A stretch of 64,000 bases of DNA. Source: a virus. Lineage: Duplodnaviria > Caudoviricetes. Below, in pieces: positions 1 to 64,000 of this stretch; position 1 is the stretch's first letter; every line of letters starts with the position of its first letter. The stretch covers positions 11,208 to 75,207 of the IMG/VR virus record IMGVR_UViG_3300027991_000002; one strand, given 5' to 3'. The notes under the pieces are model-generated. The model was not told where the DNA came from. It was given only the letters and a program-made list of their open reading frames with translations, and ran no database searches. Position numbers and translations under genes: made by a program.

Positions 1-63
1 AGGAATGGATAATGCGTTGCAAATTTTAAAAAACTTTCAAAAAGATTTGCAATAATTCCTAAA

Positions 64-110
64 AATATTTCTTGCATTTGGAAAAATAATTGTTTACATT
101 TACACTCACA
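64..110 (+). promoter_or_regulatory. Bacteroidota-type early promoter (copy 1)
   Basis: AATATTTCTTGCAT (64-77), TACATTTA (95-102; -7 box TAnnTTTG-like) and CACTCACA (103-110); the same blocks recur at 7816-7861. Confidence 0.6.
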
Positions 111-123
111 AAACTACACTCAC

Positions 124-294
124 ATGGGATTTTTCTCAAACATAATTTCCGCCACCGTCAAAGTCGCGCTAACCCCTGTGGCGGTAGTGAAAGACGTGGT
201 GAACATCGCCACAGGCGAAGAAGCGGATGCTACAAAAGACTTACTCAAATCTGCGGGTGAAGACGCGGAAGAAGCAATGGAGGATATAACATGA
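124..294 (+). CDS. small phage protein (56 aa)
   Basis: Translated by hand, not in ORF track: MGFFSNIISATVKVALTPVAVVKDVVNIATGEEADATKDLL...; ATGA overlap with next gene. Confidence 0.75.
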   Translation: MGFFSNIISATVKVALTPVAVVKDVVNIATGEEADATKDLLKSAGEDAEEAMEDIT

Positions 295-482
295 AAAGAC
301 CTGTCCTCTCCCTGAGAAAAAAAATAATTTATCTCTACAACAACCTGATTCTCCGTGCCTGCTACGAACTCGCTCACATGAAAATAATCTCTAACAAAAC
401 TTTTGCCAAATGGTCGGACTCTCCGCGTGAAATAAAATGCAATCTCCAAACTTTCGGCAACACAACAAGAAAATTTAACTGA
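291..482 (+). CDS. hypothetical protein (63 aa)
   Basis: ORF track; translationally coupled to upstream ORF. Confidence 0.55.
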   Translation: MKRPVLSLRKKIIYLYNNLILRACYELAHMKIISNKTFAKWSDSPREIKCNLQTFGNTTRKFN

Positions 483-496
483 CCACATAAAAGAAC

Positions 497-718
497 ATGG
501 AAGAAACCCGAAACGAAATTCAAGATGGACAAGAAGTAAAACCGCAGTTTGAAACCGAACTCGCGGCACTCATCAACAAATTCTCCAAAGAGAACGGCAG
601 CAACACACCCGATTGGATTTTGGCGGAATACCTCCAACGATGCCTCGACAACTTTAACTACACTTCTCGCGCTCGTGAAAAATGGTACGGAAAAAGTTTA
701 TCAATAGGCGGAAACTAA
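497..718 (+). CDS. conserved small phage protein (SNTPDWILAEYL motif)
   Basis: Motif ENGSNTPDWILAEYL recalled from many phage hypothetical proteins. Confidence 0.75.
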   Translation: MEETRNEIQDGQEVKPQFETELAALINKFSKENGSNTPDWILAEYLQRCLDNFNYTSRAREKWYGKSLSIGGN

Positions 719-737
719 TTCCTGACAAATCCCCAAG

Positions 738-962
738 ATGAAAGACCCAATGACCGAAAAGGAAATCTACGATACCAACATAGCCGTCCTCGAACGCATC
801 ATCCTCACTTTCGCCAAGCAAATGAGAGACGATGGCGCGGCAATCTTCAACGATGAAACACTAAAACTCTACGTCAAACAATTTGTCGGCAACTTAGATA
901 ACACAGAAATAAATTACCCCCCTAACCACAATCACCAACACAGTAAGTGTCTTTTAAAATAG
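738..962 (+). CDS. hypothetical protein (74 aa)
   Basis: ORF track; same composition as neighbours. Confidence 0.6.
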   Translation: MKDPMTEKEIYDTNIAVLERIILTFAKQMRDDGAAIFNDETLKLYVKQFVGNLDNTEINYPPNHNHQHSKCLLK

Positions 963-1482
963 GTAAGTAAGTTGATGATAAAAGTAAGGGCTTACACCCC
1001 ATTTTTCGGGGCATACCTTTTCACTCAGGGAAATTCACTTTTAAACAACCCATCCCCCTTACTGAAATCTGACTTTTGAATTCTGAAAACAGAAATTAAA
1101 TATCTGTTGCAGGATGACAACAGGACTGCATTACGTTGCGAATATCAAGCGCAAGAGATAAGAGAATGATAATGTGTGTTTGAACGGGTGAAACGTTATT
1201 ACGCAATGTTATTCTATTGGCTTGCCGATGTGAACATGACAACATAAAAAAGTGTTTACCCGTATTTCTGAGCATATTTGCCACTATTTGCCTATGTTCA
1301 ACACGGAAATAATAATAAATTCGATGGCTAAAAGTGATTTGAAAAAGACCGCGAAAACAGTTTTTAGTTTGTGGTTAGGGTGAAAAGGGGTTGACCTCTT
1401 GTTAAATAAATTTGTTTTTAGTGTTAATTAGTTTTTACTTGTCAATATACAGGAGAATAAAAATAGTTTGTAATTTTGTCGT

Positions 1483-1668
1483 ATGACACGGGGGGCGATA
1501 GTACGTGAAAGATTGATAAATAATAGGCGTTTTGTGCCTTTGAGTGATTATGCGCGGCTTTGTCGTATCAGTAGGCAGGGGGCGCGACACCGGCTTTTAA
1601 ACAGTTTGCCAAAGGATAAAGTTTATCAGGATGATTTTTCGGCTTTGTGGTGGGTTTGTGTTGAGTAG
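1483..1668 (+). CDS. putative HTH DNA-binding protein (61 aa)
   Basis: LSDYARLCRISRQGARHRL resembles a helix-turn-helix. Confidence 0.45.
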   Translation: MTRGAIVRERLINNRRFVPLSDYARLCRISRQGARHRLLNSLPKDKVYQDDFSALWWVCVE

Positions 1669-1718
1669 TTCCTGACTATTGGCGGGCGTCTAATAAAGTT
1701 TTTAGCTCTGTCAATCTG

Positions 1719-1919
1719 TTAAGGTAGGGCGCGAAAGTTATCTGGGTTGCGTTCGCAGTAGCTTAGATGGCTGTTGATGAATTGGCGGACGTTGGTAATT
1801 TTTGTTTCCTTGTTTAGCTGTATTTGTTCGGGCAGGTTTGCCGCCTCGAAGTATGCGCGAAGGTCGTTAAGGGCTGCCGCGTTTTTTGGTTGTGGTTCAG
1901 GTGAACTTTCGTTACTCAT
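1719..1919 (-). CDS. small Bacteroidota hypothetical protein (DUF6965-like)
   Basis: LRAYFEAANLPEQIQLNKETKITNVRQFINSHL resembles a small Bacteroidota family; divergent from 2132. Confidence 0.5.
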   Translation of the reverse strand: MSNESSPEPQPKNAAALNDLRAYFEAANLPEQIQLNKETKITNVRQFINSHLSYCERNPDNFRALP

Positions 1920-2131
1920 CTGCTTATTATTTCAGTGTGTGAAAGTAAACAAAAGTTAGTCAATATGCAAGACATTTTTAATATTTATTTTTTATTTTCT
2001 CCTCTGTAAATGATAGTTTGGTATGATGTTTGTTTTAATCTTTTAACATTAAAATTTAAACTTTGAAAGATACAATAATATATTAGAATCGTCTATTGTT
2101 TTGCGTCCACAAATGAACGTAATTTGCACCC

Positions 2132-2281
2132 ATGAAACAAACAACTAAAAACGACCTGATGACAATAGCAGAATACGCAGCTACTAAAGGAGTAAGCGTA
2201 CAAACTATATATAATTGGATTGAGAAGAAAGATTTGAAAACGCGCAAGGTTGGAAAAATCACCTTAGTAATAGTGAACTAA
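2132..2281 (+). CDS. excisionase-like / MerR-type HTH protein (49 aa)
   Basis: Translated by hand: MKQTTKNDLMTIAEYAATKGVSVQTIYNWIEKKDLKTRKVGKITLVIVN. Confidence 0.75.
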   Translation: MKQTTKNDLMTIAEYAATKGVSVQTIYNWIEKKDLKTRKVGKITLVIVN

Positions 2282-2328
2282 TTTTTTTGTCTTATATATT
2301 GAAACTTTTAAACTTACAAACAGTAAAC

Positions 2329-2484
2329 ATGAAAAAGAAATATTCAACAGCCATTATGTTAGCTTGCTTAGGACTAACAAAAAATACATTCAGGAGCCAT
2401 GCCGATTTAGTACAGGCATTTAAGAAACAGCAAGCGAAGATACAAAAGGCGCAAGCATCTATAAATAAAATCTTTAATAACTGA
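2329..2484 (+). CDS. hypothetical protein (51 aa)
   Basis: ATG at 2329 inside track ORF 2287-2484, preceded by A-rich initiation region. Confidence 0.55.
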   Translation: MKKKYSTAIMLACLGLTKNTFRSHADLVQAFKKQQAKIQKAQASINKIFNN

Positions 2485-2535
2485 CAAGCCGAACACAGTC
2501 AACCAAAGTAGGCAACAAATTTAAACTACTACAAA

Positions 2536-2814
2536 ATGAAAACTATTACAACAAATCTTTACTCATTCGATGAACTGAGCGAAGAAGCAAAAAACAAGGC
2601 AATCATTGAACAGATTAACTTTGAGATTGAAGTAGCGGACGAAAATAGCCCGTTTATTCCAGTCTTTGAAGAAATGGAACGGATGCACACCCCGTGGTTC
2701 ACTGCTGCAACAATTTTTCACACACCGGAATATAAAAACATCATCATTGAAAATCTAAGAGTGAATGAATATACATTCCTCTCTGATGGTACAATGCAAA
2801 ACTCCCGGTCGTAG
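2536..2814 (+). CDS. early phage protein (92 aa)
   Basis: MKTITTNLYSFDELSEEAKNKAI N-terminus typical of phage early proteins. Confidence 0.75.
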   Translation: MKTITTNLYSFDELSEEAKNKAIIEQINFEIEVADENSPFIPVFEEMERMHTPWFTAATIFHTPEYKNIIIENLRVNEYTFLSDGTMQNSRS

Positions 2815-2950
2815 TAGTACGGGCGGCATCCCTTGTCGCGTCTTACTTAACTGATAAGACAGGCGTAACGGGCAACCGGAGCAAGGGAGCAAAAAATACC
2901 TGCCAGCTTCAACAGGAACAAATGAAGCGTAACTATTAACACACAACACA

Positions 2951-3547
2951 ATGAACAACACACAAACAGCAGTAAAAGAAATTGAATTTACCCGCATCAA
3001 CAATGATGTAAACGAAAATCCGCGCTTTGTCTGCCATTTCCTGAACTTTATTAACGAGCAAGACCGTAAGACCTTTTTCGGGTTTGAACTCGGTTACGAC
3101 CTTGCTATTGCGAAATCCCGCGAACTGGGAGGGCGGAAATTCCATAACAGGCAGTACGGAGGCGGAATAGTATTCCAAATGTATGACGGTGAAATTCCCG
3201 CAATGACGGAACGCGTCCGCGAAATTCAGAGCCGTACTATTAAATTCAAAACAGAATGGACGGACAAAGATTTTCGCAAAATGGAACGGGCAATAGCTAA
3301 ACACTTTAGCGGGCAAACCACCACAACGCGGGACGGGGTTTTCTATCTTGGCTCATTCAAAGAAATAGATAGCAACTTCGGGCTGGCTTACACTTCTTCG
3401 GGCGTTCATGCTTGCTACGGAATATGCAACACCGAAGTAAAATATAATGAGAAATACAACTATCAATTTTTCATCATGTCAGAGGACGGCAAACCGTATG
3501 CAGAACTTTGGGACACAAACGAAAACGAAAAATACATTCAACTATAA
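2951..3547 (+). CDS. early phage protein (198 aa)
   Basis: N-terminal RINNDVNENPRFVCHF...GGRKFHNRQYGGGIVFQ motif recalled from widespread phage proteins, plus a C-terminal extension. Confidence 0.8.
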   Translation: MNNTQTAVKEIEFTRINNDVNENPRFVCHFLNFINEQDRKTFFGFELGYDLAIAKSRELGGRKFHNRQYGGGIVFQMYDGEIPAMTERVREIQSRTIKFKTEWTDKDFRKMERAIAKHFSGQTTTTRDGVFYLGSFKEIDSNFGLAYTSSGVHACYGICNTEVKYNEKYNYQFFIMSEDGKPYAELWDTNENEKYIQL

Positions 3548-3648
3548 AAATGTGTGTTGCCTGTCAAACAACCCCGTAAGGTTTAAGATAGGAAGCAAAG
3601 AACGAACAAAAACAAAGTATAAATTTAACTATCAAAAATGAACAGACA

Positions 3649-4008
3649 ATGAAAAAAGAAACTCAAAATAATCAGCCGTTACCCTCGTACATTCTTAACC
3701 TTTTCGCCAAGTGCGAAGCACTGAAAGCGGAAGAAAGATTAACTACAACTTTTGGCGCGAATCATAGCTACGATATTTTTCGCTACGAAGGAAAATTTTT
3801 AATCCAACAAACGGGCAACTATTGGAAACGTGATGCAATTTATGAAAGTTTCAAATTTGCAACCGCAAAAGAACTTAATCAAAAACTGCGTACTATTCCG
3901 TATTACGATTGGTACGCTAAAAATCATTTCACAGGTAAAACGCAACACATGGATAATATTTCTAACTTCTGTAATGCGTTCAAACTTGAAACTGTTGAAA
4001 CTATCTAA
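3649..4008 (+). CDS. hypothetical protein (119 aa)
   Basis: ORF track; A-rich start context. Confidence 0.7.
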   Translation: MKKETQNNQPLPSYILNLFAKCEALKAEERLTTTFGANHSYDIFRYEGKFLIQQTGNYWKRDAIYESFKFATAKELNQKLRTIPYYDWYAKNHFTGKTQHMDNISNFCNAFKLETVETI

Positions 4009-4058
4009 CCCTCATCAGCGAACACAAAAAACAAACTGATTTAAAACTGAAAAAAACA

Positions 4059-4286
4059 ATGACAACCCGAAAGATGATTTTTAAGAATCAAGCAGAACTC
4101 GACAACTTCTTGGAAAACCACATTGCGCGAGCCGGAACTATTGAGCCGTTCTTTGATGGCAAGCTGGTAGTGAATATGATTTGCGTAGGATGTGAGCATA
4201 AGCATCACCCCGTTAATTCTGCCGTTCATTTTGACAGCGTTAATATAGATGATGAGTATAATGACTTCATAATGCCTCTGCAATGA
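4059..4286 (+). CDS. hypothetical protein (75 aa)
   Basis: ORF track; CxxC motif. Confidence 0.65.
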   Translation: MTTRKMIFKNQAELDNFLENHIARAGTIEPFFDGKLVVNMICVGCEHKHHPVNSAVHFDSVNIDDEYNDFIMPLQ

Positions 4287-4494
4287 GATACAGGCAACAG
4301 TATGAAGGCGAATGGGTTTACCCTCGAAGAAAAAGATATTTTATGCGCTGTTGCGATTGTGGCTTGGTTCATATTATTAATTTCAAACTTGTAAAACGCG
4401 GCAATGGAAAAGCAATTTTATTTCAGGCGTTCCGGCAACCAAAAAAGAAAAAATAAATTTCAATCTATCTAACTAATCCCTAAACACACCACAC

Positions 4495-4734
4495 ATGGAA
4501 CACACAACATTTATTGAAACTAACAGCCACCGCGCTCACCAGCAGTTTTTAAATACCAACGTGCCGTTTGACCGCCACACGGATATAAAAACTAAGCACC
4601 CGAAAAATAAAAATTGGTTTATATGTACGCGGGTGATTTATGAAATTCCGCGCGAAGCCCTTTACAGAGTGAAGCCGATAAAAGGGATAACAATATTTAA
4701 AAATAATCCTATCAAAGAACATAACAGACCGTAA
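4495..4734 (+). CDS. hypothetical protein (79 aa)
   Basis: ORF track. Confidence 0.6.
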   Translation: MEHTTFIETNSHRAHQQFLNTNVPFDRHTDIKTKHPKNKNWFICTRVIYEIPREALYRVKPIKGITIFKNNPIKEHNRP

Positions 4735-4966
4735 TCTGTAACCCGAAAATGTTTTTATGTGCCGTAACACATTAACATTTTTACCTCGATAAACTTACAA
4801 ATAAATTCTGAAAATAAGATGAAACAAACGCACCAATTAACTCCAAGTGATTTACGCCCCGTCCTTCCATCCATAGCGAGGCAAAACAAACTCAGACTCA
4901 ATAGACCAGTTGAGTATTTGAAAGCAGTACGGATATTTATTAAAAGCATTAAACAAAACTAAAACT

Positions 4967-5443
4967 ATGAAAATCAAAATCGAAGATTACAAAGGGCAAG
5001 AAATTTTTTACGAGGAAGATTACGACAAATTTACTTGCGACATTTCTATTGAGGATAAATATAAAAACGCAAAACGCGGTTCGCTTATTGATATGAGAAA
5101 AGAAATAGATGCTTTCATAAAACTAAATGTAAACTTTGTCCCGTTTAAAGCGATACGCAATCGATGGAGCGATTTTGAAATAGTAGAATTTGAATCTATC
5201 CGTACTGATGGAAAGTTTTTAGCGCGGAGAGAAAAAGCGTCAAACCGCGACCAAATTGGCAAAGATGAACAGAAAGAATATTTTGAATATAACCCTAAGT
5301 TAGTTGATGAATATAGGGAAGCGGAACGAATAAAAGATGAGGCGTATAAGGTTTATGAGAAAACAAAAAAAGATATTATTTCAAGATTGAAACCGCAAAG
5401 TTTTGCCAAGTATGACAGCATTATTAATAAGAACAAACAATGA
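4967..5443 (+). CDS. hypothetical protein (158 aa)
   Basis: ORF track; AAAACT-ATG start context. Confidence 0.8.
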   Translation: MKIKIEDYKGQEIFYEEDYDKFTCDISIEDKYKNAKRGSLIDMRKEIDAFIKLNVNFVPFKAIRNRWSDFEIVEFESIRTDGKFLARREKASNRDQIGKDEQKEYFEYNPKLVDEYREAERIKDEAYKVYEKTKKDIISRLKPQSFAKYDSIINKNKQ

Positions 5444-5820
5444 AAACAAAAATCCTAATCCTGTTATTTGCTTTTGCAAGTTGCAAGAAAGATTTGCCCG
5501 AACCAATGGAAACAGAACCTGAAAACCTGATGTCGGTACAAGCGACACCAGCTACGTTCCACCTCGACTTCCAAACCGCAGGAGTAAACATAACAAACTT
5601 ACCCGCCACAAGCGTTCAGACGTTAGATAACAACGGAGATGTAGGTAAAATGATAACATTCACTCAGGACAATTTCATCGTCTGTTTTTGCCGTCTTTAT
5701 TCAGGGGAGGTAATTCAGATAACAGGGAGTATAAATTCGCATCCGTTTGTGGTTATTAACGGAGCTATGAATATTTGTCACGGCAATCAACAACAATCAT
5801 TTACATATAAACTTTACTAA
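5440..5820 (+). CDS. putative lipoprotein (126 aa)
   Basis: MKTKILILLFAFAS-C-KKD type II signal peptide. Confidence 0.7.
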   Translation: MKTKILILLFAFASCKKDLPEPMETEPENLMSVQATPATFHLDFQTAGVNITNLPATSVQTLDNNGDVGKMITFTQDNFIVCFCRLYSGEVIQITGSINSHPFVVINGAMNICHGNQQQSFTYKLY

Positions 5821-5821
5821 C

Positions 5822-6145
5822 ATGAAAAAAAGAAACAAATTTACCATTGACTACTTCATAAAGAAGTTTCAAAAAATCCCATCGTCCGAAATAGGAAAAG
5901 GAAAATTGGCTGACCATTGCGCCATGTGGCACGTAGGAATAAAAGAACTTCGCAGTGATTATGTTGCTAAAACCGTAGAAGCAAAAGCATTTGTAAAAAT
6001 TTTCGGAAACTTTGAAAACATATATAATACAAATGACCGCGAAAGAAATTTCAACGGAATACACCTAACAGGAAGAACCCCGAAAGAGCGCATTTTACGC
6101 GCACTAAAAATGATAAAAAGTAAAAAAATAATTGTTAAATATTAA
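5822..6145 (+). CDS. hypothetical protein (107 aa)
   Basis: ORF track; abuts upstream stop. Confidence 0.7.
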   Translation: MKKRNKFTIDYFIKKFQKIPSSEIGKGKLADHCAMWHVGIKELRSDYVAKTVEAKAFVKIFGNFENIYNTNDRERNFNGIHLTGRTPKERILRALKMIKSKKIIVKY

Positions 6146-6285
6146 CAGCCATGAAAACTTATATTTTGTACAGCGACCACCATTCACCACACCATTTACT
6201 CCCGCTTCTCCCTTGCTTATTTGAAAGCGAAATTTGAACGTGCAGGAATAAGAGTTATGGAAATTGCCAATACCTACCTGTACAG

Positions 6286-6510
6286 ATGAACGAAATTTAC
6301 ATTGTTCCGCAAAATGGACGCTGGTACTTATTTAAAAGCGATAAATCAATCGCAGGTTCAAAGACAGGATACAAGAGTAAGCAAGCAGCAGAACGCGCAA
6401 AATGGTACTTAGAACAAGGCAGGGACACTATCAAGGCAACCTACGCTCAGAAAAGACAGATGAGCCAAGAGATGAGACACTTAAACCAAATCAGATATGA
6501 ACAAAGATGA
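6286..6510 (+). CDS. hypothetical protein (74 aa)
   Basis: ORF track. Confidence 0.65.
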   Translation: MNEIYIVPQNGRWYLFKSDKSIAGSKTGYKSKQAAERAKWYLEQGRDTIKATYAQKRQMSQEMRHLNQIRYEQR

Positions 6511-6874
6511 ATTAATGAAACCGCGTTACAAGGTTATTGCGCTATATCCTGATTCGCCTAATAAAATTGGCGACATTATCCACGTTTACGGACAGGGCTA
6601 TATTTATCCTGATAAAGTAGAAGCAAATTTTGACCGCTATCCACATCTGTTTAAAAAACTCCAATGGTGGGAAGAGAGAGAAATTTCAGAGTTGCCTGAA
6701 TATCTAAAGTGGAAAAACAATCCCGAAGTTTTTAAACCATACACTATTGAGATTTTAGGTTTCGGGCGATTTTATTTGTCCCGTGAAGATTATATTGCAA
6801 ACAACGATTACGATTTGAGCCACACCCTCCCCTCCTCTGTTGAGGAGTTTAACAATTTAAAACATAAAAAATGA
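6497..6874 (+). CDS. conserved Bacteroidota-phage protein (125 aa)
   Basis: PRYKVIALYPDSP...YPHLFKKLQWWEER motif. Confidence 0.75.
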   Translation: MNKDELMKPRYKVIALYPDSPNKIGDIIHVYGQGYIYPDKVEANFDRYPHLFKKLQWWEEREISELPEYLKWKNNPEVFKPYTIEILGFGRFYLSREDYIANNDYDLSHTLPSSVEEFNNLKHKK

Positions 6875-7206
6875 AACACACTAAAAGCGAATGGAAAACC
6901 GAAAACAACGGAGATGGCTTTACGCTGTTCACGGGCGACACTGACGGTTATCACACAATGATTGGCGAAATTTATTTGGACGATGGCAGTAACGGGATGC
7001 CTGATGTTCGCACAATCCCACCAGAGAAAGAAGCCGAAGCGAACGCGAAACTGATTTCCGCTGCCCCCGACCTGTTGCGCCTTGCGCTTGATTTTCAAAC
7101 CGCATTCAATGAGCGCGTTCAAATGAAGCCCGAACCGGAACACCTTAAATGGTTTGTTGAAGTTACAAGGCGAATGACTGATATAATTGCAAAAGCTACC
7201 GAGTAA
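6871..7206 (+). CDS. conserved phage protein (EANAKLISAAPDLL family)
   Basis: N-terminal HTKSEW and EAEANAKLISAAPDLL motifs. Confidence 0.75.
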   Translation: MKHTKSEWKTENNGDGFTLFTGDTDGYHTMIGEIYLDDGSNGMPDVRTIPPEKEAEANAKLISAAPDLLRLALDFQTAFNERVQMKPEPEHLKWFVEVTRRMTDIIAKATE

Positions 7207-7257
7207 ATCAAAGAACGATTTTACGAGTACAAAATAAAAAATCTAAATGAAACACAC

Positions 7258-7521
7258 ATGAAAGAAAATAACTGGATTCCTGTATCGGAGAGATTGCCCG
7301 AATTTGAAACCGAAGTTTTACTTTTTGGGCGTACCCAACATTTAGAACCTGACGAGGACGGTCAGCGCATCCCTGACACAACTTGGATAGCGGTTGGCGA
7401 ATTATCAGAAGTAAAAACATCTAAGTTGGGCAACAACTATTTATTTGAAGTAGATTTCACGGATGAGAAATGTGAAAACGTTACTCACTGGATGGAACTC
7501 CCCGCGCCTCCCGCCAAATAA
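7258..7521 (+). CDS. DUF551-family protein
   Basis: WIPVSERLPE ... VTHWMELPAPP signature. Confidence 0.85.
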   Translation: MKENNWIPVSERLPEFETEVLLFGRTQHLEPDEDGQRIPDTTWIAVGELSEVKTSKLGNNYLFEVDFTDEKCENVTHWMELPAPPAK

Positions 7522-7577
7522 TTTCAATGAACTTACAGAGAGCAATTTACAAAACTCAAATTAAATTTTCGTGAACA

Positions 7578-7817
7578 ATGGGTAGACAACTCACAAAAGA
7601 AAAGCAGGACGAAATCGCCTCCTTATATGAAAGAATAATGACAGGGGAAAAGCTGACAAGCAAACAGGTAAACGGCATAGCCGACAAACTCAACATCTTA
7701 AAAGGACGCGGATATAAATTCTCCTCTGAAAGAAATTCGCACACGGTACTCAAGACGTATTTTTGTACGGAGGTGGATGTGGAGATGAATAAACAAATAA
7801 GTAAAAATCGCAAATAA
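7578..7817 (+). CDS. hypothetical, possibly DNA-binding protein (79 aa)
   Basis: ORF track; basic. Confidence 0.6.
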   Translation: MGRQLTKEKQDEIASLYERIMTGEKLTSKQVNGIADKLNILKGRGYKFSSERNSHTVLKTYFCTEVDVEMNKQISKNRK

Positions 7818-7861
7818 TATTTCTTGCATATAGATAAACATTTACTATATTTGCACTCACA
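7816..7861 (+). promoter_or_regulatory. Bacteroidota-type promoter (copy 2)
   Basis: AATATTTCTTGCAT, TATATTTG (7846-7853, perfect TAnnTTTG) and CACTCACA. Confidence 0.7.
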
Positions 7862-7872
7862 TTTTAATCCAC

Positions 7873-8106
7873 ATGGCAAAGCAAAAAAACATCGCAGAGC
7901 ATAAATTAAAAATGCAGAAACTCTCGGAAGAACTGAAAGGGAATTTGCCACGCGTGGCAATGGAAGCGAAAGTAACAATTACCACCGTCATGCGCGTACT
8001 TAATAACGAGTATGTTAATTGGGAAGTAATCCGCGCAGCCATTAAAGTCAGAAACAAAATCATTCAGGAAAAACTGCAACAACAAAAACTGCTTTCAAAA
8101 ATATGA
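7873..8106 (+). CDS. Cro-like HTH protein (77 aa)
   Basis: LPRVAMEAKVTITTVMRVLNN helix-turn-helix pattern; first gene after promoter. Confidence 0.6.
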   Translation: MAKQKNIAEHKLKMQKLSEELKGNLPRVAMEAKVTITTVMRVLNNEYVNWEVIRAAIKVRNKIIQEKLQQQKLLSKI

Positions 8107-8285
8107 CCTACTCCCGCGCCCTGCTGACAAACTACTTAGCCGAACATCAGAAATGGTACAAGATAGGCGAAGCTCTGCTAAACTCCAACACAGACCGCAA
8201 AACAAAATCCGAAGTAAGAAAAGTTTTGAAAGTAAAAGAGAAGATAATTGCTGATTTGAAAACTTCTATAAAGAAACTGAAATAA
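8103..8285 (+). CDS. hypothetical protein (60 aa)
   Basis: ORF track; ATGA overlap. Confidence 0.65.
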   Translation: MTYSRALLTNYLAEHQKWYKIGEALLNSNTDRKTKSEVRKVLKVKEKIIADLKTSIKKLK

Positions 8286-8491
8286 TGGACACAACTACTC
8301 CCGCTTTTCCGTTACCACAGGAAAGCGATAATACAGAGAGACAAGGTTTAACCAAACGCGAATACTTTGCGGGACTTGCTATGCAGGGGATGTTAGCATA
8401 CGATAACCGACATGATATATCGGGATGGGATGCGATTGCAAAAGACGCGGTTAAATGTGCGGATGAACTTTTAAAAGAACTCGAACAATGA
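8285..8491 (+). CDS. conserved phage protein (GLTKREYFA family)
   Basis: PAFP...GLTKREYFAGLAMQGML signature. Confidence 0.85.
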   Translation: MDTTTPAFPLPQESDNTERQGLTKREYFAGLAMQGMLAYDNRHDISGWDAIAKDAVKCADELLKELEQ

Positions 8492-8706
8492 AAGCCACAG
8501 GCAAGTACGAATCCGAATGTTGTAGTAAACCGGCAGTAAACGTAAAACTGCTAATCAACGAGCATTACGGCTGGTGCGTAGTTTGCGGGAAGTATGGAAG
8601 AGTATTCGACACCGGACTAAGCCAACCCCTCACCCACGCAGAACTCATAGACGGATTTAAAAATAAAAAAGATGTGCACCCTGACACAAATCATAAACAA
8701 CTATAA
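8488..8706 (+). CDS. hypothetical Zn-ribbon-like protein (72 aa)
   Basis: SECC and CVVCG motifs. Confidence 0.55.
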   Translation: MKATGKYESECCSKPAVNVKLLINEHYGWCVVCGKYGRVFDTGLSQPLTHAELIDGFKNKKDVHPDTNHKQL

Positions 8707-8944
8707 CTACGTCAATGAACTTGACGACAAGCTGTTGGAAACAATGGAAACAATGAAAGTAGTCCCCGAAAGCGCAAGACGGCTTCACAGAATCTACGGC
8801 TCTGCACTTCAGCGGATAGACAAAGAACGAATCGAATGTATCAATTTCCTGTTCACTAAGTTCCGCAAGGTCGCGGCAGAAACCCCAAGAATCTGCACCA
8901 TCGAAGAAGATATGAGAATCACATACAATAAATCAAAACTATGA
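8672..8944 (+). CDS. hypothetical protein (about 90 aa, start uncertain)
   Basis: ORF track. Confidence 0.55.
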   Translation: MCTLTQIINNYNYVNELDDKLLETMETMKVVPESARRLHRIYGSALQRIDKERIECINFLFTKFRKVAAETPRICTIEEDMRITYNKSKL

Positions 8945-9008
8945 TACAAATATCCATCCTCATCACCATCTTAATTTTCAAACTTCTCATCTTCGGGAGG
9001 AAAGCAAA

Positions 9009-9188
9009 ATGAAAAACATTTTTAAAACCTACACCGCAGGGGAGGCAATCAAAAAACTCCGCCAAGACCAAAACAACTTGTGGGAGTTCATCATGAGGCA
9101 TCCTGAAATCAACTGCGAGGAGCAGAAAAAAAGATATTACGAAATTGAAAATGAGATTGAAAAACTTCAACCAAAAACAGAGCTATGA
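9009..9188 (+). CDS. hypothetical protein (59 aa)
   Basis: Translated by hand: MKNIFKTYTAGEAIKKLRQDQNNLWEF...; ATGA overlaps at both ends. Confidence 0.6.
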   Translation: MKNIFKTYTAGEAIKKLRQDQNNLWEFIMRHPEINCEEQKKRYYEIENEIEKLQPKTEL

Positions 9189-9364
9189 AAACAGATTTTC
9201 AACGCTACATGGACTTCATGCTTGCCCAGCGCGTAAAACTCGACAAGGAAATCATCAAAACATATTACCACGAAGAACTCATAAACCGAGTGGTAGAAAA
9301 AAAACTTCCAAGTGAAATATTAAAAAGCACATGGGAAGAAATATTTAACAGAAGTAATAACTAA
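9185..9364 (+). CDS. hypothetical protein (59 aa)
   Basis: Translated by hand: MKTDFQRYMDFMLAQRVKLDKE... Confidence 0.6.
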   Translation: MKTDFQRYMDFMLAQRVKLDKEIIKTYYHEELINRVVEKKLPSEILKSTWEEIFNRSNN

Positions 9365-9380
9365 CCTAAAACCTAAAACA

Positions 9381-10067
9381 ATGGGACTCAAAGACAAATC
9401 ACATGAAAAGACAACATTCCTGAATATCGTTCAGGGAGAATTTGCAAAGCGCGTATCCGAAGGAACGCCAAACGCAATACAAAGAGAAATTGAATATGAA
9501 GATGTAAAGAAAACCGTATGGGAAACACGCCACGAATCTCTGTCGGGCATAATCAAAAGTATCGAAATAAAAGAAGATGGAAAGTTTGGCGACCAGCTTC
9601 TCATCAACTTGCAGGACGGAATGGACGTATTTACGGTTTCGCTCGGACTTAGCTCCCGTGAAGCCAAAGGATTCATGCTATGCCTGCCCAACATAGACGT
9701 ATCGGAAGAACTCACTTTATCGCCCTACAATTATGAGCGCAAAAAAGACGGCAAAAAAATGATAGGGCTTGGCATCACCCAAGAATCAACAGGAGTAGGC
9801 GAGTTTAAAAATGTGCCATATTATTACACCAATGAAAACGGATTACCTCATGCTGATGTTGCCCCTGATGAAAAACTTGACAAGGATGAATTTAAAATCC
9901 TGATGGCGCAAATCACAATCTTCCTGAAAAAAGAAACTAAGAAATGGATTGCATTGCATGATGGAAAAGTTGAAGAACAGAAAGCCGTTGTTCCATCAGG
10001 CGGAAGCGAAACTACCGATGACCTCCCATTTAGATTTTCACCAAATCAGTTTAAGTTCAACCTATAA
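9381..10067 (+). CDS. putative single-stranded DNA-binding protein
   Basis: OB-fold-like beta-rich body, acidic flexible tail ending ETTDDLPF (SSB-type), adjacent to an exonuclease. Confidence 0.6.
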   Translation: MGLKDKSHEKTTFLNIVQGEFAKRVSEGTPNAIQREIEYEDVKKTVWETRHESLSGIIKSIEIKEDGKFGDQLLINLQDGMDVFTVSLGLSSREAKGFMLCLPNIDVSEELTLSPYNYERKKDGKKMIGLGITQESTGVGEFKNVPYYYTNENGLPHADVAPDEKLDKDEFKILMAQITIFLKKETKKWIALHDGKVEEQKAVVPSGGSETTDDLPFRFSPNQFKFNL

Positions 10068-10076
10068 ACCTAACCT

Positions 10077-11108
10077 ATGCAAGCAACAGAAACGAATGCC
10101 CTTGTTCAAGTAGTTGAAACAAGCGGACTCGAACAAACTAAAGGGCAAATCCTTTTAGGAATGTTCACCCCATACTTTAACCGTATGGCAGAAATTGAGG
10201 GTAAAATTAATTTGCTCAATAAAGAAAATCCATCTCCTCAAGATGTGAGCGCGGCAAGAGATATTCGTATCTCTCTGATGAAAGAGGTTCGCAAGCCAGC
10301 CGAGCGCGTGAAGGATGAAGGAAAAAAGTCAATCCTTATTGAAGGTCGCCTGTATGACAATCTATACGGAGTGATTAACAACACCTCCAAAGGGCTTGAA
10401 ATGCAATGTGAGCAAATTGAAAAGTTCGCTGAACTTCGAGATTTAAAAATGCGTGAAGAAAGAAAGGTTAAACGAGTAGAGCAACTTTCTCCCTATGTTC
10501 CTGATATTTCATTTTACGATTTACTCAATATGCCTGACGATGCTTTTAACTCATTACTTGCTACTCAAAAAGCAGGACAAGAGGCATTGTTAGCCCAACA
10601 AAAAAGAGAAGAAGAAGAAAGAATCGCAAAGGAAAAAGCTGATGCCGAAGCGCGTGAAGCACAGAGGGTAGAAAATGAACGGCTTAAAGCAGAGGCGGCA
10701 GAAAAGGAAAGGCAACTTGCCGAAGAACGCGCAAAAGTAGAAGCGGAGCGTAAAGCCGCAGAAGAAAAGTTACGCAAGGAAAGAGCCGAAGCCGATGCTA
10801 AAATAAAAGCCGCGCAGGAAGCGCAAGCCAAGGTTGAGGCAGAATTAAAAGCCAAAGCCGATGCAGAAGAAAAAGCGAAGCGTGAAGCCGAAGCAAAAGC
10901 AGCAGCCGAACTAAAAGCACAACAAGCCGCAGAAAAGAAAGCCGCGAAAGCACCTGACAAAGAAAAACTAAATAAATGGATTTCTGATTTTGACTTGCAA
11001 CCGCTTCTCACATTAAAAGATGCTGGCGCAAAACAAATTGAAGAAGATATAGTCAGAAAGTTTTCTGCATTTAAAACATGGGCATTGCAACAAATCGAAA
11101 CGCTATGA
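10077..11108 (+). CDS. coiled-coil protein (343 aa) of the recombination module
   Basis: Long Ala/Glu/Lys-rich helix; lies between SSB-like gene and nuclease. Confidence 0.75.
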   Translation: MQATETNALVQVVETSGLEQTKGQILLGMFTPYFNRMAEIEGKINLLNKENPSPQDVSAARDIRISLMKEVRKPAERVKDEGKKSILIEGRLYDNLYGVINNTSKGLEMQCEQIEKFAELRDLKMREERKVKRVEQLSPYVPDISFYDLLNMPDDAFNSLLATQKAGQEALLAQQKREEEERIAKEKADAEAREAQRVENERLKAEAAEKERQLAEERAKVEAERKAAEEKLRKERAEADAKIKAAQEAQAKVEAELKAKADAEEKAKREAEAKAAAELKAQQAAEKKAAKAPDKEKLNKWISDFDLQPLLTLKDAGAKQIEEDIVRKFSAFKTWALQQIETL

Positions 11109-12115
11109 ACACAAAAGATTTTGAAGAAGTAAAAACCGTTTGGACGGATGACATTATCATTCACAAACAGCCGTATACCGTTTACAGAATAAAAGTTGGC
11201 GGAGGAAGAATTTACTATACGCTGGATGCAGACAATAATCCTACGTTCTATATTTCGCTCACCACCCTTACCAAGCATACGCTCCCAACGGGAGAACAAT
11301 TAATAAAATGGATTGCTCAAACAGGGTACTATGAGTCTAAGAGATATATGAACGAAAGAGCAAACTACGGTACTTTAATGCACATGGCAATCGGACAATT
11401 CCTTATCTTAAAGTTTTGGAACTTTGAACAGTCCGAAGATTTTATTACCAACACTATTCAAGATGGGGCTATTGATGCTATTGAACCCGATAAGTATAAT
11501 GATGACCTGAATCGTGACGTTGCCGCATTCGCTCAATTTTGTGTAGAGCATAAAGTAAGACCATTGGCAATAGAACTTGTACTTGTATCTAATAAAGGGT
11601 ACGCTACTTTAATTGACCTTGTGTGCAGAATGACTATTGAGGAGAAAGGGTACTTTGGAGAAACGTACAAGTCAGGAGTACAAAAAGGAAATCCGAAAGA
11701 ATCAAAACGCGAAAAAGAAATCACCGCGCTGTTAAACTTTAAATCAGGCAAGAAAGGATTTTATGAGGAGAACGAAATTCAACTTGAGTTTGAAAAGAAA
11801 TTGTTTGAAGAAAATTATCCTGAAATAAAAATTGACAAGATATTTAATTGGTCGCCTAAAGATTGGAACAACTCACCAACATATAATCTGAAAGACCAAT
11901 CTGATTCATTGAACAAAGAAAAGGCAGATGCCCTACTTGCTATTGCCGCGATTGAGCTTATGAAAAAAACTCCGATGGAAAGAAAGTTAGTAGGCACACT
12001 TTCGCTTGGTCAAACTCCGCAAATTGAAGACAAAACTATTTATGATATTGTCAGGGAGCGAGCCGCGAAAAGGCACGTAGAGAATGTTCCGAAGAAAGAA
12101 GAAATGGCAATTTGA
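11105..12115 (+). CDS. PD-(D/E)XK (Cas4/RecB-like) exonuclease
   Basis: YGTLMH, ELVLVS-x-KGYATLIDLV, LNFKSG, EIQL motifs; start moved to ATG 11105 (ATGA overlap). Confidence 0.75.
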   Translation: MNTKDFEEVKTVWTDDIIIHKQPYTVYRIKVGGGRIYYTLDADNNPTFYISLTTLTKHTLPTGEQLIKWIAQTGYYESKRYMNERANYGTLMHMAIGQFLILKFWNFEQSEDFITNTIQDGAIDAIEPDKYNDDLNRDVAAFAQFCVEHKVRPLAIELVLVSNKGYATLIDLVCRMTIEEKGYFGETYKSGVQKGNPKESKREKEITALLNFKSGKKGFYEENEIQLEFEKKLFEENYPEIKIDKIFNWSPKDWNNSPTYNLKDQSDSLNKEKADALLAIAAIELMKKTPMERKLVGTLSLGQTPQIEDKTIYDIVRERAAKRHVENVPKKEEMAI

Positions 12116-12148
12116 AACAGTTGAATAGCCCCTCATGTAAACCAATAG

Positions 12149-12238
12149 ATAGAACGAAGAAGCACTAACGAATGTAAAATTTTTGCCATTGAAAACAGAC
12201 AGATTAAAAATTTTATTTCGCTTTGTGCTGTGTTATGC
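12149..12238. repeat. attC-like site A (90 bp)
   Basis: AAC gaaga AGCACTAACGAATGTAAAATTTTT ... AAAAATTTTATTTCGCTTTGTGCT gt GTT. Confidence 0.75.
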
Positions 12239-12324
12239 GAGTGCGCATGGATTTTATGCGGTGGGGTTCGTTCTTTTTTCTGTTTTCAATTTTTAGCGTT
12301 GGCATTAATTAAACAATCATAAAT

Positions 12325-12741
12325 ATGAAAAGGCAACAAACAATAGTATCGGAAAAAGAAATCCTGAAACTCGGTGGAGTTGATAAGGGATATAAATTTG
12401 AACGCACCAAGCATGAACATGGGGATAGAGAAAAAATATTCTATAAGCAATGGAAGAAGGAAAATAAGCAGTTACGATGGCTAAACTTCGGGCAGGGAAT
12501 ATTGCAGGATTTATTTGCCATTACTGGTAATAATCCTTTCAACTTTATGAGGGGAGGATTGATAGGTTGGAAATTAATAATCAACAGGAGGGATAGATAC
12601 ATTGTGGCAACAGTGATGCAATGGCTCGGAACAAATTGCGGTTGGTGCTGGCTTGAAGAAACACTTAGGAAGTGCGGGTACAGATTAGAAAAAATTGAGC
12701 GGGAGGAAAAAATTGAAAACAGAAAAAAGAATGTCGCATAA
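12325..12741 (+). CDS. cassette cargo, hypothetical protein (138 aa)
   Basis: Stop TAA lies inside TCGCATAAC of site B; VATVMQWLGTNCG motif. Confidence 0.8.
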   Translation: MKRQQTIVSEKEILKLGGVDKGYKFERTKHEHGDREKIFYKQWKKENKQLRWLNFGQGILQDLFAITGNNPFNFMRGGLIGWKLIINRRDRYIVATVMQWLGTNCGWCWLEETLRKCGYRLEKIEREEKIENRKKNVA

Positions 12742-12793
12742 CGGCAAACGCTTTATGCCGTTATTTTCAATGGCATTAAAGCGTATGTTCTAT
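12736..12793. repeat. attC-like site B (58 bp)
   Basis: AAC ggcaa ACGCTTT-ATGCC loop GGCATTAAAGCGT at GTT; one extrahelical base. Confidence 0.85.
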
Positions 12794-12818
12794 TTAGGTT
12801 TTTAAAATTCTTTGAGCG

Positions 12819-13031
12819 ATGGCAAACAAAATATGCAGAATAACAATATTAGCTTTCATGTTCGGAGATATACCGAAAGGAATTGAGAACGGATATGATG
12901 ATTGGGACTTAGAAAACGGAATACAATATTGTGAAGAATTGATGCGCTATGAAGGAATGACACATGAACCGATGGATAAGTTTGAGTTGAAGAAATATAT
13001 TGAATGGGCAAAACAGAAATTGAAAGAGTGA
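12819..13031 (+). CDS. cassette cargo, hypothetical protein (70 aa)
   Basis: ORF track; between sites B and C. Confidence 0.7.
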   Translation: MANKICRITILAFMFGDIPKGIENGYDDWDLENGIQYCEELMRYEGMTHEPMDKFELKKYIEWAKQKLKE

Positions 13032-13054
13032 GTGTGGCAATTTTAAAAACTTGA

Positions 13055-13391
13055 ATAGAACGTTGCTCGGATTGAAGAATGTAAATTAAAATTATAGCGA
13101 TGCACAAGAACAGAACAGCAAACGGATTAAGGTTGCAAGAGCAACATAACCAACGTTACAAGAAAATGTTGATAGGAAAAAAAGCGAAGGACGGGCGAAC
13201 GGTTATTAACACAGAATGGATTGGAAACAGCACATACGGATGTGTTCGATTATTTTTCGATAATCAAACCGATGATTTATGTAGTAGTACAATGGGATTT
13301 AAACCGACAAGAGAGGATTTTACAGACAGGTACGGAATTACATGGTGAGCGATGGCAATTTTAATTTATTTCTTTCAATCTGGTGTTAGTT
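13055..13391. repeat. attC-like site C (337 bp, gene in loop)
   Basis: GATTGAA-GAATGTAAATTAAAATT pairs with AATTTTAATTTATTTCTTTCAATC (13358-13380). Confidence 0.8.
13100..13348 (+). CDS. hypothetical protein inside attC C loop (82 aa)
   Basis: ORF track; bracketed by AGCGATG motifs. Confidence 0.7.
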   Translation: MHKNRTANGLRLQEQHNQRYKKMLIGKKAKDGRTVINTEWIGNSTYGCVRLFFDNQTDDLCSSTMGFKPTREDFTDRYGITW

Positions 13392-13421
13392 TTAGTTTTT
13401 AACAGGCAAACAAAATAGAAA

Positions 13422-13613
13422 ATGGAAAAGTTATCAGACAAAGCAGAAAAGAGAATTAAGAAAATCTATCCTGATGCGAGGGCAGAGAGGGATGGCGCAA
13501 TGTTCTTTATAGTAACTGACTTACTTAAAGGAGAGGACAGAACTTTAGGTGGTGGATTTAGCAGAGATGGCGCGTGGTGTAGCGCGGGTTGCTCTGTGCC
13601 TGTTAAAAATTGA
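13422..13613 (+). CDS. cassette cargo, hypothetical protein (63 aa)
   Basis: ORF track; ends in the outer arm of site D. Confidence 0.7.
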   Translation: MEKLSDKAEKRIKKIYPDARAERDGAMFFIVTDLLKGEDRTLGGGFSRDGAWCSAGCSVPVKN

Positions 13614-13959
13614 AACTAACGAGGAAGGATTTGTGAAGTAAAATTTTCGATTAAAAACTATAACCTTTAAAAACAGAAAAGCGATGGAAGTAAAAGGATT
13701 TTATATCAGAAGCAATGGCGACCCTTCGGTTGGTATATTCTCTGCTCAATGGGAATTGCGAAATGACTTCGTATTTGACGACATAGAAGATTTGGAATAT
13801 TTCAGGTCGGGGCTTGCGCGTTTGCTCGGTGAGCATTGCGGGGAGAGGTGCTATGTGCAAACTTTTGAGGAGTGGGCTGAACAAATTAAATTAGAAGAAA
13901 AAATGTGTAGTGACGCACAGAAGGAAGAAAATTTTATTTCATCAAATCCTGTGTTGTCG
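13614..13959. repeat. attC-like site D (346 bp)
   Basis: GGATTTG-TGAAGTAAAATTTT pairs with AAAATTTTATTTCATCAAATCC (13928-13949), then tgt GTT at 13953. Confidence 0.8.
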
Positions 13960-14046
13960 GATAGTTTGCCTTTTGATTTAGCAAGTCATCCTGACACAGA
14001 AGCTGACGGACATGTATTCTGCGGTAAATGTGGAAAAGAAAAGTGA
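13684..14046 (+). CDS. hypothetical protein reading through the attC D arm (120 aa)
   Basis: Peptide ENFISSNPVLSDSL is the attC arm; C-terminal CxxC. Confidence 0.7.
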   Translation: MEVKGFYIRSNGDPSVGIFSAQWELRNDFVFDDIEDLEYFRSGLARLLGEHCGERCYVQTFEEWAEQIKLEEKMCSDAQKEENFISSNPVLSDSLPFDLASHPDTEADGHVFCGKCGKEK

Positions 14047-14056
14047 GGCAAATTTC

Positions 14057-14588
14057 CGACAACGGGAAGGGGATTGAAGAATGTATTTTAATTTTTTAGC
14101 ATGGGCAAACTAATGGTAACACCAATATTCCAAAACGAAGCGTTCGCGTTCATCGAACAACACCACAGGCATCATAGAAAGCCAGTAGGCAGCGTGTTTC
14201 AGATTGCAGTGAGCGAGGGTGAGCGTGTGGCAGGGGTGGCGGTTGTTGGCAGACCAAACGGACGAAAACAGCAGGACGGATTTACATTAGAAGTTACACG
14301 GCTATGCACAGACGGAACTAAAAATGCCTGCTCAATGCTTTATGCAGCTTGCTGGAGAGCAGCCAAAGAATTAGGTTATCGAAAACTGATTACATACATA
14401 CTGAACACTGAGCCGGGGACATCATTAAAAGCAAGCGGGTGGAGATGCGTTGGGGAGCGCGGTGGCGGGAGTTGGAACGTACCGAGCCGCCCCCGTGTTG
14501 ACAAACATCCGTTGCAGAAAAAATTGTTATTTGAAATCGAGTAGCGCGATGGGAAAATTAAAATATTTCTTTCAATCCCATGTTGTTG
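14057..14588. repeat. attC-like site E (532 bp, gene in loop)
   Basis: GGGATTGAA-GAATGTATTTTAATTTT pairs with AAAATTAAAATATTTCTTTCAATCCC, then at GTT at 14582. Confidence 0.8.
14101..14544 (+). CDS. XF1762-family (Mom-like GNAT-fold) protein
   Basis: FIEQHHRHH, GVAVVGRP, TLEVTRLCTDGTKNACSMLY, LITYIL, GTSLKASGW motifs. Confidence 0.8.
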   Translation: MGKLMVTPIFQNEAFAFIEQHHRHHRKPVGSVFQIAVSEGERVAGVAVVGRPNGRKQQDGFTLEVTRLCTDGTKNACSMLYAACWRAAKELGYRKLITYILNTEPGTSLKASGWRCVGERGGGSWNVPSRPRVDKHPLQKKLLFEIE

Positions 14589-14621
14589 GCAGCGTAGCTG
14601 AGTTTGCTTTTCGCAAATTGC

Positions 14622-14831
14622 CAACAACGTCACGCAGGATTTATGAAGGATTTTTTACGATTTTAAAACCAACAAATATGAAAACACCAAAAGAAATTTT
14701 AGAAGGAAAACAAGCATTCAAAGATTTCCTGTATAAAGCACCCGACTGGATTAGGGAAGACATTATTGCAGCAATGATGGAATACGCATTGGAGCAAGTA
14801 AAAAATCTTTCATTAAATCCTGTTGTTGTTG
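14622..14831. repeat. attC-like site F (210 bp)
   Basis: AGGATTT-ATGAAGGATTTTTTAC pairs with GTAAAAAATCTTTCATTAAATCCT, then gtt GTT at 14825. Confidence 0.8.
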
Positions 14832-14938
14832 GGCGCAGCGAACAGTTAAAATCTGACTTGTACAAATTCAGGGATATGTATTGTCAAAATATTGACTTAG
14901 CTACCATAGATGAATATGTTGACGGCTTAGGATTTTAA
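14678..14938 (+). CDS. hypothetical protein reading through the attC F arm (86 aa)
   Basis: Start moved to ATG 14678 (A-rich context); VKNLSLNPVVVGRSEQL is encoded by the arm. Confidence 0.65.
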   Translation: MKTPKEILEGKQAFKDFLYKAPDWIREDIIAAMMEYALEQVKNLSLNPVVVGRSEQLKSDLYKFRDMYCQNIDLATIDEYVDGLGF

Positions 14939-14942
14939 TTGC

Positions 14943-15073
14943 CAACAACGTTCATCGGATTTATTCTCGTTGCATTAAATGATAAAAACTTAAACCATAA
15001 ATAAAACTCATTATGAAAAACAAACCTACGATTAAAAAGAAAGCCAGCAATGGAATGAAATCCGTTGTTCATG
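14943..15073. repeat. attC-like site G (131 bp)
   Basis: GGATTT-ATTCTCGTTGC pairs with GCAATGGAATGAAATCC, then gtt GTT at 15067. Confidence 0.7.
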
Positions 15074-15333
15074 GCAGTGCGGATAAATGGTCAAAAATTA
15101 AGTGGAGCAAAAAAGTTTTGCAAAAAGCGCAGGAAAATCATATCTGGTTGAACGCTTTTGATTGCGTAAGACCGACACCTGCATTCTGCGAAAGTCTTGG
15201 TAGGTCAATCATCAATAAATTACGGGATGAAGAAAATTTAATCCCGATGAGTGGCATTACATCGGATGTTGAAGCGATGCGAGAGATTGCAAAACTTACC
15301 CCGATAATGTACATGAGCATTAACAAGAGCTAA
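15013..15333 (+). CDS. hypothetical protein reading through the attC G arm (106 aa)
   Basis: ASNGMKSVVHGSA is encoded by the arm. Confidence 0.65.
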   Translation: MKNKPTIKKKASNGMKSVVHGSADKWSKIKWSKKVLQKAQENHIWLNAFDCVRPTPAFCESLGRSIINKLRDEENLIPMSGITSDVEAMREIAKLTPIMYMSINKS

Positions 15334-15347
15334 GATGTGAGCATTGC

Positions 15348-15404
15348 CATGAACGGTAGAGATTGTTGCCGTTAATTTCAATGGCATACAATCTAATGTT
15401 ATCT
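15348..15404. repeat. attC-like site H (57 bp)
   Basis: AGATTGT-TGCC gttaatttcaat GGCATACAATCT; loop nearly identical to that of site B. Confidence 0.85.
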
Positions 15405-15436
15405 GCCGTTTTGGATTAACTAAATAAATATAAATT

Positions 15437-15742
15437 ATGAAAGCAAAAGAGTATGCACAAAGGGTAACAAGTACAGAAAATGTTCAAGATGCAATGACTG
15501 AGCTTGGCAAATGCGGAAAAGATTTTTTCAACGAATTTATCGCAATGAGAAAATCACGTAACATAAAAACCGATGATGGATTATTAACGCTGGTGAAAGA
15601 GTTCGATAATAAATTCAGAACATTTTCTGTACTTGTGGATTCACACTACAAAGGGATGGTTAAACCAAATGGATTCATTGAACTGCTTCGGGAGTTTGTT
15701 CCTGTACTTGCTAATGAATATGAAAGGAAAAATGGCAGATAA
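15437..15742 (+). CDS. cassette cargo, hypothetical protein (101 aa)
   Basis: Stop TAA lies inside GCAGATAAC of site I. Confidence 0.75.
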   Translation: MKAKEYAQRVTSTENVQDAMTELGKCGKDFFNEFIAMRKSRNIKTDDGLLTLVKEFDNKFRTFSVLVDSHYKGMVKPNGFIELLREFVPVLANEYERKNGR

Positions 15743-16571
15743 CGGTTACGGCTTTAAGCAGTGGGGATTATTAGCACAAATGTTCAATCGAAGCGATAAA
15801 AAAAATAAAGAAAAATTTTTAGGGAGGCATTTTTAATTTAATCATTTAATCATAAATAAAACAAAATGGAAAAAGTAACAAACACAGCAAAGAACCCACG
15901 ACTTGAATGGTTGATGGGTGGAAATCCTAATGCTATTGAAGCACAGGAAGTGCAAGGACAAAAGGAACTTGTGAAATCATCACAACTACCAGCGAAAGTA
16001 AATTCGCCAAGAGGAGTGAACATTGAGGAGCAATACGCCTTGATGGGAATAAAAGTAATTGGCAAAACCAAAGGAGATGAATTATTCCTTGATGTGGAAT
16101 TGCCAAATGGGTGGAAGAAGGAAGCAACCGACCATTCAATGTGGAATAAATTGGTTGATGATAAAGGAAGGGAAAGGGCAAGTTTCTTTTACAAAGCTGC
16201 ATTTTATGACCGAGATGCTTTTGTGAATTTTAGCACACGGTATAATTGGAATGCCAATTACGAGGATAAGGACAATGTGAGCTACTTTGTAAAAGATAAC
16301 TCCATAGGTGAAATTGTATTTGAAACAGAAAAGATGAGTAAAGATGTAAAACAGCCGAACTACTTTAAAATACAGGATGAGTTACAAAACCAATGTAAAC
16401 AATTTCTGAAAGACAAGTTCCCTGAACACGAAAACATAAATGCTTATTGGAATTAAATCATTTAATCATTAAGAGCGTGGGCAAAAATTTTTCTTTATTT
16501 TTTTTCGTTCATATCAGCACGAACTTAAATATGGAGCGATACACCCCATTGCTTTAAAGCCGATGTTATGC
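15737..16571. repeat. attC-like site I (835 bp, gene in loop)
   Basis: CGGCTTT-AAGCAGTGGGG / CCCCATTGCTTTAAAGCCG plus AAAAAAAATAAAGAAAAATTTTT / AAAAATTTTTCTTTATTTTTTTT. Confidence 0.85.
15866..16456 (+). CDS. conserved phage protein inside attC I loop (196 aa)
   Basis: NPNAIEAQEVQGQKELV, LPNGWKKEATDHSMW, GRERASFFYKAAFYDRDA motifs. Confidence 0.85.
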   Translation: MEKVTNTAKNPRLEWLMGGNPNAIEAQEVQGQKELVKSSQLPAKVNSPRGVNIEEQYALMGIKVIGKTKGDELFLDVELPNGWKKEATDHSMWNKLVDDKGRERASFFYKAAFYDRDAFVNFSTRYNWNANYEDKDNVSYFVKDNSIGEIVFETEKMSKDVKQPNYFKIQDELQNQCKQFLKDKFPEHENINAYWN

Positions 16572-16733
16572 GAAGTTGCCAATACCAAATTCAAAAAGAC
16601 AAAAAACTCATTGGCAATTTTGCATAACGTTCGAGGATAAACGAAGTGCATGAGTAACCGAAAAATTAACTGAACAGCAAGTAAGAAATTTTAATAAAAA
16701 TATTTTTAGGGAGGGAATTTAAAAAACAACATT

Positions 16734-16892
16734 ATGAAAATAAACTTTGATGTGAACCTGCCGGATTGGTTTGTAATAACCGGACTTACTGTTTTTACAG
16801 TTTGGATGATTCTTGACATAATAAAAAACTGGCTCAAACTTATCATTTGGAATTATGAGAGGAAAATTAAAAAAATGGAAAACGAAAAGTAA
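16734..16892 (+). CDS. small membrane protein inside attC J loop (52 aa)
   Basis: Translated by hand; one hydrophobic helix; TAATG coupling to next gene. Confidence 0.6.
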   Translation: MKINFDVNLPDWFVITGLTVFTVWMILDIIKNWLKLIIWNYERKIKKMENEK

Positions 16893-17317
16893 TGGCAATC
16901 TTAAACTATACAACCTCCATTGATTCTGAAAAGACAATCGGAGAGATTCAAAAATGCTTAGTGAAGCACGGGGCAATGAAAATCACCACTGATTATCAGA
17001 ACGGGATTCCATGCGCTGTTACTTTCTGCCTAATCATCAAAGAGAATATGGTTGGGTTTGCATTGCCAGCAAATTATTCAGGCGTTCTCAGGGCAATGAA
17101 GCGAGATGGAAAAGTTCCGCGCTCAAAATGCACAGAGGAGCAGGCAATAAAAGTTTCATGGAGAATAGTGAAAGACTGGGTTGAAGCGCAGATGGCAATA
17201 GTTGAAGCTGAACTTGCACAGATGGCGGAAGTGTTTTTGCCGTATGCAGTTACAAAGAATGGAAACACTCTTTGGAAACAGATGGAAGGAAACGGAATGT
17301 TATTACTTAACTCTTAA
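16892..17317 (+). CDS. conserved phage protein inside attC J loop (141 aa)
   Basis: NYTTSI..EKTIGEIQ..L..HGA, VSWRIVKDWVEAQMA, EVFLPY motifs. Confidence 0.85.
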   Translation: MAILNYTTSIDSEKTIGEIQKCLVKHGAMKITTDYQNGIPCAVTFCLIIKENMVGFALPANYSGVLRAMKRDGKVPRSKCTEEQAIKVSWRIVKDWVEAQMAIVEAELAQMAEVFLPYAVTKNGNTLWKQMEGNGMLLLNS

Positions 17318-17485
17318 CCTTTTTACAATTTGAAAAATTGTGATGAGCGTAGGCAAAATATTTTTATTAAAATTTCTCTAACCGTAATTGACAGTACAGA
17401 TGGAAGCATTTCGTTTATCCTTTGTTATCAGATGAAAAATTATCCCTTTTGAGCGCGGGATGCTCGTAATTTAATAATTACAAAA

Positions 17486-17683
17486 ATGAAAACATGGGAA
17501 TATAAAATTAATAGCGTAAATGAATATGATGCTTTTGAAAATGTTGGCGGCTCGGTTGCCGAAAGAATTTTAGATGGAGCGTCAAAAGACGGATGGGAAT
17601 TAGTGTCTGTTGTCGGAATAAACACAATGGTAATTTTTTACTTTAAAAGAGAATTAAATAATGGAGGTGCGGTGGCGGGATAA
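17486..17683 (+). CDS. DUF4177-like small protein (cassette cargo)
   Basis: MKTWEYK ... DGWELVSV ... FYFKRE signature. Confidence 0.8.
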   Translation: MKTWEYKINSVNEYDAFENVGGSVAERILDGASKDGWELVSVVGINTMVIFYFKRELNNGGAVAG

Positions 17684-17692
17684 TTTTTTTTC

Positions 17693-17820
17693 TGATAACG
17701 GATGAAGATAAAAGAAGCAGCCCTAAATAGAATGTTCAGCGGGTACGTAACCGATAGGGTAACTGAACTTAGGCAGACCTCCGATTTTGCTCGGCTGTTT
17801 CTTTTTATCTTGTGTTGTGT
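17693..17820. repeat. attC-like site K (128 bp)
   Basis: AAC ggatg AAGATAAAA-GAAGCAGCC pairs with GGCTGTTTCTTTTTATCTT gt GTT. Confidence 0.85.
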
Positions 17821-17878
17821 GAGAGCATAGGGATTTCAGGCGATGGGCAGTTTTTAACTTAAAATAATTTTAAAGCGT

Positions 17879-18193
17879 ATGGCAAAGATTTATTTCAGCA
17901 AATACAATGATGAGGAAGTGGCTTATACATTGGACTATTGGAAAACTTACATGGAAGAAAACCTCATTGAAGAAATGACATTGTTTGAAGGCAAGCGAAT
18001 GACAGGCGAGGGCTATTTCTATTGTAAAGAATACTTTGAAGTTGGATTAGCGAGAGAGTCATGTGGAAAGATATGCGAGGGATATAAGCCGAACAATGGC
18101 AAGAATGGCAGATGCAAACATTATGGATATTGCTATGAGCCAACAGATAAAAGGTTGGTGTTGCAAGCGGGCGGAAAAATTATTTTAAGTTAA
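17879..18193 (+). CDS. cassette cargo, Cys-rich protein (104 aa)
   Basis: FYCKEY, SCGKICEGYKPNNGKNGRCKHYGYCY. Confidence 0.75.
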   Translation: MAKIYFSKYNDEEVAYTLDYWKTYMEENLIEEMTLFEGKRMTGEGYFYCKEYFEVGLARESCGKICEGYKPNNGKNGRCKHYGYCYEPTDKRLVLQAGGKIILS

Positions 18194-18200
18194 AAATTTC

Positions 18201-18260
18201 ACACAACAAATATATGTATTTTTCTCTTACAACTATTTGAAACTTAAACCATAACACCAT
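18201..18260 (-). other. attI-like site
   Basis: Last AAC (18205-18207) has no hairpin partner. On the minus strand: GTTATGG (18255-18249), GTTGTAA (18233-18227), then GTTGTGTGA, directly beside the integrase-domain gene. Confidence 0.6.
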
Positions 18261-18285
18261 GCAAAATTTTTTGTATATTTAAAAC

Positions 18286-18855
18286 ATGAATAACGCTCTC
18301 ATTTATGCTTTAGCTTGTCCGGAAACAGGTCAAATAAAATATGTTGGCAAAACAAATCATTCATTAAAAAGAAGATTGCAAAATCATATAAATAACAAGA
18401 GGTCAAAAAGCAGGTGCTCTTTTTGGATTAGAGAATTAAAAAGTAAAAATATCTATCCTGAAATAATATTACTTGAAACAGTAATTGATGGGCTATGGAG
18501 ATTTAGAGAATCAGAATGGATAAAAAACTTTGGCAGAGATAATTTATTAAATGAAAACGCAGGCGGTGGAGGAATGGGGACATCTAAGATAAATTATGTT
18601 TTTTCTTTTTCCGAATCTCTTTCACAATATTCTGAAAACACTAAGAGAAACTATTTAAGCATAGTAAAAATATTCTTACATGAACATGGATGCGTTTCAA
18701 CATCAGCAGTTATTATTAATAAAAAAATGATTGAAAATTATATGATGAGATTTAAGAATAGACACAGTTATAATCAAACCTTGTCTGCATTAAAAAAATT
18801 CTTTTTATTTTTAGGTCAACCAAGAAAATTAAATGCAATTAAATATTGGTATTAA
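18286..18855 (+). CDS. GIY-YIG nuclease fused to a tyrosine-integrase N-terminal (SAM-like) domain; no catalytic integrase domain
   Basis: IYALACPETGQIKYVGKT..RLQNH..ESEWI..LLNENAGGGG, then YSENTKRNYLSIVKIFL...SYNQTLSALKKFF (compare IntI STQNQALSALLF). Confidence 0.7.
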   Translation: MNNALIYALACPETGQIKYVGKTNHSLKRRLQNHINNKRSKSRCSFWIRELKSKNIYPEIILLETVIDGLWRFRESEWIKNFGRDNLLNENAGGGGMGTSKINYVFSFSESLSQYSENTKRNYLSIVKIFLHEHGCVSTSAVIINKKMIENYMMRFKNRHSYNQTLSALKKFFLFLGQPRKLNAIKYWY

Positions 18856-18940
18856 CTCTCTCCTTGCAAACTTATATTCACATGAGTTCAAAGATTGTAG
18901 CGAATGTGGTTACTCCGCTAAACTTTATCCGGCAGTCAGC

Positions 18941-19054
18941 TTAACCTTGTCCCCGATATTTTTTAAATGAATCGGACTTGTTACGGTGTTTTTTATGCTT
19001 CCCCCGCTTTCGTGATTTACTCACATACCCTTTTATCTTTTTTTCTTTTGCCAT
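18941..19054 (-). CDS. small basic protein (37 aa, KKYRGQG end)
   Basis: Translated by hand: MAKEKKIKGYVSKSRKRGKHKKHRNKSDSFKKYRGQG; overlaps the endolysin stop. Confidence 0.65.
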   Translation of the reverse strand: MAKEKKIKGYVSKSRKRGKHKKHRNKSDSFKKYRGQG

Positions 19055-19449
19055 CACTCAATAAATAAAACTTCTTGTTGGAAATTCTTATTCATGCCAA
19101 AATGAATACTTTTATTTTTGAAATTTATTCCAATTCGTTGCATACCTAATTTTAAAGCTGATTTTACATATAGATATGCTTTATGGCTGTCCCAAGTTCC
19201 AGCAGGTCTTTTGCAAAGAATATCGGCTACCTCTGTGGGTATAAACGTATGCTCATCTGTGGCGAATCCCCCTACTGCAACTGAATGTTCAGGAGTGGAA
19301 TAGGTTCGTGTGACAATTATCGGAACTCCTGCATCCTCGCGTATGTCATCCAATAGTTTTATGAATTCAAAAGTACACTTCTCAAAGTCAATGTTTTTAT
19401 CATTGAGCGATGAGAAGTGCTTAAAAGAATTTGCTTGGTCAGGTGTCAA
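19054..19449 (-). CDS. peptidase M15A-like endolysin (divergent)
   Basis: LLDDIREDAGVPI, VGG..DEH...ADI, RIGI...IH; Zn ligands H/D/H; next to a holin-like gene. Confidence 0.7.
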   Translation of the reverse strand: MTPDQANSFKHFSSLNDKNIDFEKCTFEFIKLLDDIREDAGVPIIVTRTYSTPEHSVAVGGFATDEHTFIPTEVADILCKRPAGTWDSHKAYLYVKSALKLGMQRIGINFKNKSIHFGMNKNFQQEVLFIE

Positions 19450-19709
19450 GCAGGTGTGTTGGCTGTTACAGCATTTGCTAATTCCTGTGCTTTGTCATGC
19501 ACTTGGGTTGCCAGCGCGTCAATAGCAGCTTGGTCGGGTTTGAGTTGCGCAATTTGCGCAGACAATCCATTGAGTAATGTGATGGCAGAATCAATGACTG
19601 TGTTTTCTGCGGCTACTTCGTTTTGGTTTAAAATTATTAAATTTAGTTTGTTAAGAATTAAATTTTCTTTTGAGTGATGGTGATAAATGTGAAAGGATAG
19701 CCATTTCAT
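19446..19709 (-). CDS. coiled-coil protein of the lysis region (87 aa)
   Basis: SAITLLNGLSAQIAQL...LANAVTANTPA. Confidence 0.7.
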   Translation of the reverse strand: MKWLSFHIYHHHSKENLILNKLNLIILNQNEVAAENTVIDSAITLLNGLSAQIAQLKPDQAAIDALATQVHDKAQELANAVTANTPA

Positions 19710-19963
19710 TTAACAGGTTCTTTTTTTCCGAACTCATCATTAGAATTTGTCCCTAACTGCTTTCCAAGATAAGATAAAAATCCTGTGGCAAATCCAATTC
19801 CAACTGCTTTACCAATAAGTGCAATAGTAATTACAGGCGCGGATAATGCAGGTATTATTGCCGATACAACTCCGACAATGCCTGCAAGCACAAGTCCTTT
19901 TGAAAGGTCATGTGTGGACACCTTTCCGAGAGGTGCGGGTTCTGGTGCAAGTAATGTTGTCAT
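19706..19963 (-). CDS. putative holin
   Basis: Two hydrophobic segments; DLSKGLVLA...FLSYLGKQLGTNS motif; upstream of the endolysin. Confidence 0.65.
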   Translation of the reverse strand: MTTLLAPEPAPLGKVSTHDLSKGLVLAGIVGVVSAIIPALSAPVITIALIGKAVGIGFATGFLSYLGKQLGTNSNDEFGKKEPVK

Positions 19964-20250
19964 TATTTGAGTTTTATGTTTACCTGAACATTTGCAGTGA
20001 GTGTGCTGTCGTGCGGAATCTGAATTTTAACTCCTCCGAATGTAGCCCATTCTCCGTTGATTAACTTTTGTGCTTCTGATGGAACATTAATATGCGCATC
20101 AACTTTTAACTTACCCGTGACAACAATATTAGAATCAGTTTGAAGATAAGAGATTAATTCTCCTGATGCTGTTGGAGTTTTACAGGTTGGCGCAAGGCAG
20201 ATAAACGTGGTTATCGCTCCTGCTGTAATTGTGAGTAATAGTTTTTTCAT
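19963..20250 (-). CDS. exported protein or lipoprotein (95 aa)
   Basis: N-terminal signal-like segment with Cys. Confidence 0.6.
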   Translation of the reverse strand: MKKLLLTITAGAITTFICLAPTCKTPTASGELISYLQTDSNIVVTGKLKVDAHINVPSEAQKLINGEWATFGGVKIQIPHDSTLTANVQVNIKLK

Positions 20251-20263
20251 GGCTGTAAAGATA

Positions 20264-21139
20264 CTAATTAATTGTTATGTTTATTGATTGTGATGATTCC
20301 TGATTGTTAAAATTAATCCCTGTGACAGTTATAATATGCTGACCGGGCGAAAGATTAGTTATCCAAAATTGTACTCCCGTAACAGGATTGAAATAAGGAC
20401 TTCTGTCGTGATTAGCCCAATATCCATTTGTTATTTTTTCCTGTCCATCCCAAAGAATTCTTACAACTTGTGCCTCTGCGGAAACATTTGCCGTTACCAT
20501 CAATGACCCCATTGCATCGGTTGAATAGCCGTTGTAAGGTGAAGTGATTGTAACCGTTGGAAGATTAGCATTCATTGTCCCCGCCAAAGTGTTCATGGTT
20601 TGATTGATAGAAATATATTCGCTTAAAGAGTAAGTTACATTCCACATACATGCCCCGTGATTACATGATGACTGCATAAAATAACTTCCTGTATGTTGGA
20701 AATACCATAATGTATGACTTATTTCATGTACTGCGCCCTCTCCCGAATTAATAGCATTATGATAACAAGCTCCACATAAACATACAGTTCCGCCTCCGCC
20801 TCCGCATATATTCTTTGACAACACAAGAATAAAATTAACATGGGGCAGATGAAAGGAATTTACCTCTGCCGCGACTTTTGAATCTGTGCAAGTGCCTCCG
20901 TCAAAGAATCCGCTTTCCTTGCATTGAAATTTATTTTGCCATGATAAAGGAATGAAGTTGAACTGTTGCTGCCGCTGACTGATTCTGATAAATAATTCTG
21001 ACTTTACATTTTGAAGGTCAGATAAGAATAATGCCTGCTCATTTCTGCCATAAGATTCCCCAACAACAGCGATGTCAATCGTTTGACTATAACTTTTTAT
21101 AGTCAATACAAGCGCAATAAATAAGATTATTTTTTTCAT
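20264..21139 (-). CDS. secreted zincin metallopeptidase (M64-like) with a C-terminal Ig-like domain
   Basis: Signal peptide; IDIAVVGESY; HEISH; PTVTITSP...LSPGQHIITVTG Big-type domain. Confidence 0.7.
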   Translation of the reverse strand: MKKIILFIALVLTIKSYSQTIDIAVVGESYGRNEQALFLSDLQNVKSELFIRISQRQQQFNFIPLSWQNKFQCKESGFFDGGTCTDSKVAAEVNSFHLPHVNFILVLSKNICGGGGGTVCLCGACYHNAINSGEGAVHEISHTLWYFQHTGSYFMQSSCNHGACMWNVTYSLSEYISINQTMNTLAGTMNANLPTVTITSPYNGYSTDAMGSLMVTANVSAEAQVVRILWDGQEKITNGYWANHDRSPYFNPVTGVQFWITNLSPGQHIITVTGINFNNQESSQSINITIN

Positions 21140-21143
21140 GGCT

Positions 21144-21410
21144 TTATGTATAAAATGTGAACTTTCCGTCTTCGTGTTTCACGTTGCTTTTTCGGGTGTT
21201 AGGAAAAAAATCGCTCCACTTAAACTCGTCAATTTTATGTCTCTTATTTTCGGTTGCTTTTATCTTTATCGTCTGTTTGATAATCTGCTCCGCCTGTTCT
21301 TTAGATGTGGCAGGTAAAGATACGTTTATTGTGCATCCTGAAACGGAGATGTTGACATTATAGTTTTTCAAGCCGTTCAATTTCTTTTTTGAGTTTTTTA
21401 ATTTCTTCAT
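21144..21410 (-). CDS. hypothetical protein (88 aa)
   Basis: ORF track. Confidence 0.55.
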   Translation of the reverse strand: MKKLKNSKKKLNGLKNYNVNISVSGCTINVSLPATSKEQAEQIIKQTIKIKATENKRHKIDEFKWSDFFPNTRKSNVKHEDGKFTFYT

Positions 21411-21490
21411 CGCTTAATGAGATAATTTCTTTTGCAGATTTCAATTCCGCTTCAAGCCGTTCAATGACTTTCATTAAGAATATGACAGGG

Positions 21491-21859
21491 CTATTCTCCT
21501 CCATCTTTCTTCTTTTTGTAATCTTTTTTTATTGTTGCAACAATCTCTCCAATAACTTCCGCGATTGAGTTTTGAGACTTGGCATTTAAAGCCGCTTCAT
21601 ATACCGTTTCTGTTGGCACATCACCCTCTTTGAGTTGTCGCGGGCTTTGGGCTTCAAGTAAATCTTTCAGTACGTTTAACGTAGCCAAATCAAGTTGTCG
21701 TTGATTATATTGTGAGATTAAATTCTTCTGCTCTTGAATAAAGTTAATAAGTTCAATCTCCTGCTGGACAAGTCCTACAAGGTCTATCACCTTTACATTG
21801 TAGGCGTTTTCCAAACTGTCCATTATTTCAGGGGTTAGTTCATTAGACACTTCGCTCAT
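21491..21859 (-). CDS. hypothetical protein (122 aa)
   Basis: ORF track; coupled to upstream gene. Confidence 0.7.
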   Translation of the reverse strand: MSEVSNELTPEIMDSLENAYNVKVIDLVGLVQQEIELINFIQEQKNLISQYNQRQLDLATLNVLKDLLEAQSPRQLKEGDVPTETVYEAALNAKSQNSIAEVIGEIVATIKKDYKKKKDGGE

Positions 21860-23133
21860 TGTACGTTATAATAATAAGTTGCTCTTAATCCGTTATCTTT
21901 TCCATAAGCAAATGATTGCGCTGATTGTCTTTGACCTACATATCCCTGTCCTGTATGCCATGCGTCCGTACCACTCATTGAACACAGTGTCCTTAAAACT
22001 ACTGTCTTGTTTTCTACTGTTGTGTTAAAAACTTTAATTCTTTCATGGTGTTTATCCCCTCTGTGAAACTCTCTGTATTTTGCTTTTGACCACCATTCGG
22101 GAACTTCGCTTGCCATGAGTAAAGGTAAGTCATTTTCCTTTTCTAAATTGCCGTGCGTTAATCCGATTAACGTATTGCCATACAAAAAGTATTTTCTTGC
22201 CGTTGGCTTGTTATTCACATTAACATCCATGCAATTATGAAACCAACATTCAATGGCATCTCCGAGATAAAACTCTGCTTGGTTAGCATGGTTTCCATAT
22301 ATTCCAATGGCTTCCACAGGGGCTACCTGCGCGAGAGTTTCAATTCCCTTAACTAAAAGTTTCCTTCCGCCCGTAAACATTTTCTGCCATCTCGAATCGG
22401 TATCTTGCGGTGTGCCTGCGGTGGTGGCATTGCTCTTTCCTTCTGAATTAAAAAAGTCATTACCAAAAACAAAAAGTATTTTTTCAATATTGTAAACCGA
22501 AACAGCACGTGAAATCAAATCTTTGAGCGCATCGTTAAATCTTTGTTCGGCTATTTTAGTGTCGTAATCCTTCCCGCTTTCTTCATGCCAGCATAACTTA
22601 GCGTAATGTAAGTCGTAAATTGAAATCTCAAGCATCACAGGTTCTTTGAAATTGTTTTTGTAAATTACCTTTGGGTATTTAGGTGCATAATTTTTTAAAT
22701 CTTCTTTTAACTCATTTAAAACTTCTGCCTGCTGTTTGTTTTTTAAAGGGATAAAACAACACGACATAATATATCCACCACTTGACTTGTCTTTGAACCA
22801 TACCATTGAAATGCGCCAATCCAAAGGGCTTCGTCCATACCGTTGAAATATTTCTTCATCTGTTAATTTTTTGTCAACAGTGTCTTTTATTTCTACCGAG
22901 CCGTCATTATTTCGTCTTTCAAAATACTCTACGGTATCTAATATTTCTTTTTTCAGGTTTTGCGTTCCTCCCTCAATTTCATCTCTATACCTATACAACC
23001 CTGTTTTTAATGCAATAAAACTATACTCTCCTTTATAAAAACCTACCAGTCGCCTAATCCATTCATTATCTTGTTCGTCAGGGAATCTTCTCAACACACT
23101 AAATATTTTATTCCAATCTTTTTTTGTACTCAT
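21856..23133 (-). CDS. calcineurin-like metallophosphoesterase
   Basis: DLHY, GNDFFN, GNH, THG, HRGDKHH metal-binding motifs. Confidence 0.8.
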   Translation of the reverse strand: MSTKKDWNKIFSVLRRFPDEQDNEWIRRLVGFYKGEYSFIALKTGLYRYRDEIEGGTQNLKKEILDTVEYFERRNNDGSVEIKDTVDKKLTDEEIFQRYGRSPLDWRISMVWFKDKSSGGYIMSCCFIPLKNKQQAEVLNELKEDLKNYAPKYPKVIYKNNFKEPVMLEISIYDLHYAKLCWHEESGKDYDTKIAEQRFNDALKDLISRAVSVYNIEKILFVFGNDFFNSEGKSNATTAGTPQDTDSRWQKMFTGGRKLLVKGIETLAQVAPVEAIGIYGNHANQAEFYLGDAIECWFHNCMDVNVNNKPTARKYFLYGNTLIGLTHGNLEKENDLPLLMASEVPEWWSKAKYREFHRGDKHHERIKVFNTTVENKTVVLRTLCSMSGTDAWHTGQGYVGQRQSAQSFAYGKDNGLRATYYYNVQ

Positions 23134-23272
23134 ACATACAATGGTGTTGAATTGTCAGGCGGTTTCGGTGGATTGAAAATACGATACAGTATTGCAACAG
23201 CCCAAATAGCAAATCCGAGTTTCCAACTCCATATTGCGATAATAAAAACTGTCAGGCAAAAAAGAAATATTT

Positions 23273-23503
23273 TCATACTGGAATCAGGGTTTTGTTATCA
23301 AGTATCTCACCTGACTGCCCGAAGGTGTGTGTAATATATTCCACACTTTCATGTTCTTCAAGTAAGTTATGTAAAAAAACTATCTCGTCATTGCCGTCTG
23401 TCCTTTGCTGGAAGCGGTCAGGGTTGCATAAACACTCTGCTTTCATCAGGTGTTTCTCCCATTCTTCTTTTGCGAGCGTATGGCGTATCACTAACACTTC
23501 CAT
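23273..23503 (-). CDS. hypothetical protein (76 aa)
   Basis: ORF track. Confidence 0.55.
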   Translation of the reverse strand: MEVLVIRHTLAKEEWEKHLMKAECLCNPDRFQQRTDGNDEIVFLHNLLEEHESVEYITHTFGQSGEILDNKTLIPV

Positions 23504-23567
23504 CTTTCTACAAAGGTTACGTTAGAAAGTGATAAAAGTCACATGGGTTTTGAAAAGTTTTAAACAA

Positions 23568-23596
23568 CAAAAAACCCCCACGTCAGGCAGGGGTTT
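23568..23596 (-). terminator. intrinsic terminator
   Basis: AAACCCC/GGGGTTT stem followed by a T-run on the minus strand. Confidence 0.65.
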
Positions 23597-23742
23597 CTAA
23601 AAACATCATCAACTCAACAAGAACTTAACATGAAAACTTTACAAAGATAACAGTTTTATTAAACCAAACAAGATAAATAAAAATAAAATTATCACAAACC
23701 ATACAAAGTTGCCTTTGTCATTGTGCATCACTCGTAGCCAAT

Positions 23743-24078
23743 TCATGGATTTAAAAATCTACTCTCAATCATACGGTCATTGTATTGTTTGTCATAATCA
23801 ACCCACCATTCTGCGCCTGTTTCAGAGTTTGATTTTGATGCTTCATATATAGAAGCTACTTTGATATTTAAAAGCTGGTCACCACGCTTTAAAGAGATAA
23901 TATCTTTATTGTTTTTATTAATTGCCGTGTCATGTTCCGCAATGTAAGTTAATATTTGATTTTGATTAGTGACAAGTTTTGTTCCTACTGTTGAAAGATA
24001 TGGAAGTCCAATTAACAGAAAAAAATTCACCAATGCTTTTACGGAATCTTTTGTAAAAAAAACTGTGGCTTTTGTCAT
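23743..24078 (-). CDS. membrane protein with coiled coil (111 aa)
   Basis: One N-terminal TM helix followed by a coiled coil. Confidence 0.7.
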   Translation of the reverse strand: MTKATVFFTKDSVKALVNFFLLIGLPYLSTVGTKLVTNQNQILTYIAEHDTAINKNNKDIISLKRGDQLLNIKVASIYEASKSNSETGAEWWVDYDKQYNDRMIESRFLNP

Positions 24079-24130
24079 ATCGCAAAACTACCTATTTGTA
24101 AGTTAATATGATTTTGGTCATGGGGAAGTT

Positions 24131-24514
24131 TTAAACATCAGTAAGATGTTCAAGGTAAGCGAATGTGGATTGGGCTGTCAGATATTTTACAATTACAGGC
24201 GAAGCATCAGAATTTATTTTATGAACTTCTAATTCAACTGTCGTATCATATAACTTTTGCTTATCCTCTACAAGTTGCTTTAACAGTTTTGATTTTTCTT
24301 CTTCTGTTGTTGCAGAGGGAATTGCTTCATTGTAAGCATTGTTCAACTCTATTTCCGCTTTGGAAAAACTTTCCATCAGCGGTTTTATTTTATTACGCGT
24401 TTTGTTAGCGGCATACACTACCGAATATGCATCTTTTAACTCTGCCTTGAGTTCTTTTGAATCACATATTTCAGTGATGGCTTTTGAAATTGAAACGAGG
24501 TCTATGTTTGTCAT
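24131..24514 (-). CDS. putative tail-fibre-associated chaperone (127 aa)
   Basis: Helical protein directly after the tail fibre gene; function inferred from position only. Confidence 0.45.
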   Translation of the reverse strand: MTNIDLVSISKAITEICDSKELKAELKDAYSVVYAANKTRNKIKPLMESFSKAEIELNNAYNEAIPSATTEEEKSKLLKQLVEDKQKLYDTTVELEVHKINSDASPVIVKYLTAQSTFAYLEHLTDV

Positions 24515-24521
24515 AAATTAT

Positions 24522-27500
24522 TTATTCTGCTTCCCAAAGGTAAACTTGCGCAGTAGGTGTTCCTACTTTTGTCCAAGCTATATCAAAGGTTGTTGATGTT
24601 ACATTTTGAACTACTCCTTGTATTGTATTTCCTGATGAGGTGGCGACAAAAATAGTAAAAGTAGTCGAAGATTGCGGGGCTTGAGTAGTTGTTCCTGCCG
24701 ATGTCATGTAAATACAAGTCTGTCCTCCTGCGGCTGTATAAACTCCCATTGAAACAGGTGTAGGTGTGGCAGAGGTGCTTGCTGTAAATGTTCCTATTCC
24801 ATATAAACGAATGGTGGTAGGTATTCTGCTGACATTATGTGTTACTGTTGTGGTTGTGGTGGTCGTTGCGGTGGCTGCCACTCCTGAGCGTGAGTTGACA
24901 CCTGAAATCCAATTTGTGCCATCGGATTTTAAAGTATTTCCTGATGTCCCCGGCACTGCCCATGTCTCTGTTGAATAAATATTGTTTGTGGCATCAGATA
25001 CAAGTATTGTTCTTGCTGCTCCACTTGCCGATGGATAGGTTGGCGTACTCCATGTAGGCACTGCACTTGCTCCACTTTGCAGAACCTTTCCTGCGGTTGC
25101 ATTAACAGCTAAAACTCCCATTGCATTTGAACCTGTTGCAACAAATATATCCCCTGTGTTAGCCGTATCAGGAATAGTTAATGTAGATGCTACAAAATTT
25201 GTAGCATTTCCTCTTGGGAATGTTCCTGCTGCTGCTGCGCTGCCAATTTGAAATCCCGCAAATGAATCAATACTTCCTGCTGTTGTTTTTATTCCGCTGC
25301 CAAACGAAAATATATCACTTGCGTTTAAATTGACTCCTAAGTTTGCACTGTTGGCAGCATTTCTCCAGTTTATTGCTCCAGTATTGGCAAGTCTAAATAC
25401 TCCGGCAGAAGCTGAATTAGCCGCAGAGCTTGTGAAGTTACCGCCCTTAAAACTTGAAGATGCTAATTGAACAGCAGACGAATCAAAAGTTAATGCTGAA
25501 TTGGTTTTGATTGCATTATTCGTAGTTGCCTGAGAAGTAAAAAAAGCAATAAAGCAAGTAGTGTCTGTGGATTCAACAGCAGTGGACATTGAATCTACTG
25601 TCATTACTGTTCCTGCGCCACTGACAGTAACATCTCCATAATCTGCATCTCCTAATACGGCTGTTGGAGCAGCCCATGTTGCATCTCCTCTCCAAAAAGT
25701 TGTATTGCTTGCGCTTGTTCCTGAGTTAAGATTTGCAACAGGAAGATTGCCTGAAACATCTGTTGCTAAAGCTACTTGTGCAAAAGATACTGTTGTCCCG
25801 TCTGTTCTTAAAACACGGTTGGCTACCGCTCCTGATGTAATAGACGGAACTCCTGTACTTGATGTCACCAAAGCTCCTGTATTAGCCGTTGCTAACGCTG
25901 AGATGACATTCGCTGCACTGGCATAAAGAATCGTGCTTATCGCGGCTGTATTAGGTAAGGTGAGAGTACTCCAAACGGGAGCAGTAGTCACTCCTCCGCT
26001 TCTTAAATAACTTCCCGCTGCCACATCTGCCAACGCTGAAAAGACATTAGTAGCAGAAGCATAAATAATATCTCCTGTGGTGTAAGTGTCAGGAATAGTA
26101 AACGTGCTGTAAACATTATTCGTTCCGTCACTTCTTAATACTTTCCCTGCTGTTCCGCTTGCGCTCGGATAAGTTGGGGTACTCCACGCAAGCCCTGTCG
26201 CTGCTGCGGAAGAAACCTGTAATATCTGCCCATCGGTTGCGCCTATCGCTAATCTTGTATTTACTGTGCTGAAAACAAAAATATCTCCTTTTGTGGTAAG
26301 TGGAGAAACATCGGCTGCTGTCACCGTACTCCATGCAGGAGCGGCACTCACCGCACCTGTTCCTGTCTGACTGAGGAACATTTTGGTAGTGGTGATGTTT
26401 CCCGCAAGTGCCAATAATTGTCCTGACGCGGGAGGCGTTGAGCCATAAAGTATATCTCCAAGTACATAAGAAACTAATCCTGTGCCTCCGTGATTAGCTG
26501 AGAGTGTTCCCGCGATGTCATTAGCTAAAGATACTGCTGCCCAACTTGGATTACCTGCTGCATTACCGTGTAAAACTGTTGTTGTTGTCCCTTGATTAAC
26601 AAAGTCTGCACTTGCAAGTGTAGGTGCTGCCCATGAAGTTATTCCACTTCCATCTGTCTTAAAAAACTCATTCGCATTACCATCACTATCAGGCAAAGTC
26701 AATGTCCATGTTCCTGCAATGGCTTTGGGTTGTATAGTCACAAGTCCCGATGTAGAGCCATAAAAACCTGCATTGCCGAGTGTGGTGTTTAAAGTGCCGA
26801 GTAAAAGTCCAACAGGTAACCTGACTTTTCCTGTTGAATCCCATTGTAAAGTAGTGGTGTGTGCGTGTGGTGCGCCTGCCAAGACGTTACTTTCAAGATA
26901 CATCGAAAATGTCCCTGTGGCGTTGTCAAGTTGCATTAATGCTCCATAACCATTTACCCCCGCTAAATATGCTCCGTCCGGTGTTGAATTGAATCCGATA
27001 CCTCCTACTCCTGCTCCTGCTGCTGATGCGTAAAAACCACCTACGCCTCCTGCTATATCCATTCCTGCGTTTAAAAGGATGTTGGTAGCATCGTTAAAAG
27101 TCAAATCAGCACTTGTCGTACCACCTGCTGTCACTCCATCGCCAAAGGGTATTCTTGTGGCTGCATAGATTGGTGCGCCTGCGCTTGCCGTCCAACTTAA
27201 ATTGCCTGCTCCGTCATTAGTCAACGCTCCTGCCGCGTTTGCAGGAATAGTATTTCCGTTTATCTTGGCTACCGTTGGATTTACATACGTTCCTGACAGG
27301 TCGCCCCCTGCGGCTATGCCCGCTATGGTGGTTAAATATCCTGAATCGTTGACAAATTGGGAAATGTTGGTTGAAGTCAGGTTAGCTGTCAAAACTCCTG
27401 CTGCTACATTTAAAGTAACGTCATTGCCTACGTTGCTTATCGAAGTAATAAATGCTGCTCCCCCTGCCGTAAATTCAAGTCCTGATTCATCGGCTTTTAC

Positions 27501-27791
27501 ACTGACTACTTTTGTTGCTTGTCCTACATAAGAATTGGGAACATCGGTTAATTGAGTGAACTTTGTTGCTCCGTATTTATTTATTAATCCTTCGGGTAAA
27601 AAATCAGTAGTCGCTAAAACTATCTGTTCTATTGCTTTCCATACATTTCCTGTGGGTTGGCGTTGCTGTTCGTAAAGAATCGAGGTGGCTAAATCAATCG
27701 CCTGAACACCTTTTTGAGCAGTTACTTCTGATGGTATTCCTGAATGAAGAAAGTCATTCGTGGCAACAGGATTTATTTTCTTTACCGCCAT
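24522..27791 (-). CDS. tail fibre protein (1089 aa)
   Basis: Gly/Ala/Thr/Ser-rich; internal repeats ([11 protein letters not shown] x2, TIPDTxxTGDI x2, GD-motif shaft repeats). Confidence 0.8.
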
Positions 27792-27971
27792 TTCGCAAAC
27801 TTAACTCAAATAGTAGCGGTTTCTACATGGAAGAAAAAAATATTTTTAACAAAATGTTGGAAGTGAATAAAAAGGTATTATCTTTGCATCGGCTTTTAGG
27901 TTTACGTTCTGTATCACATATCAATTATAAAAATAGTTATCGGGAAACCGAGCAACAAACCCTAACACCCT

Positions 27972-27999
27972 AAAAGCCCATTCTAACGTTTGGGTTTTT
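27972..27999 (+). terminator. intrinsic terminator
   Basis: AAAAGCCCA...TGGGTTTTT. Confidence 0.55.
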
Positions 28000-28415
28000 G
28001 TGTTTTAGGAAAATGAAGAATTGCAATATTGAAAATAGTTTCACGGGAGGTGTTCCGACTCAAGGAGGTGATGCGCTAACACGAAAGTGGAGGATGCAGG
28101 GTGTCGGAGGTATTGTAACATAAAAGAGTTACTTACTTTTGTAACTCAAAGCAAAATGAAAACGAGCAAACTTTTAAGATACTTAATTGGAACGCGCAAA
28201 AGCCCCCTGTTAGGGCGGAGCAATTTTGTTTTTCAGAGGGGGACTTTTTCTTTTCTTTTTAAGCTTCTTTGTAGTTGTTGCTTTTCTCTCTTTCTTTTCT
28301 TTTATTGCTGGTAGTTTAAGGTTGGTAGCATTAACTTAAATTATAGGTAACACAGAAGTAAATAATTCATATTCACCCCCAAAAAACTTTTTTTAACTTT
28401 ACAAAAATCTCTCCC

Positions 28416-28814
28416 ATGAAAAGTATATCGCTTTATTTGAAATACCTTTTGTTGTTATTGGCTTTGGGAGGGATGTGTTCGTGTGAGAAGTATGAACTGC
28501 GGAAAGAACAACGGGCAAAAAGTGTTCAGTCTCATCTTTACATCAGCGAAGGATTTGACATGCCTAATCAGATAACGCATCAGGATATTGTTAATATTTG
28601 TCAGCAATTAATAAACGAAAATCCGCAATATGATTCACTCTACATTAATAAACTACCCCCCGATGGAGAGCCAAGTACTTATACTGTTGTAGGTCATGTC
28701 AGGTTTATTTTTCATTTTTGGAGTGTGAAAGCAACTAACAATACTTCGATAAATATTCAATATGATTCTACAAATTACGACCTGACTAATTTAGGTCGTA
28801 TGCACGATGATTAG
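28416..28814 (+). CDS. lipoprotein (132 aa), counter-oriented moron
   Basis: MKSISLYLKYLLLLLALGGMCS-C signal; on the opposite strand to the flanking tail genes. Confidence 0.7.
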   Translation: MKSISLYLKYLLLLLALGGMCSCEKYELRKEQRAKSVQSHLYISEGFDMPNQITHQDIVNICQQLINENPQYDSLYINKLPPDGEPSTYTVVGHVRFIFHFWSVKATNNTSINIQYDSTNYDLTNLGRMHDD

Positions 28815-30523
28815 TAGTTGGCGCGATTGGTTTCGTAACTGTCAACACCTGCGCCTGTAATCAGAAAATCAATAAAATCAAAGTTCGCACCGACTCCTAC
28901 AAAAGCTATTGCCCCTTTTAGTCGAGGATTATTTGCCGCAAGTCCTGAGTTGATTGTAAGCGTTATTCCTGTGTCAGGAATCAATCTGAAATTTCTTGTA
29001 AGAGTGGCGGGTGCAGATGGTTTAACGATAGAATTAATGGTATAGGTGGGATTTGCCCCTTGTAAAACAAATGCGCCTGCAATAGTATATTTTTGAGGAA
29101 TCGTTAAAACATTTGCCGCAAAAATCGCTGCATCATCTAAGTCAAGATTAACTTTTAGAGTTGAAGTGTTGTTATCATTGGAATTGCTACTTCCGATAGT
29201 TTGTCCTGAAAAAGAATAATCAATCGTTGCGTTTATTCCACCACCTAAAAAAATATTTGAACTTAAATTATTTCCATTGGTAATATCAATAGTACCTCCT
29301 GCATCTATTATTGTTTGATTGTAAAAAACACCTTCATTAAGATTAGTAAAATAAAGAGTCGAACTCCCAATTAAATTATTGTCAGCTATAAATCCTCTTT
29401 GATTTAAACATGAAAGAGTTGAACCACTTTCAACAAAGTTTCCTGATACATTATCATTGCCCCATTGAAATACTGCAATAACTCCTGCATTATTCCCATC
29501 TGAAACTTTATTCTGTCTTTTGTCTGCACGGTAAACTAAAATGTCATCAGCAAATTTGTATTGTATGTCATCAACTTCATTTATGTAGCCGTTAGTCACA
29601 GACGGAGTAAGCAACTGATAAGCGGTATTGTTAGTAACGGGGTCTGTACCGTTGAAAGCTGTTTCATCAATCACCACGTAATGACTCCCATTCCAAAAAA
29701 CAACATTGCCATTTACAAGTATTGCAGGTGCAGGATAAGTAACCGTCAATTCATTTGCTGAAACTCCTGTCCCATTATCTATCGTATTGCCCGGCACGTA
29801 AAAGTTCGCAGGTGTCGTTCTGAATATCGTTATCGTGCTTCCGTCATCCGAGATACAAGTTCCTACTGCTCCGTTGGCGGCTTCCGTTATCGTCTCGCCT
29901 GCTACGAAATTACCGCCTATTAAAGTGTCGTAGGTTATCGTAACAAGTTCAAGTCCTGTATGCCATACGCCTGCATTGGCTGATGCTCCGTTGTAAAGAA
30001 CATAACCCGCAACTCCGCTATAATCACCTGCGCCTTGAAAATCGGGATTAAGAGCGTTCAACCATCCGTTTAAAAGAGGAGTATGAGTAGGGTTAGTTGA
30101 TGTATCAATAGGCAATAAAATACTGCGGTCTGTGATGTAGATTTTGTCGTAAAGAGTGGTATTGATTCCATTTGACAGCGCATTTGAAATATTGGTATAA
30201 GTATCTATCAACGTCCCGCCCCCTCCTGTACGAGCATGCCATTGGCGAACTCCGAAAGCGTCTGTGCCGTAATCATAATTAGGAGGTACTGTGGAAAGGT
30301 CATTCATTAATTCAAATGGTGCGCCCTGAGAACCGATACCTACTATTGAATTGCGAGTGAATAACTGACTGCCGAGCCATTTTAGGAAACCTGTAAAATC
30401 AGTTTGAAAATTCTCCCACAACTTTTGCCCTGTGGTTTGCCTTTGGGAAATACGCACTCTCTCTTTGCCTGTGATTTGCGAGGCATTGAGGAACTTTTCA
30501 GAACTTGTGGGTTTAGAACTCAT
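28811..30523 (-). CDS. tail spike or receptor-binding-like protein (570 aa)
   Basis: Asn/Gly/Thr-rich, beta-helix-like repeats; located in the tail region. Confidence 0.6.
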   Translation of the reverse strand: MSSKPTSSEKFLNASQITGKERVRISQRQTTGQKLWENFQTDFTGFLKWLGSQLFTRNSIVGIGSQGAPFELMNDLSTVPPNYDYGTDAFGVRQWHARTGGGGTLIDTYTNISNALSNGINTTLYDKIYITDRSILLPIDTSTNPTHTPLLNGWLNALNPDFQGAGDYSGVAGYVLYNGASANAGVWHTGLELVTITYDTLIGGNFVAGETITEAANGAVGTCISDDGSTITIFRTTPANFYVPGNTIDNGTGVSANELTVTYPAPAILVNGNVVFWNGSHYVVIDETAFNGTDPVTNNTAYQLLTPSVTNGYINEVDDIQYKFADDILVYRADKRQNKVSDGNNAGVIAVFQWGNDNVSGNFVESGSTLSCLNQRGFIADNNLIGSSTLYFTNLNEGVFYNQTIIDAGGTIDITNGNNLSSNIFLGGGINATIDYSFSGQTIGSSNSNDNNTSTLKVNLDLDDAAIFAANVLTIPQKYTIAGAFVLQGANPTYTINSIVKPSAPATLTRNFRLIPDTGITLTINSGLAANNPRLKGAIAFVGVGANFDFIDFLITGAGVDSYETNRANY

Positions 30524-30963
30524 CGTACAATAGCCACTTTAAACACTCCTCCGTCTAATACTAACGGGTCAACTGGTTTAGTATCCTGACCTGTAAATAC
30601 CGTAGGAGAAGCAGATACCGATTGTGCCGCCCCGTTGATATTTCCTGAACCGCTTGCAAGCTGTACAGAAATCTCTTTCGCGGCTGGCTTTAAAGTCCTT
30701 CGTAACGCTTGCGCTATCGTTATATCAGCCGTAAATTTTTCTTTGATGATACAATGAGTGTCATCCTGAACGGAAACTACCTGATGAGCTTCTTTGTTAG
30801 TGGTAGCATCAAGCAGCCAGTCGTAATTATGCAGTTCTGTTAGAAAAGCTGTTGCGATTCCAGTTACATACACTCCGCTTGTGGTGGCTGTGCCTGTTAA
30901 GGTGGTTGAGCGTGGAGCGGTGTCCACCCCTGATGCTTGTGAATAAAATTCTGAATTTGCCAT
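30520..30963 (-). CDS. virion structural protein (147 aa)
   Basis: TGTATTSGVYVTGIATAFLTEL motif typical of tail-associated domains. Confidence 0.6.
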   Translation of the reverse strand: MANSEFYSQASGVDTAPRSTTLTGTATTSGVYVTGIATAFLTELHNYDWLLDATTNKEAHQVVSVQDDTHCIIKEKFTADITIAQALRRTLKPAAKEISVQLASGSGNINGAAQSVSASPTVFTGQDTKPVDPLVLDGGVFKVAIVR

Positions 30964-31004
30964 AGTAAGTGTTTTTACAAATATAGATTATTGATTAATT
31001 GATT

Positions 31005-31184
31005 TTATGTTTTGTCAGATTTCTTTTTAACTTTTTTGTGCATGGAAGCGTAACCACTTGCGTGAGCGGGAAGTTTTTTCCCTTTACTTGCAGCGTTCCA
31101 TTCGTCAACGTCCACACCTTGTTTTTCAAGTTCTTTTTTATGGATGTTAAAGTATGCGGCTTGGGCAGCAGATTTGTACGGCAT
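31005..31184 (-). CDS. small conserved phage protein (59 aa)
   Basis: Translated by hand: MPYKSAAQAAYFNIHKKELEKQGVDVDEWNAASKGKKLP... Confidence 0.75.
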   Translation of the reverse strand: MPYKSAAQAAYFNIHKKELEKQGVDVDEWNAASKGKKLPAHASGYASMHKKVKKKSDKT

Positions 31185-31195
31185 AGTATTTAGTT

Positions 31196-34100
31196 TTAAC
31201 GGTTTCTGTTTTCTGTTCGGGTTTCTTGACGGTCTGTGGTTCTTGAAGATTGATTTTTAACAGGTGGCGCAACTCCTATTCTTGTTCCTGTAAATCCTGA
31301 AACCATTCCAATCCATAGTCCTGTAAAATAATCTTCTATCTGTGGCTCACTTACCCCCTTGTCGTGCATTTCAGTATAAACATCTCTTGCCCCCTCCGAT
31401 ACCGGAATAGGGGCTTGTGAAAATAAATATTCTTTCCACGTCATCTTATGATTGTATTTATGCGCAGGCGGAGCATCGGAAAATGGCAATGTATTTCCCG
31501 CGAAATCATGTTGTGTTAATACATCTGCTCCTGTGGATGCAAAAGGAGAAAGTTTGCCTCTTAAATACTTACCTGTTGTTTCATATAATTTATCTGCTTG
31601 CGTTTCCCCTTTTAATTCTTTCTTATCTAAAAATGGAAGTGAAATTAATACAGACAACAAGTGCATAGATGAAACAAGTCCTCCTGTTACATCTATTGTC
31701 TTATCTCCGATTTTATGTTTCATCCAATCGGATTCTAACGGATGAGTGAAGTTTATTTTTTTATCTGAACCTGATGCAGAAAGTAATCCTTGATTGACAG
31801 CAAGTGAAGCGATATATGTTGCTGACATTGCTCCAATTCCTTTTGCGATTATTTTCGCTGCGGCTTTTTCAGACGGAGTTGCGTTCTTCCAATTTGTAAA
31901 TGTTGTTACGGCTTTTGTCGGCTCTCCGATTAGTCTCGCCCATCGTGATGCTTCAAGACGCGGGGCGAATATCGCTGTGCCTACTGTTTCAGGAATAGGA
32001 ACTTTACTCGTTCCTGTGGAATGATTTACAAGTGTTGCAATTTCTTTTGCGGTATTAGGGTCTGCTTTTTCTACATCTGAAAGTTTATTATAAAAATTAT
32101 CAAACAAATCCTGACGAAAAACTTTTAATGCAAAAAATCCTCTGTCCCCTGCTGTACCGAATTTTCCAAAAAACTTTTTTAAGCCACCATAATCATCATA
32201 AATAGAATTAGGGTCATTGGCAAGTCCCGAACGTTTGGCTAAAATAAAATTAGGTCTGCTTTGCAAATCTTCTTTTGCCATTTCGTAGTCGGATGGCTTG
32301 AACATATATCGAAATTGTTTCCCAAAATCTGTCCAATAAGATTTCCATGTTGAGGGACGAAATATATTTGTTCCCGCGTGTGTAACCATTCCTACCGTTC
32401 CGTGACCTGCGATAGCTTTTTCAAAAAAGAACTTAGGGATGGCTTTGAATATCTTTGTCAGTCGCGGTGTATTGGTTGTCTTAACCCATTCTTTTGCTCT
32501 GCCGATTGCTTGATTTCGTTTGTATTGAGTGCGATACATTTCATCGGTGATTGCGCGTACTGCTTTGGGTTGTGAGATTGCATTACGAACCTGCTCCCTT
32601 GTTAATCCTAAATCTTTAGAAACACCGTTGAGCATATTTTCATAGATACCGTCTTTGTCGAGATAATTTTCTTTTGCATAATTCCAAATATCTCTGACCT
32701 CCTGTGTGGTAAACTTAGAATCTTTTTTATCTACAAACTTGGTCAGAATATCATCATTTGTAAATTCATTAAAGTGGTTTTTAAATGCGCTTTCTGCTTC
32801 ATCTTTTTTGTCAAAGTTTTTATACCAATCACTTGCTTTGATATGTGCAAGTCCGTCTGCGATTGCTTGCGCAACTGTTCCGCCTGCTTCAACAGTTTTT
32901 GCGGCAACTTCCAGTGCCCCGTCCCAAACTATTGATGCGGGCGAAGCGGCTGAAAAAACAGACGGTCGTGAAGTTTTCCCCTGACGAATTATGTTGGCAA
33001 TTTCTTTTGCTCTCTCCTTAATGTTCTTTGGAGTTTCTTCAACGGCTGCATTGAGAGCATCGGTTAATTTTTGTTTTAACTTTTCAACTTGATTTGTCAG
33101 AGTTTTTACTTTGCCCGAAAGTTCTTTTGCTTCTGCAATTTGTTTTGGAGTGGCTTTTTTACCATCCGCCTCTACCGCCCTGACAAGTCCTGTCCAACTA
33201 CCTGTATCAATATCTACTTCGCCTTGATGTGCCGCAAATGCTTTGTGCGCAAGAGTTGAAAGTGGTTTGACTTTTGCTAAATAATCATTCTCTTTTTGTT
33301 TTGCCACCTCGTATTCTTTACTGTTACTACCAAATTTATCTCCTGCTGCATTTGTTTCTCTGCCTAACTCATTAGCATAACTTTGAGCGATAGCAACTTT
33401 GTCGTGGAGTGGAATTGATTCATCGTTAATCATTGCGATAGGGTCTGCGCCTTTTGCTCGTAACTCATTGCCTCTTGCAAGGGCTTCTTCGCCTGTCCAT
33501 CCGACACCTGATTCGGCAGGTTCGTTTCCTAATGTTCCTGCTCGTTGCTCTCTTGCTTTAATGGAGATTCCTGTTGTTCCACTTGGGGGTTCGCCTGATT
33601 CTGCGGGAGGTTCTGGTGGATTCTGCGAAGTTGTTCTATCTCCAACATTCGTCTCGCTTTCTGCTTGGTGGTCAGATGCGGGTTTTGATGCTTCAAGTTC
33701 TGTTGCTCGTTGTTCATCTGTTAATGAATTAAACCAGTTATCGTAATCATTGGATAAAGTATTTTCGTTTCTTGTATCGTGCGGAATGTGTTCAAGTTCT
33801 TTTCCTATTGACTGCATGAAGTCATTGATAGGTACTTGAATATTTTCTCCGCTGTCGGGGTGTTTTAAAATTACTGTTCCGTTTTTTGCCTGCTCATCTA
33901 ATTGAGTTAAGAGTTCGTGCGCTCCGTTAGTAGGTCTGTCATTCACTACATCGCCCATTGCGGTTCTTATCTGTCTTTCAGACATCCGCTTGCCATCCAT
34001 TCCTACTATGACAGGAAACGCATGACTGCCAACTTCGTTCAGTTTATTAAATACCTCCTGCGTCTGCAAATCACGCCTCTCCAAAGGTACGAAATCTTCT

Positions 34101-35644
34101 TTGATTCCTTTGTTGTTAATATCAGTATTTACTGCACTTACTTTTTTGCCATTTTTATTTCTTAAAGTAATTCCGTTTTGCTTCTCGTCAATAGTCAATC
34201 CTAATTCTTGTGCTTTGATGACAATATCGTTTCTTGCTTTTGCGCCTTCGGAAGTTTTCTTTCCTAACCTTCCGTTTTTCATATCATTGTAATCGGCAAT
34301 TTGATTTACAAGATTGTTGATTTGTTTTTGACGAGGGGAAATTTGACTTGTTGTTTCTTCCGCTTGAGCATTTTCTGTCTTGTCAGATTTTGTCAAGTCA
34401 GGTTGTGGCTTAATGGCATCAATATTTTGCTGAATGTTATCAATAGCGGGCTGAACCACTTCTTTGCTTGCATCACTTAATCCGTTGGTTGCTTTTTCTA
34501 ATTCTGCTTTTGTGTCTTGGAGATGTGTTAGAGTTGCCGCGTCCTGTGCTTTACCTAACTGTTCATCGGCAACGCTTTTGTGTAGGTTGTCGGATTCGGC
34601 TTTTAAAACAGGTGCGAGTGGTGAGTCGGGATTTTTCTTAATATCCTCGTCTATCGCTGTGGCTTTTTCTTCTGCGGGATGCGGAGTGAAATTAGCTTCT
34701 GTTTTTTGTTCTGCCTTTTGTCTTTCTTCGGGAGTGGAATTGTCAATGACTTCTTTAGGAGTGAATTTTCCTTCTGCATATTTCGCGCCTCCGAACACCA
34801 CAAGGTTAGCTACAAAATCCGCTACGGCTGCCGCATTTTCTTTCCACTTAGGAACAGGAATATTTGCTTCCTTATATTTATCTTCAATTATTTTTTTTGT
34901 TGGCGACATCCACTCTGCTGCCTGCGGATTGGTTTCTTCAAGTCCCTGCGAAGCGATATTAAACGCGGCAAGTTCGGGAACTACGGCACTCGCCACTCCC
35001 AATGCTGTTTTGCCTAACCCAACTCCGACATTTAATAATCCTGATGCCATTCCTTCTTTAGCGTCTATGGCTTCGGTCTTTCCTAACTGTTCTATGCCTC
35101 CTTTTATGCCCTGTACGGCTGCGGTGGCTGCCGTTGGAATAGTTTCCCCTAAAGGATTAATCCCCTCTAAAATCCCTGATTGTGCTTCTTGCTTGGCATA
35201 AGGGTCAACCTGCATTAAAGCGGCTTGGACTTTCATATAATCCCTGCCACTGTATGGTTCTGCTAACTTATCCTTATACGCTTTTCTTACATTGGGATTA
35301 GCGAACATCGGGTCTTTAAAAGTTTCTGATGCTTGCTGTTGTAAGTAAGGCAGTTGTCTGTCTAAGCTGACAGATTTAATATCTCTTGTCGCACCACTCG
35401 GCTGCTCTTGTGAGCCATCTTGAACAGGCGGAGAAGAAATGTCTTCGGTAGGTGTAGTAGATTGATTTTGCTCTTGTGTAGAATTTTTTTTTACGTCCAC
35501 CTGTGAAGCGTAATCGGGATATTTGGCAATAATCTTATCCGTTAATACATCGTCAGGAATATCTTTATAGTCGGGGTATTTCGCTTTGATTTTGGCTGCG
35601 AAATCCTTAACTGATAGTTTGGGTTGGTCTATTACTTCGTCCAT
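31196..35644 (-). CDS. large internal virion / DNA-ejection protein (1482 aa)
   Basis: N-terminal FAAKIKAKYPDY motif; helical; LPD38-like C-terminus; last of three genes after the stabilization protein. Confidence 0.7.
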   Translation of the reverse strand: MDEVIDQPKLSVKDFAAKIKAKYPDYKDIPDDVLTDKIIAKYPDYASQVDVKKNSTQEQNQSTTPTEDISSPPVQDGSQEQPSGATRDIKSVSLDRQLPYLQQQASETFKDPMFANPNVRKAYKDKLAEPYSGRDYMKVQAALMQVDPYAKQEAQSGILEGINPLGETIPTAATAAVQGIKGGIEQLGKTEAIDAKEGMASGLLNVGVGLGKTALGVASAVVPELAAFNIASQGLEETNPQAAEWMSPTKKIIEDKYKEANIPVPKWKENAAAVADFVANLVVFGGAKYAEGKFTPKEVIDNSTPEERQKAEQKTEANFTPHPAEEKATAIDEDIKKNPDSPLAPVLKAESDNLHKSVADEQLGKAQDAATLTHLQDTKAELEKATNGLSDASKEVVQPAIDNIQQNIDAIKPQPDLTKSDKTENAQAEETTSQISPRQKQINNLVNQIADYNDMKNGRLGKKTSEGAKARNDIVIKAQELGLTIDEKQNGITLRNKNGKKVSAVNTDINNKGIKEDFVPLERRDLQTQEVFNKLNEVGSHAFPVIVGMDGKRMSERQIRTAMGDVVNDRPTNGAHELLTQLDEQAKNGTVILKHPDSGENIQVPINDFMQSIGKELEHIPHDTRNENTLSNDYDNWFNSLTDEQRATELEASKPASDHQAESETNVGDRTTSQNPPEPPAESGEPPSGTTGISIKAREQRAGTLGNEPAESGVGWTGEEALARGNELRAKGADPIAMINDESIPLHDKVAIAQSYANELGRETNAAGDKFGSNSKEYEVAKQKENDYLAKVKPLSTLAHKAFAAHQGEVDIDTGSWTGLVRAVEADGKKATPKQIAEAKELSGKVKTLTNQVEKLKQKLTDALNAAVEETPKNIKERAKEIANIIRQGKTSRPSVFSAASPASIVWDGALEVAAKTVEAGGTVAQAIADGLAHIKASDWYKNFDKKDEAESAFKNHFNEFTNDDILTKFVDKKDSKFTTQEVRDIWNYAKENYLDKDGIYENMLNGVSKDLGLTREQVRNAISQPKAVRAITDEMYRTQYKRNQAIGRAKEWVKTTNTPRLTKIFKAIPKFFFEKAIAGHGTVGMVTHAGTNIFRPSTWKSYWTDFGKQFRYMFKPSDYEMAKEDLQSRPNFILAKRSGLANDPNSIYDDYGGLKKFFGKFGTAGDRGFFALKVFRQDLFDNFYNKLSDVEKADPNTAKEIATLVNHSTGTSKVPIPETVGTAIFAPRLEASRWARLIGEPTKAVTTFTNWKNATPSEKAAAKIIAKGIGAMSATYIASLAVNQGLLSASGSDKKINFTHPLESDWMKHKIGDKTIDVTGGLVSSMHLLSVLISLPFLDKKELKGETQADKLYETTGKYLRGKLSPFASTGADVLTQHDFAGNTLPFSDAPPAHKYNHKMTWKEYLFSQAPIPVSEGARDVYTEMHDKGVSEPQIEDYFTGLWIGMVSGFTGTRIGVAPPVKNQSSRTTDRQETRTENRNR

Positions 35645-37201
35645 TTAAAAGAGTCCTAACGGGTCGGTTTTTTTAACAGGGGATGTTGTAGTATTTTTTC
35701 TACTTGCATATCCTTTTCTTTGTGGAAATGTGTCTTCTAATTTTTGTCTTACCAATGTGTTATACTTAGATTCAAGTGCTGCGTCTATTGGGGCAAGGTA
35801 TTGAACTGTTTCTGAACCTTTGGTAAATTTGCCTGTATCAATTAACTTTTGCTTAGTGTTCTCGTAAGCATCTTCTGATTTTTTAATATCATCCGCGCTT
35901 GCATCAGGGACTTGACCTGCAAGATAAGTTGCTTTGTCCGCCTCAGACATATTGCTTGTTATTTCTTTATTAGTCGGCTCGGTAGCTTTAGGATTTGGCG
36001 CGGTCATCATAAGGGCTGCATTGCCGTTTTTATCTATCGTCACCCCTGTCGGATGAAATGCCGCTTTCTCATCTGCTGAAACAGATGTAGTTTCATAATT
36101 GCCTTTTTTGTTTGACTCTACCTTATACACTTCATTGACAGGTAAATTTTTAAGTGCTTGTTCGTTCTGAAAAGTCAAAGGCGCATATTGGGAATAGTAA
36201 ACTTTCTTTCCTCCGTATTCCAGCGGAACATATTTCTCTCCTTCTTTGTTTGTTTCAGGAGCGGTGACGATAGCATCTATATTTACGGGCTGTCCTACTT
36301 CGCCTTTGGTTTTTTCAAATGCTCCTGATGCTTGGTCAGGAACACTTGAAGCAGTTGTTGATGTTCCTAAATGTGTGTCCCAAAGTTTTTTTGTATAATC
36401 AATAGCCGCCTGTCCTTTGATGCCTTGTCGCTCCAAATCTTTTAATCCGTACTGCCCTTCGGGACTTATAAGAAATGCGTGGAAGTTAGTGTCTGATGCT
36501 TCGGGAGGAACACCCTTGTAAGAGTACCCTGTTATCATTCCGTTTTTATCTGTAACTGTTTTTACATAGGTGGCAGCCGTAGTCTTTGCCATCTGCGCCA
36601 TCTTGGTCTGCCATTCAGGGTATGCTTCTTGCAACATCGGTCTGTCGCCTTCCTGTGAAAACTGTTGGTATGAATCCGCTAATGGCTTTTTATAAAAGTC
36701 AGAATTTGCTTTCATGCTTTCAGGGTCTATTTTATCTTCCTTCCCTTTGTAAGCATTTACATCTTGCGAGTGCCATTGTTTCACCTGCTCAGAGAAATTC
36801 TCCATCTCTTTTAACTGACTTAAATTTTTCTGAATGTCGAGGGCTTCCTTGGCTTGCTGCGCGTTACGCGGGTCAAATTCTTCCCAACTTCTGCCTCTGT
36901 ATTTTTGAAGATATGCACTTGCCTTGTCTAATAAATCGCTTTTTTGTTGATTGAGTTCAGTCAGGTGGTTAGCCCAGCCGTTTATCTTAATATCGTTTAA
37001 ATCTGATAGTGCTTTCCGCGCTGCCTGCTGATTTCTTTTTCTGTTTAAGTCCTCCTGTTGGATAGCGTGCCACAACACCTTTTGCGGAGTGAGTTCGCCT
37101 TGTGGTAAGACAATAGCCGAGCCAGTCGTGTCAATAGGTTTGCTATTAACAAGTCCCTCAGCGGTTGACCCTGCTACGTCTGTATTTAATACTTCATCCA
37201 T
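35645..37201 (-). CDS. internal virion / ejection protein (518 aa)
   Basis: Position and low-complexity helical composition. Confidence 0.6.
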   Translation of the reverse strand: MDEVLNTDVAGSTAEGLVNSKPIDTTGSAIVLPQGELTPQKVLWHAIQQEDLNRKRNQQAARKALSDLNDIKINGWANHLTELNQQKSDLLDKASAYLQKYRGRSWEEFDPRNAQQAKEALDIQKNLSQLKEMENFSEQVKQWHSQDVNAYKGKEDKIDPESMKANSDFYKKPLADSYQQFSQEGDRPMLQEAYPEWQTKMAQMAKTTAATYVKTVTDKNGMITGYSYKGVPPEASDTNFHAFLISPEGQYGLKDLERQGIKGQAAIDYTKKLWDTHLGTSTTASSVPDQASGAFEKTKGEVGQPVNIDAIVTAPETNKEGEKYVPLEYGGKKVYYSQYAPLTFQNEQALKNLPVNEVYKVESNKKGNYETTSVSADEKAAFHPTGVTIDKNGNAALMMTAPNPKATEPTNKEITSNMSEADKATYLAGQVPDASADDIKKSEDAYENTKQKLIDTGKFTKGSETVQYLAPIDAALESKYNTLVRQKLEDTFPQRKGYASRKNTTTSPVKKTDPLGLF

Positions 37202-37936
37202 TTATAGCGAAGATAATTCCCATGAATAAGGGTAGCGTCCGTTTTTAATTTTGAACTGCTCCATCTTTTGTTGAGTATTTAATCCTTGTATCGGAACGTT
37301 TTTTTGTGACATATCCAATGTGGTATTTGTATTGTTCGGCTGAATTGGTGTTTTATTTCCACCTCCCGTATCATTCTGCCCCATTCCGTAATATCCTGCT
37401 GCGGCTGCGCCAAGTAAATCTTGTGTTGCTCCGTACTTATTAGCTTCTGAACCATATCTCAATGCTGATTCAGCTTGCTTGGCTTGGGTGTATGGTTGGT
37501 ATTTATTCCATTCGCTTGCCTGATTCTGCCACGAAGCAAATGCTCCTAACTGTCCTGTTAGATTCTGTATGTTTTGATTTTGATTCTCTGCGCCTTTGAT
37601 TGCTAAATCTCCTAACTGATTTTGCTCGTTGCCTATCATCGCTGAACCTGTCGCAAGTGCATCCACAGGGCTTCCTGCGGTCTCGGTGGCATATCGTAAT
37701 CCTCCTGCGGTGGCTGCTCCGATTTTTTGTTCCATAAGTGGCTGACCGGGGAGTGTCGTTGCTAACGCTCTGTATTTAGCTATCTGTAATGCTTGTTTTG
37801 CCGCATCAGGGATTTCAAAAGGTGGACGCTTGATATGAGATAGCGCATCAGCTTCTCTTTTCTGTTTGTTAGCAAGCTCATTCTTTTGATATGCGCTGTA
37901 CGCTGCTAATGCTGCAAGGACGATTGGGAATGGCAT
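37202..37936 (-). CDS. pilot / ejection protein (244 aa)
   Basis: Hydrophobic Ala/Gly N-terminus; Gln/Asn/Ala-rich. Confidence 0.6.
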   Translation of the reverse strand: MPFPIVLAALAAYSAYQKNELANKQKREADALSHIKRPPFEIPDAAKQALQIAKYRALATTLPGQPLMEQKIGAATAGGLRYATETAGSPVDALATGSAMIGNEQNQLGDLAIKGAENQNQNIQNLTGQLGAFASWQNQASEWNKYQPYTQAKQAESALRYGSEANKYGATQDLLGAAAAGYYGMGQNDTGGGNKTPIQPNNTNTTLDMSQKNVPIQGLNTQQKMEQFKIKNGRYPYSWELSSL

Positions 37937-37959
37937 GGGTTATAGTTTTGCAAATGTAA

Positions 37960-40900
37960 TCATTGACGAATATTGTCTGACAACGGTGAATAGATAGTTA
38001 TTAAGTCCACCGCGTACATCTCTACAAGATTTGTATTGCTGTTGGTTAGTTTTACTGTTGCTACTGCTGAACGCATTTTATCTCCGTTGATTCTTGCTTC
38101 ATCCGCGCTTGGAAAGTTAGGCGTATTCATGTCGCGTAAAATTGCTCCATACAATATACCTTCCTTTTTTATGAACATATTTTTTCCGAGAATAGTCATT
38201 TGTCCGAGTGGACGAGTGACATCAGGAGCGATAGTCATTTCCATTTCCCAAACATCGGTTGACTCTTCCGATATTGCCTGCCAACTCTTCACTTCAGATG
38301 GATTGTCGTTTGCTACAACTGTAATTACAGAATCATATTGTACTCCGTAGAAATTATTTTTTATCGGTGAATCATGCACCCACAACTCTCCATTCTTAAA
38401 ACTTAAAAATGTATTTCCGATTTTTCCGTAACACTCTGGTATAAATGGAAAGAATTGCGTCCACCGTGTCTTTCCCCCTTCTTCTGCACCCTCGTTGAAA
38501 GCAATAGTTTCTCCATCTATATTCGGTAAATCTCCCCACGTTACAACTAACAGGTTGTGGTAGGCATCGTATCCCGCAATGATATTAGGATTTGTTTTCA
38601 TCCCTCTGTCGTTAAAAAAACTCTGTACTTTGTAATTTGAAATAGGAAAAAGTCCGTTGCTTGAATATCTTATCTCCGCACCTTTACTTTGGTCGTTCCA
38701 CCAAGCGTTGTTGTTGTAGTCATCACAACTTAATTTATGCTGCGTCCCCCATGAGCCAATAAGCGTATCGGCTGTATTTAAAACTGAATCTGCTAACGCA
38801 AGTATTAATTCTCCCTGTGGGCTTCTCACCATTTGTTTTTTAACATAAAACGTTTGAGTCTTATGCTCACATATAACAAGCAAAACGGATTGCGCCATAA
38901 GTCGCATCCACATGATTTTTCCGAATGAAACTTCAATGTCATAATTTTGATTGAGTGCTTCAAAGGAACTGAATCCGTTGGTTTGTGTGCCGACAAAGAA
39001 CTGATTTGAAAATCTTATTTGTCCTTCTTGAAATATTTGTTTTGAATTTTTGTCAAGTATCTGCGGGCGACCTGTCTGTGTAGTAAACGATTCGTAAAAA
39101 TCATTCACACTTGAATCTTCAATGTATTTTGCTCCGCCTAAAACAAAGTTTCGGAATCTGTAATACACATCTCCTGACTTGAATGTTCCTGTGGCGGGTT
39201 GGGTTGCGGTTTGGTCTTGCGTGCTTCCTCTGTGATACTTTACTCCGTTTAACTCGTAGATTTCATAACATTCTCCGAACTCGTAGTACCTTGTTTGGTC
39301 TGCTGGTTTAGGGGTGTAGATTTCAAACAGAGTGCCTACATCGGGGCGGAAATTAACATTGTTAATCAACACTTCAATAAAACTACCATCAGGTTCTTGG
39401 TAAACGATTTCAGCGTCTTGGTAAGTGGTGAAAAGGTTGCCTGCTCCGTTGCTTATTAATCGTATTCTGTCGCCTTGTTCCCATGTGTAATTAAGTTGTG
39501 CATTGGGATAACGAGTATGATAATCGGCTATTGATGTTGTTGTGATTCTGACTTTAGTAAAATTATTAAGATATGTTACTCCGTGAGTATTGATTTGTAA
39601 GAAACTCGGTACAGTATGTTTTCGCACTATCTGATAATGCGTAGCCCAACTTGGGGGCAGAGAAGAAATCGCCCAACTTATTTCTGCAAATCCTGTCAGG
39701 TGATTCTCTGTGTAAAACGGAACGTATAAATCTCTGATATGTTCTTGTACGGTTGTCTGACGGTTTTCTCTGTCGTAATAGATAACTGCAAATGTTTCGT
39801 TGAGCCCGCGTTTCCATGCGGAGATGGATTGAAATTCTTCGAGTAAGTCAGCAAGTAAATTTAACAGGTGATACCACTTTGATTTGATAGAAAAATCTAC
39901 ATTGTTATAATTTACCGCATCAATAGTTAATGCAAGGAAAAAAGAATCTTGCGCAAAATTGTAAACGATAAAATTATTTACTGAACTAAAAACTACATCT
40001 GAATTTCTATCAGTGACGGGAAATCCTGCAATAAATGTTCCCGCGAAAGTGTCTATGTAATCAGGAACATAAAAATACCCTTGTTGGTCAGTAGATACCC
40101 AAGAGCCAAGAGAATTTATTACCGAGACATTTGCCTGTGGAATATTTCCGTCTAAAACAAATCCATCAATAAAAGTTCTCGACAATGTTTTTACTTGTGA
40201 ACTACCATTGCGAAACGCTATTTTATTAAAAGAACCACCACCAAAGTTAGTGGTAAAATCTATAATTGTTGTACCATTAAATGCCTGTGCAATAGATAAA
40301 AGATTTCCGCCAACAGTTATTCCTTCGATTCTGTTAAATGGCGGATTCACATTCGCTACATAATAAAAAAATCCATTGTGGTCTGTCACAGCCATGTGGT
40401 TTACCCATGCTCTCTGTGACCAATTAGGTTGTAGTCCGTTGAAAGTGCAATGAGTAGGAATTATCGCTGGCGATGATAAAGAAAAAGACAATAACGCCCT
40501 TTCTATTCGTGTGTCTTCCAATATCTGAGTAGAACTTGTCGGAGTGATTGGTAAATCCGAATCACAAACATTACCCTCGAATACAGTTACATTTTGCGAA
40601 AGTATTCCGGCAAACCATGTCTGTATAGACGAATGATTAAATTTTATTGTCCATAAGTCCGCGATTGCGCTACATCCCACATAAATTGTGTTGTCAGCAT
40701 TTTGCGCCTGTACTGCATCATGTGATATTTCAGTCGCCCCTACCTTTATTTTCATCTCAAATCCCTGCGGAACATTGCCTGAATAGGTATTTGAAGCAGA
40801 GCCGACAGATATAACAGGAGCAGATGTTTTTTGATACCCTCTATTGCTTAAATCACCTGCCGTTGTTTCTGCGCCTGCTATTCTGATAATATATTCTCCT

Positions 40901-42729
40901 TCGGGAACTCCATCAATTTCAAATGTGCTATAAATATTATTCCCAAATGCAGAATCGTTTGCAGTATCTCCGATATAATTTCCATTTTGGTCACGTGAGG
41001 CAGAACCAAGATTAAAAGGATTTCTTGACCTGTATGCGTAGTCATTATTTGTATTGGAAAAGTTTTCTGAAAAAGCATCGTTTATTCCAGCAGGCATATT
41101 CCATGTACCATCGGAGTTTTGATGATTACTCCAACTCGACATATTCTGCTTAGATACTCCGTAAAAATCTGTCCCTGCTAAATAAAATACAAACCCCGGC
41201 AATCCCATTATTTGTCCTGTCATTGCGGTGGGAACTCCAAACGATAATCCGCCAAAAAAAGGAATCCCGTCAACGGGGTCTGCGCTTCCCCTCCATATAG
41301 GAGTATTAACTCCAAAACTTGTGTTACCTCCGTCATTAAGAAACAACGGTCTTATCACCACTATCCCTTTTATCTTATAAAGCTGTGGCGGTTTTTTAAA
41401 ACTCAAACTTAAACTTAAATCTACGCACTCTGAATCATACCCTTCTTTATTTCCTCCGTACATCATCCTGTTGTCAGCGACTTCCTGTGCTTCGCTTGTA
41501 ATAGGAATGGCTTCAAAAAGTTTTACTGCAAACGCATCATCAACTGCATTGTACGCTTGGTCGTTATAGAATTTAAAAACATTTGTTCGTGATGGCGATA
41601 ATGGATTGTAGCCGAACTGAAATCTTTCCAACTCTGTTACAAAACACCACTTGCCTAACTCTCCTTGTTTGACATAAATCTGTACTCCTTTTATTATCGT
41701 CAGGTTCTCATCGTTTAATCTTGAATCAGTGAAATCTATTTCTACATAATTACCCACTCCGTTTGAAACAATAGAAATCGGAGAGAGGGATGACTGTTGC
41801 GCGTCAACTCCTTTGTATGCAAGTCTGAACTGAAATATCTTGCTGACAATAAAATTTGTGTTCTTAGTTGTATCAGTCAACACTCTTATTGCAGGTTCGC
41901 ATATCGGTGGATTGAAATCCGCGTTGATAAAGGTTTCTAAGAATCCGTCAGGATAAATGTTAATAAAAACTCTTACCGCTGGCGAACTCGGAAGTCCCGT
42001 GTTTATATTCGTTTCAACTTGTAGGGTGACATCGTAAATCCCCGCCACATCAAACTCCACTTCAATAAACTGCTCACATGACTTAGCGTGAAAGTCTGTT
42101 TGGTTGTTATTAATCGCATCAACAAAATTCGCTATCCCTTGCTCTAAAGTCTGGTCTGTCGGTGATACATATAATAGCGTATTGATATTCGAGTATAATA
42201 AGCTATATGCGTCACCTGCTCTGAAATTAACAAAGTCAAAGTAAATATTAAATTTTACTTTTTTGAATACTCCGTTTTCATCCTGCCGTTGTGCGCGGTC
42301 AATATTTATTGACCTCTGCGGGACTGTGCCTTCTGTCCAGCTCAGTAAATCATCAACTAAATTTACCGAACCTATTTTACTGTTGAGGTCAAACTTTAAA
42401 AGTGGCTCATTCTTTACTATCGGTACTATTAAATTAGTTGACTTGTAATACCTGAGTATGTTATGATTGAGATTAGAGTTCCATACAAGATAAATGCACG
42501 TTTCTTTTTTTGTGTCTTCAAATCTGCCGATGACTTCATTTGTCCCTGCGGGGAGTGTGTAAGGAACTAACCTGTTCCCGTCTGCGTTCTGAACGATGTT
42601 ATGCTTCTGAACTTTGGAAACTCCGTTGTAAATAGAAGAAGCGTAGATGTAATCTTCGGGCGGAACTATTTTAATGGAATCATCCAAATTTAATCCGCCC
42701 TGCGCGATGCGCTTCGTTTCTCTTATCAT
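37960..42729 (-). CDS. tail stabilization / nozzle (muzzle) protein (1589 aa)
   Basis: GGLNLDDS N-terminus; beta-propeller-like C-terminal part; P22 gp10 / crAss-like position. Confidence 0.75.
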   Translation of the reverse strand: MIRETKRIAQGGLNLDDSIKIVPPEDYIYASSIYNGVSKVQKHNIVQNADGNRLVPYTLPAGTNEVIGRFEDTKKETCIYLVWNSNLNHNILRYYKSTNLIVPIVKNEPLLKFDLNSKIGSVNLVDDLLSWTEGTVPQRSINIDRAQRQDENGVFKKVKFNIYFDFVNFRAGDAYSLLYSNINTLLYVSPTDQTLEQGIANFVDAINNNQTDFHAKSCEQFIEVEFDVAGIYDVTLQVETNINTGLPSSPAVRVFINIYPDGFLETFINADFNPPICEPAIRVLTDTTKNTNFIVSKIFQFRLAYKGVDAQQSSLSPISIVSNGVGNYVEIDFTDSRLNDENLTIIKGVQIYVKQGELGKWCFVTELERFQFGYNPLSPSRTNVFKFYNDQAYNAVDDAFAVKLFEAIPITSEAQEVADNRMMYGGNKEGYDSECVDLSLSLSFKKPPQLYKIKGIVVIRPLFLNDGGNTSFGVNTPIWRGSADPVDGIPFFGGLSFGVPTAMTGQIMGLPGFVFYLAGTDFYGVSKQNMSSWSNHQNSDGTWNMPAGINDAFSENFSNTNNDYAYRSRNPFNLGSASRDQNGNYIGDTANDSAFGNNIYSTFEIDGVPEGEYIIRIAGAETTAGDLSNRGYQKTSAPVISVGSASNTYSGNVPQGFEMKIKVGATEISHDAVQAQNADNTIYVGCSAIADLWTIKFNHSSIQTWFAGILSQNVTVFEGNVCDSDLPITPTSSTQILEDTRIERALLSFSLSSPAIIPTHCTFNGLQPNWSQRAWVNHMAVTDHNGFFYYVANVNPPFNRIEGITVGGNLLSIAQAFNGTTIIDFTTNFGGGSFNKIAFRNGSSQVKTLSRTFIDGFVLDGNIPQANVSVINSLGSWVSTDQQGYFYVPDYIDTFAGTFIAGFPVTDRNSDVVFSSVNNFIVYNFAQDSFFLALTIDAVNYNNVDFSIKSKWYHLLNLLADLLEEFQSISAWKRGLNETFAVIYYDRENRQTTVQEHIRDLYVPFYTENHLTGFAEISWAISSLPPSWATHYQIVRKHTVPSFLQINTHGVTYLNNFTKVRITTTSIADYHTRYPNAQLNYTWEQGDRIRLISNGAGNLFTTYQDAEIVYQEPDGSFIEVLINNVNFRPDVGTLFEIYTPKPADQTRYYEFGECYEIYELNGVKYHRGSTQDQTATQPATGTFKSGDVYYRFRNFVLGGAKYIEDSSVNDFYESFTTQTGRPQILDKNSKQIFQEGQIRFSNQFFVGTQTNGFSSFEALNQNYDIEVSFGKIMWMRLMAQSVLLVICEHKTQTFYVKKQMVRSPQGELILALADSVLNTADTLIGSWGTQHKLSCDDYNNNAWWNDQSKGAEIRYSSNGLFPISNYKVQSFFNDRGMKTNPNIIAGYDAYHNLLVVTWGDLPNIDGETIAFNEGAEEGGKTRWTQFFPFIPECYGKIGNTFLSFKNGELWVHDSPIKNNFYGVQYDSVITVVANDNPSEVKSWQAISEESTDVWEMEMTIAPDVTRPLGQMTILGKNMFIKKEGILYGAILRDMNTPNFPSADEARINGDKMRSAVATVKLTNSNTNLVEMYAVDLITIYSPLSDNIRQ

Positions 42730-43490
42730 CTGCGCGGTGTGCTTCTAACGGAACTTAGGTACGAATCAACAGCTTCCGAACCTGTAAACGAATTTACAAA
42801 CGTCACCACCTTTTCGTATTCTACTAAGTAATCTCTGCGGGCTGTTTCCCTACCCTCGTCATCAGTCAGCGAGTGCCATACAATAAATGCTGTAATCGCT
42901 TCGGTAGTGTAATCAGGAACATTAGTCTGTCCGCAAAGATTCTTCCCGCTCGAAGTGTATTCGAGAACTATTTCTGTTGCAGGAAATACGCTTGATAATT
43001 GAATGACTCCTGCGTTGTAATCGAATCGGTAATATCCTCTTAGGTTTTGTCCGGCAGGAATACCATATTGCTCTCCTACCCATTGTCCGTTTCGCCACGC
43101 GGGAAGAAAGAAATATCCTAATGCTAACGGCTCTACCCCTTTTGGAAGGTCTGTCTGTGTCTGTCCTGAAATCGGATTGCCACAAGAATCGCATCCGTGC
43201 GCTAAACAAATATCTTCGCACAGAGTCAGCGTTACCATCTGTCCGTTTATACAAACTCCTACGGCTCGGTAGTCAACAAAATCTTTCGGAAGTTTAACTT
43301 GCAGTAAATCATTCGGAGTCAGATAAACCGTTCTGTAATTAGTCCTTACTCCTGCAAATCGGTTCATGTCACCGTTATAACAGCGATATGCTCTCTGTAA
43401 GCACCTTTGATAGTTAGTCGTAGTGTGATAGTCAAGACGAGGGTCTTGCATCGCTTGTTTTACTGCGTAATCTAACGGATAGCTTCTCAT
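42726..43490 (-). CDS. tail ring / adaptor protein (254 aa)
   Basis: LPKDFVDYRAVG and C-terminal VLEYTS motifs; position. Confidence 0.6.
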   Translation of the reverse strand: MRSYPLDYAVKQAMQDPRLDYHTTTNYQRCLQRAYRCYNGDMNRFAGVRTNYRTVYLTPNDLLQVKLPKDFVDYRAVGVCINGQMVTLTLCEDICLAHGCDSCGNPISGQTQTDLPKGVEPLALGYFFLPAWRNGQWVGEQYGIPAGQNLRGYYRFDYNAGVIQLSSVFPATEIVLEYTSSGKNLCGQTNVPDYTTEAITAFIVWHSLTDDEGRETARRDYLVEYEKVVTFVNSFTGSEAVDSYLSSVRSTPRR

Positions 43491-44074
43491 TACGGTTTCT
43501 CTTCGTCTTTAAGTGGTACGGTTTCCTGAATCTGTAATTTACTCAACACATAATCCAAAATCTCCTGTTCGAACATTTGCGGTACAGGAAAAGTGTCGGT
43601 GTCCGATAAATTAGATATGTTGGCAATCATCTTAACAAGAACTTCTGAGTTGTGATATTGCGATTCTAAACCTTTAAATATAACTTTTTTATTTTCCACC
43701 TTGTACGATGTCTGTCCTTCCATATTCTCCGCGTCAAGTCCTTTAAACAACCACTCATCCCCCGAAAGAGTGTGAATGAATTGTACGCTGTCATTTTGAA
43801 CAGGAGAGATAATTATAAATGATTCTCTCAGTTTAACGAACCCTGCGGGTAAATTCAAATACCACTTGCTTCTTATCGGGTCAAATTTTGTCTTGACATA
43901 AAATGGCGAATAAAATTCTGCCATCAAATCGTGATGCGATTCAAGATACCGTCCCATTGCTCCGTTACGGGCAATGTCAGCAAGTATATCTACCTCGCGG
44001 AAGTCAGGGCGTTTGAGAGAATTGGTATTCCCTGCCTGCCATAAACTGACCGCCAACTCATGGAATTCTGCCAC
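43490..44074 (-). CDS. tail ring / adaptor protein (194 aa)
   Basis: YLNLPAGFVKL; paralogous-looking ring protein. Confidence 0.55.
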   Translation of the reverse strand: MAEFHELAVSLWQAGNTNSLKRPDFREVDILADIARNGAMGRYLESHHDLMAEFYSPFYVKTKFDPIRSKWYLNLPAGFVKLRESFIIISPVQNDSVQFIHTLSGDEWLFKGLDAENMEGQTSYKVENKKVIFKGLESQYHNSEVLVKMIANISNLSDTDTFPVPQMFEQEILDYVLSKLQIQETVPLKDEEKP

Positions 44075-44093
44075 TAAAATGGTGTTACTCCTT

Positions 44094-44762
44094 TCATATT
44101 ACTTGTTTAGATTGTGCCGCATAATTTTGCAACATTTCACTGCTGAGGTTCACGCCTATTTTTCTCAAGAGAATATCACATACCGATTCATGTGTTATGT
44201 CCGGTAGCTCAAGTTGAACTGAATTAGCCGAATCATACACAGGAACTCCGTTGACTATCGTGTAAGCAAACACAGGAGTTACAGGATACCTTAAATAATA
44301 AAGTTTATAATTCCCTTGTGGGTTAAATTCTATCTGTGTTCCGTGCCACTTGCATATCGGATATTCAATGGTTGGTTTTTTTATTTGAGCGATACTTCTG
44401 AATGTCCACTCATCGTCATCCACTACTTCGACAGGAAACTCTACTTTCTTTTTGTTATCACAGTCATCGGTTATAGTAGCAGGAAGTCCAAGTGCTGTGG
44501 TATACATATAATCCACAGGGACAGTCGCTAATCCGTTGGTGACTGTAAGTGTAACTGATGTCTTAAATATCCTTAGATTGTTTGGGATTAGAAGTATAGG
44601 TCTGCCATCATTCTTTTCAGGTGAGATACCAAGTGAGTTGGTGATGTAATCGAGTTGGGCAGTAGGAATTAATAAGTTTGCCTCCGATGGCGACAGTGTA
44701 TTTCCGCTCTGTTCCTTATTGGCGCAAAAATTTACGAAGGCGATGACTTGAAAAATATTCAT
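44094..44762 (-). CDS. tail tubular / head-tail adaptor protein (222 aa)
   Basis: ANKEQSGNTLSPSEANL, PVDYMY, YLRYPVTP, LELPDITHE motifs. Confidence 0.65.
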   Translation of the reverse strand: MNIFQVIAFVNFCANKEQSGNTLSPSEANLLIPTAQLDYITNSLGISPEKNDGRPILLIPNNLRIFKTSVTLTVTNGLATVPVDYMYTTALGLPATITDDCDNKKKVEFPVEVVDDDEWTFRSIAQIKKPTIEYPICKWHGTQIEFNPQGNYKLYYLRYPVTPVFAYTIVNGVPVYDSANSVQLELPDITHESVCDILLRKIGVNLSSEMLQNYAAQSKQVI

Positions 44763-44844
44763 ACATAAATATTATCTTCAAATACCTCTATTGTTGTCAT
44801 GGTCGAAACAAATTCGTAATCAAGAGGGGCTGCCGTGTTATTCA

Positions 44845-45954
44845 TTAATCTTGTTTTTGATAGATAAGTGAACCGCTTGCTGTCGCTGTTTCTGCTCCAC
44901 CTAATGTGAAGATGAAATTAACCACATCTCCCGCGCTGCCCGAAGCATTTGCCGTGATTGCCGTTCCTTGATTGTTAGTATTAGCCGGGTCGGCTGCGGT
45001 GAAACTTACTACTCCGCCTGTTACTGGTGTACCGTTAATGTCCATTGCGACTGAAATATTATTTGCTGCCGCGCTATCTAAGTTCAACCAAATATCTGTG
45101 AGAGTGAAATTATCTCCCATTGTGATTGAGAACTTTCCTGTGCTTAACGCAAAGTCAAGATAGACAGGGAGTGATTGAGTATTGGCGTTTGCAGATTCTT
45201 TACTTGGAGTGATTGCATTTGTTTGAATTGTCAACGCACCTGTATTAGCGATTGCTCCGTCAGAACTCAAAGTTTTTATTTGAGCTATGCTTCCCGCGCC
45301 TGTGTTTCCTGTTATCACTTGCCCGTCAGTCATTGCTTCAAGTTTCTTAACTTCTATTCCTGCCGTGTCACTTATGTCCGCATTGGTAATTACTTTAGAT
45401 GCAAAAGTTGAATTGCCTGCTTTGTCAACATCTACAACTCCTGTAATGACGTTTGCTGCAACGACTCCACCTGCCTGACCCATTGGGATTACTGAGTCTG
45501 CGCTTATGTCTAAAGGAGCAGGGCGATTTGAAACTCCAACTAAAATACTCCCGCTTGCAAGGTCAGCCATCTTACCTACTGTAACTGCTTTATCCGTAAT
45601 GTCTGTCGTTCCTAAATTTGCGTTGCCGTTGATACTTGGTTTTATAACCGTTGCCAGTGAACCTCCTAATTTATATCCTGTCACTTCAAAGTTATTTGAT
45701 GCTACTCCACTTGTGATGTTGTTTCCAAATATGGTGAAGTTGTGACCGTTGAGAATCACCGAACCTAAAAATACCATAGGAAACTCTGCGTAGTCAGGTG
45801 TAGTTCCGTCTGCTGTGATAGTCCAGTCGGCAGCTAACGTCACCGTTCCTGTTGTCTTTAGAAAATATTTTTGCTTGCCATCAGAAGGAAGTAACGTTGC
45901 CGTCCCGCCTCCTGCGGTGATGTCTATGACTCGTCCACTTGGATATATTGCCAT
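44845..45954 (-). CDS. virion structural protein (369 aa)
   Basis: Fibre-like Gly/Thr/Ala repeats (ITDKAVT, ITNADIS). Confidence 0.6.
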   Translation of the reverse strand: MAIYPSGRVIDITAGGGTATLLPSDGKQKYFLKTTGTVTLAADWTITADGTTPDYAEFPMVFLGSVILNGHNFTIFGNNITSGVASNNFEVTGYKLGGSLATVIKPSINGNANLGTTDITDKAVTVGKMADLASGSILVGVSNRPAPLDISADSVIPMGQAGGVVAANVITGVVDVDKAGNSTFASKVITNADISDTAGIEVKKLEAMTDGQVITGNTGAGSIAQIKTLSSDGAIANTGALTIQTNAITPSKESANANTQSLPVYLDFALSTGKFSITMGDNFTLTDIWLNLDSAAANNISVAMDINGTPVTGGVVSFTAADPANTNNQGTAITANASGSAGDVVNFIFTLGGAETATASGSLIYQKQD

Positions 45955-45956
45955 GA

Positions 45957-46673
45957 TTAGAAGTTATAAAGTGTTACTGTGAAAAATCTTGCCGTTCCTG
46001 TCCCTGCGCATTTTAATTTTATCGGAATGATGTTCGCGCTTAAATCAGATACCGCTTGTGATGAGTTTTGAAAGTCGCTGATGCCATATCCCATAATGTT
46101 GAAGAATCCTAACGAAGTTGCATCTCTCCAAATCTGAATAGTGGTAGCGTCAATCCTGAATACTCTTAGCTTTCCTTTTGCTCCGTAAGTGTTTACGTCT
46201 GCGCCTAAAATGATTGTTGTAGAAACACTCTCAACATCTATCTTTACTTGGTCAGATGAATCAGTGGTTGAAATGTTTAAGAAGAAATCAATATCAATAT
46301 AATCTCCGTCTGACTTTAAAGAATTGGCAGGCATTTGGAATGTAAACACATCGGCTAATGCTCCTGAAAACGCTACTCCTGCGGGAGATGCTATTAAACT
46401 ATTATAGATTACTGCCGAACCACTTGCGCCTGTTGCACCGGGGTCGCCTTGCATGGCAAATCCTTCATCCACCCATCCCGCTCCGCTAAAACTCCACATT
46501 TCCCCTGCGGGAGTGGAATCTCTTTGGATATAAACATCTCCTGCTTTATCAGTGGAGATTATTGTTGGTAGTCCATCGCCAAAACGTGTGGTTGAACCGT
46601 CCACGCCAGCAGGACAGGTGCAAGTTTCTTCTGTTTCGGATGCGCCGCATCCACATGGATTTGTTTCGATCAT
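45957..46673 (-). CDS. virion structural protein (238 aa)
   Basis: Cys-rich N-terminus and a short collagen-like GDPGATG stretch. Confidence 0.6.
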   Translation of the reverse strand: MIETNPCGCGASETEETCTCPAGVDGSTTRFGDGLPTIISTDKAGDVYIQRDSTPAGEMWSFSGAGWVDEGFAMQGDPGATGASGSAVIYNSLIASPAGVAFSGALADVFTFQMPANSLKSDGDYIDIDFFLNISTTDSSDQVKIDVESVSTTIILGADVNTYGAKGKLRVFRIDATTIQIWRDATSLGFFNIMGYGISDFQNSSQAVSDLSANIIPIKLKCAGTGTARFFTVTLYNF

Positions 46674-47308
46674 TTGCAGTTGCAGATATTTTGCAAGACG
46701 GATAAAGTGTACTCCGCTTGCTTTGTTAATTTATTTTTTACTTGTTGTTTTAAGCCGTACAGAAGCACAAATGCCTGCATAGCTTTAAATGATTTTCCTT
46801 TGTTTGAACAAGAGCAATCACAGATATTCGGGCATTTACACATCACTTCCAAAGCTGCATCTGCCATCAGTTGTGACACGCAACATTCAAGTGCGCATCC
46901 TACTAATATTAAGCACCAAACTTTATAGGTAAATGGATTTCCTGCATCATCAATCCCTGTCACCGTGTAAATAATCTTCAACACCTGTGTTGGAATACTT
47001 GTGGTGTATCCTATCATCGCAGGTGTTACTGTGAATATCGCTCCTGTAATATTTGGTAAAGTCGGATACACATCAACCACATAGGGTATTGCGGTGTCTT
47101 TTGTGGTGATGGTTAAAGTTGCGGTAACGGAATTTCCTATTGTAACATTAGGTAGCCCCCACCCTGTTAAGTTGGTTGGATTTACGTTTGAGTAAACGCC
47201 ACTAACGTCCGTTACTTTTAACGAAGCGCAATCACCTGTCGCTACTGCGAATTTGAGTTGTAGAGCCATTAGAATGGTACAAAAGGAATTATATCGGATG
47301 GTGCGCAT
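46670..47308 (-). CDS. structural protein (212 aa, Cys-rich C-terminus)
   Basis: ORF track; start uncertain. Confidence 0.6.
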   Translation of the reverse strand: MRTIRYNSFCTILMALQLKFAVATGDCASLKVTDVSGVYSNVNPTNLTGWGLPNVTIGNSVTATLTITTKDTAIPYVVDVYPTLPNITGAIFTVTPAMIGYTTSIPTQVLKIIYTVTGIDDAGNPFTYKVWCLILVGCALECCVSQLMADAALEVMCKCPNICDCSCSNKGKSFKAMQAFVLLYGLKQQVKNKLTKQAEYTLSVLQNICNCK

Positions 47309-48459
47309 ACCGTATTAAACGGAGGCGAACCACATTGCGTATTTACAATCTGAACTATGTAGGTTTGCGCTGTTGACAATCCTGTAAGGTCATAAAAACT
47401 AACTCCGCTTACAGGAACTACTGTCCATGTAGGGCTTCCGAGTAAACGGTATTGAACATTGTTATTTGTTACTCCACCAAAACAGGGCGCAACAAAATTC
47501 CAATTAACACGCACTGATGTTGGCAATACGTTTGTAATTGTTACAATAGGTGCTTCGCACTCAAATGGAAATGGAGGAGGCAAAGTGTCGTGATAAGCAA
47601 TATCCATAGCCCAAAGAATGTTGGTTAAATTAGGAGGTGCTGTTGCGTCAAAGTTTAACGTGAAAAATGTCGCTTGATTTGCTATCAACGCTTTTATGTC
47701 GCTTAATACATCCAGTCCTGCCATCGTCTGTAAGGCATTACAATTTGCAAGTGCTGTCAGTGTAGAATTAAAATAAGTAAAATTCCCTCTTGAAGAGAGA
47801 TACCCTGCTCCCGCACAATTTCCGTTTCCTGTCGTACTTCTAATGGTTGTACCCAATGTAGTTCCATTTACTTTTATCGTTGCAGCGTCACTGCTTATAT
47901 TGCAGATATGCGATGTGTCTAACCCTACCGCAACAGGAACTGTATTGTCAATGGGAATAACAAAGTTTAAAGGATATTGCAAAGTCGTACTTGTCATATT
48001 GTACGCATTGAGAAACATACAGTAATTAACTAAATCCATTGCAGGATTTTCATATTCTACCACAAGAGTAAAAGAGGCAAACCTTGCATTTGTAGTTGAT
48101 ACGGTTTGCGCTGGAACAATAAGCGTATAGTTGTTTATTAAAGGAGATATGTCATTGGTGATGTCTATAACATGAACTGCTGACGTTGAACCGTATCCAT
48201 TTGACCAACTATTAGTGACTTGATTGCTTGCGTCAAATGTATAGTTAAATGCGGATGCGCCATTTAAAGTCACCGTTATTGGAGGGCAAACTAAGAATGG
48301 CGCAGATATTTTACCTGCTCGTAAATATGCTTTTCTAATCGTACACCCTGCGGGAATGGAAATAGAAAACGCCCCTGTAGTTGGCAGTATGTCACACGGA
48401 GGCGTATAGCCGCCTACGGACACACCTCCTTTCCATCTGTCTATAACGTAGAATGCCAT
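47269..48459 (-). CDS. surface or decoration protein with C-terminal FN3 domain (396 aa)
   Basis: CEAP...TSVRVNW...VQYR...YDLTGLSTAQTYIVQI FN3 pattern. Confidence 0.7.
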   Translation of the reverse strand: MAFYVIDRWKGGVSVGGYTPPCDILPTTGAFSISIPAGCTIRKAYLRAGKISAPFLVCPPITVTLNGASAFNYTFDASNQVTNSWSNGYGSTSAVHVIDITNDISPLINNYTLIVPAQTVSTTNARFASFTLVVEYENPAMDLVNYCMFLNAYNMTSTTLQYPLNFVIPIDNTVPVAVGLDTSHICNISSDAATIKVNGTTLGTTIRSTTGNGNCAGAGYLSSRGNFTYFNSTLTALANCNALQTMAGLDVLSDIKALIANQATFFTLNFDATAPPNLTNILWAMDIAYHDTLPPPFPFECEAPIVTITNVLPTSVRVNWNFVAPCFGGVTNNNVQYRLLGSPTWTVVPVSGVSFYDLTGLSTAQTYIVQIVNTQCGSPPFNTVCAPSDIIPFVPF

Positions 48460-49185
48460 TTAATTACCTCCCTCCCTTTCTTCTATATTGCCAGTTTCGC
48501 GCAATTCGACATTGGAATCTCCCGACAAATCTTCACAATCATCAACAGCAGGAATAGGGTGAACTTTGTCGCAACATTTCACATTCTTTGTCATCCACGT
48601 ACTCGTTTCAACCATTTGGTCGTACTGGGTTGTAGTGATGCAGTTATCAGATTCAGTTTGGTATTTCGCTGGAATCTCAGGTGCTATGCCACCACTCATG
48701 GTAACATTCATTTCAATATTACCTAACAGAAACTCTTGTGTGACCGTAACAACTAAGTTTACCGTGTCTCCGTTTTGTGTATAAGGAGCGCAAAATAAAG
48801 CCCCCCATTGGCTTGTCGGAGTGTAACTCCATTGTACTCCGCTTGCTTGTGTTAAAGCATCTACCACTGCGTCCTCTAAATCAGAGAAAGATGTATAAAT
48901 CTCTCCTAAGATTATCGGGTTGCCGTTGTAGGTAAAAGTGATGGCATCGAAATCCGTAGGGAGATTCGGGTCTATCGGAGCGAACAGTAATACCGAATTA
49001 GTATTCCCGCAAGCGTTCTGTCCGGGGTCGCTGATTAGCGTACCAACGGGTATGTAAGCATTAAATGTCGGCTGGGATGCTACAAGCCATGAGAGTTTAC
49101 AAAATAAGTTATCCGCACATTCTCTGCCGTTTTTTAACAGGTATGCGTATTCATACGTTAATACTCCGATTTGGCATCCATTCAT
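48460..49185 (-). CDS. structural protein (241 aa)
   Basis: ORF track; Cys-containing termini. Confidence 0.6.
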   Translation of the reverse strand: MNGCQIGVLTYEYAYLLKNGRECADNLFCKLSWLVASQPTFNAYIPVGTLISDPGQNACGNTNSVLLFAPIDPNLPTDFDAITFTYNGNPIILGEIYTSFSDLEDAVVDALTQASGVQWSYTPTSQWGALFCAPYTQNGDTVNLVVTVTQEFLLGNIEMNVTMSGGIAPEIPAKYQTESDNCITTTQYDQMVETSTWMTKNVKCCDKVHPIPAVDDCEDLSGDSNVELRETGNIEEREGGN

Positions 49186-50084
49186 CCCACTGTTTCAGTT
49201 TCAAGAAATGAGGTTAATTGCTTTCGCCAATCTCCGCTTTTTACGGATTGCAGCCATATTATAAGCGATTCTTCGGGTTGCTCGGATGCGTTGTGAACAA
49301 AGATTTTTTCTCCTGTTTCTTTTTTTCCGTTGCCTAAATCAATCTGAACATACCACGCTCTTTCTACGGGTTGGTAGATAATCTTTCCTTTTTCTTTTGC
49401 TTCGTAAACAAGTGAAGTGACTTTGAATTGGTCAGTTTTCATCTTTGCCAAGAAATTGGTCGGATTGGCTTTTGCCATCGTCATCAACTCATCTCTCAAC
49501 ACAACTTCTTTTTTATTTTCGGTATCGGCAATCTGAAATCCTCTTGCAGTGACTCTTAACTGTTCGATGCCTGTAATGTCTTCGATAGACATAATGGCTC
49601 TTGCTTCTGCGCGTTGACGGTCAACTTTTTCCTGTGATTCTTTTTCTGCATCAAAAACATAGAACAAGTATTCACCTTTGGGTTTTCTTATCTTATTTAA
49701 CTCACTGCCTTTTAAATCAGGATGCTCAAGTAAATAAAATGCCGCGTCAAAATCGGTTATCACAATAGGTCGTGTGTAATAAAACTTTAATTCGTGTCGT
49801 GTGTGAACGGCTTTCTCGCCACCTACGGCTGGTGTGTAGTTAAGAACATACGCTACCTGCCTATTGTCTTTGTCCCAATATCTCCATGACACTCCTTTAG
49901 AAGCTGACGCGCTTAATCTCTTATCTCCTTTTTCGTTTTCCTGCATGAAGAAGTCCGCAGGATTCCTTCGGAGTTCAATATTTATATTTCCTTCTTGCAA
50001 GTTGTGTTTTTCCAAAAATGTTTTTTTCATCTTTAGACCGTCACCTTTGGTGAAGTCTATAATCTGGTCGTTAATTACTATCAT
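49182..50084 (-). CDS. conserved protein downstream of the capsid gene (300 aa)
   Basis: LRDELMTMAKANPTNFL motif; crAss-like position after the MCP. Confidence 0.65.
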   Translation of the reverse strand: MIVINDQIIDFTKGDGLKMKKTFLEKHNLQEGNINIELRRNPADFFMQENEKGDKRLSASASKGVSWRYWDKDNRQVAYVLNYTPAVGGEKAVHTRHELKFYYTRPIVITDFDAAFYLLEHPDLKGSELNKIRKPKGEYLFYVFDAEKESQEKVDRQRAEARAIMSIEDITGIEQLRVTARGFQIADTENKKEVVLRDELMTMAKANPTNFLAKMKTDQFKVTSLVYEAKEKGKIIYQPVERAWYVQIDLGNGKKETGEKIFVHNASEQPEESLIIWLQSVKSGDWRKQLTSFLETETVG

Positions 50085-50167
50085 TGTTTTAGCTATTATT
50101 AAGGATGGAAAGACTTATTACTCCTCACCCTGTTATCTGTAAATCGGTACAGACACCGTATTGTAGA

Positions 50168-50198
50168 AATAAGAGGGGGTATCGCTCCCCCTCTTATT
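50168..50198 (-). terminator. intrinsic terminator after the major capsid gene
   Basis: Perfect 12-bp stem AATAAGAGGGGG/CCCCCTCTTATT with a 7-nt loop. Confidence 0.75.
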
Positions 50199-50208
50199 GG
50201 AATTTTAA

Positions 50209-51588
50209 TTAGACACTGAATAATCCAAACAACTGATTACCTGCGGTGAACTCAAATCCGCCTTCTGCGCGGATATTGTGTTTCGCTATATCATTGTCGG
50301 TCACGTACTGCGAGGAATTTCCTCCGCTACCTGACGTATCCCATATTTCCATCATACGGTTGTTGCCCGCATAATTTCTGTAACGGTAACGGATGGTAGG
50401 CAGGTATCCTTCCTGTGACTGTGATGAACCCATCGGCATAAAGAGCATGGTGAAACGGTCTTTAAAGCCCGGTGCGCCTCCTTGTTTTGGATTCCAGAAC
50501 AATGGCTGTTGTTGGAAATAATAATTGCGTTCGTTGAACACAATCGCGTTGAATCCGAGATTAGCCACAAGTTTTGAGTTACCTGCGAAATACTGTTCTT
50601 TCAAATGCTCTGTCGCATATTGAACGTTGGTATTTTTGAGGTAGTTTTGAAGCACTTGGTCTTTTTCGTTGGATGCTTTGTCGCCAATCCAAACCATGAT
50701 GTCATTGCCCGTGAACTCTTGGATGATGGTTTCATCAACTCCATAGAAATCAAGGATTGACATCAGACCCGGTGTGTAGGTGTCTGTGTGTCCTTTTCTT
50801 TTAATGTAGTTAATGTAACCTTCTCCTGTGATGTACGGAGCAGGGTTGCCGTTGGCTGTGGTGTCGGGGTCAGTGATTGACACGGTGTTGCTCTGTCCAT
50901 ATAATCCTGATGCTGATTGAGCAAGTGCCATTCGGATACTTGCTTCCCATACACCGAGAATATAAGGGGTCATTGCATTTTGTCCAAGCGAAGTAGTTGT
51001 CCACCAAAGGGCTTCTGAACCACCTGCTTGTTGTACGGCTTCTGACCAAATCTGAGTTTTGAAGTTGTCTTTGTCGTACAAACGGAAAACTCCGGGAGGG
51101 GTCTTACCACCCGAGCCTGAGATGTGACCGATAATCGTTATGGTCTCACCTGCTACAAGGGCTGGTAAGTTAGTCGCTGTCAGCGAACGGACTGTCACCG
51201 TTGACAGAGGACTTGAAAGTGCTGTTACAACACCTGTTACGTCTGCTGAAAGAGGGGTTGCGTTAGGATACCTGACAACATCACCTATTCTTACATAAGA
51301 CGAACCTGATACTATATCGGCTGCCTGCAAGGTGATAACCTGCGTTGCGCCTGCGGCTACAACACCGTTTGAGTGAAATGTTTCATAAATAAACCCTGCC
51401 GTGAACGTTGAAAATATCGGTTGGGTAGTTGGGGCTTTGGCGTTCATCGCTAAAAGCGTGTCGAACATCTTGCCTCCTTGGTCTCCGCGGGCTTCGATAA
51501 GCTGTGCGAGGATTTCGGGTTTTAAGGAATCGGGGATGAGTAAGGCGTTGACCGCATCACTACTCATCGCTACTATTGTATCTGCCAT
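50209..51588 (-). CDS. major capsid protein (459 aa)
   Basis: Size; position after portal and scaffold; strong terminator behind it; HK97-like composition. Confidence 0.75.
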   Translation of the reverse strand: MADTIVAMSSDAVNALLIPDSLKPEILAQLIEARGDQGGKMFDTLLAMNAKAPTTQPIFSTFTAGFIYETFHSNGVVAAGATQVITLQAADIVSGSSYVRIGDVVRYPNATPLSADVTGVVTALSSPLSTVTVRSLTATNLPALVAGETITIIGHISGSGGKTPPGVFRLYDKDNFKTQIWSEAVQQAGGSEALWWTTTSLGQNAMTPYILGVWEASIRMALAQSASGLYGQSNTVSITDPDTTANGNPAPYITGEGYINYIKRKGHTDTYTPGLMSILDFYGVDETIIQEFTGNDIMVWIGDKASNEKDQVLQNYLKNTNVQYATEHLKEQYFAGNSKLVANLGFNAIVFNERNYYFQQQPLFWNPKQGGAPGFKDRFTMLFMPMGSSQSQEGYLPTIRYRYRNYAGNNRMMEIWDTSGSGGNSSQYVTDNDIAKHNIRAEGGFEFTAGNQLFGLFSV

Positions 51589-51610
51589 TTGAGTTTAGTT
51601 TAAAGTTAAA

Positions 51611-52741
51611 TTAACGACCATTTCTTATTGCTTTCACGGTGTTAAAGAACTGCGTGGTCACTGCGTCAGGTTCTTTACCCTTGTTTTCGGTTTTTTCTCC
51701 TGCTTTATTAGGAGAATGAATTGCTGTCTTAACCCTTTCTCTCTCTGCTGCTATGGCTGTATTTACCATGCGGGTTGCTATCGCTTCAAAGTTTTCTCCC
51801 AAAATTTTTGTCCTTACTTCACTCGGTATGGTATCCATTGCATTTTTTTCATTGTAAGGGATGCCTTGCGATGTGAAGTATTCCACCGTTCCGTCAATAA
51901 ATTGATTCACCTTTTGGGTTGCTTCACCCTCAACAGCGAACTTGACGTTTAATTCAGTCACGCTTTTGTCGGGGTTTTCAACTTTAAAAGGAATAGTGAT
52001 GTCTTTAGGAACAAACTTGGATGCGTGAGGTTTCCATGTCTCGCGGATTTCGTTTTGTACCTTTTGAACATCGGGAACTTGAGGTACTTCTTGGGATTTT
52101 ACTTTAAGAGTTGATAGAAACTCTTTGGCTTTTTTGCCATTGGCTTTCAGTTCACCTTGCGCTAAATAGATATTCTCTAATTCTTCTTCAAGGCGCGATT
52201 TTTCATCGGGGTCAACAGATTCATTTATCTTACCTTGCAAAGCGTTGATGTCTTTTCCTGTTTTGTAGAGAATTTTAACCTTGCGGTCAGCGTCTTGAGA
52301 TGTCAGACCATCTTGGAATTGCCACATGAGTTTTACCGCGTCAGCTTCCGTAAGTGATTGCGGGTCTATTCCTCTCATTTGCAAAAACAGGTCAACATTT
52401 CCTTTTGACTGCTTCATCTCGTTGAACTTGATGACTTCTTCGTCTGCGGGCTTGATATAACCGTTGTAATCAGAAAGTTTCTTTTTGGCTTCCTCTAATT
52501 CAACTTGATACTTGTCTCTTTCAGAGAGGAAGATTTTAATGTCTTCAGGCGTAGCGATACGCTCGTCTATGGTCTTGAAATCAAAAACAGGGGTTTCAAC
52601 TTTTGGTTGCTCCGCAGGAGTTTCAACTATCGGTGTTTTCACTTCAGGTTGTTCTAATGGAGTTTCAATTTTCGGCTGTTCCGATTTTACTTCGGGTTTG
52701 GCTTCTAATGCTTCTGTGATAAAAGTTGGAATACCTTGCAT
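51611..52741 (-). CDS. putative scaffolding protein (376 aa)
   Basis: Acidic EQP(K/E)VETP-type N-terminal repeats; helical; immediately upstream of the MCP. Confidence 0.6.
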   Translation of the reverse strand: MQGIPTFITEALEAKPEVKSEQPKIETPLEQPEVKTPIVETPAEQPKVETPVFDFKTIDERIATPEDIKIFLSERDKYQVELEEAKKKLSDYNGYIKPADEEVIKFNEMKQSKGNVDLFLQMRGIDPQSLTEADAVKLMWQFQDGLTSQDADRKVKILYKTGKDINALQGKINESVDPDEKSRLEEELENIYLAQGELKANGKKAKEFLSTLKVKSQEVPQVPDVQKVQNEIRETWKPHASKFVPKDITIPFKVENPDKSVTELNVKFAVEGEATQKVNQFIDGTVEYFTSQGIPYNEKNAMDTIPSEVRTKILGENFEAIATRMVNTAIAAERERVKTAIHSPNKAGEKTENKGKEPDAVTTQFFNTVKAIRNGR

Positions 52742-52836
52742 AGATTTTTATTTAGGTTACAAAATTGTTCACAAGTTATACGGAATCAAAATAGCATACT
52801 ATTATTTTTGAATTATTTTCGCACAAACAAAATGCA

Positions 52837-53055
52837 ATGTCATTCAGTAAACTGAAAGAGGAAAGAAAGAAAAAACAAATGAGCCAATTTGAGTTGGCGG
52901 ATATTGTCAGTACCACTCAAGGTACAATACACCAATTAGAAACAGGACAAATAAAAGAACCGAATGTTTACCTTGTTCTGAAAATTGCAATGGTGTTTAA
53001 AAGAGATGCAACTTATTTTTTGGATGCAGATAAATTAAAAATTGAATTGATATGA
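52837..53055 (+). CDS. XRE-family HTH regulator (72 aa)
   Basis: LKEERKKKQMSQFELADIVSTTQGTIHQLETG. Confidence 0.85.
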   Translation: MSFSKLKEERKKKQMSQFELADIVSTTQGTIHQLETGQIKEPNVYLVLKIAMVFKRDATYFLDADKLKIELI

Positions 53056-53366
53056 AAATATATCCTGAAATAGAAATCCGTCCTTATGATAAAGGAGGGC
53101 TTATTGTCTCTACCTTAGTACGAGTATTCCGCGATGGAGAATATTACCTTATCCCAGTTCTTGAAACAGGATGGGTAGAGGGAAGTAAATTGTCGCATGA
53201 ACTTATGAACAGATTTTTAATGAACGTTGTTTTCACTCAACACTTTTGGCAAAAAGGTGAACTGAGTGGTGGAGAAAAAAAAGATGAAAGTCAGATTGAC
53301 GAAAAAGAAAGAATACAAAATTTATCTCCGCGATTTACGCCGCAATCCTCTTCGGCTTCATCTTAG
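53052..53366 (+). CDS. hypothetical protein (104 aa)
   Basis: ATGA-coupled to the XRE gene; 3' end overlaps the portal 3' end. Confidence 0.55.
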   Translation: MKIYPEIEIRPYDKGGLIVSTLVRVFRDGEYYLIPVLETGWVEGSKLSHELMNRFLMNVVFTQHFWQKGELSGGEKKDESQIDEKERIQNLSPRFTPQSSSASS

Positions 53367-55728
53367 CAAGTGTCGTTTCGTGTTGGCGTTCCTTTTCTGT
53401 CTCGGAAATCTCATGCTGATGTTCCTTATTTTGTTCCGCTAATTTTGTACTTGATATTTGCTCTTGGTTAATAATCTTTGTATGTGCTTTCAATTCCTCC
53501 GCTTGTAACATTCCTGCGGTCTGATTGTCTTTACCTTGTTTTACTATCGTGTGTTGCAGTCCTAATTCTTCCATCTTATACTGATGAAGTTTTGCATCAC
53601 GCGCATCATTTATTTCCGCTTCGGCTTGTAGTAATGCTAACTGCCGTTGTGTTTCCATGTCGGCTTTTTCTTTGTCGGCTGCCGCGACTTGTTGTTGCAG
53701 TTGAATGTTCTGTTGTCCCTGCGCCTGAATGTTTTGTTGCTGATTGTCCTGTGCGCGTTTTATATTTTCTTCTACATAATAAGAGAGTAAAAGTTCTGCC
53801 ATCTTGAGTGAGTAGTAATTTCCTTTCTGCACGTAATTGTAAACCTCGAAATAATTAGCATAACTTATTCCCCCTTGCTCAAGCGGAACACTTAATGCCT
53901 TTACTGCCGCATCCATGATTAACTTTTTCTCCTCATCGGTAACAACAGGAACAACCTGTATCTGACACTCCGCATCTTCATACGATGAATCTATCGCGTT
54001 AAAAAGCGCATCACCTAAAATGTTTCTGTAATATTCAAATCCGTCTTTTCGTGCTTGGATTCTTCTGATTACATTCTTGGCGAAATCTACTTTGAGATAT
54101 AACGCTCCCGCGTACATGGGTTGTAATGCCCTATTAGTTGCCGCTTGCATACTCTCGCCTATTCCAACAGGAAGTTTGGGGTTGGGAGTTGAGGCATCGG
54201 TAACTTCGTTTAATCCTATCGCTCCTCTGATAACGTTTTCACATCGTTGAATAACAAAAATTAATTCGTTCAGATAATTTCCTATTCCCCCTTCGAGTTC
54301 TGCGACAGGTCGTGAGGCGTTCGGATTTATGACTTGCGAGTGATGAGTTGTGGAACGATAGTAAAGTCGCCCTGTGTCATCCATTATCTTCATCACCTCC
54401 ATCGGTTTTAATTCTTTGTCGCCTCCGATGTTTAAGTTTTGAATTGTCGGAATATCTACAATAACTTTTTTTCCTGACTTGGTTGCCGATTCGTTTCTGA
54501 TTTTTCTCACCGCAAGTTGTATCTCGTCAATACTTGAAATACAGGTTTCGGTAATTGACCTGTCGGCTACCTTATAAACATGATACGTTCCGCAAGCGTA
54601 ATCTTTATACTTTCCTTTCTGCGTAGTTTCTCTCGGCATATCATTTACGTTTCCTTCTTCCCAAATCATTTCAGTGCCGATAATCCACTTACATTTTTTC
54701 TTGACGTTCAACATTGAACCTTCCCACTCATCATTGGAATCAAATTCCGCATCCATATACCATACTATGAATTGGTCGTAAGGATAAAAACCATATTGAT
54801 TATAATAATTATTAAACATATTCATACCGAAAGTAAACAAAGCGTTACCCGCTACTGCTGAATACCTGTTAGCGATTTTGCTAATGTCTTCTTCGGTGTA
54901 TCCGGCTTCAATTAGTTGTGGTCTTAAAACAGAAAGTTTTTCTGCTTTTACTTCTGCGTTGAAAGGTGATAGTTCAAAAGTCCTGCGGTGTGTGGCAAGA
55001 GTTATGTAATTAATCATATCCACATATCTCGCGCAAATCTTTCCGTCTTCTACATAATCTTTATGTCCCGCAAATCCGCAGTTTAAAAAGTCAAGATAGA
55101 TTTCGGTTTCGATGTCGTCCCAATTTGAAATGTAAAGCGAATCTTCGATACATTTATTGAAAGCGATTTCTTTGAGTAAAGTGTTTGGAGCAGAGTACAG
55201 CATTTCCAACTGTTGCATATTTCTCGGCTTTACAGGCATATCTTCGGCTTGCATCTGAATCCCCATGCCTTCGAGTTGTATCTTAGCCCATGTCTGCCAT
55301 TTTTTTTCTTCGCGTTCTGCCGATGAAGAAGCATCGTTAGCATAAACAGCCATATCGTGCTTGGCTTCTTTCATCATTGAAAGATAGATACGAACGAACT
55401 TTTGATAAACCGCTTCGTTGTCGTTGGAGATATTTCCGAAGAATTTTCTTTCGCCTGTTTTTCTGTCCTTTACTGAAAGCCGTTCTAAATATTTAGTGGT
55501 CGGTTGCGCATCCTGTCCATACAGTCTGTTTAACCACAAATCATTTCTTCGTGAATAAGGAATTACAGTTGTTCCTTTTATCCAAGCGTTATATCCGTAT
55601 TCACAAATTGTCCTGAACCACTTCTTGTCTTTTTTTGCAGGGTCGGTTTCTTTAAATGGCAAACCTGAATACTTTGAACTGTCTTTCAGTTCATAAACTT
55701 TTGCGTTATAAAAACTTGGAGCTTCCAT
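53335..55728 (-). CDS. portal protein (797 aa)
   Basis: Size; position after the terminase; Gln-rich coiled-coil barrel at the C-terminus. Confidence 0.75.
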   Translation of the reverse strand: MEAPSFYNAKVYELKDSSKYSGLPFKETDPAKKDKKWFRTICEYGYNAWIKGTTVIPYSRRNDLWLNRLYGQDAQPTTKYLERLSVKDRKTGERKFFGNISNDNEAVYQKFVRIYLSMMKEAKHDMAVYANDASSSAEREEKKWQTWAKIQLEGMGIQMQAEDMPVKPRNMQQLEMLYSAPNTLLKEIAFNKCIEDSLYISNWDDIETEIYLDFLNCGFAGHKDYVEDGKICARYVDMINYITLATHRRTFELSPFNAEVKAEKLSVLRPQLIEAGYTEEDISKIANRYSAVAGNALFTFGMNMFNNYYNQYGFYPYDQFIVWYMDAEFDSNDEWEGSMLNVKKKCKWIIGTEMIWEEGNVNDMPRETTQKGKYKDYACGTYHVYKVADRSITETCISSIDEIQLAVRKIRNESATKSGKKVIVDIPTIQNLNIGGDKELKPMEVMKIMDDTGRLYYRSTTHHSQVINPNASRPVAELEGGIGNYLNELIFVIQRCENVIRGAIGLNEVTDASTPNPKLPVGIGESMQAATNRALQPMYAGALYLKVDFAKNVIRRIQARKDGFEYYRNILGDALFNAIDSSYEDAECQIQVVPVVTDEEKKLIMDAAVKALSVPLEQGGISYANYFEVYNYVQKGNYYSLKMAELLLSYYVEENIKRAQDNQQQNIQAQGQQNIQLQQQVAAADKEKADMETQRQLALLQAEAEINDARDAKLHQYKMEELGLQHTIVKQGKDNQTAGMLQAEELKAHTKIINQEQISSTKLAEQNKEHQHEISETEKERQHETTLAKMKPKRIAA

Positions 55729-55737
55729 TTTGCAATA

Positions 55738-55977
55738 TTAAGGTATTATTTGTCCGATTTGGTCATCACCCAAATCAATCTTTTCAACACCATCGGGAAT
55801 TAACATGGTCTGATAGAACATCTGCTGATTAACTTTCCTCTTTTTTGTTCCTTCCATCAGAACTTTCTCTGTGCCGATTTTTGCGCCTTCGATTATGGTT
55901 GCGCCTGCAAGTAAGTATTCGTTTACCTTTCGGGCTAACTTTATTTCGGATGCGCTTTTGAAAATTTCGTATTTCAT
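55738..55977 (-). CDS. DUF1737-like small protein (79 aa)
   Basis: YEIF...LARKVNEYL..G....G...FYQTML. Confidence 0.6.
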   Translation of the reverse strand: MKYEIFKSASEIKLARKVNEYLLAGATIIEGAKIGTEKVLMEGTKKRKVNQQMFYQTMLIPDGVEKIDLGDDQIGQIIP

Positions 55978-58085
55978 ACAACTTGTCCTTCATATAAGTA
56001 ATCATCCAAGTCAGCAAATTGAACGGGCTTGTTCATCATCTCGTCTTTCTGTGCTGCCATCAAAGCATACCCTCCCGCGATAAACCTGTCGAATTTATTG
56101 GGCGCATCGTCAATCTCTGAAAGTTCGTGAATCAACTCTCTGTGCCTTTCTCTTAACCCGTTCACCTGAATATATGTTCTCCATAGGTTCATCAGTTGTG
56201 CAAAGGTTTTAGTTTGTGTCGAACTTCCTGCTTCAGTTTGTAACTTCTGTGTCTTGGGGTTGTAAGGATAATACAAGTACCCTCCGAATCCCCTGTTAAG
56301 AATGTACTCATTTATACCTCTTACGTTAGTTTCAGGAAACACCTGCACTCCGTAATATACACATACTTTCAAAACATCTTCATAAAATTCTTCTACTGTC
56401 GGTTGTCTAAATCTGTACGTGCAACAGAAAGTGTCTGTTTTGTGATTGACTCTTAAAATCTTTCCGTCATCAATAACTGGCACAACACCTTCTTCGTCAT
56501 ACATCCTGTCGAACTTCCTGTAAACACAAACACTGCCGTCCGAATGGTCTTTTGTTTTTTTCTCTCCGTGTAATGACTTGGAAAATGTATCGCACCCTGC
56601 CACTCCGAAATTAGTGTTTAAAGGATAACGTCCAACTCCGTCAAAACCCATCCTGTTGGCGTAAGCCGGATTCTCAAAAAGATAAGAAACTATGTACCGT
56701 CCGTTTTCGTCAGGGAAAAATTGTACTTGTTGGTCTTTAATAGTCCACTCGAAATTGCCTTGAATGGTTGTCGGGCAGTCAGCAGTTACTTTCCAAATAT
56801 ACGGCTCGTTCTTAGTTGAAATATAATAAGGAGCATAATGCTCTAATACTCGGTTAAGGTTGTATGTGTTGAAGTGAGATTGCTCTGATGTTATTGCAAA
56901 GGCATCGCGTAAATTTCTTGGGTGCTTTCGCCTGTACGATGCTCTTTCATTAGGTGGCAGTCTATTATATTCTTGTTCCCAAATCTGATTTGCTTTTTCT
57001 TCATCTGCTATACCGTATTGGTCGCGGAATCGCGCTTTGAAGTCGGGAAGAAAATATTGCATCAACATTGTTGTTCCTTCTATTCCACTTTGATTCCATA
57101 ATTCTTTCGCGCGTTGACCACCTTTCTTTTCCATAAACTCAATGGTGGAAGTGTAGATAGCTTTGCCTCTTGGTTTTTTTGTGTTCTGATTTATTAATGA
57201 TGGTTTTACAAATCCCCATGAATCAAAAATATCTACGTCATCGCCAGCCATTTTTCCGAACTCATCACGAACATAAATTTTTAATGTAGCACTATCGTAA
57301 GCATTTGCTGTTGAAGATGCGTAGTCAACCTGTGAAAACATTTGTGCTTTACGTGGTTCTTGTTCGAGAATTTTCATTTGTGAGTCCCAATCCATCATTA
57401 ACGCTTTTGCGGCTTCGCCTCTGCGAGTCGGGTTCTTGAAGTAAAGTGCATCTGTCGGGTCGTCAGAGTTGTCGAACTTCGGCTGAAAGAAGTACGGAAG
57501 GTTTCTCCATGCGTACAGAATATCGTTTCTAAAAAACTTATCCGCGTCTTTATCGGTCTTGCTCTGCATACCTCCGCGAACACGGAAATCTCTGAATACT
57601 TCGTAATATAATAAGAACGCGGCTTTTGCCGTTTTTCCGCCTTGCCGGTTCTCAATGTCAATCATCCCTACACACTTGTCATTTTTCTTTACCCACTCCC
57701 AATAATGAAAGTAATCGTGGTCGCTCATCCAAAACTGAGGGAAGCCAAATTCTTTTGTCCTCCACCATTTCAGATACATATAGTGCGCTCCGCTTAGATA
57801 AACTATTTTACCGTTGTTCATAAAATAGTGTCCGTGAGTTATTCTACGCCACTCCTCGTCTATGTATCCTCTCTTTCTGACATTATCCCATTTATGAAAA
57901 TTGGGAGGGAGCGGTTTTCTCCACCACATCTGCATACTCTGACTGCGGTTGTATCCTTCGATGTCTTTAAGCGGTGGCGGAGCAGGTAACGTAATCTCCA
58001 CAGGTGTCATATCCTCTATACCTTCAAAGAGAACTAACTTCTCGTTAAAGGTTGCGGAGTATTTATGGAATTTGCGTTCAATCAT
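55974..58085 (-). CDS. terL: terminase large subunit
   Basis: Walker A-like NRQGGKT; Walker B YVRDEFGK; C-terminal RNase H-like GCDTF and DRFIAGGYALMA. Confidence 0.9.
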   Translation of the reverse strand: MIERKFHKYSATFNEKLVLFEGIEDMTPVEITLPAPPPLKDIEGYNRSQSMQMWWRKPLPPNFHKWDNVRKRGYIDEEWRRITHGHYFMNNGKIVYLSGAHYMYLKWWRTKEFGFPQFWMSDHDYFHYWEWVKKNDKCVGMIDIENRQGGKTAKAAFLLYYEVFRDFRVRGGMQSKTDKDADKFFRNDILYAWRNLPYFFQPKFDNSDDPTDALYFKNPTRRGEAAKALMMDWDSQMKILEQEPRKAQMFSQVDYASSTANAYDSATLKIYVRDEFGKMAGDDVDIFDSWGFVKPSLINQNTKKPRGKAIYTSTIEFMEKKGGQRAKELWNQSGIEGTTMLMQYFLPDFKARFRDQYGIADEEKANQIWEQEYNRLPPNERASYRRKHPRNLRDAFAITSEQSHFNTYNLNRVLEHYAPYYISTKNEPYIWKVTADCPTTIQGNFEWTIKDQQVQFFPDENGRYIVSYLFENPAYANRMGFDGVGRYPLNTNFGVAGCDTFSKSLHGEKKTKDHSDGSVCVYRKFDRMYDEEGVVPVIDDGKILRVNHKTDTFCCTYRFRQPTVEEFYEDVLKVCVYYGVQVFPETNVRGINEYILNRGFGGYLYYPYNPKTQKLQTEAGSSTQTKTFAQLMNLWRTYIQVNGLRERHRELIHELSEIDDAPNKFDRFIAGGYALMAAQKDEMMNKPVQFADLDDYLYEGQVV

Positions 58086-58691
58086 TTAGTTCTTCATCAA
58101 CTCCTGTTTTCTTTCAGGTGTCAAATATTTGTAAGCAAACTCCTCATGGATTCCTTCTTCTTCTTCAAAGAAAAGTTCCGCCACAGGGTTGTCGCCTGAA
58201 AAGTATTTCTTTTTTAAATCCATGATTGTTTCAAGTTGGTCAAGCAATCCTTTTTTTAGTTTCTCTTTATCTTGCGCATCATGTAATGGCGAGTCATAAA
58301 TTTTATCTAATTGAATCAACGCAAGTGTTCTGTAATAATCGTCTGACAGAACTGCAAGGGTAGCTAATTCATGTCCTCCGATTAACCGACAAATCCTCAT
58401 TGCCAGATTATTCACTTCTTCATCCCGACAGTGAATCATGTCAATGGTTTCTTTGCTTGCGGGGTATTTTAATTCGTTTACTACTGCTGTTTTTCGTTTG
58501 ATAACATCGTCAAATTCCCTAAAGTAGGGTGAGTGCGGGTCGTAAACCAGCGTCACGTATTTCACTTCTTTTATGTGGCAGTTAAATTCGGAATACTTTT
58601 TAAGCGATGGATATTTTTCAATAAACTCGGATATGTCGGTCATGTTGTGAGCGACATACTTCATGTGCTTATAATCTTCCGATGGATACAT
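58086..58691 (-). CDS. possible terminase small subunit (201 aa)
   Basis: Helical protein directly upstream of terL; position only. Confidence 0.45.
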   Translation of the reverse strand: MYPSEDYKHMKYVAHNMTDISEFIEKYPSLKKYSEFNCHIKEVKYVTLVYDPHSPYFREFDDVIKRKTAVVNELKYPASKETIDMIHCRDEEVNNLAMRICRLIGGHELATLAVLSDDYYRTLALIQLDKIYDSPLHDAQDKEKLKKGLLDQLETIMDLKKKYFSGDNPVAELFFEEEEGIHEEFAYKYLTPERKQELMKN

Positions 58692-59383
58692 TAATGAAAA
58701 ATATAATTCTTACTGCAAAGATATTCAATATTTTTAAAGTCTTTTTCATCGGGCAACCTACGATATAAGTTAATTTCTTTCGCTGTCAGATTTAAAATCT
58801 CCATCATATAAAACGTGGCAGTAGAAACCGTATGAATGTTAGTAGCGTTCTCAATTACCATTCCCCAATCCAAAATAGTGAATCCGCTTATCGGTTGCAT
58901 CTCCACATTTCTTAATCCGTTGTCTATATTTATTTCTGCCTGTCCCGATAAATCATATCTGAAACTTTTGTTGATGAAATTGTATTCTTCTCCGTCACTC
59001 AGACCTAATACTTCGTAAAAAAGTTTTTTTTCATTCTCCCAATCTCTCTCCCATCTTAAATTTCTCCATGTTTCAAGTGGTAGTCCTGCGTATAGGTACT
59101 TAGAACGCATACAGTCAGCATAAGGAACATTTAATATTGAATCCGTAAACCGCAATGGAATCACTATTGCATTCTCGAACCTGTATTCGTCTTTGCGTGT
59201 GTAGTCAATATTTAATAATCGCTTATCCATAAATGTTACTTGCGGAAAATGCTTTTCAATAGGAAGTATATGTGTCATCACAGCCCATAATACCTTGTGT
59301 CCTTCTGAGATATACTTATCTGCAATCGGCATTTCAAATAAAAGGTCTCCGATTGTGTGGAATTGGTTTATGATTACTACCAC
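58691..59383 (-). CDS. GT-B-fold glycosyltransferase-like protein (230 aa)
   Basis: N-terminal QFHTIGDLLF (GT9-like); DWGMVIENATNIHTVST. Confidence 0.6.
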   Translation of the reverse strand: MVVIINQFHTIGDLLFEMPIADKYISEGHKVLWAVMTHILPIEKHFPQVTFMDKRLLNIDYTRKDEYRFENAIVIPLRFTDSILNVPYADCMRSKYLYAGLPLETWRNLRWERDWENEKKLFYEVLGLSDGEEYNFINKSFRYDLSGQAEINIDNGLRNVEMQPISGFTILDWGMVIENATNIHTVSTATFYMMEILNLTAKEINLYRRLPDEKDFKNIEYLCSKNYIFH

Positions 59384-60729
59384 CTGAAAAATGTACTGTT
59401 AGCTGGTGAGGGAGAATGTACTTCAATGTTTTTTATTTCATGTTCAGATTTTTTCTCTACTGGTCTCTTGGGGATATGTGGAAGGTCTGCATTTGTAAAA
59501 TCTATGTTGTATCCGTGAAAGCCAAATGCGCCATTATACTTTTTACCTCCATGATGCGCTGAGTTCCCCCATGCTTCGATAGAAAACCTGTTTGCTACTT
59601 CTTCGGGCGCGAATTTTATCTCAAGTTCTTTTTCTAACCTTTTGCGATGCAGTCGGCAAATCTGCTCATCTTCGGGAAAGTAATTTGCTATCAACGGGTC
59701 TTGAGCCACAATTTCCATTAAAACTTTTGACCTTAATGAAAAACCCCCGTTGCCTACATTCATGTTATCCTTAAACCACCATGTCGCACCGATATAATCA
59801 TATTTTAAAAACTCATTATCCCATGCTTTATAATTTAAAACATACCCATCATGCTGTATTAAAAGCAAATGCGAAGTTTCGACATATCTGTAAAGTTCTT
59901 TGATTACAAACTTACAGTATTCTTCTTTGCTTCGTATGTTTTTATCGGTGATTAATTTTACCGCTCCGAAGTTTATATTTCGTTGTGAAATGTCTGCGGC
60001 TTTTTTTAGTAGGTCAGGATGGATGGAATCTACTCCTATTAAAGTTACATTAAGTAAATTTATTTTTTCATCGAAGTCATCTGCCACATCCGGTGGTTCA
60101 ACCCCTGTGTGTCCCATCGATGACTTGAATCCGATGTGCTGAACTACACTTGGGCTTGTCGCGATTATCGGCTTGCCGTCTTTAAGTGAGTTGATACAAG
60201 TGTTCGCGTCCCAATTTCCAACTACCGATAGTGTCGGTAGCATCCATTTCTCGTATTCTTTTTTATTCATTAACATATTCACCCCGCCTACGCTTCTTTT
60301 TTTTATCCATCCTTTGCCGCGTTCAATTACAGGGTGTCTTTCTGCTCCGTTTAAACTTTTGGTTTCGCAGTTGAATCCTGTGATTATGTTTTCGGGAAAT
60401 TGGCGTTTTAAGTTTAGAAGTTTTTTGACGAAATCTTTTTTAACGAGCGTGTCTGAATCTAAGTTAATTGCAAATTCGCACATTTCAAATGCTTTCTCGT
60501 AACCATATTTTAGATTTAATTTTATCCCTTGATTTTTTGTATTAAGATGTTTTAATATAGGAATTCCTGTGACATTAAAATCTTCAAACTGTTTATTAGT
60601 GTCTTCGTCTGTGCTTGCGTCATTGATTAAAATGAGGAGAACATCGGACAGGTCGGCTTCGTGCAAACTGTTTAGGGTTTGGCGGAGTTCTTCGCTTCTA
60701 TTAAAACACGTAATTATTAACGCTGTCAT
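59377..60729 (-). CDS. GT2 glycosyltransferase fused to DUF5672
   Basis: IITCFNRSEEL, INDASTD, NLDSD; then LIQHDGYVLN, YDYIGATW, VGNGGFSLRS, PED, FGFHG. Confidence 0.85.
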   Translation of the reverse strand: MTALIITCFNRSEELRQTLNSLHEADLSDVLLILINDASTDEDTNKQFEDFNVTGIPILKHLNTKNQGIKLNLKYGYEKAFEMCEFAINLDSDTLVKKDFVKKLLNLKRQFPENIITGFNCETKSLNGAERHPVIERGKGWIKKRSVGGVNMLMNKKEYEKWMLPTLSVVGNWDANTCINSLKDGKPIIATSPSVVQHIGFKSSMGHTGVEPPDVADDFDEKINLLNVTLIGVDSIHPDLLKKAADISQRNINFGAVKLITDKNIRSKEEYCKFVIKELYRYVETSHLLLIQHDGYVLNYKAWDNEFLKYDYIGATWWFKDNMNVGNGGFSLRSKVLMEIVAQDPLIANYFPEDEQICRLHRKRLEKELEIKFAPEEVANRFSIEAWGNSAHHGGKKYNGAFGFHGYNIDFTNADLPHIPKRPVEKKSEHEIKNIEVHSPSPANSTFFRW

Positions 60730-60889
60730 TTCAATGAGAATTTTTGCTTTTCTTCGTCTGAAAGATTGTCAAAATTGGCAAGTCGGTTATTATTTTCTAT
60801 TATCCGCGCAAATCGCTGACAAGAAAAATCCCCTCTCATAAATATCTCGAAAGGAATTAAGAGGAACGACAAATAGTAACAACGCTTCA

Positions 60890-61069
60890 TCATGGCTTTA
60901 TTAATTCCATTATTCGTTCGGGAGTTGCCGCGCCAAGTTTCACAAGATTATCTTTTAGCAACTGAATTAATTCTTTCTCAAGAGGAGTTAATTCATGCGT
61001 CTGAAACATTGTGTTTTCTAATTTCAGAACTCCAAGTTGGAGGTCGTCAAGAATTGATTGTTGTAACAT
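60890..61069 (-). CDS. hypothetical protein (59 aa)
   Basis: Translated by hand: MLQQSILDDLQLGVLKLENTMFQ... Confidence 0.5.
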   Translation of the reverse strand: MLQQSILDDLQLGVLKLENTMFQTHELTPLEKELIQLLKDNLVKLGAATPERIMELIKP

Positions 61070-61079
61070 TATTTTGAGT

Positions 61080-61676
61080 TTATATAATTGCTAAATACTG
61101 CTTATGGCTTAAATTGTCTGCATATTTCAACTCCCCTTTATACGTTGGTTCTTTATCACTGAAAAATTCATCCACCGCTTTCTTTGCGCCTTTGGTACTC
61201 TCCCATCCGTAATCGTCAAATAACATGATGCCGCCTTTTACCATTCGAGGATAAAAGAAATTACAGGCATCCATGACGGAGTTGTAGAGGTCAACGTCTA
61301 TGTGGACGAAAGAAAAAGCTGCATCATTAAATTCATCAAATATTTGAGGAGACCATCCTTTTTTTAATGTTACATTTCCGTAATTATCGCTAAGATATTT
61401 TTGTATAAATGCTCCATCTGTATCTCGGAAATCACCTTCTTTATGAGTGTCATGTTCGCTTGGCTTTGGCAGTCCTTCAAAAGAATCAAACCCGAATACA
61501 TCTATCAGTTTATTTGATTTTGCGATACTTGCCAATAGTTCCAATGAACCGCCTCTATACACTCCAAATTCAGCCCAATAATTCGCCCCCTTTATTAAGC
61601 TCGCCCGATAAGCATACATGACGATGTTGGCTAATCTGCCGTCATCAATAAGGGAGGGGAGTGTTGTGAGTTTCAT
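61080..61676 (-). CDS. TylF/MycF-like sugar O-methyltransferase
   Basis: AEFGVYRGGS, FGFDSFEGLP, KGW, FVHIDVDLYNS, FDDY. Confidence 0.9.
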   Translation of the reverse strand: MKLTTLPSLIDDGRLANIVMYAYRASLIKGANYWAEFGVYRGGSLELLASIAKSNKLIDVFGFDSFEGLPKPSEHDTHKEGDFRDTDGAFIQKYLSDNYGNVTLKKGWSPQIFDEFNDAAFSFVHIDVDLYNSVMDACNFFYPRMVKGGIMLFDDYGWESTKGAKKAVDEFFSDKEPTYKGELKYADNLSHKQYLAII

Positions 61677-62415
61677 TTATCAGGTGTTTAAATTTTTCTT
61701 TGTTCTCTACTACATACTTGGGTAAGTCAGGTTCTTTCACTTCGATAGGAATACACCTTGCATCTCCGTTGTGCCAAAATATTTTTCTCTCGCTCATTCT
61801 GTCTTCGATGCGTTCTGTTTGTTGATTGTCCTTAGTATTTAATTCTGTGTGCGCGAATGACTTCAGTTTCTCTTTTATCTTTTCCGTCCCACCTAACCAT
61901 CCGAAATGCCATCCTGCGTGTTCGACAACTTTTCCTCTTGGCATCTTCACCCTTTCTTCGGAAAGATTTTTTTCTTTGAGATATTTCCACTTCCCTCCAT
62001 ACGCCCCGCTCCATCCCTGATATTCGGAAACAAAGTTAAGATAATAGTAGAAGTCATCCATCACAAAGTGAGTTATTTCTTCAACATTTATTTTTTCTAA
62101 TCTTGGAATTTCATCTGCATCTGCGATGATAATCGTGTCTTCGTCTTGGGCTATGTCGTTTAATATTTTGCTGATATAATTTCTCTGAAATCTTTCGCGT
62201 CCCCATGCGTCAAGTCCTTTGGGGAAATCAACTATTTTGTGAATGATGTTATACTTGGCAAAATCTTTTTTGTTCTCTTGGAAGTATAATGGTTTTGGTA
62301 AACCCGAATGAGTCAGGTTGCTTTCGACAAGAATATGAATTACACCCTTTAGTTCTTCGCATCTGATTTCAAGTTGCGCGAACTCATTGAAAAATGGAAA
62401 TGCGTCCCAAATCAT
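61645..62415 (-). CDS. GT17-like (beta-1,4-GlcNAc transferase family) glycosyltransferase
   Basis: DAFPFFNEF, LVESNLTHSGLPKPLYF, RERFQRN, IADADEIP, GWHFGWLG, KLKSFAHTE. Confidence 0.9.
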   Translation of the reverse strand: MIWDAFPFFNEFAQLEIRCEELKGVIHILVESNLTHSGLPKPLYFQENKKDFAKYNIIHKIVDFPKGLDAWGRERFQRNYISKILNDIAQDEDTIIIADADEIPRLEKINVEEITHFVMDDFYYYLNFVSEYQGWSGAYGGKWKYLKEKNLSEERVKMPRGKVVEHAGWHFGWLGGTEKIKEKLKSFAHTELNTKDNQQTERIEDRMSERKIFWHNGDARCIPIEVKEPDLPKYVVENKEKFKHLINETHNTPLPY

Positions 62416-63110
62416 AATAGCAGTAATGCGTGGTTATCGTTATTGTTCATCGCTTCAACAAAGTCTCCTTCTTTTATCTCTGCGGAAGCCTGTGCATTGA
62501 GAACTTTGTAAATCGGATAGATAGTGTCAGATATTTTTTCCATGTCGCTTTCGGACATATAAAGCGGGTGCATCGAAAGATAAATCTTGGGTTTGTACTT
62601 TTCAAGAAAATTTTTTGAAGAAGGTATAACAAACAATTCTGACCCTTCTATATCTGCCTTAATCAAACAAATTTCTTCGGGATTTATTTTGTGGCTTTCA
62701 ACATATCCTTCAAGCGTATCTGTTGGTGTTGTCTGCCTTTTTGTTCCTGTCAGTAAACTGCTTTCTGAATTTCCGAAATCATTACTCAGTAAATTTGTCC
62801 ATCCTTTTTTATCAGAGATAGCTACTTGGCTCGTTACAAAATCCATTTTATTGGCTTCTCTGTTTTCTACAAGTTCGCTCCATGCGGTGTCATCGGGTTC
62901 GATAGCGTAAACTTTTGCGCCAAGTAAATGAGCGTAAATTGACAAGACTCCATTCCAGCTTCCCAAATCTAAAAATACTTTTCCTTTTTCAATGTACTTG
63001 TCGAGTATATCAAAACTATAAGATTCCCATTTACCCGATTCAACCGTTTTCCAAAATGGGTCACGTTGGGAATACTTTATGGTATGACCTCTGAAATTTA
63101 TCTCGCTCAT
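62412..63110 (-). CDS. FkbM-family methyltransferase
   Basis: FLDLGSWNG, YAIEPD, LIKADIEGSE. Confidence 0.9.
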   Translation of the reverse strand: MSEINFRGHTIKYSQRDPFWKTVESGKWESYSFDILDKYIEKGKVFLDLGSWNGVLSIYAHLLGAKVYAIEPDDTAWSELVENREANKMDFVTSQVAISDKKGWTNLLSNDFGNSESSLLTGTKRQTTPTDTLEGYVESHKINPEEICLIKADIEGSELFVIPSSKNFLEKYKPKIYLSMHPLYMSESDMEKISDTIYPIYKVLNAQASAEIKEGDFVEAMNNNDNHALLLL

Positions 63111-63601
63111 TTTTCGGCTATAACTGCAAATGAATTATTCAAATCAACTCCTGTTGAAAATATATTTTTATACGCTCTGTCTTTTAGATAGTCAATAATA
63201 GTTTCTGCATTTAAATTGTGAATGTGCTTTCTGTTATTCCAACTTCGCCAGTACTGAGAATCGTAGTGCGGTAAATAAAGGAACAAAACTCCCTTGCTTT
63301 TTAACCGGCTTCCCCAATGCTCAAGTGCATCTACCCAGTTTGGAAGATGCTCTAAGCAATGTGAACTGAAAATAAAATCTACCATTAACTCAGGAAGTTT
63401 TAGCGCGTCTTGTCGTGGCTCTATACTTATATCCCATGCCATTGCATTTGGCAACTTCCATTCTTCTCTATTACATCCTAAATCGTACCCTACCCCTTTG
63501 CATACTTCAAGTGCGAATGGAATAATAAAACGAGAGGCATTGCCCGTAGCTTGCCACGCAGGGCAAGAGATTCCGTTGAATGAAATTAAGTCAATAGGCA
63601 T
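63107..63601 (-). CDS. class I SAM-dependent methyltransferase
   Basis: GYDLGCN, DFIFSSHCLEHL, LKSKGVLFLYLP. Confidence 0.85.
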   Translation of the reverse strand: MPIDLISFNGISCPAWQATGNASRFIIPFALEVCKGVGYDLGCNREEWKLPNAMAWDISIEPRQDALKLPELMVDFIFSSHCLEHLPNWVDALEHWGSRLKSKGVLFLYLPHYDSQYWRSWNNRKHIHNLNAETIIDYLKDRAYKNIFSTGVDLNNSFAVIAEK

Positions 63602-63999
63602 CAGTGTTGATTGTAAAAGTAAAGTGTTTCAAGAATAAATGCGCATCGCTTTCCCTTCAATACTTCTGCCATTTTTTTCCACCAAACAACATCTTCGTCT
63701 TTAGTTATGTCAGGAAATTCAACACATAATTCTTTCAGAATAGGTTGAATGTGCGTTATAGGTTTAAAGATACAATCAGGGAAACTTATCGGAGTTGTCA
63801 CCGCGCTTGTGCATATCATCGGGATAATATGTTTTCCGAATCTGAACTCTATGACAAAACCTACTGCCGCATTTTTGCCGTCAAGGTACTTGAAAATTTT
63901 ATCGAAGTAATTATAACTTGGCTCGTCATCGTCATCGAATGAAACAATGTACTTTCCTTTTGCGGCTTTGATTAATTCATTCCTTTTGTACCCAGTAGT
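63601..63999 (-). CDS. GT2-family glycosyltransferase (5' end outside the window)
   Basis: Open frame from the window edge: TTGYKRNELIKAAKGKYIVSFDDDD...DED...YFY; the track shows only its last 72 aa. Confidence 0.8.
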   Translation of the reverse strand, partial: TTGYKRNELIKAAKGKYIVSFDDDDEPSYNYFDKIFKYLDGKNAAVGFVIEFRFGKHIIPMICTSAVTTPISFPDCIFKPITHIQPILKELCVEFPDITKDEDVVWWKKMAEVLKGKRCAFILETLYFYNQH

Positions 64000-64000
64000 C

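Follow-up and report, generated by a model that had tools for sequence, protein, structure and literature searches.

The locus described here raises the question of what a predicted nuclease might be doing when its second domain is the DNA-binding part of a recombinase and when its gene stands at the end of an array of small accessory genes, in a phage genome from which the recombinase itself is missing. The stretch analysed, 64,000 nucleotides long and called the window below, belongs to a phage genome of 75,207 bp, of which it covers bases 11208–75207; the genome has direct terminal repeats. The gene and its parts are located in the window as follows:

18286–18855 (stop codon included), plus strand: gene of the GIY-YIG/core-binding-domain protein, an ORF of 189 amino acids whose family is conserved over the full length
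18286–18561, plus strand: predicted GIY-YIG nuclease domain, residues 1–92, recognised by Pfam PF01541, by a fold match and by the conserved Y7, Y19, R30, H34, E75 and N89
18562–18585, plus strand: flexible glycine-rich linker, residues 93–100, with the motif N-x-G-G-G-G, the only part with pLDDT below 50, in which G93, G94 and G96 are invariant
18586–18852, plus strand: complete core-binding (SAM-like) domain of the tyrosine-recombinase type, residues 101–189, recognised by Pfam, NCBIfam, fold and recombinase profile

Concerning the N-terminal half, the original prediction had proposed a GIY-YIG catalytic domain, and this was borne out. The Pfam model PF01541 covers residues 5–84 (E 1.3e-7, 32.2 bits against a cut-off of 22.6), and the fold is that of I-TevI. 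The structure was modelled with AlphaFold2 from the family alignment, which proved to be required—a single sequence gave a pLDDT of only 40.7, the alignment a mean of 88.2—and consists of two domains joined by the disordered linker 93–100. Residues 1–92 of the model superimpose on I-TevI (1ln0) with Z 8.8, rmsd 3.1 and 88 aligned residues, as well as on PD-T4-3 (Z 8.8), T4 EndoII (Z 8.0) and UvrC (Z 6.4). The catalytic residues Y6, Y17, R27, E75 and N90 of I-TevI correspond to the conserved set of the present family.

The C-terminal half had been described as the N-domain of an integron-integrase-like protein, and the peptide motifs quoted in support of that do occur in the protein. A core-binding domain is indeed recognised there by the Pfam family Phage_int_SAM_1 (residues 114–176, E 1.1e-4, 22.9 bits against a cut-off of 22.3), with SAM_4 matching as well, and this half runs in register with positions 6–85 of the NCBIfam models of XerA, XerC and XerD. 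The integron-integrase model is, however, the weakest NCBIfam match, the Xer-type models scoring better, and the structures of IntI and Xer were tied in the fold search. Residues 101–189 of the model match the N-terminal core-binding domains of VchIntIA, Brujita Int, XerA, XerD and lambda Int with Z of 10–11.1; the top Foldseek rows for the modelled protein were XerA and I-TevI, and the family profile run against solved structures retrieved XerA (9.4e-8) and IntI4 (3.6e-4). A phmmer search of the PDB sequences with the C-terminal half alone gave no match. The half is 36% identical to the integrase P0154 and is matched with E 5.9e-14 by profile A3, which represents the partner recombinases of the relatives introduced below. 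Judged by these matches, the C-terminal half is generic to Xer and IntI proteins, so that of the earlier description the core-binding domain stands and its integron specificity does not. It ends at the linker which in true recombinases precedes the catalytic domain; the R-K-H-R-H/W-Y catalytic domain was not found in the ORF 18286–18855, which rules the protein out as a recombinase. Nor did Pfam match any NUMOD, helix-turn-helix or zinc-finger module in it.

In 1.84 billion representatives, searched exhaustively with HMMER, there were 13 full-length relatives (P0002–P0012, P0014 and P0015) of 174–224 amino acids, with 33–45% identity to the query, all of them aligning over its residues from about 4 to 189 and sharing the C-terminal end. 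Two further ones, P0151 and P0152, were added by a profile search, giving a total of 15 metagenomic relatives at 32–45% identity, all of which retain the two domains with their catalytic residues and end at the same C-terminal point. The same fusion with the same stop position, foreseen as a way of checking the original prediction, is thus found beside similar arrays, those with inverted repeats being present in L002, L007, L008 and L009. In the 13 full-length members Y7, Y19, G21, T23, R30, H34, W47, E75, I79 and N89 are invariant, and the alignments add the glycine linker and several residues of the core-binding domain to the invariant positions; the relatives also match the Pfam family Phage_int_SAM_4 above its cut-off. 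Based on this conservation, the 189-residue protein is an intact two-domain predicted nuclease under selection.

It should be noted that one protein, P0121 (456 amino acids), joins the GIY-YIG, core-binding and catalytic domains in a single polypeptide; it is known from the HMMER search, and a search with profile A1 for longer, fused forms found none, this being a weak search that missed P0121 itself. The nearest neighbours of the nuclease domain, in both sequence and structure, are phage homing-type GIY-YIG proteins equipped with NUMOD modules, and the neighbours P0013 and P0026 from outside the family bear NUMOD3 or NUMOD1. Among 50,697 deposited phage genomes, tblastn found no family member, only matches to the GIY-YIG half; one of these, in FPSV-D18, is an ordinary homing endonuclease that splits a helicase gene. 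A word-indexed homologue search with the single protein returned just the protein itself, and no description of the GIY-YIG plus core-binding-domain architecture was found in the full-text literature.

The surroundings of the gene in the window are these:

12232–18207, plus strand: array of small accessory genes, each within its own unique inverted repeat of 17–28 nt, ending at the site
17844–18203, plus strand: last cassette, with an ORF of 104 amino acids (17879–18193) and its own inverted repeat (17844–17871 and 18176–18203)
18205–18218, plus strand: attI-like site AAC-N3-TATATGTA, found at the same position in every lineage, 81 nt 5' of the start codon
18259–18282, plus strand: vestigial ATG (18259–18261) with a mini-ORF of 7 codons, 54 nt after the AAC, the actual start being at +81
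18856–19053, no strand: non-coding spacer of 198 nt at the position of the relatives' recombinase, without a recombinase remnant
19054–19449, minus strand: convergent M15-type endolysin that opens the late/lysis block (Pfam Peptidase_M15_3, E 8.4e-5; PHROG endolysin, E 2.6e-7)

The reading frame stops at the domain boundary and is followed by the non-coding spacer and the endolysin gene, with no trace of a catalytic domain, much as had been read from the sequence. In six lineages (P0002, P0005, P0006, P0151, P0007 and P0010), a same-strand tyrosine recombinase of 263–279 amino acids is encoded directly 3' of the nuclease gene, the two genes overlapping by 4–26 nt in five of the six. These partners retain R-K-H-R-H-Y and score below every curated cut-off: their best model is XerA_Arch with 171–200 bits (cut-off 220), and the IntI model TIGR02249 reaches 136–166 (cut-off 265), matched in two stretches. 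By these scores, the partner recombinases are Xer-like proteins without the IntI-specific insertion and not IntI. The statement that the gene lies where intI should be is thus right about the place—relatives have a tyrosine recombinase there, with an attI-like site just upstream of the gene—and wrong about the enzyme.

The core-binding domain of the nuclease and that of the adjacent recombinase share 33–37% identity and a common Q-x-K-F/L-x-x-I-x-Y motif at the C-terminus. In the evolutionary tree of the core-binding domains, those of the nuclease family and those of the recombinases form two separate groups, with support of 81–88%, which fits a single old capture. Three lineages have the nuclease on its own, i.e. 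the present phage, P0003 and P0014, and they are scattered across the tree; the layout around P0014 is that of the window, with a convergent endolysin coming next. In L007, the solo relative is followed by a gene of 291 amino acids, which does not encode a recombinase. It should be pointed out that several of the genomic contexts come from short metagenomic contigs. As for the present phage, the original prediction had left room for a full integrase elsewhere in the genome; a six-frame search of all 75,207 bp with PF00589 and profile A3 found no tyrosine-recombinase catalytic domain, and the sole match of profile A3 in the whole genome is the C-terminal half of the ORF 18286–18855. Without a recombinase gene beside it, the nuclease persists in this phage as an orphan.

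The site itself, AAC-N3(4)-TATATGTA, lies 37–141 nt 5' of the nuclease gene in every lineage. Its conservation is one-sided, the right side being kept and the left side variable, and its AAC is the final triplet of the cassette array. The exact motif has no second copy in the 75-kb genome and is therefore not a class promoter. Its meaning as a boundary follows from two pairs of near-identical loci. L017 and L018, encoding an identical nuclease protein, agree at 974/979 positions rightwards from the AAC and at 82/300 leftwards; the corresponding values for L011 and L012 are 4,023/4,023 and 16/46. In these two independent pairs, one of a paired lineage and one of a solo lineage, the AAC marks the exact switch from identity to chance-level similarity. 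Concerning the window, the 39-nt sequence to the right of its site occurs in no other contig of the viral and metagenome collections, and no second genome of this phage was found there. Its vestigial ATG is spaced from the site as are the starts of the recombinase or the nuclease in relatives, at 54–57 nt in L002, L009 and L011. In the phage group, the locus is an integron-like platform, in which a constant attI-type site adjoins the recombinase locus and varied cassettes abut there.

The nuclease gene is not a fixed part of this platform. A 16-mer of the site common to L008 and L017 matched 58 viral contigs, 12 of which encode an Xer-like recombinase 54–56 nt after the AAC (spacing compared in nine loci) and lack the nuclease gene; the remaining 46 correspond to chance expectation. 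The recombinase was recognised by hmmsearch with E from 1e-109 to 1e-126 in ten full-length matches, the partial ones in L054 and L079 giving 2.6e-59 and 1.9e-11. Upstream of these recombinase-only loci there are 10 long inverted repeats, downstream there are none, and the background at the chance loci is 0.05 per kb. A comparison of L016 with L072 shows the nuclease ORF as a discrete insert bordered by the leader on one side and by the recombinase start on the other. In the recombinase tree, most of which is without resolution, the nuclease-paired recombinase of L015 nests among recombinase-only relatives (support 83/99). The basic module thus begins with AAC-N3-TATATGTA and continues through some 54 nt of leader to the recombinase gene, with the nuclease gene as an optional insert; its sporadic presence could reflect loss instead of mobility.

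The array on the other side of the site is distinguished by its long inverted repeats, defined by a score of at least 15 and arms 40–1500 nt apart. The window has eight of them in the 6.2 kb of the array side and none in the other 57 kb. There are three on the array side in L009, three in L008 and one in L007, with none elsewhere in any of the three, and two in L002, where the array side only was counted; shuffled controls contain about zero. Several arms begin with GTT and finish with AAC. Bare GTTNNNN/NNNNAAC heptamer pairs are not enriched in the array over the rest of the window, so that the long repeats alone are taken as evidence. The cargo consists mostly of orphan genes together with a Mom-like gene, and in relatives it includes N6_N4 methyltransferases and a Tad6-family gene; homologous cassettes of different lineages are merely 50–70% alike, and no recent cassette transfer has therefore been caught. 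No Rfam family was found between 11.8 and 19.2 kb, and neither the scan for sigma-70 promoters and terminators nor the folding of the downstream spacer revealed anything beyond chance level.

Taking all this together, the explanation favoured here, at about even chances, is that of a homing-type selfish nuclease whose predicted cuts also promote the exchange of flanking cassettes. A GIY-YIG domain of the I-TevI class would have been tethered, through the glycine linker, to a core-binding domain copied long ago from an Xer-like recombinase, the donor being presumably the one encoded in the phage group where the accessory-gene array ends. The core-binding domain would dock on the constant half of the site, i.e. 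on the DNA read by the recombinase's own core-binding domain, and the tethered nuclease domain would then nick or cut some tens of base pairs away. During co-infection, the allele to be cut would be a phage genome bearing the site and lacking the nuclease gene, and the repair would copy in the nuclease gene along with flanking markers, including the cassette nearest to the site. That the domain reads the TATATGTA half-site we infer from paralogy and position, whereas the cut near the site is suggested by the design of I-TevI and by the evolutionary logic of ICP1 Odn. The original prediction had offered, as one of its three options, a chimeric nuclease aimed at core sites, and this is the best-supported class of explanation, the recombination site being the putative place of binding and the DNA nearby that of the cut. 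Since the phage's own genome bears the site, self-cutting must be avoided somehow. Two observations pull in another direction: the gene overlap with the recombinase and the three-domain P0121 hint at co-operation with the recombinase instead of pure selfishness, and breakpoints that fall exactly on a single triplet are more reminiscent of site-specific recombination than of the repair of a nuclease cut.

The latter observations lead to the main rival explanation, according to which the protein is an accessory subunit of cassette recombination, its core-binding domain occupying a recombinase half-site and its nuclease domain aiding insertion and excision at the AAC. It would nick the non-exchanged strand, or resolve the junction left by a one-strand exchange, or produce the single-stranded DNA in which cassette ends fold; in the present phage, the recombinase would be supplied in trans by a host Xer or a co-infecting phage, or the nuclease would act alone. 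Such a role is possible, if on balance unlikely. It would account for the overlapping genes in five of the six paired lineages and their conserved order, for the union of all three domains in P0121 and for the AAC-exact breakpoints, those of the solo lineage included. The density of inverted repeats agrees with it, too, being highest in the nuclease-only phage (1.29 per kb, compared with 0.18 upstream of the recombinase-only modules, from few loci). A precedent exists in Tsy, where a GIY-YIG nuclease raises the efficiency of transposition and is not essential (PMC10293859). Against it stands the recombinase-only module, which is common and likewise has inverted-repeat cassettes upstream, so that the system can do without the nuclease, and the nuclease in turn survives without the recombinase in three scattered lineages. 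Moreover, in tyrosine-recombinase tetramers, such as the structures of Cre and Xer, the catalytic domain supplies most of the contacts between subunits, and the protein of 189 amino acids is without this main source of contacts.

A related proposal dispenses with the recombinase altogether. The nuclease itself may drive the exchange of cassettes, guided by its core-binding domain to borders bounded by AAC and GTT—perhaps folded through the long terminal inverted repeats at the moment of cutting—with the cuts rejoined by ligation and repair of the host or phage. This is regarded as doubtful. If true, it would make the locus an active, integron-like array of swappable genes without an integrase, a nuclease-driven analogue of integron recombination.

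It is improbable, too, that the protein, along the lines of the third option of the original prediction, works as a regulator that does not cut, binding through its core-binding domain to the site before its own gene and thereby repressing or timing the module, or competing with a recombinase for the site and so governing the exchange of cassettes, with the nuclease activity being secondary or meant for other DNA. The position of the site, which in all lineages lies 37–141 nt 5' of the gene, and the conserved leader that comes after it would suit such a role, as would the need of the genome's own site to escape cutting, and I-TevI is both a nuclease and a repressor of its own promoter (PMC10448857, citing Van Roey and Derbyshire). 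On the other hand, the catalytic residues of the GIY-YIG domain are all invariant among proteins only 32–45% identical, which argues for retained catalysis, and the same site and leader precede the recombinase where the nuclease is absent, which means that the site does not exist on account of the nuclease.

With similarly little probability, the link with the array may be a coincidence: the repeats would be stems for RNA processing or stability around each early gene, the site a promoter or leader, and the protein an ordinary free-standing homing endonuclease, unusual in its DNA-binding domain and with its target elsewhere. The repeats do bracket whole ORFs on the transcribed strand, a direct AGCG-N-TGGCA-like motif is present at their inner ends, and the lack of enrichment of the GTTNNNN/NNNNAAC heptamer pairs points the same way. 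This reading has to contend, however, with the uniqueness of the exact site motif in the genome, with the AAC-exact breakpoints in two independent pairs, with the confinement of the long inverted repeats to the array side in all lineages and with a core-binding domain that is a paralogue of the recombinase encoded beside the site. Finally, the first option of the original prediction, a degenerate intI gene colonised by a homing endonuclease, with the N-terminal integrase stump fused to it and the array frozen, is hardly credible, since, even if this phage is without a recombinase and the loss of the catalytic domain from a three-domain protein like P0121 could yield the architecture, 15 relatives too divergent to be recent copies of one pseudogene share the architecture and stop position with residues conserved in both halves, six lineages have an intact downstream recombinase with a core-binding domain of its own, the downstream DNA is free of frameshifts and catalytic-domain remnants, and the core-binding domain is not IntI-specific.

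Returning to the homing-type nuclease, its closest parallels are I-TevI, I-BmoI and the Seg proteins of phage T4. They are alike in the N-terminal GIY-YIG domain of about 90 residues with its set of Tyr, Tyr, Arg, His, Glu and Asn, in the flexible linker leading to a DNA-binding module of its own at the C-terminus, and in the gene being a discrete optional insert amid conserved neighbours of related phages. The present family differs from them in having, as the DNA-binding module, the core-binding domain of a recombinase and not a NUMOD, helix-turn-helix or zinc-finger, and in a gene that lies beside a recombination site, in most cases with its translation coupled to that of a recombinase; the homing of the present family, too, is putative. 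Nuclease genes stand where gene exchange between phages has its boundaries, and I-TevI binds at one place and cuts at another (Barth et al. 2023, PMC10448857). The origin of the architecture resembles that of Odn (Gp88) of Vibrio phage ICP1, a nuclease with the borrowed origin-binding domain of a rival (Barth et al. 2021, PMC8263062). In Odn and the chimeric T5orf172 nucleases, as in the present family, a nuclease of the GIY-YIG superfamily took the DNA-binding domain of another element by shuffling; a nuclease acquiring such a domain from a site-specific protein thereby inherits its target. The donor in the case of Odn was, however, the replication initiator of a satellite and the target is the satellite, whereas the present family owes its domain to the recombinase of its own phage group and would aim at the recombination site of related phages. 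There is a difference in nuclease subfamily as well, with PF01541 here and T5orf172 in Odn.

With the integron platform, the locus shares a tyrosine-recombinase gene (in the relatives) beside a constant site and varied cassettes abutting there in near-identical genomes; the cassettes are alike in being small, mostly orphan or anti-restriction genes with AAC/GTT borders. The phage group's recombinase is, in contrast, Xer-like, 263–279 amino acids long, without the IntI insertion and below the IntI cut-off; the phage cassettes lie within long unique inverted repeats, while those of integrons have an attC of 60–140 nt at one end, and the genes of the phage array read towards the site. To our knowledge, no integron has a nuclease as a partner. 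Virulent phages have been reported to contain clusters of attC without an integrase (Qi et al. 2023, PMC9892861), and it is such an integrase-less array that the present phage resembles. Another likeness is found in the Tsy element and in TnsF of Tn6022-like transposons, where tyrosine recombinases are joined by a GIY-YIG nuclease that boosts the reaction without being essential, and where a recombinase-derived protein serves solely to select the DNA target (Faure et al. 2023, PMC10293859). In that case nuclease and selector are separate proteins of a bacterial transposon targeting comM; here, they are parts of one polypeptide in phages.

With this family, the DNA-binding modules of the modular GIY-YIG nucleases gain a new class, the core-binding domain of tyrosine recombinases, in what would be a clear natural case of a nuclease that has inherited the address of a recombinase. 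If the specificity of the core-binding domain follows that of the recombinase, the family may be a source of compact site-directed nucleases. For the uncultured phages themselves, the conserved protein and the 14-bp site mark the active end of a cassette array, and the shuffling of accessory and counter-defence genes becomes testable with defined parts, namely the site, the recombinase, the nuclease and the inverted-repeat cassettes.

The cassette array of the window phage and the leader that follows it comprise these features, in window coordinates:

12232-18207, about ten small early genes in a row, every one bracketed by an inverted repeat of its own
12815, 13348, 16474 and 17346, example positions of an AGCG(A/T)TGGCA-like motif
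14101-14544, Mom-like DNA-modification gene in one cassette (PHROG 1384, E 1.4e-38)
18259-18282, vestigial start codon that opens a mini-ORF of 7 codons, shortly upstream of the actual nuclease start at 18286

The cassettes are bordered by GTT and AAC triplets, and their inverted repeats, 17-28 nt long and several of them perfect, are unique to each gene. Eight long inverted repeats were found in the array, compared with none across the other 57 kb, and in the related phages, including those possessing the recombinase without the nuclease gene, they likewise lie upstream only. In most of the inverted repeats (12295-18175), each arm has the AGCG(A/T)TGGCA-like motif at its inner end, as a direct repeat that in some cases overlaps the start codon (ATGGCA, i.e. 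Met-Ala). Concerning the leader, the vestigial ATG lies exactly 54 nt downstream of the AAC of the attI-like site that ends the array, this being the canonical start distance in the relatives.

Three features of other phages should be added:

L009 4106-4729, Tad6-family gene in a cassette of this relative
L009 11450-11998, NinG-like gene directly 3' of the recombinase, in one lineage
L006 889-2259, P0121, a 456-aa fusion of GIY-YIG, core-binding and full tyrosine-recombinase catalytic domains

Since the Mom-like and Tad6-family genes, together with the N6_N4 methyltransferases of relatives L008, L009 and L018, are all carried in cassettes, the arrays seem to hold counter-defence cargo.

In Flavobacterium phage FPSV-D18 (L001 2296-4599), a GIY-YIG homing endonuclease of the ordinary kind, 244 aa long, is encoded at 2986-3720, with an ORF on either side (2296-2736 and 3793-4599); these two ORFs resemble the halves of one helicase gene. 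The phage contig L015 contains a TnpB/Cas12f-like gene (OrfB_IS605 and Cas12f1-like_TNB; 6307-7494), a few kb downstream of its nuclease-recombinase pair.

The P0121 fusion was seen once, in a 2.6-kb contig, and it occupies a long branch. In the L009 lineage, the NinG-like gene directly following the recombinase means that the module holds another recombination-associated gene. In twelve viral contigs (L024, L027, L049-L051, L054, L069, L072, L074 and L077-L079), an Xer-like recombinase of about 270 aa comes 54-56 nt after the site ATAACTACTATATGTA, and the A-rich, CAATAAAAT-like leader between the two is conserved. This site-plus-recombinase module, positioned at the boundary of early and late genes in uncultured phages, is apparently undescribed.
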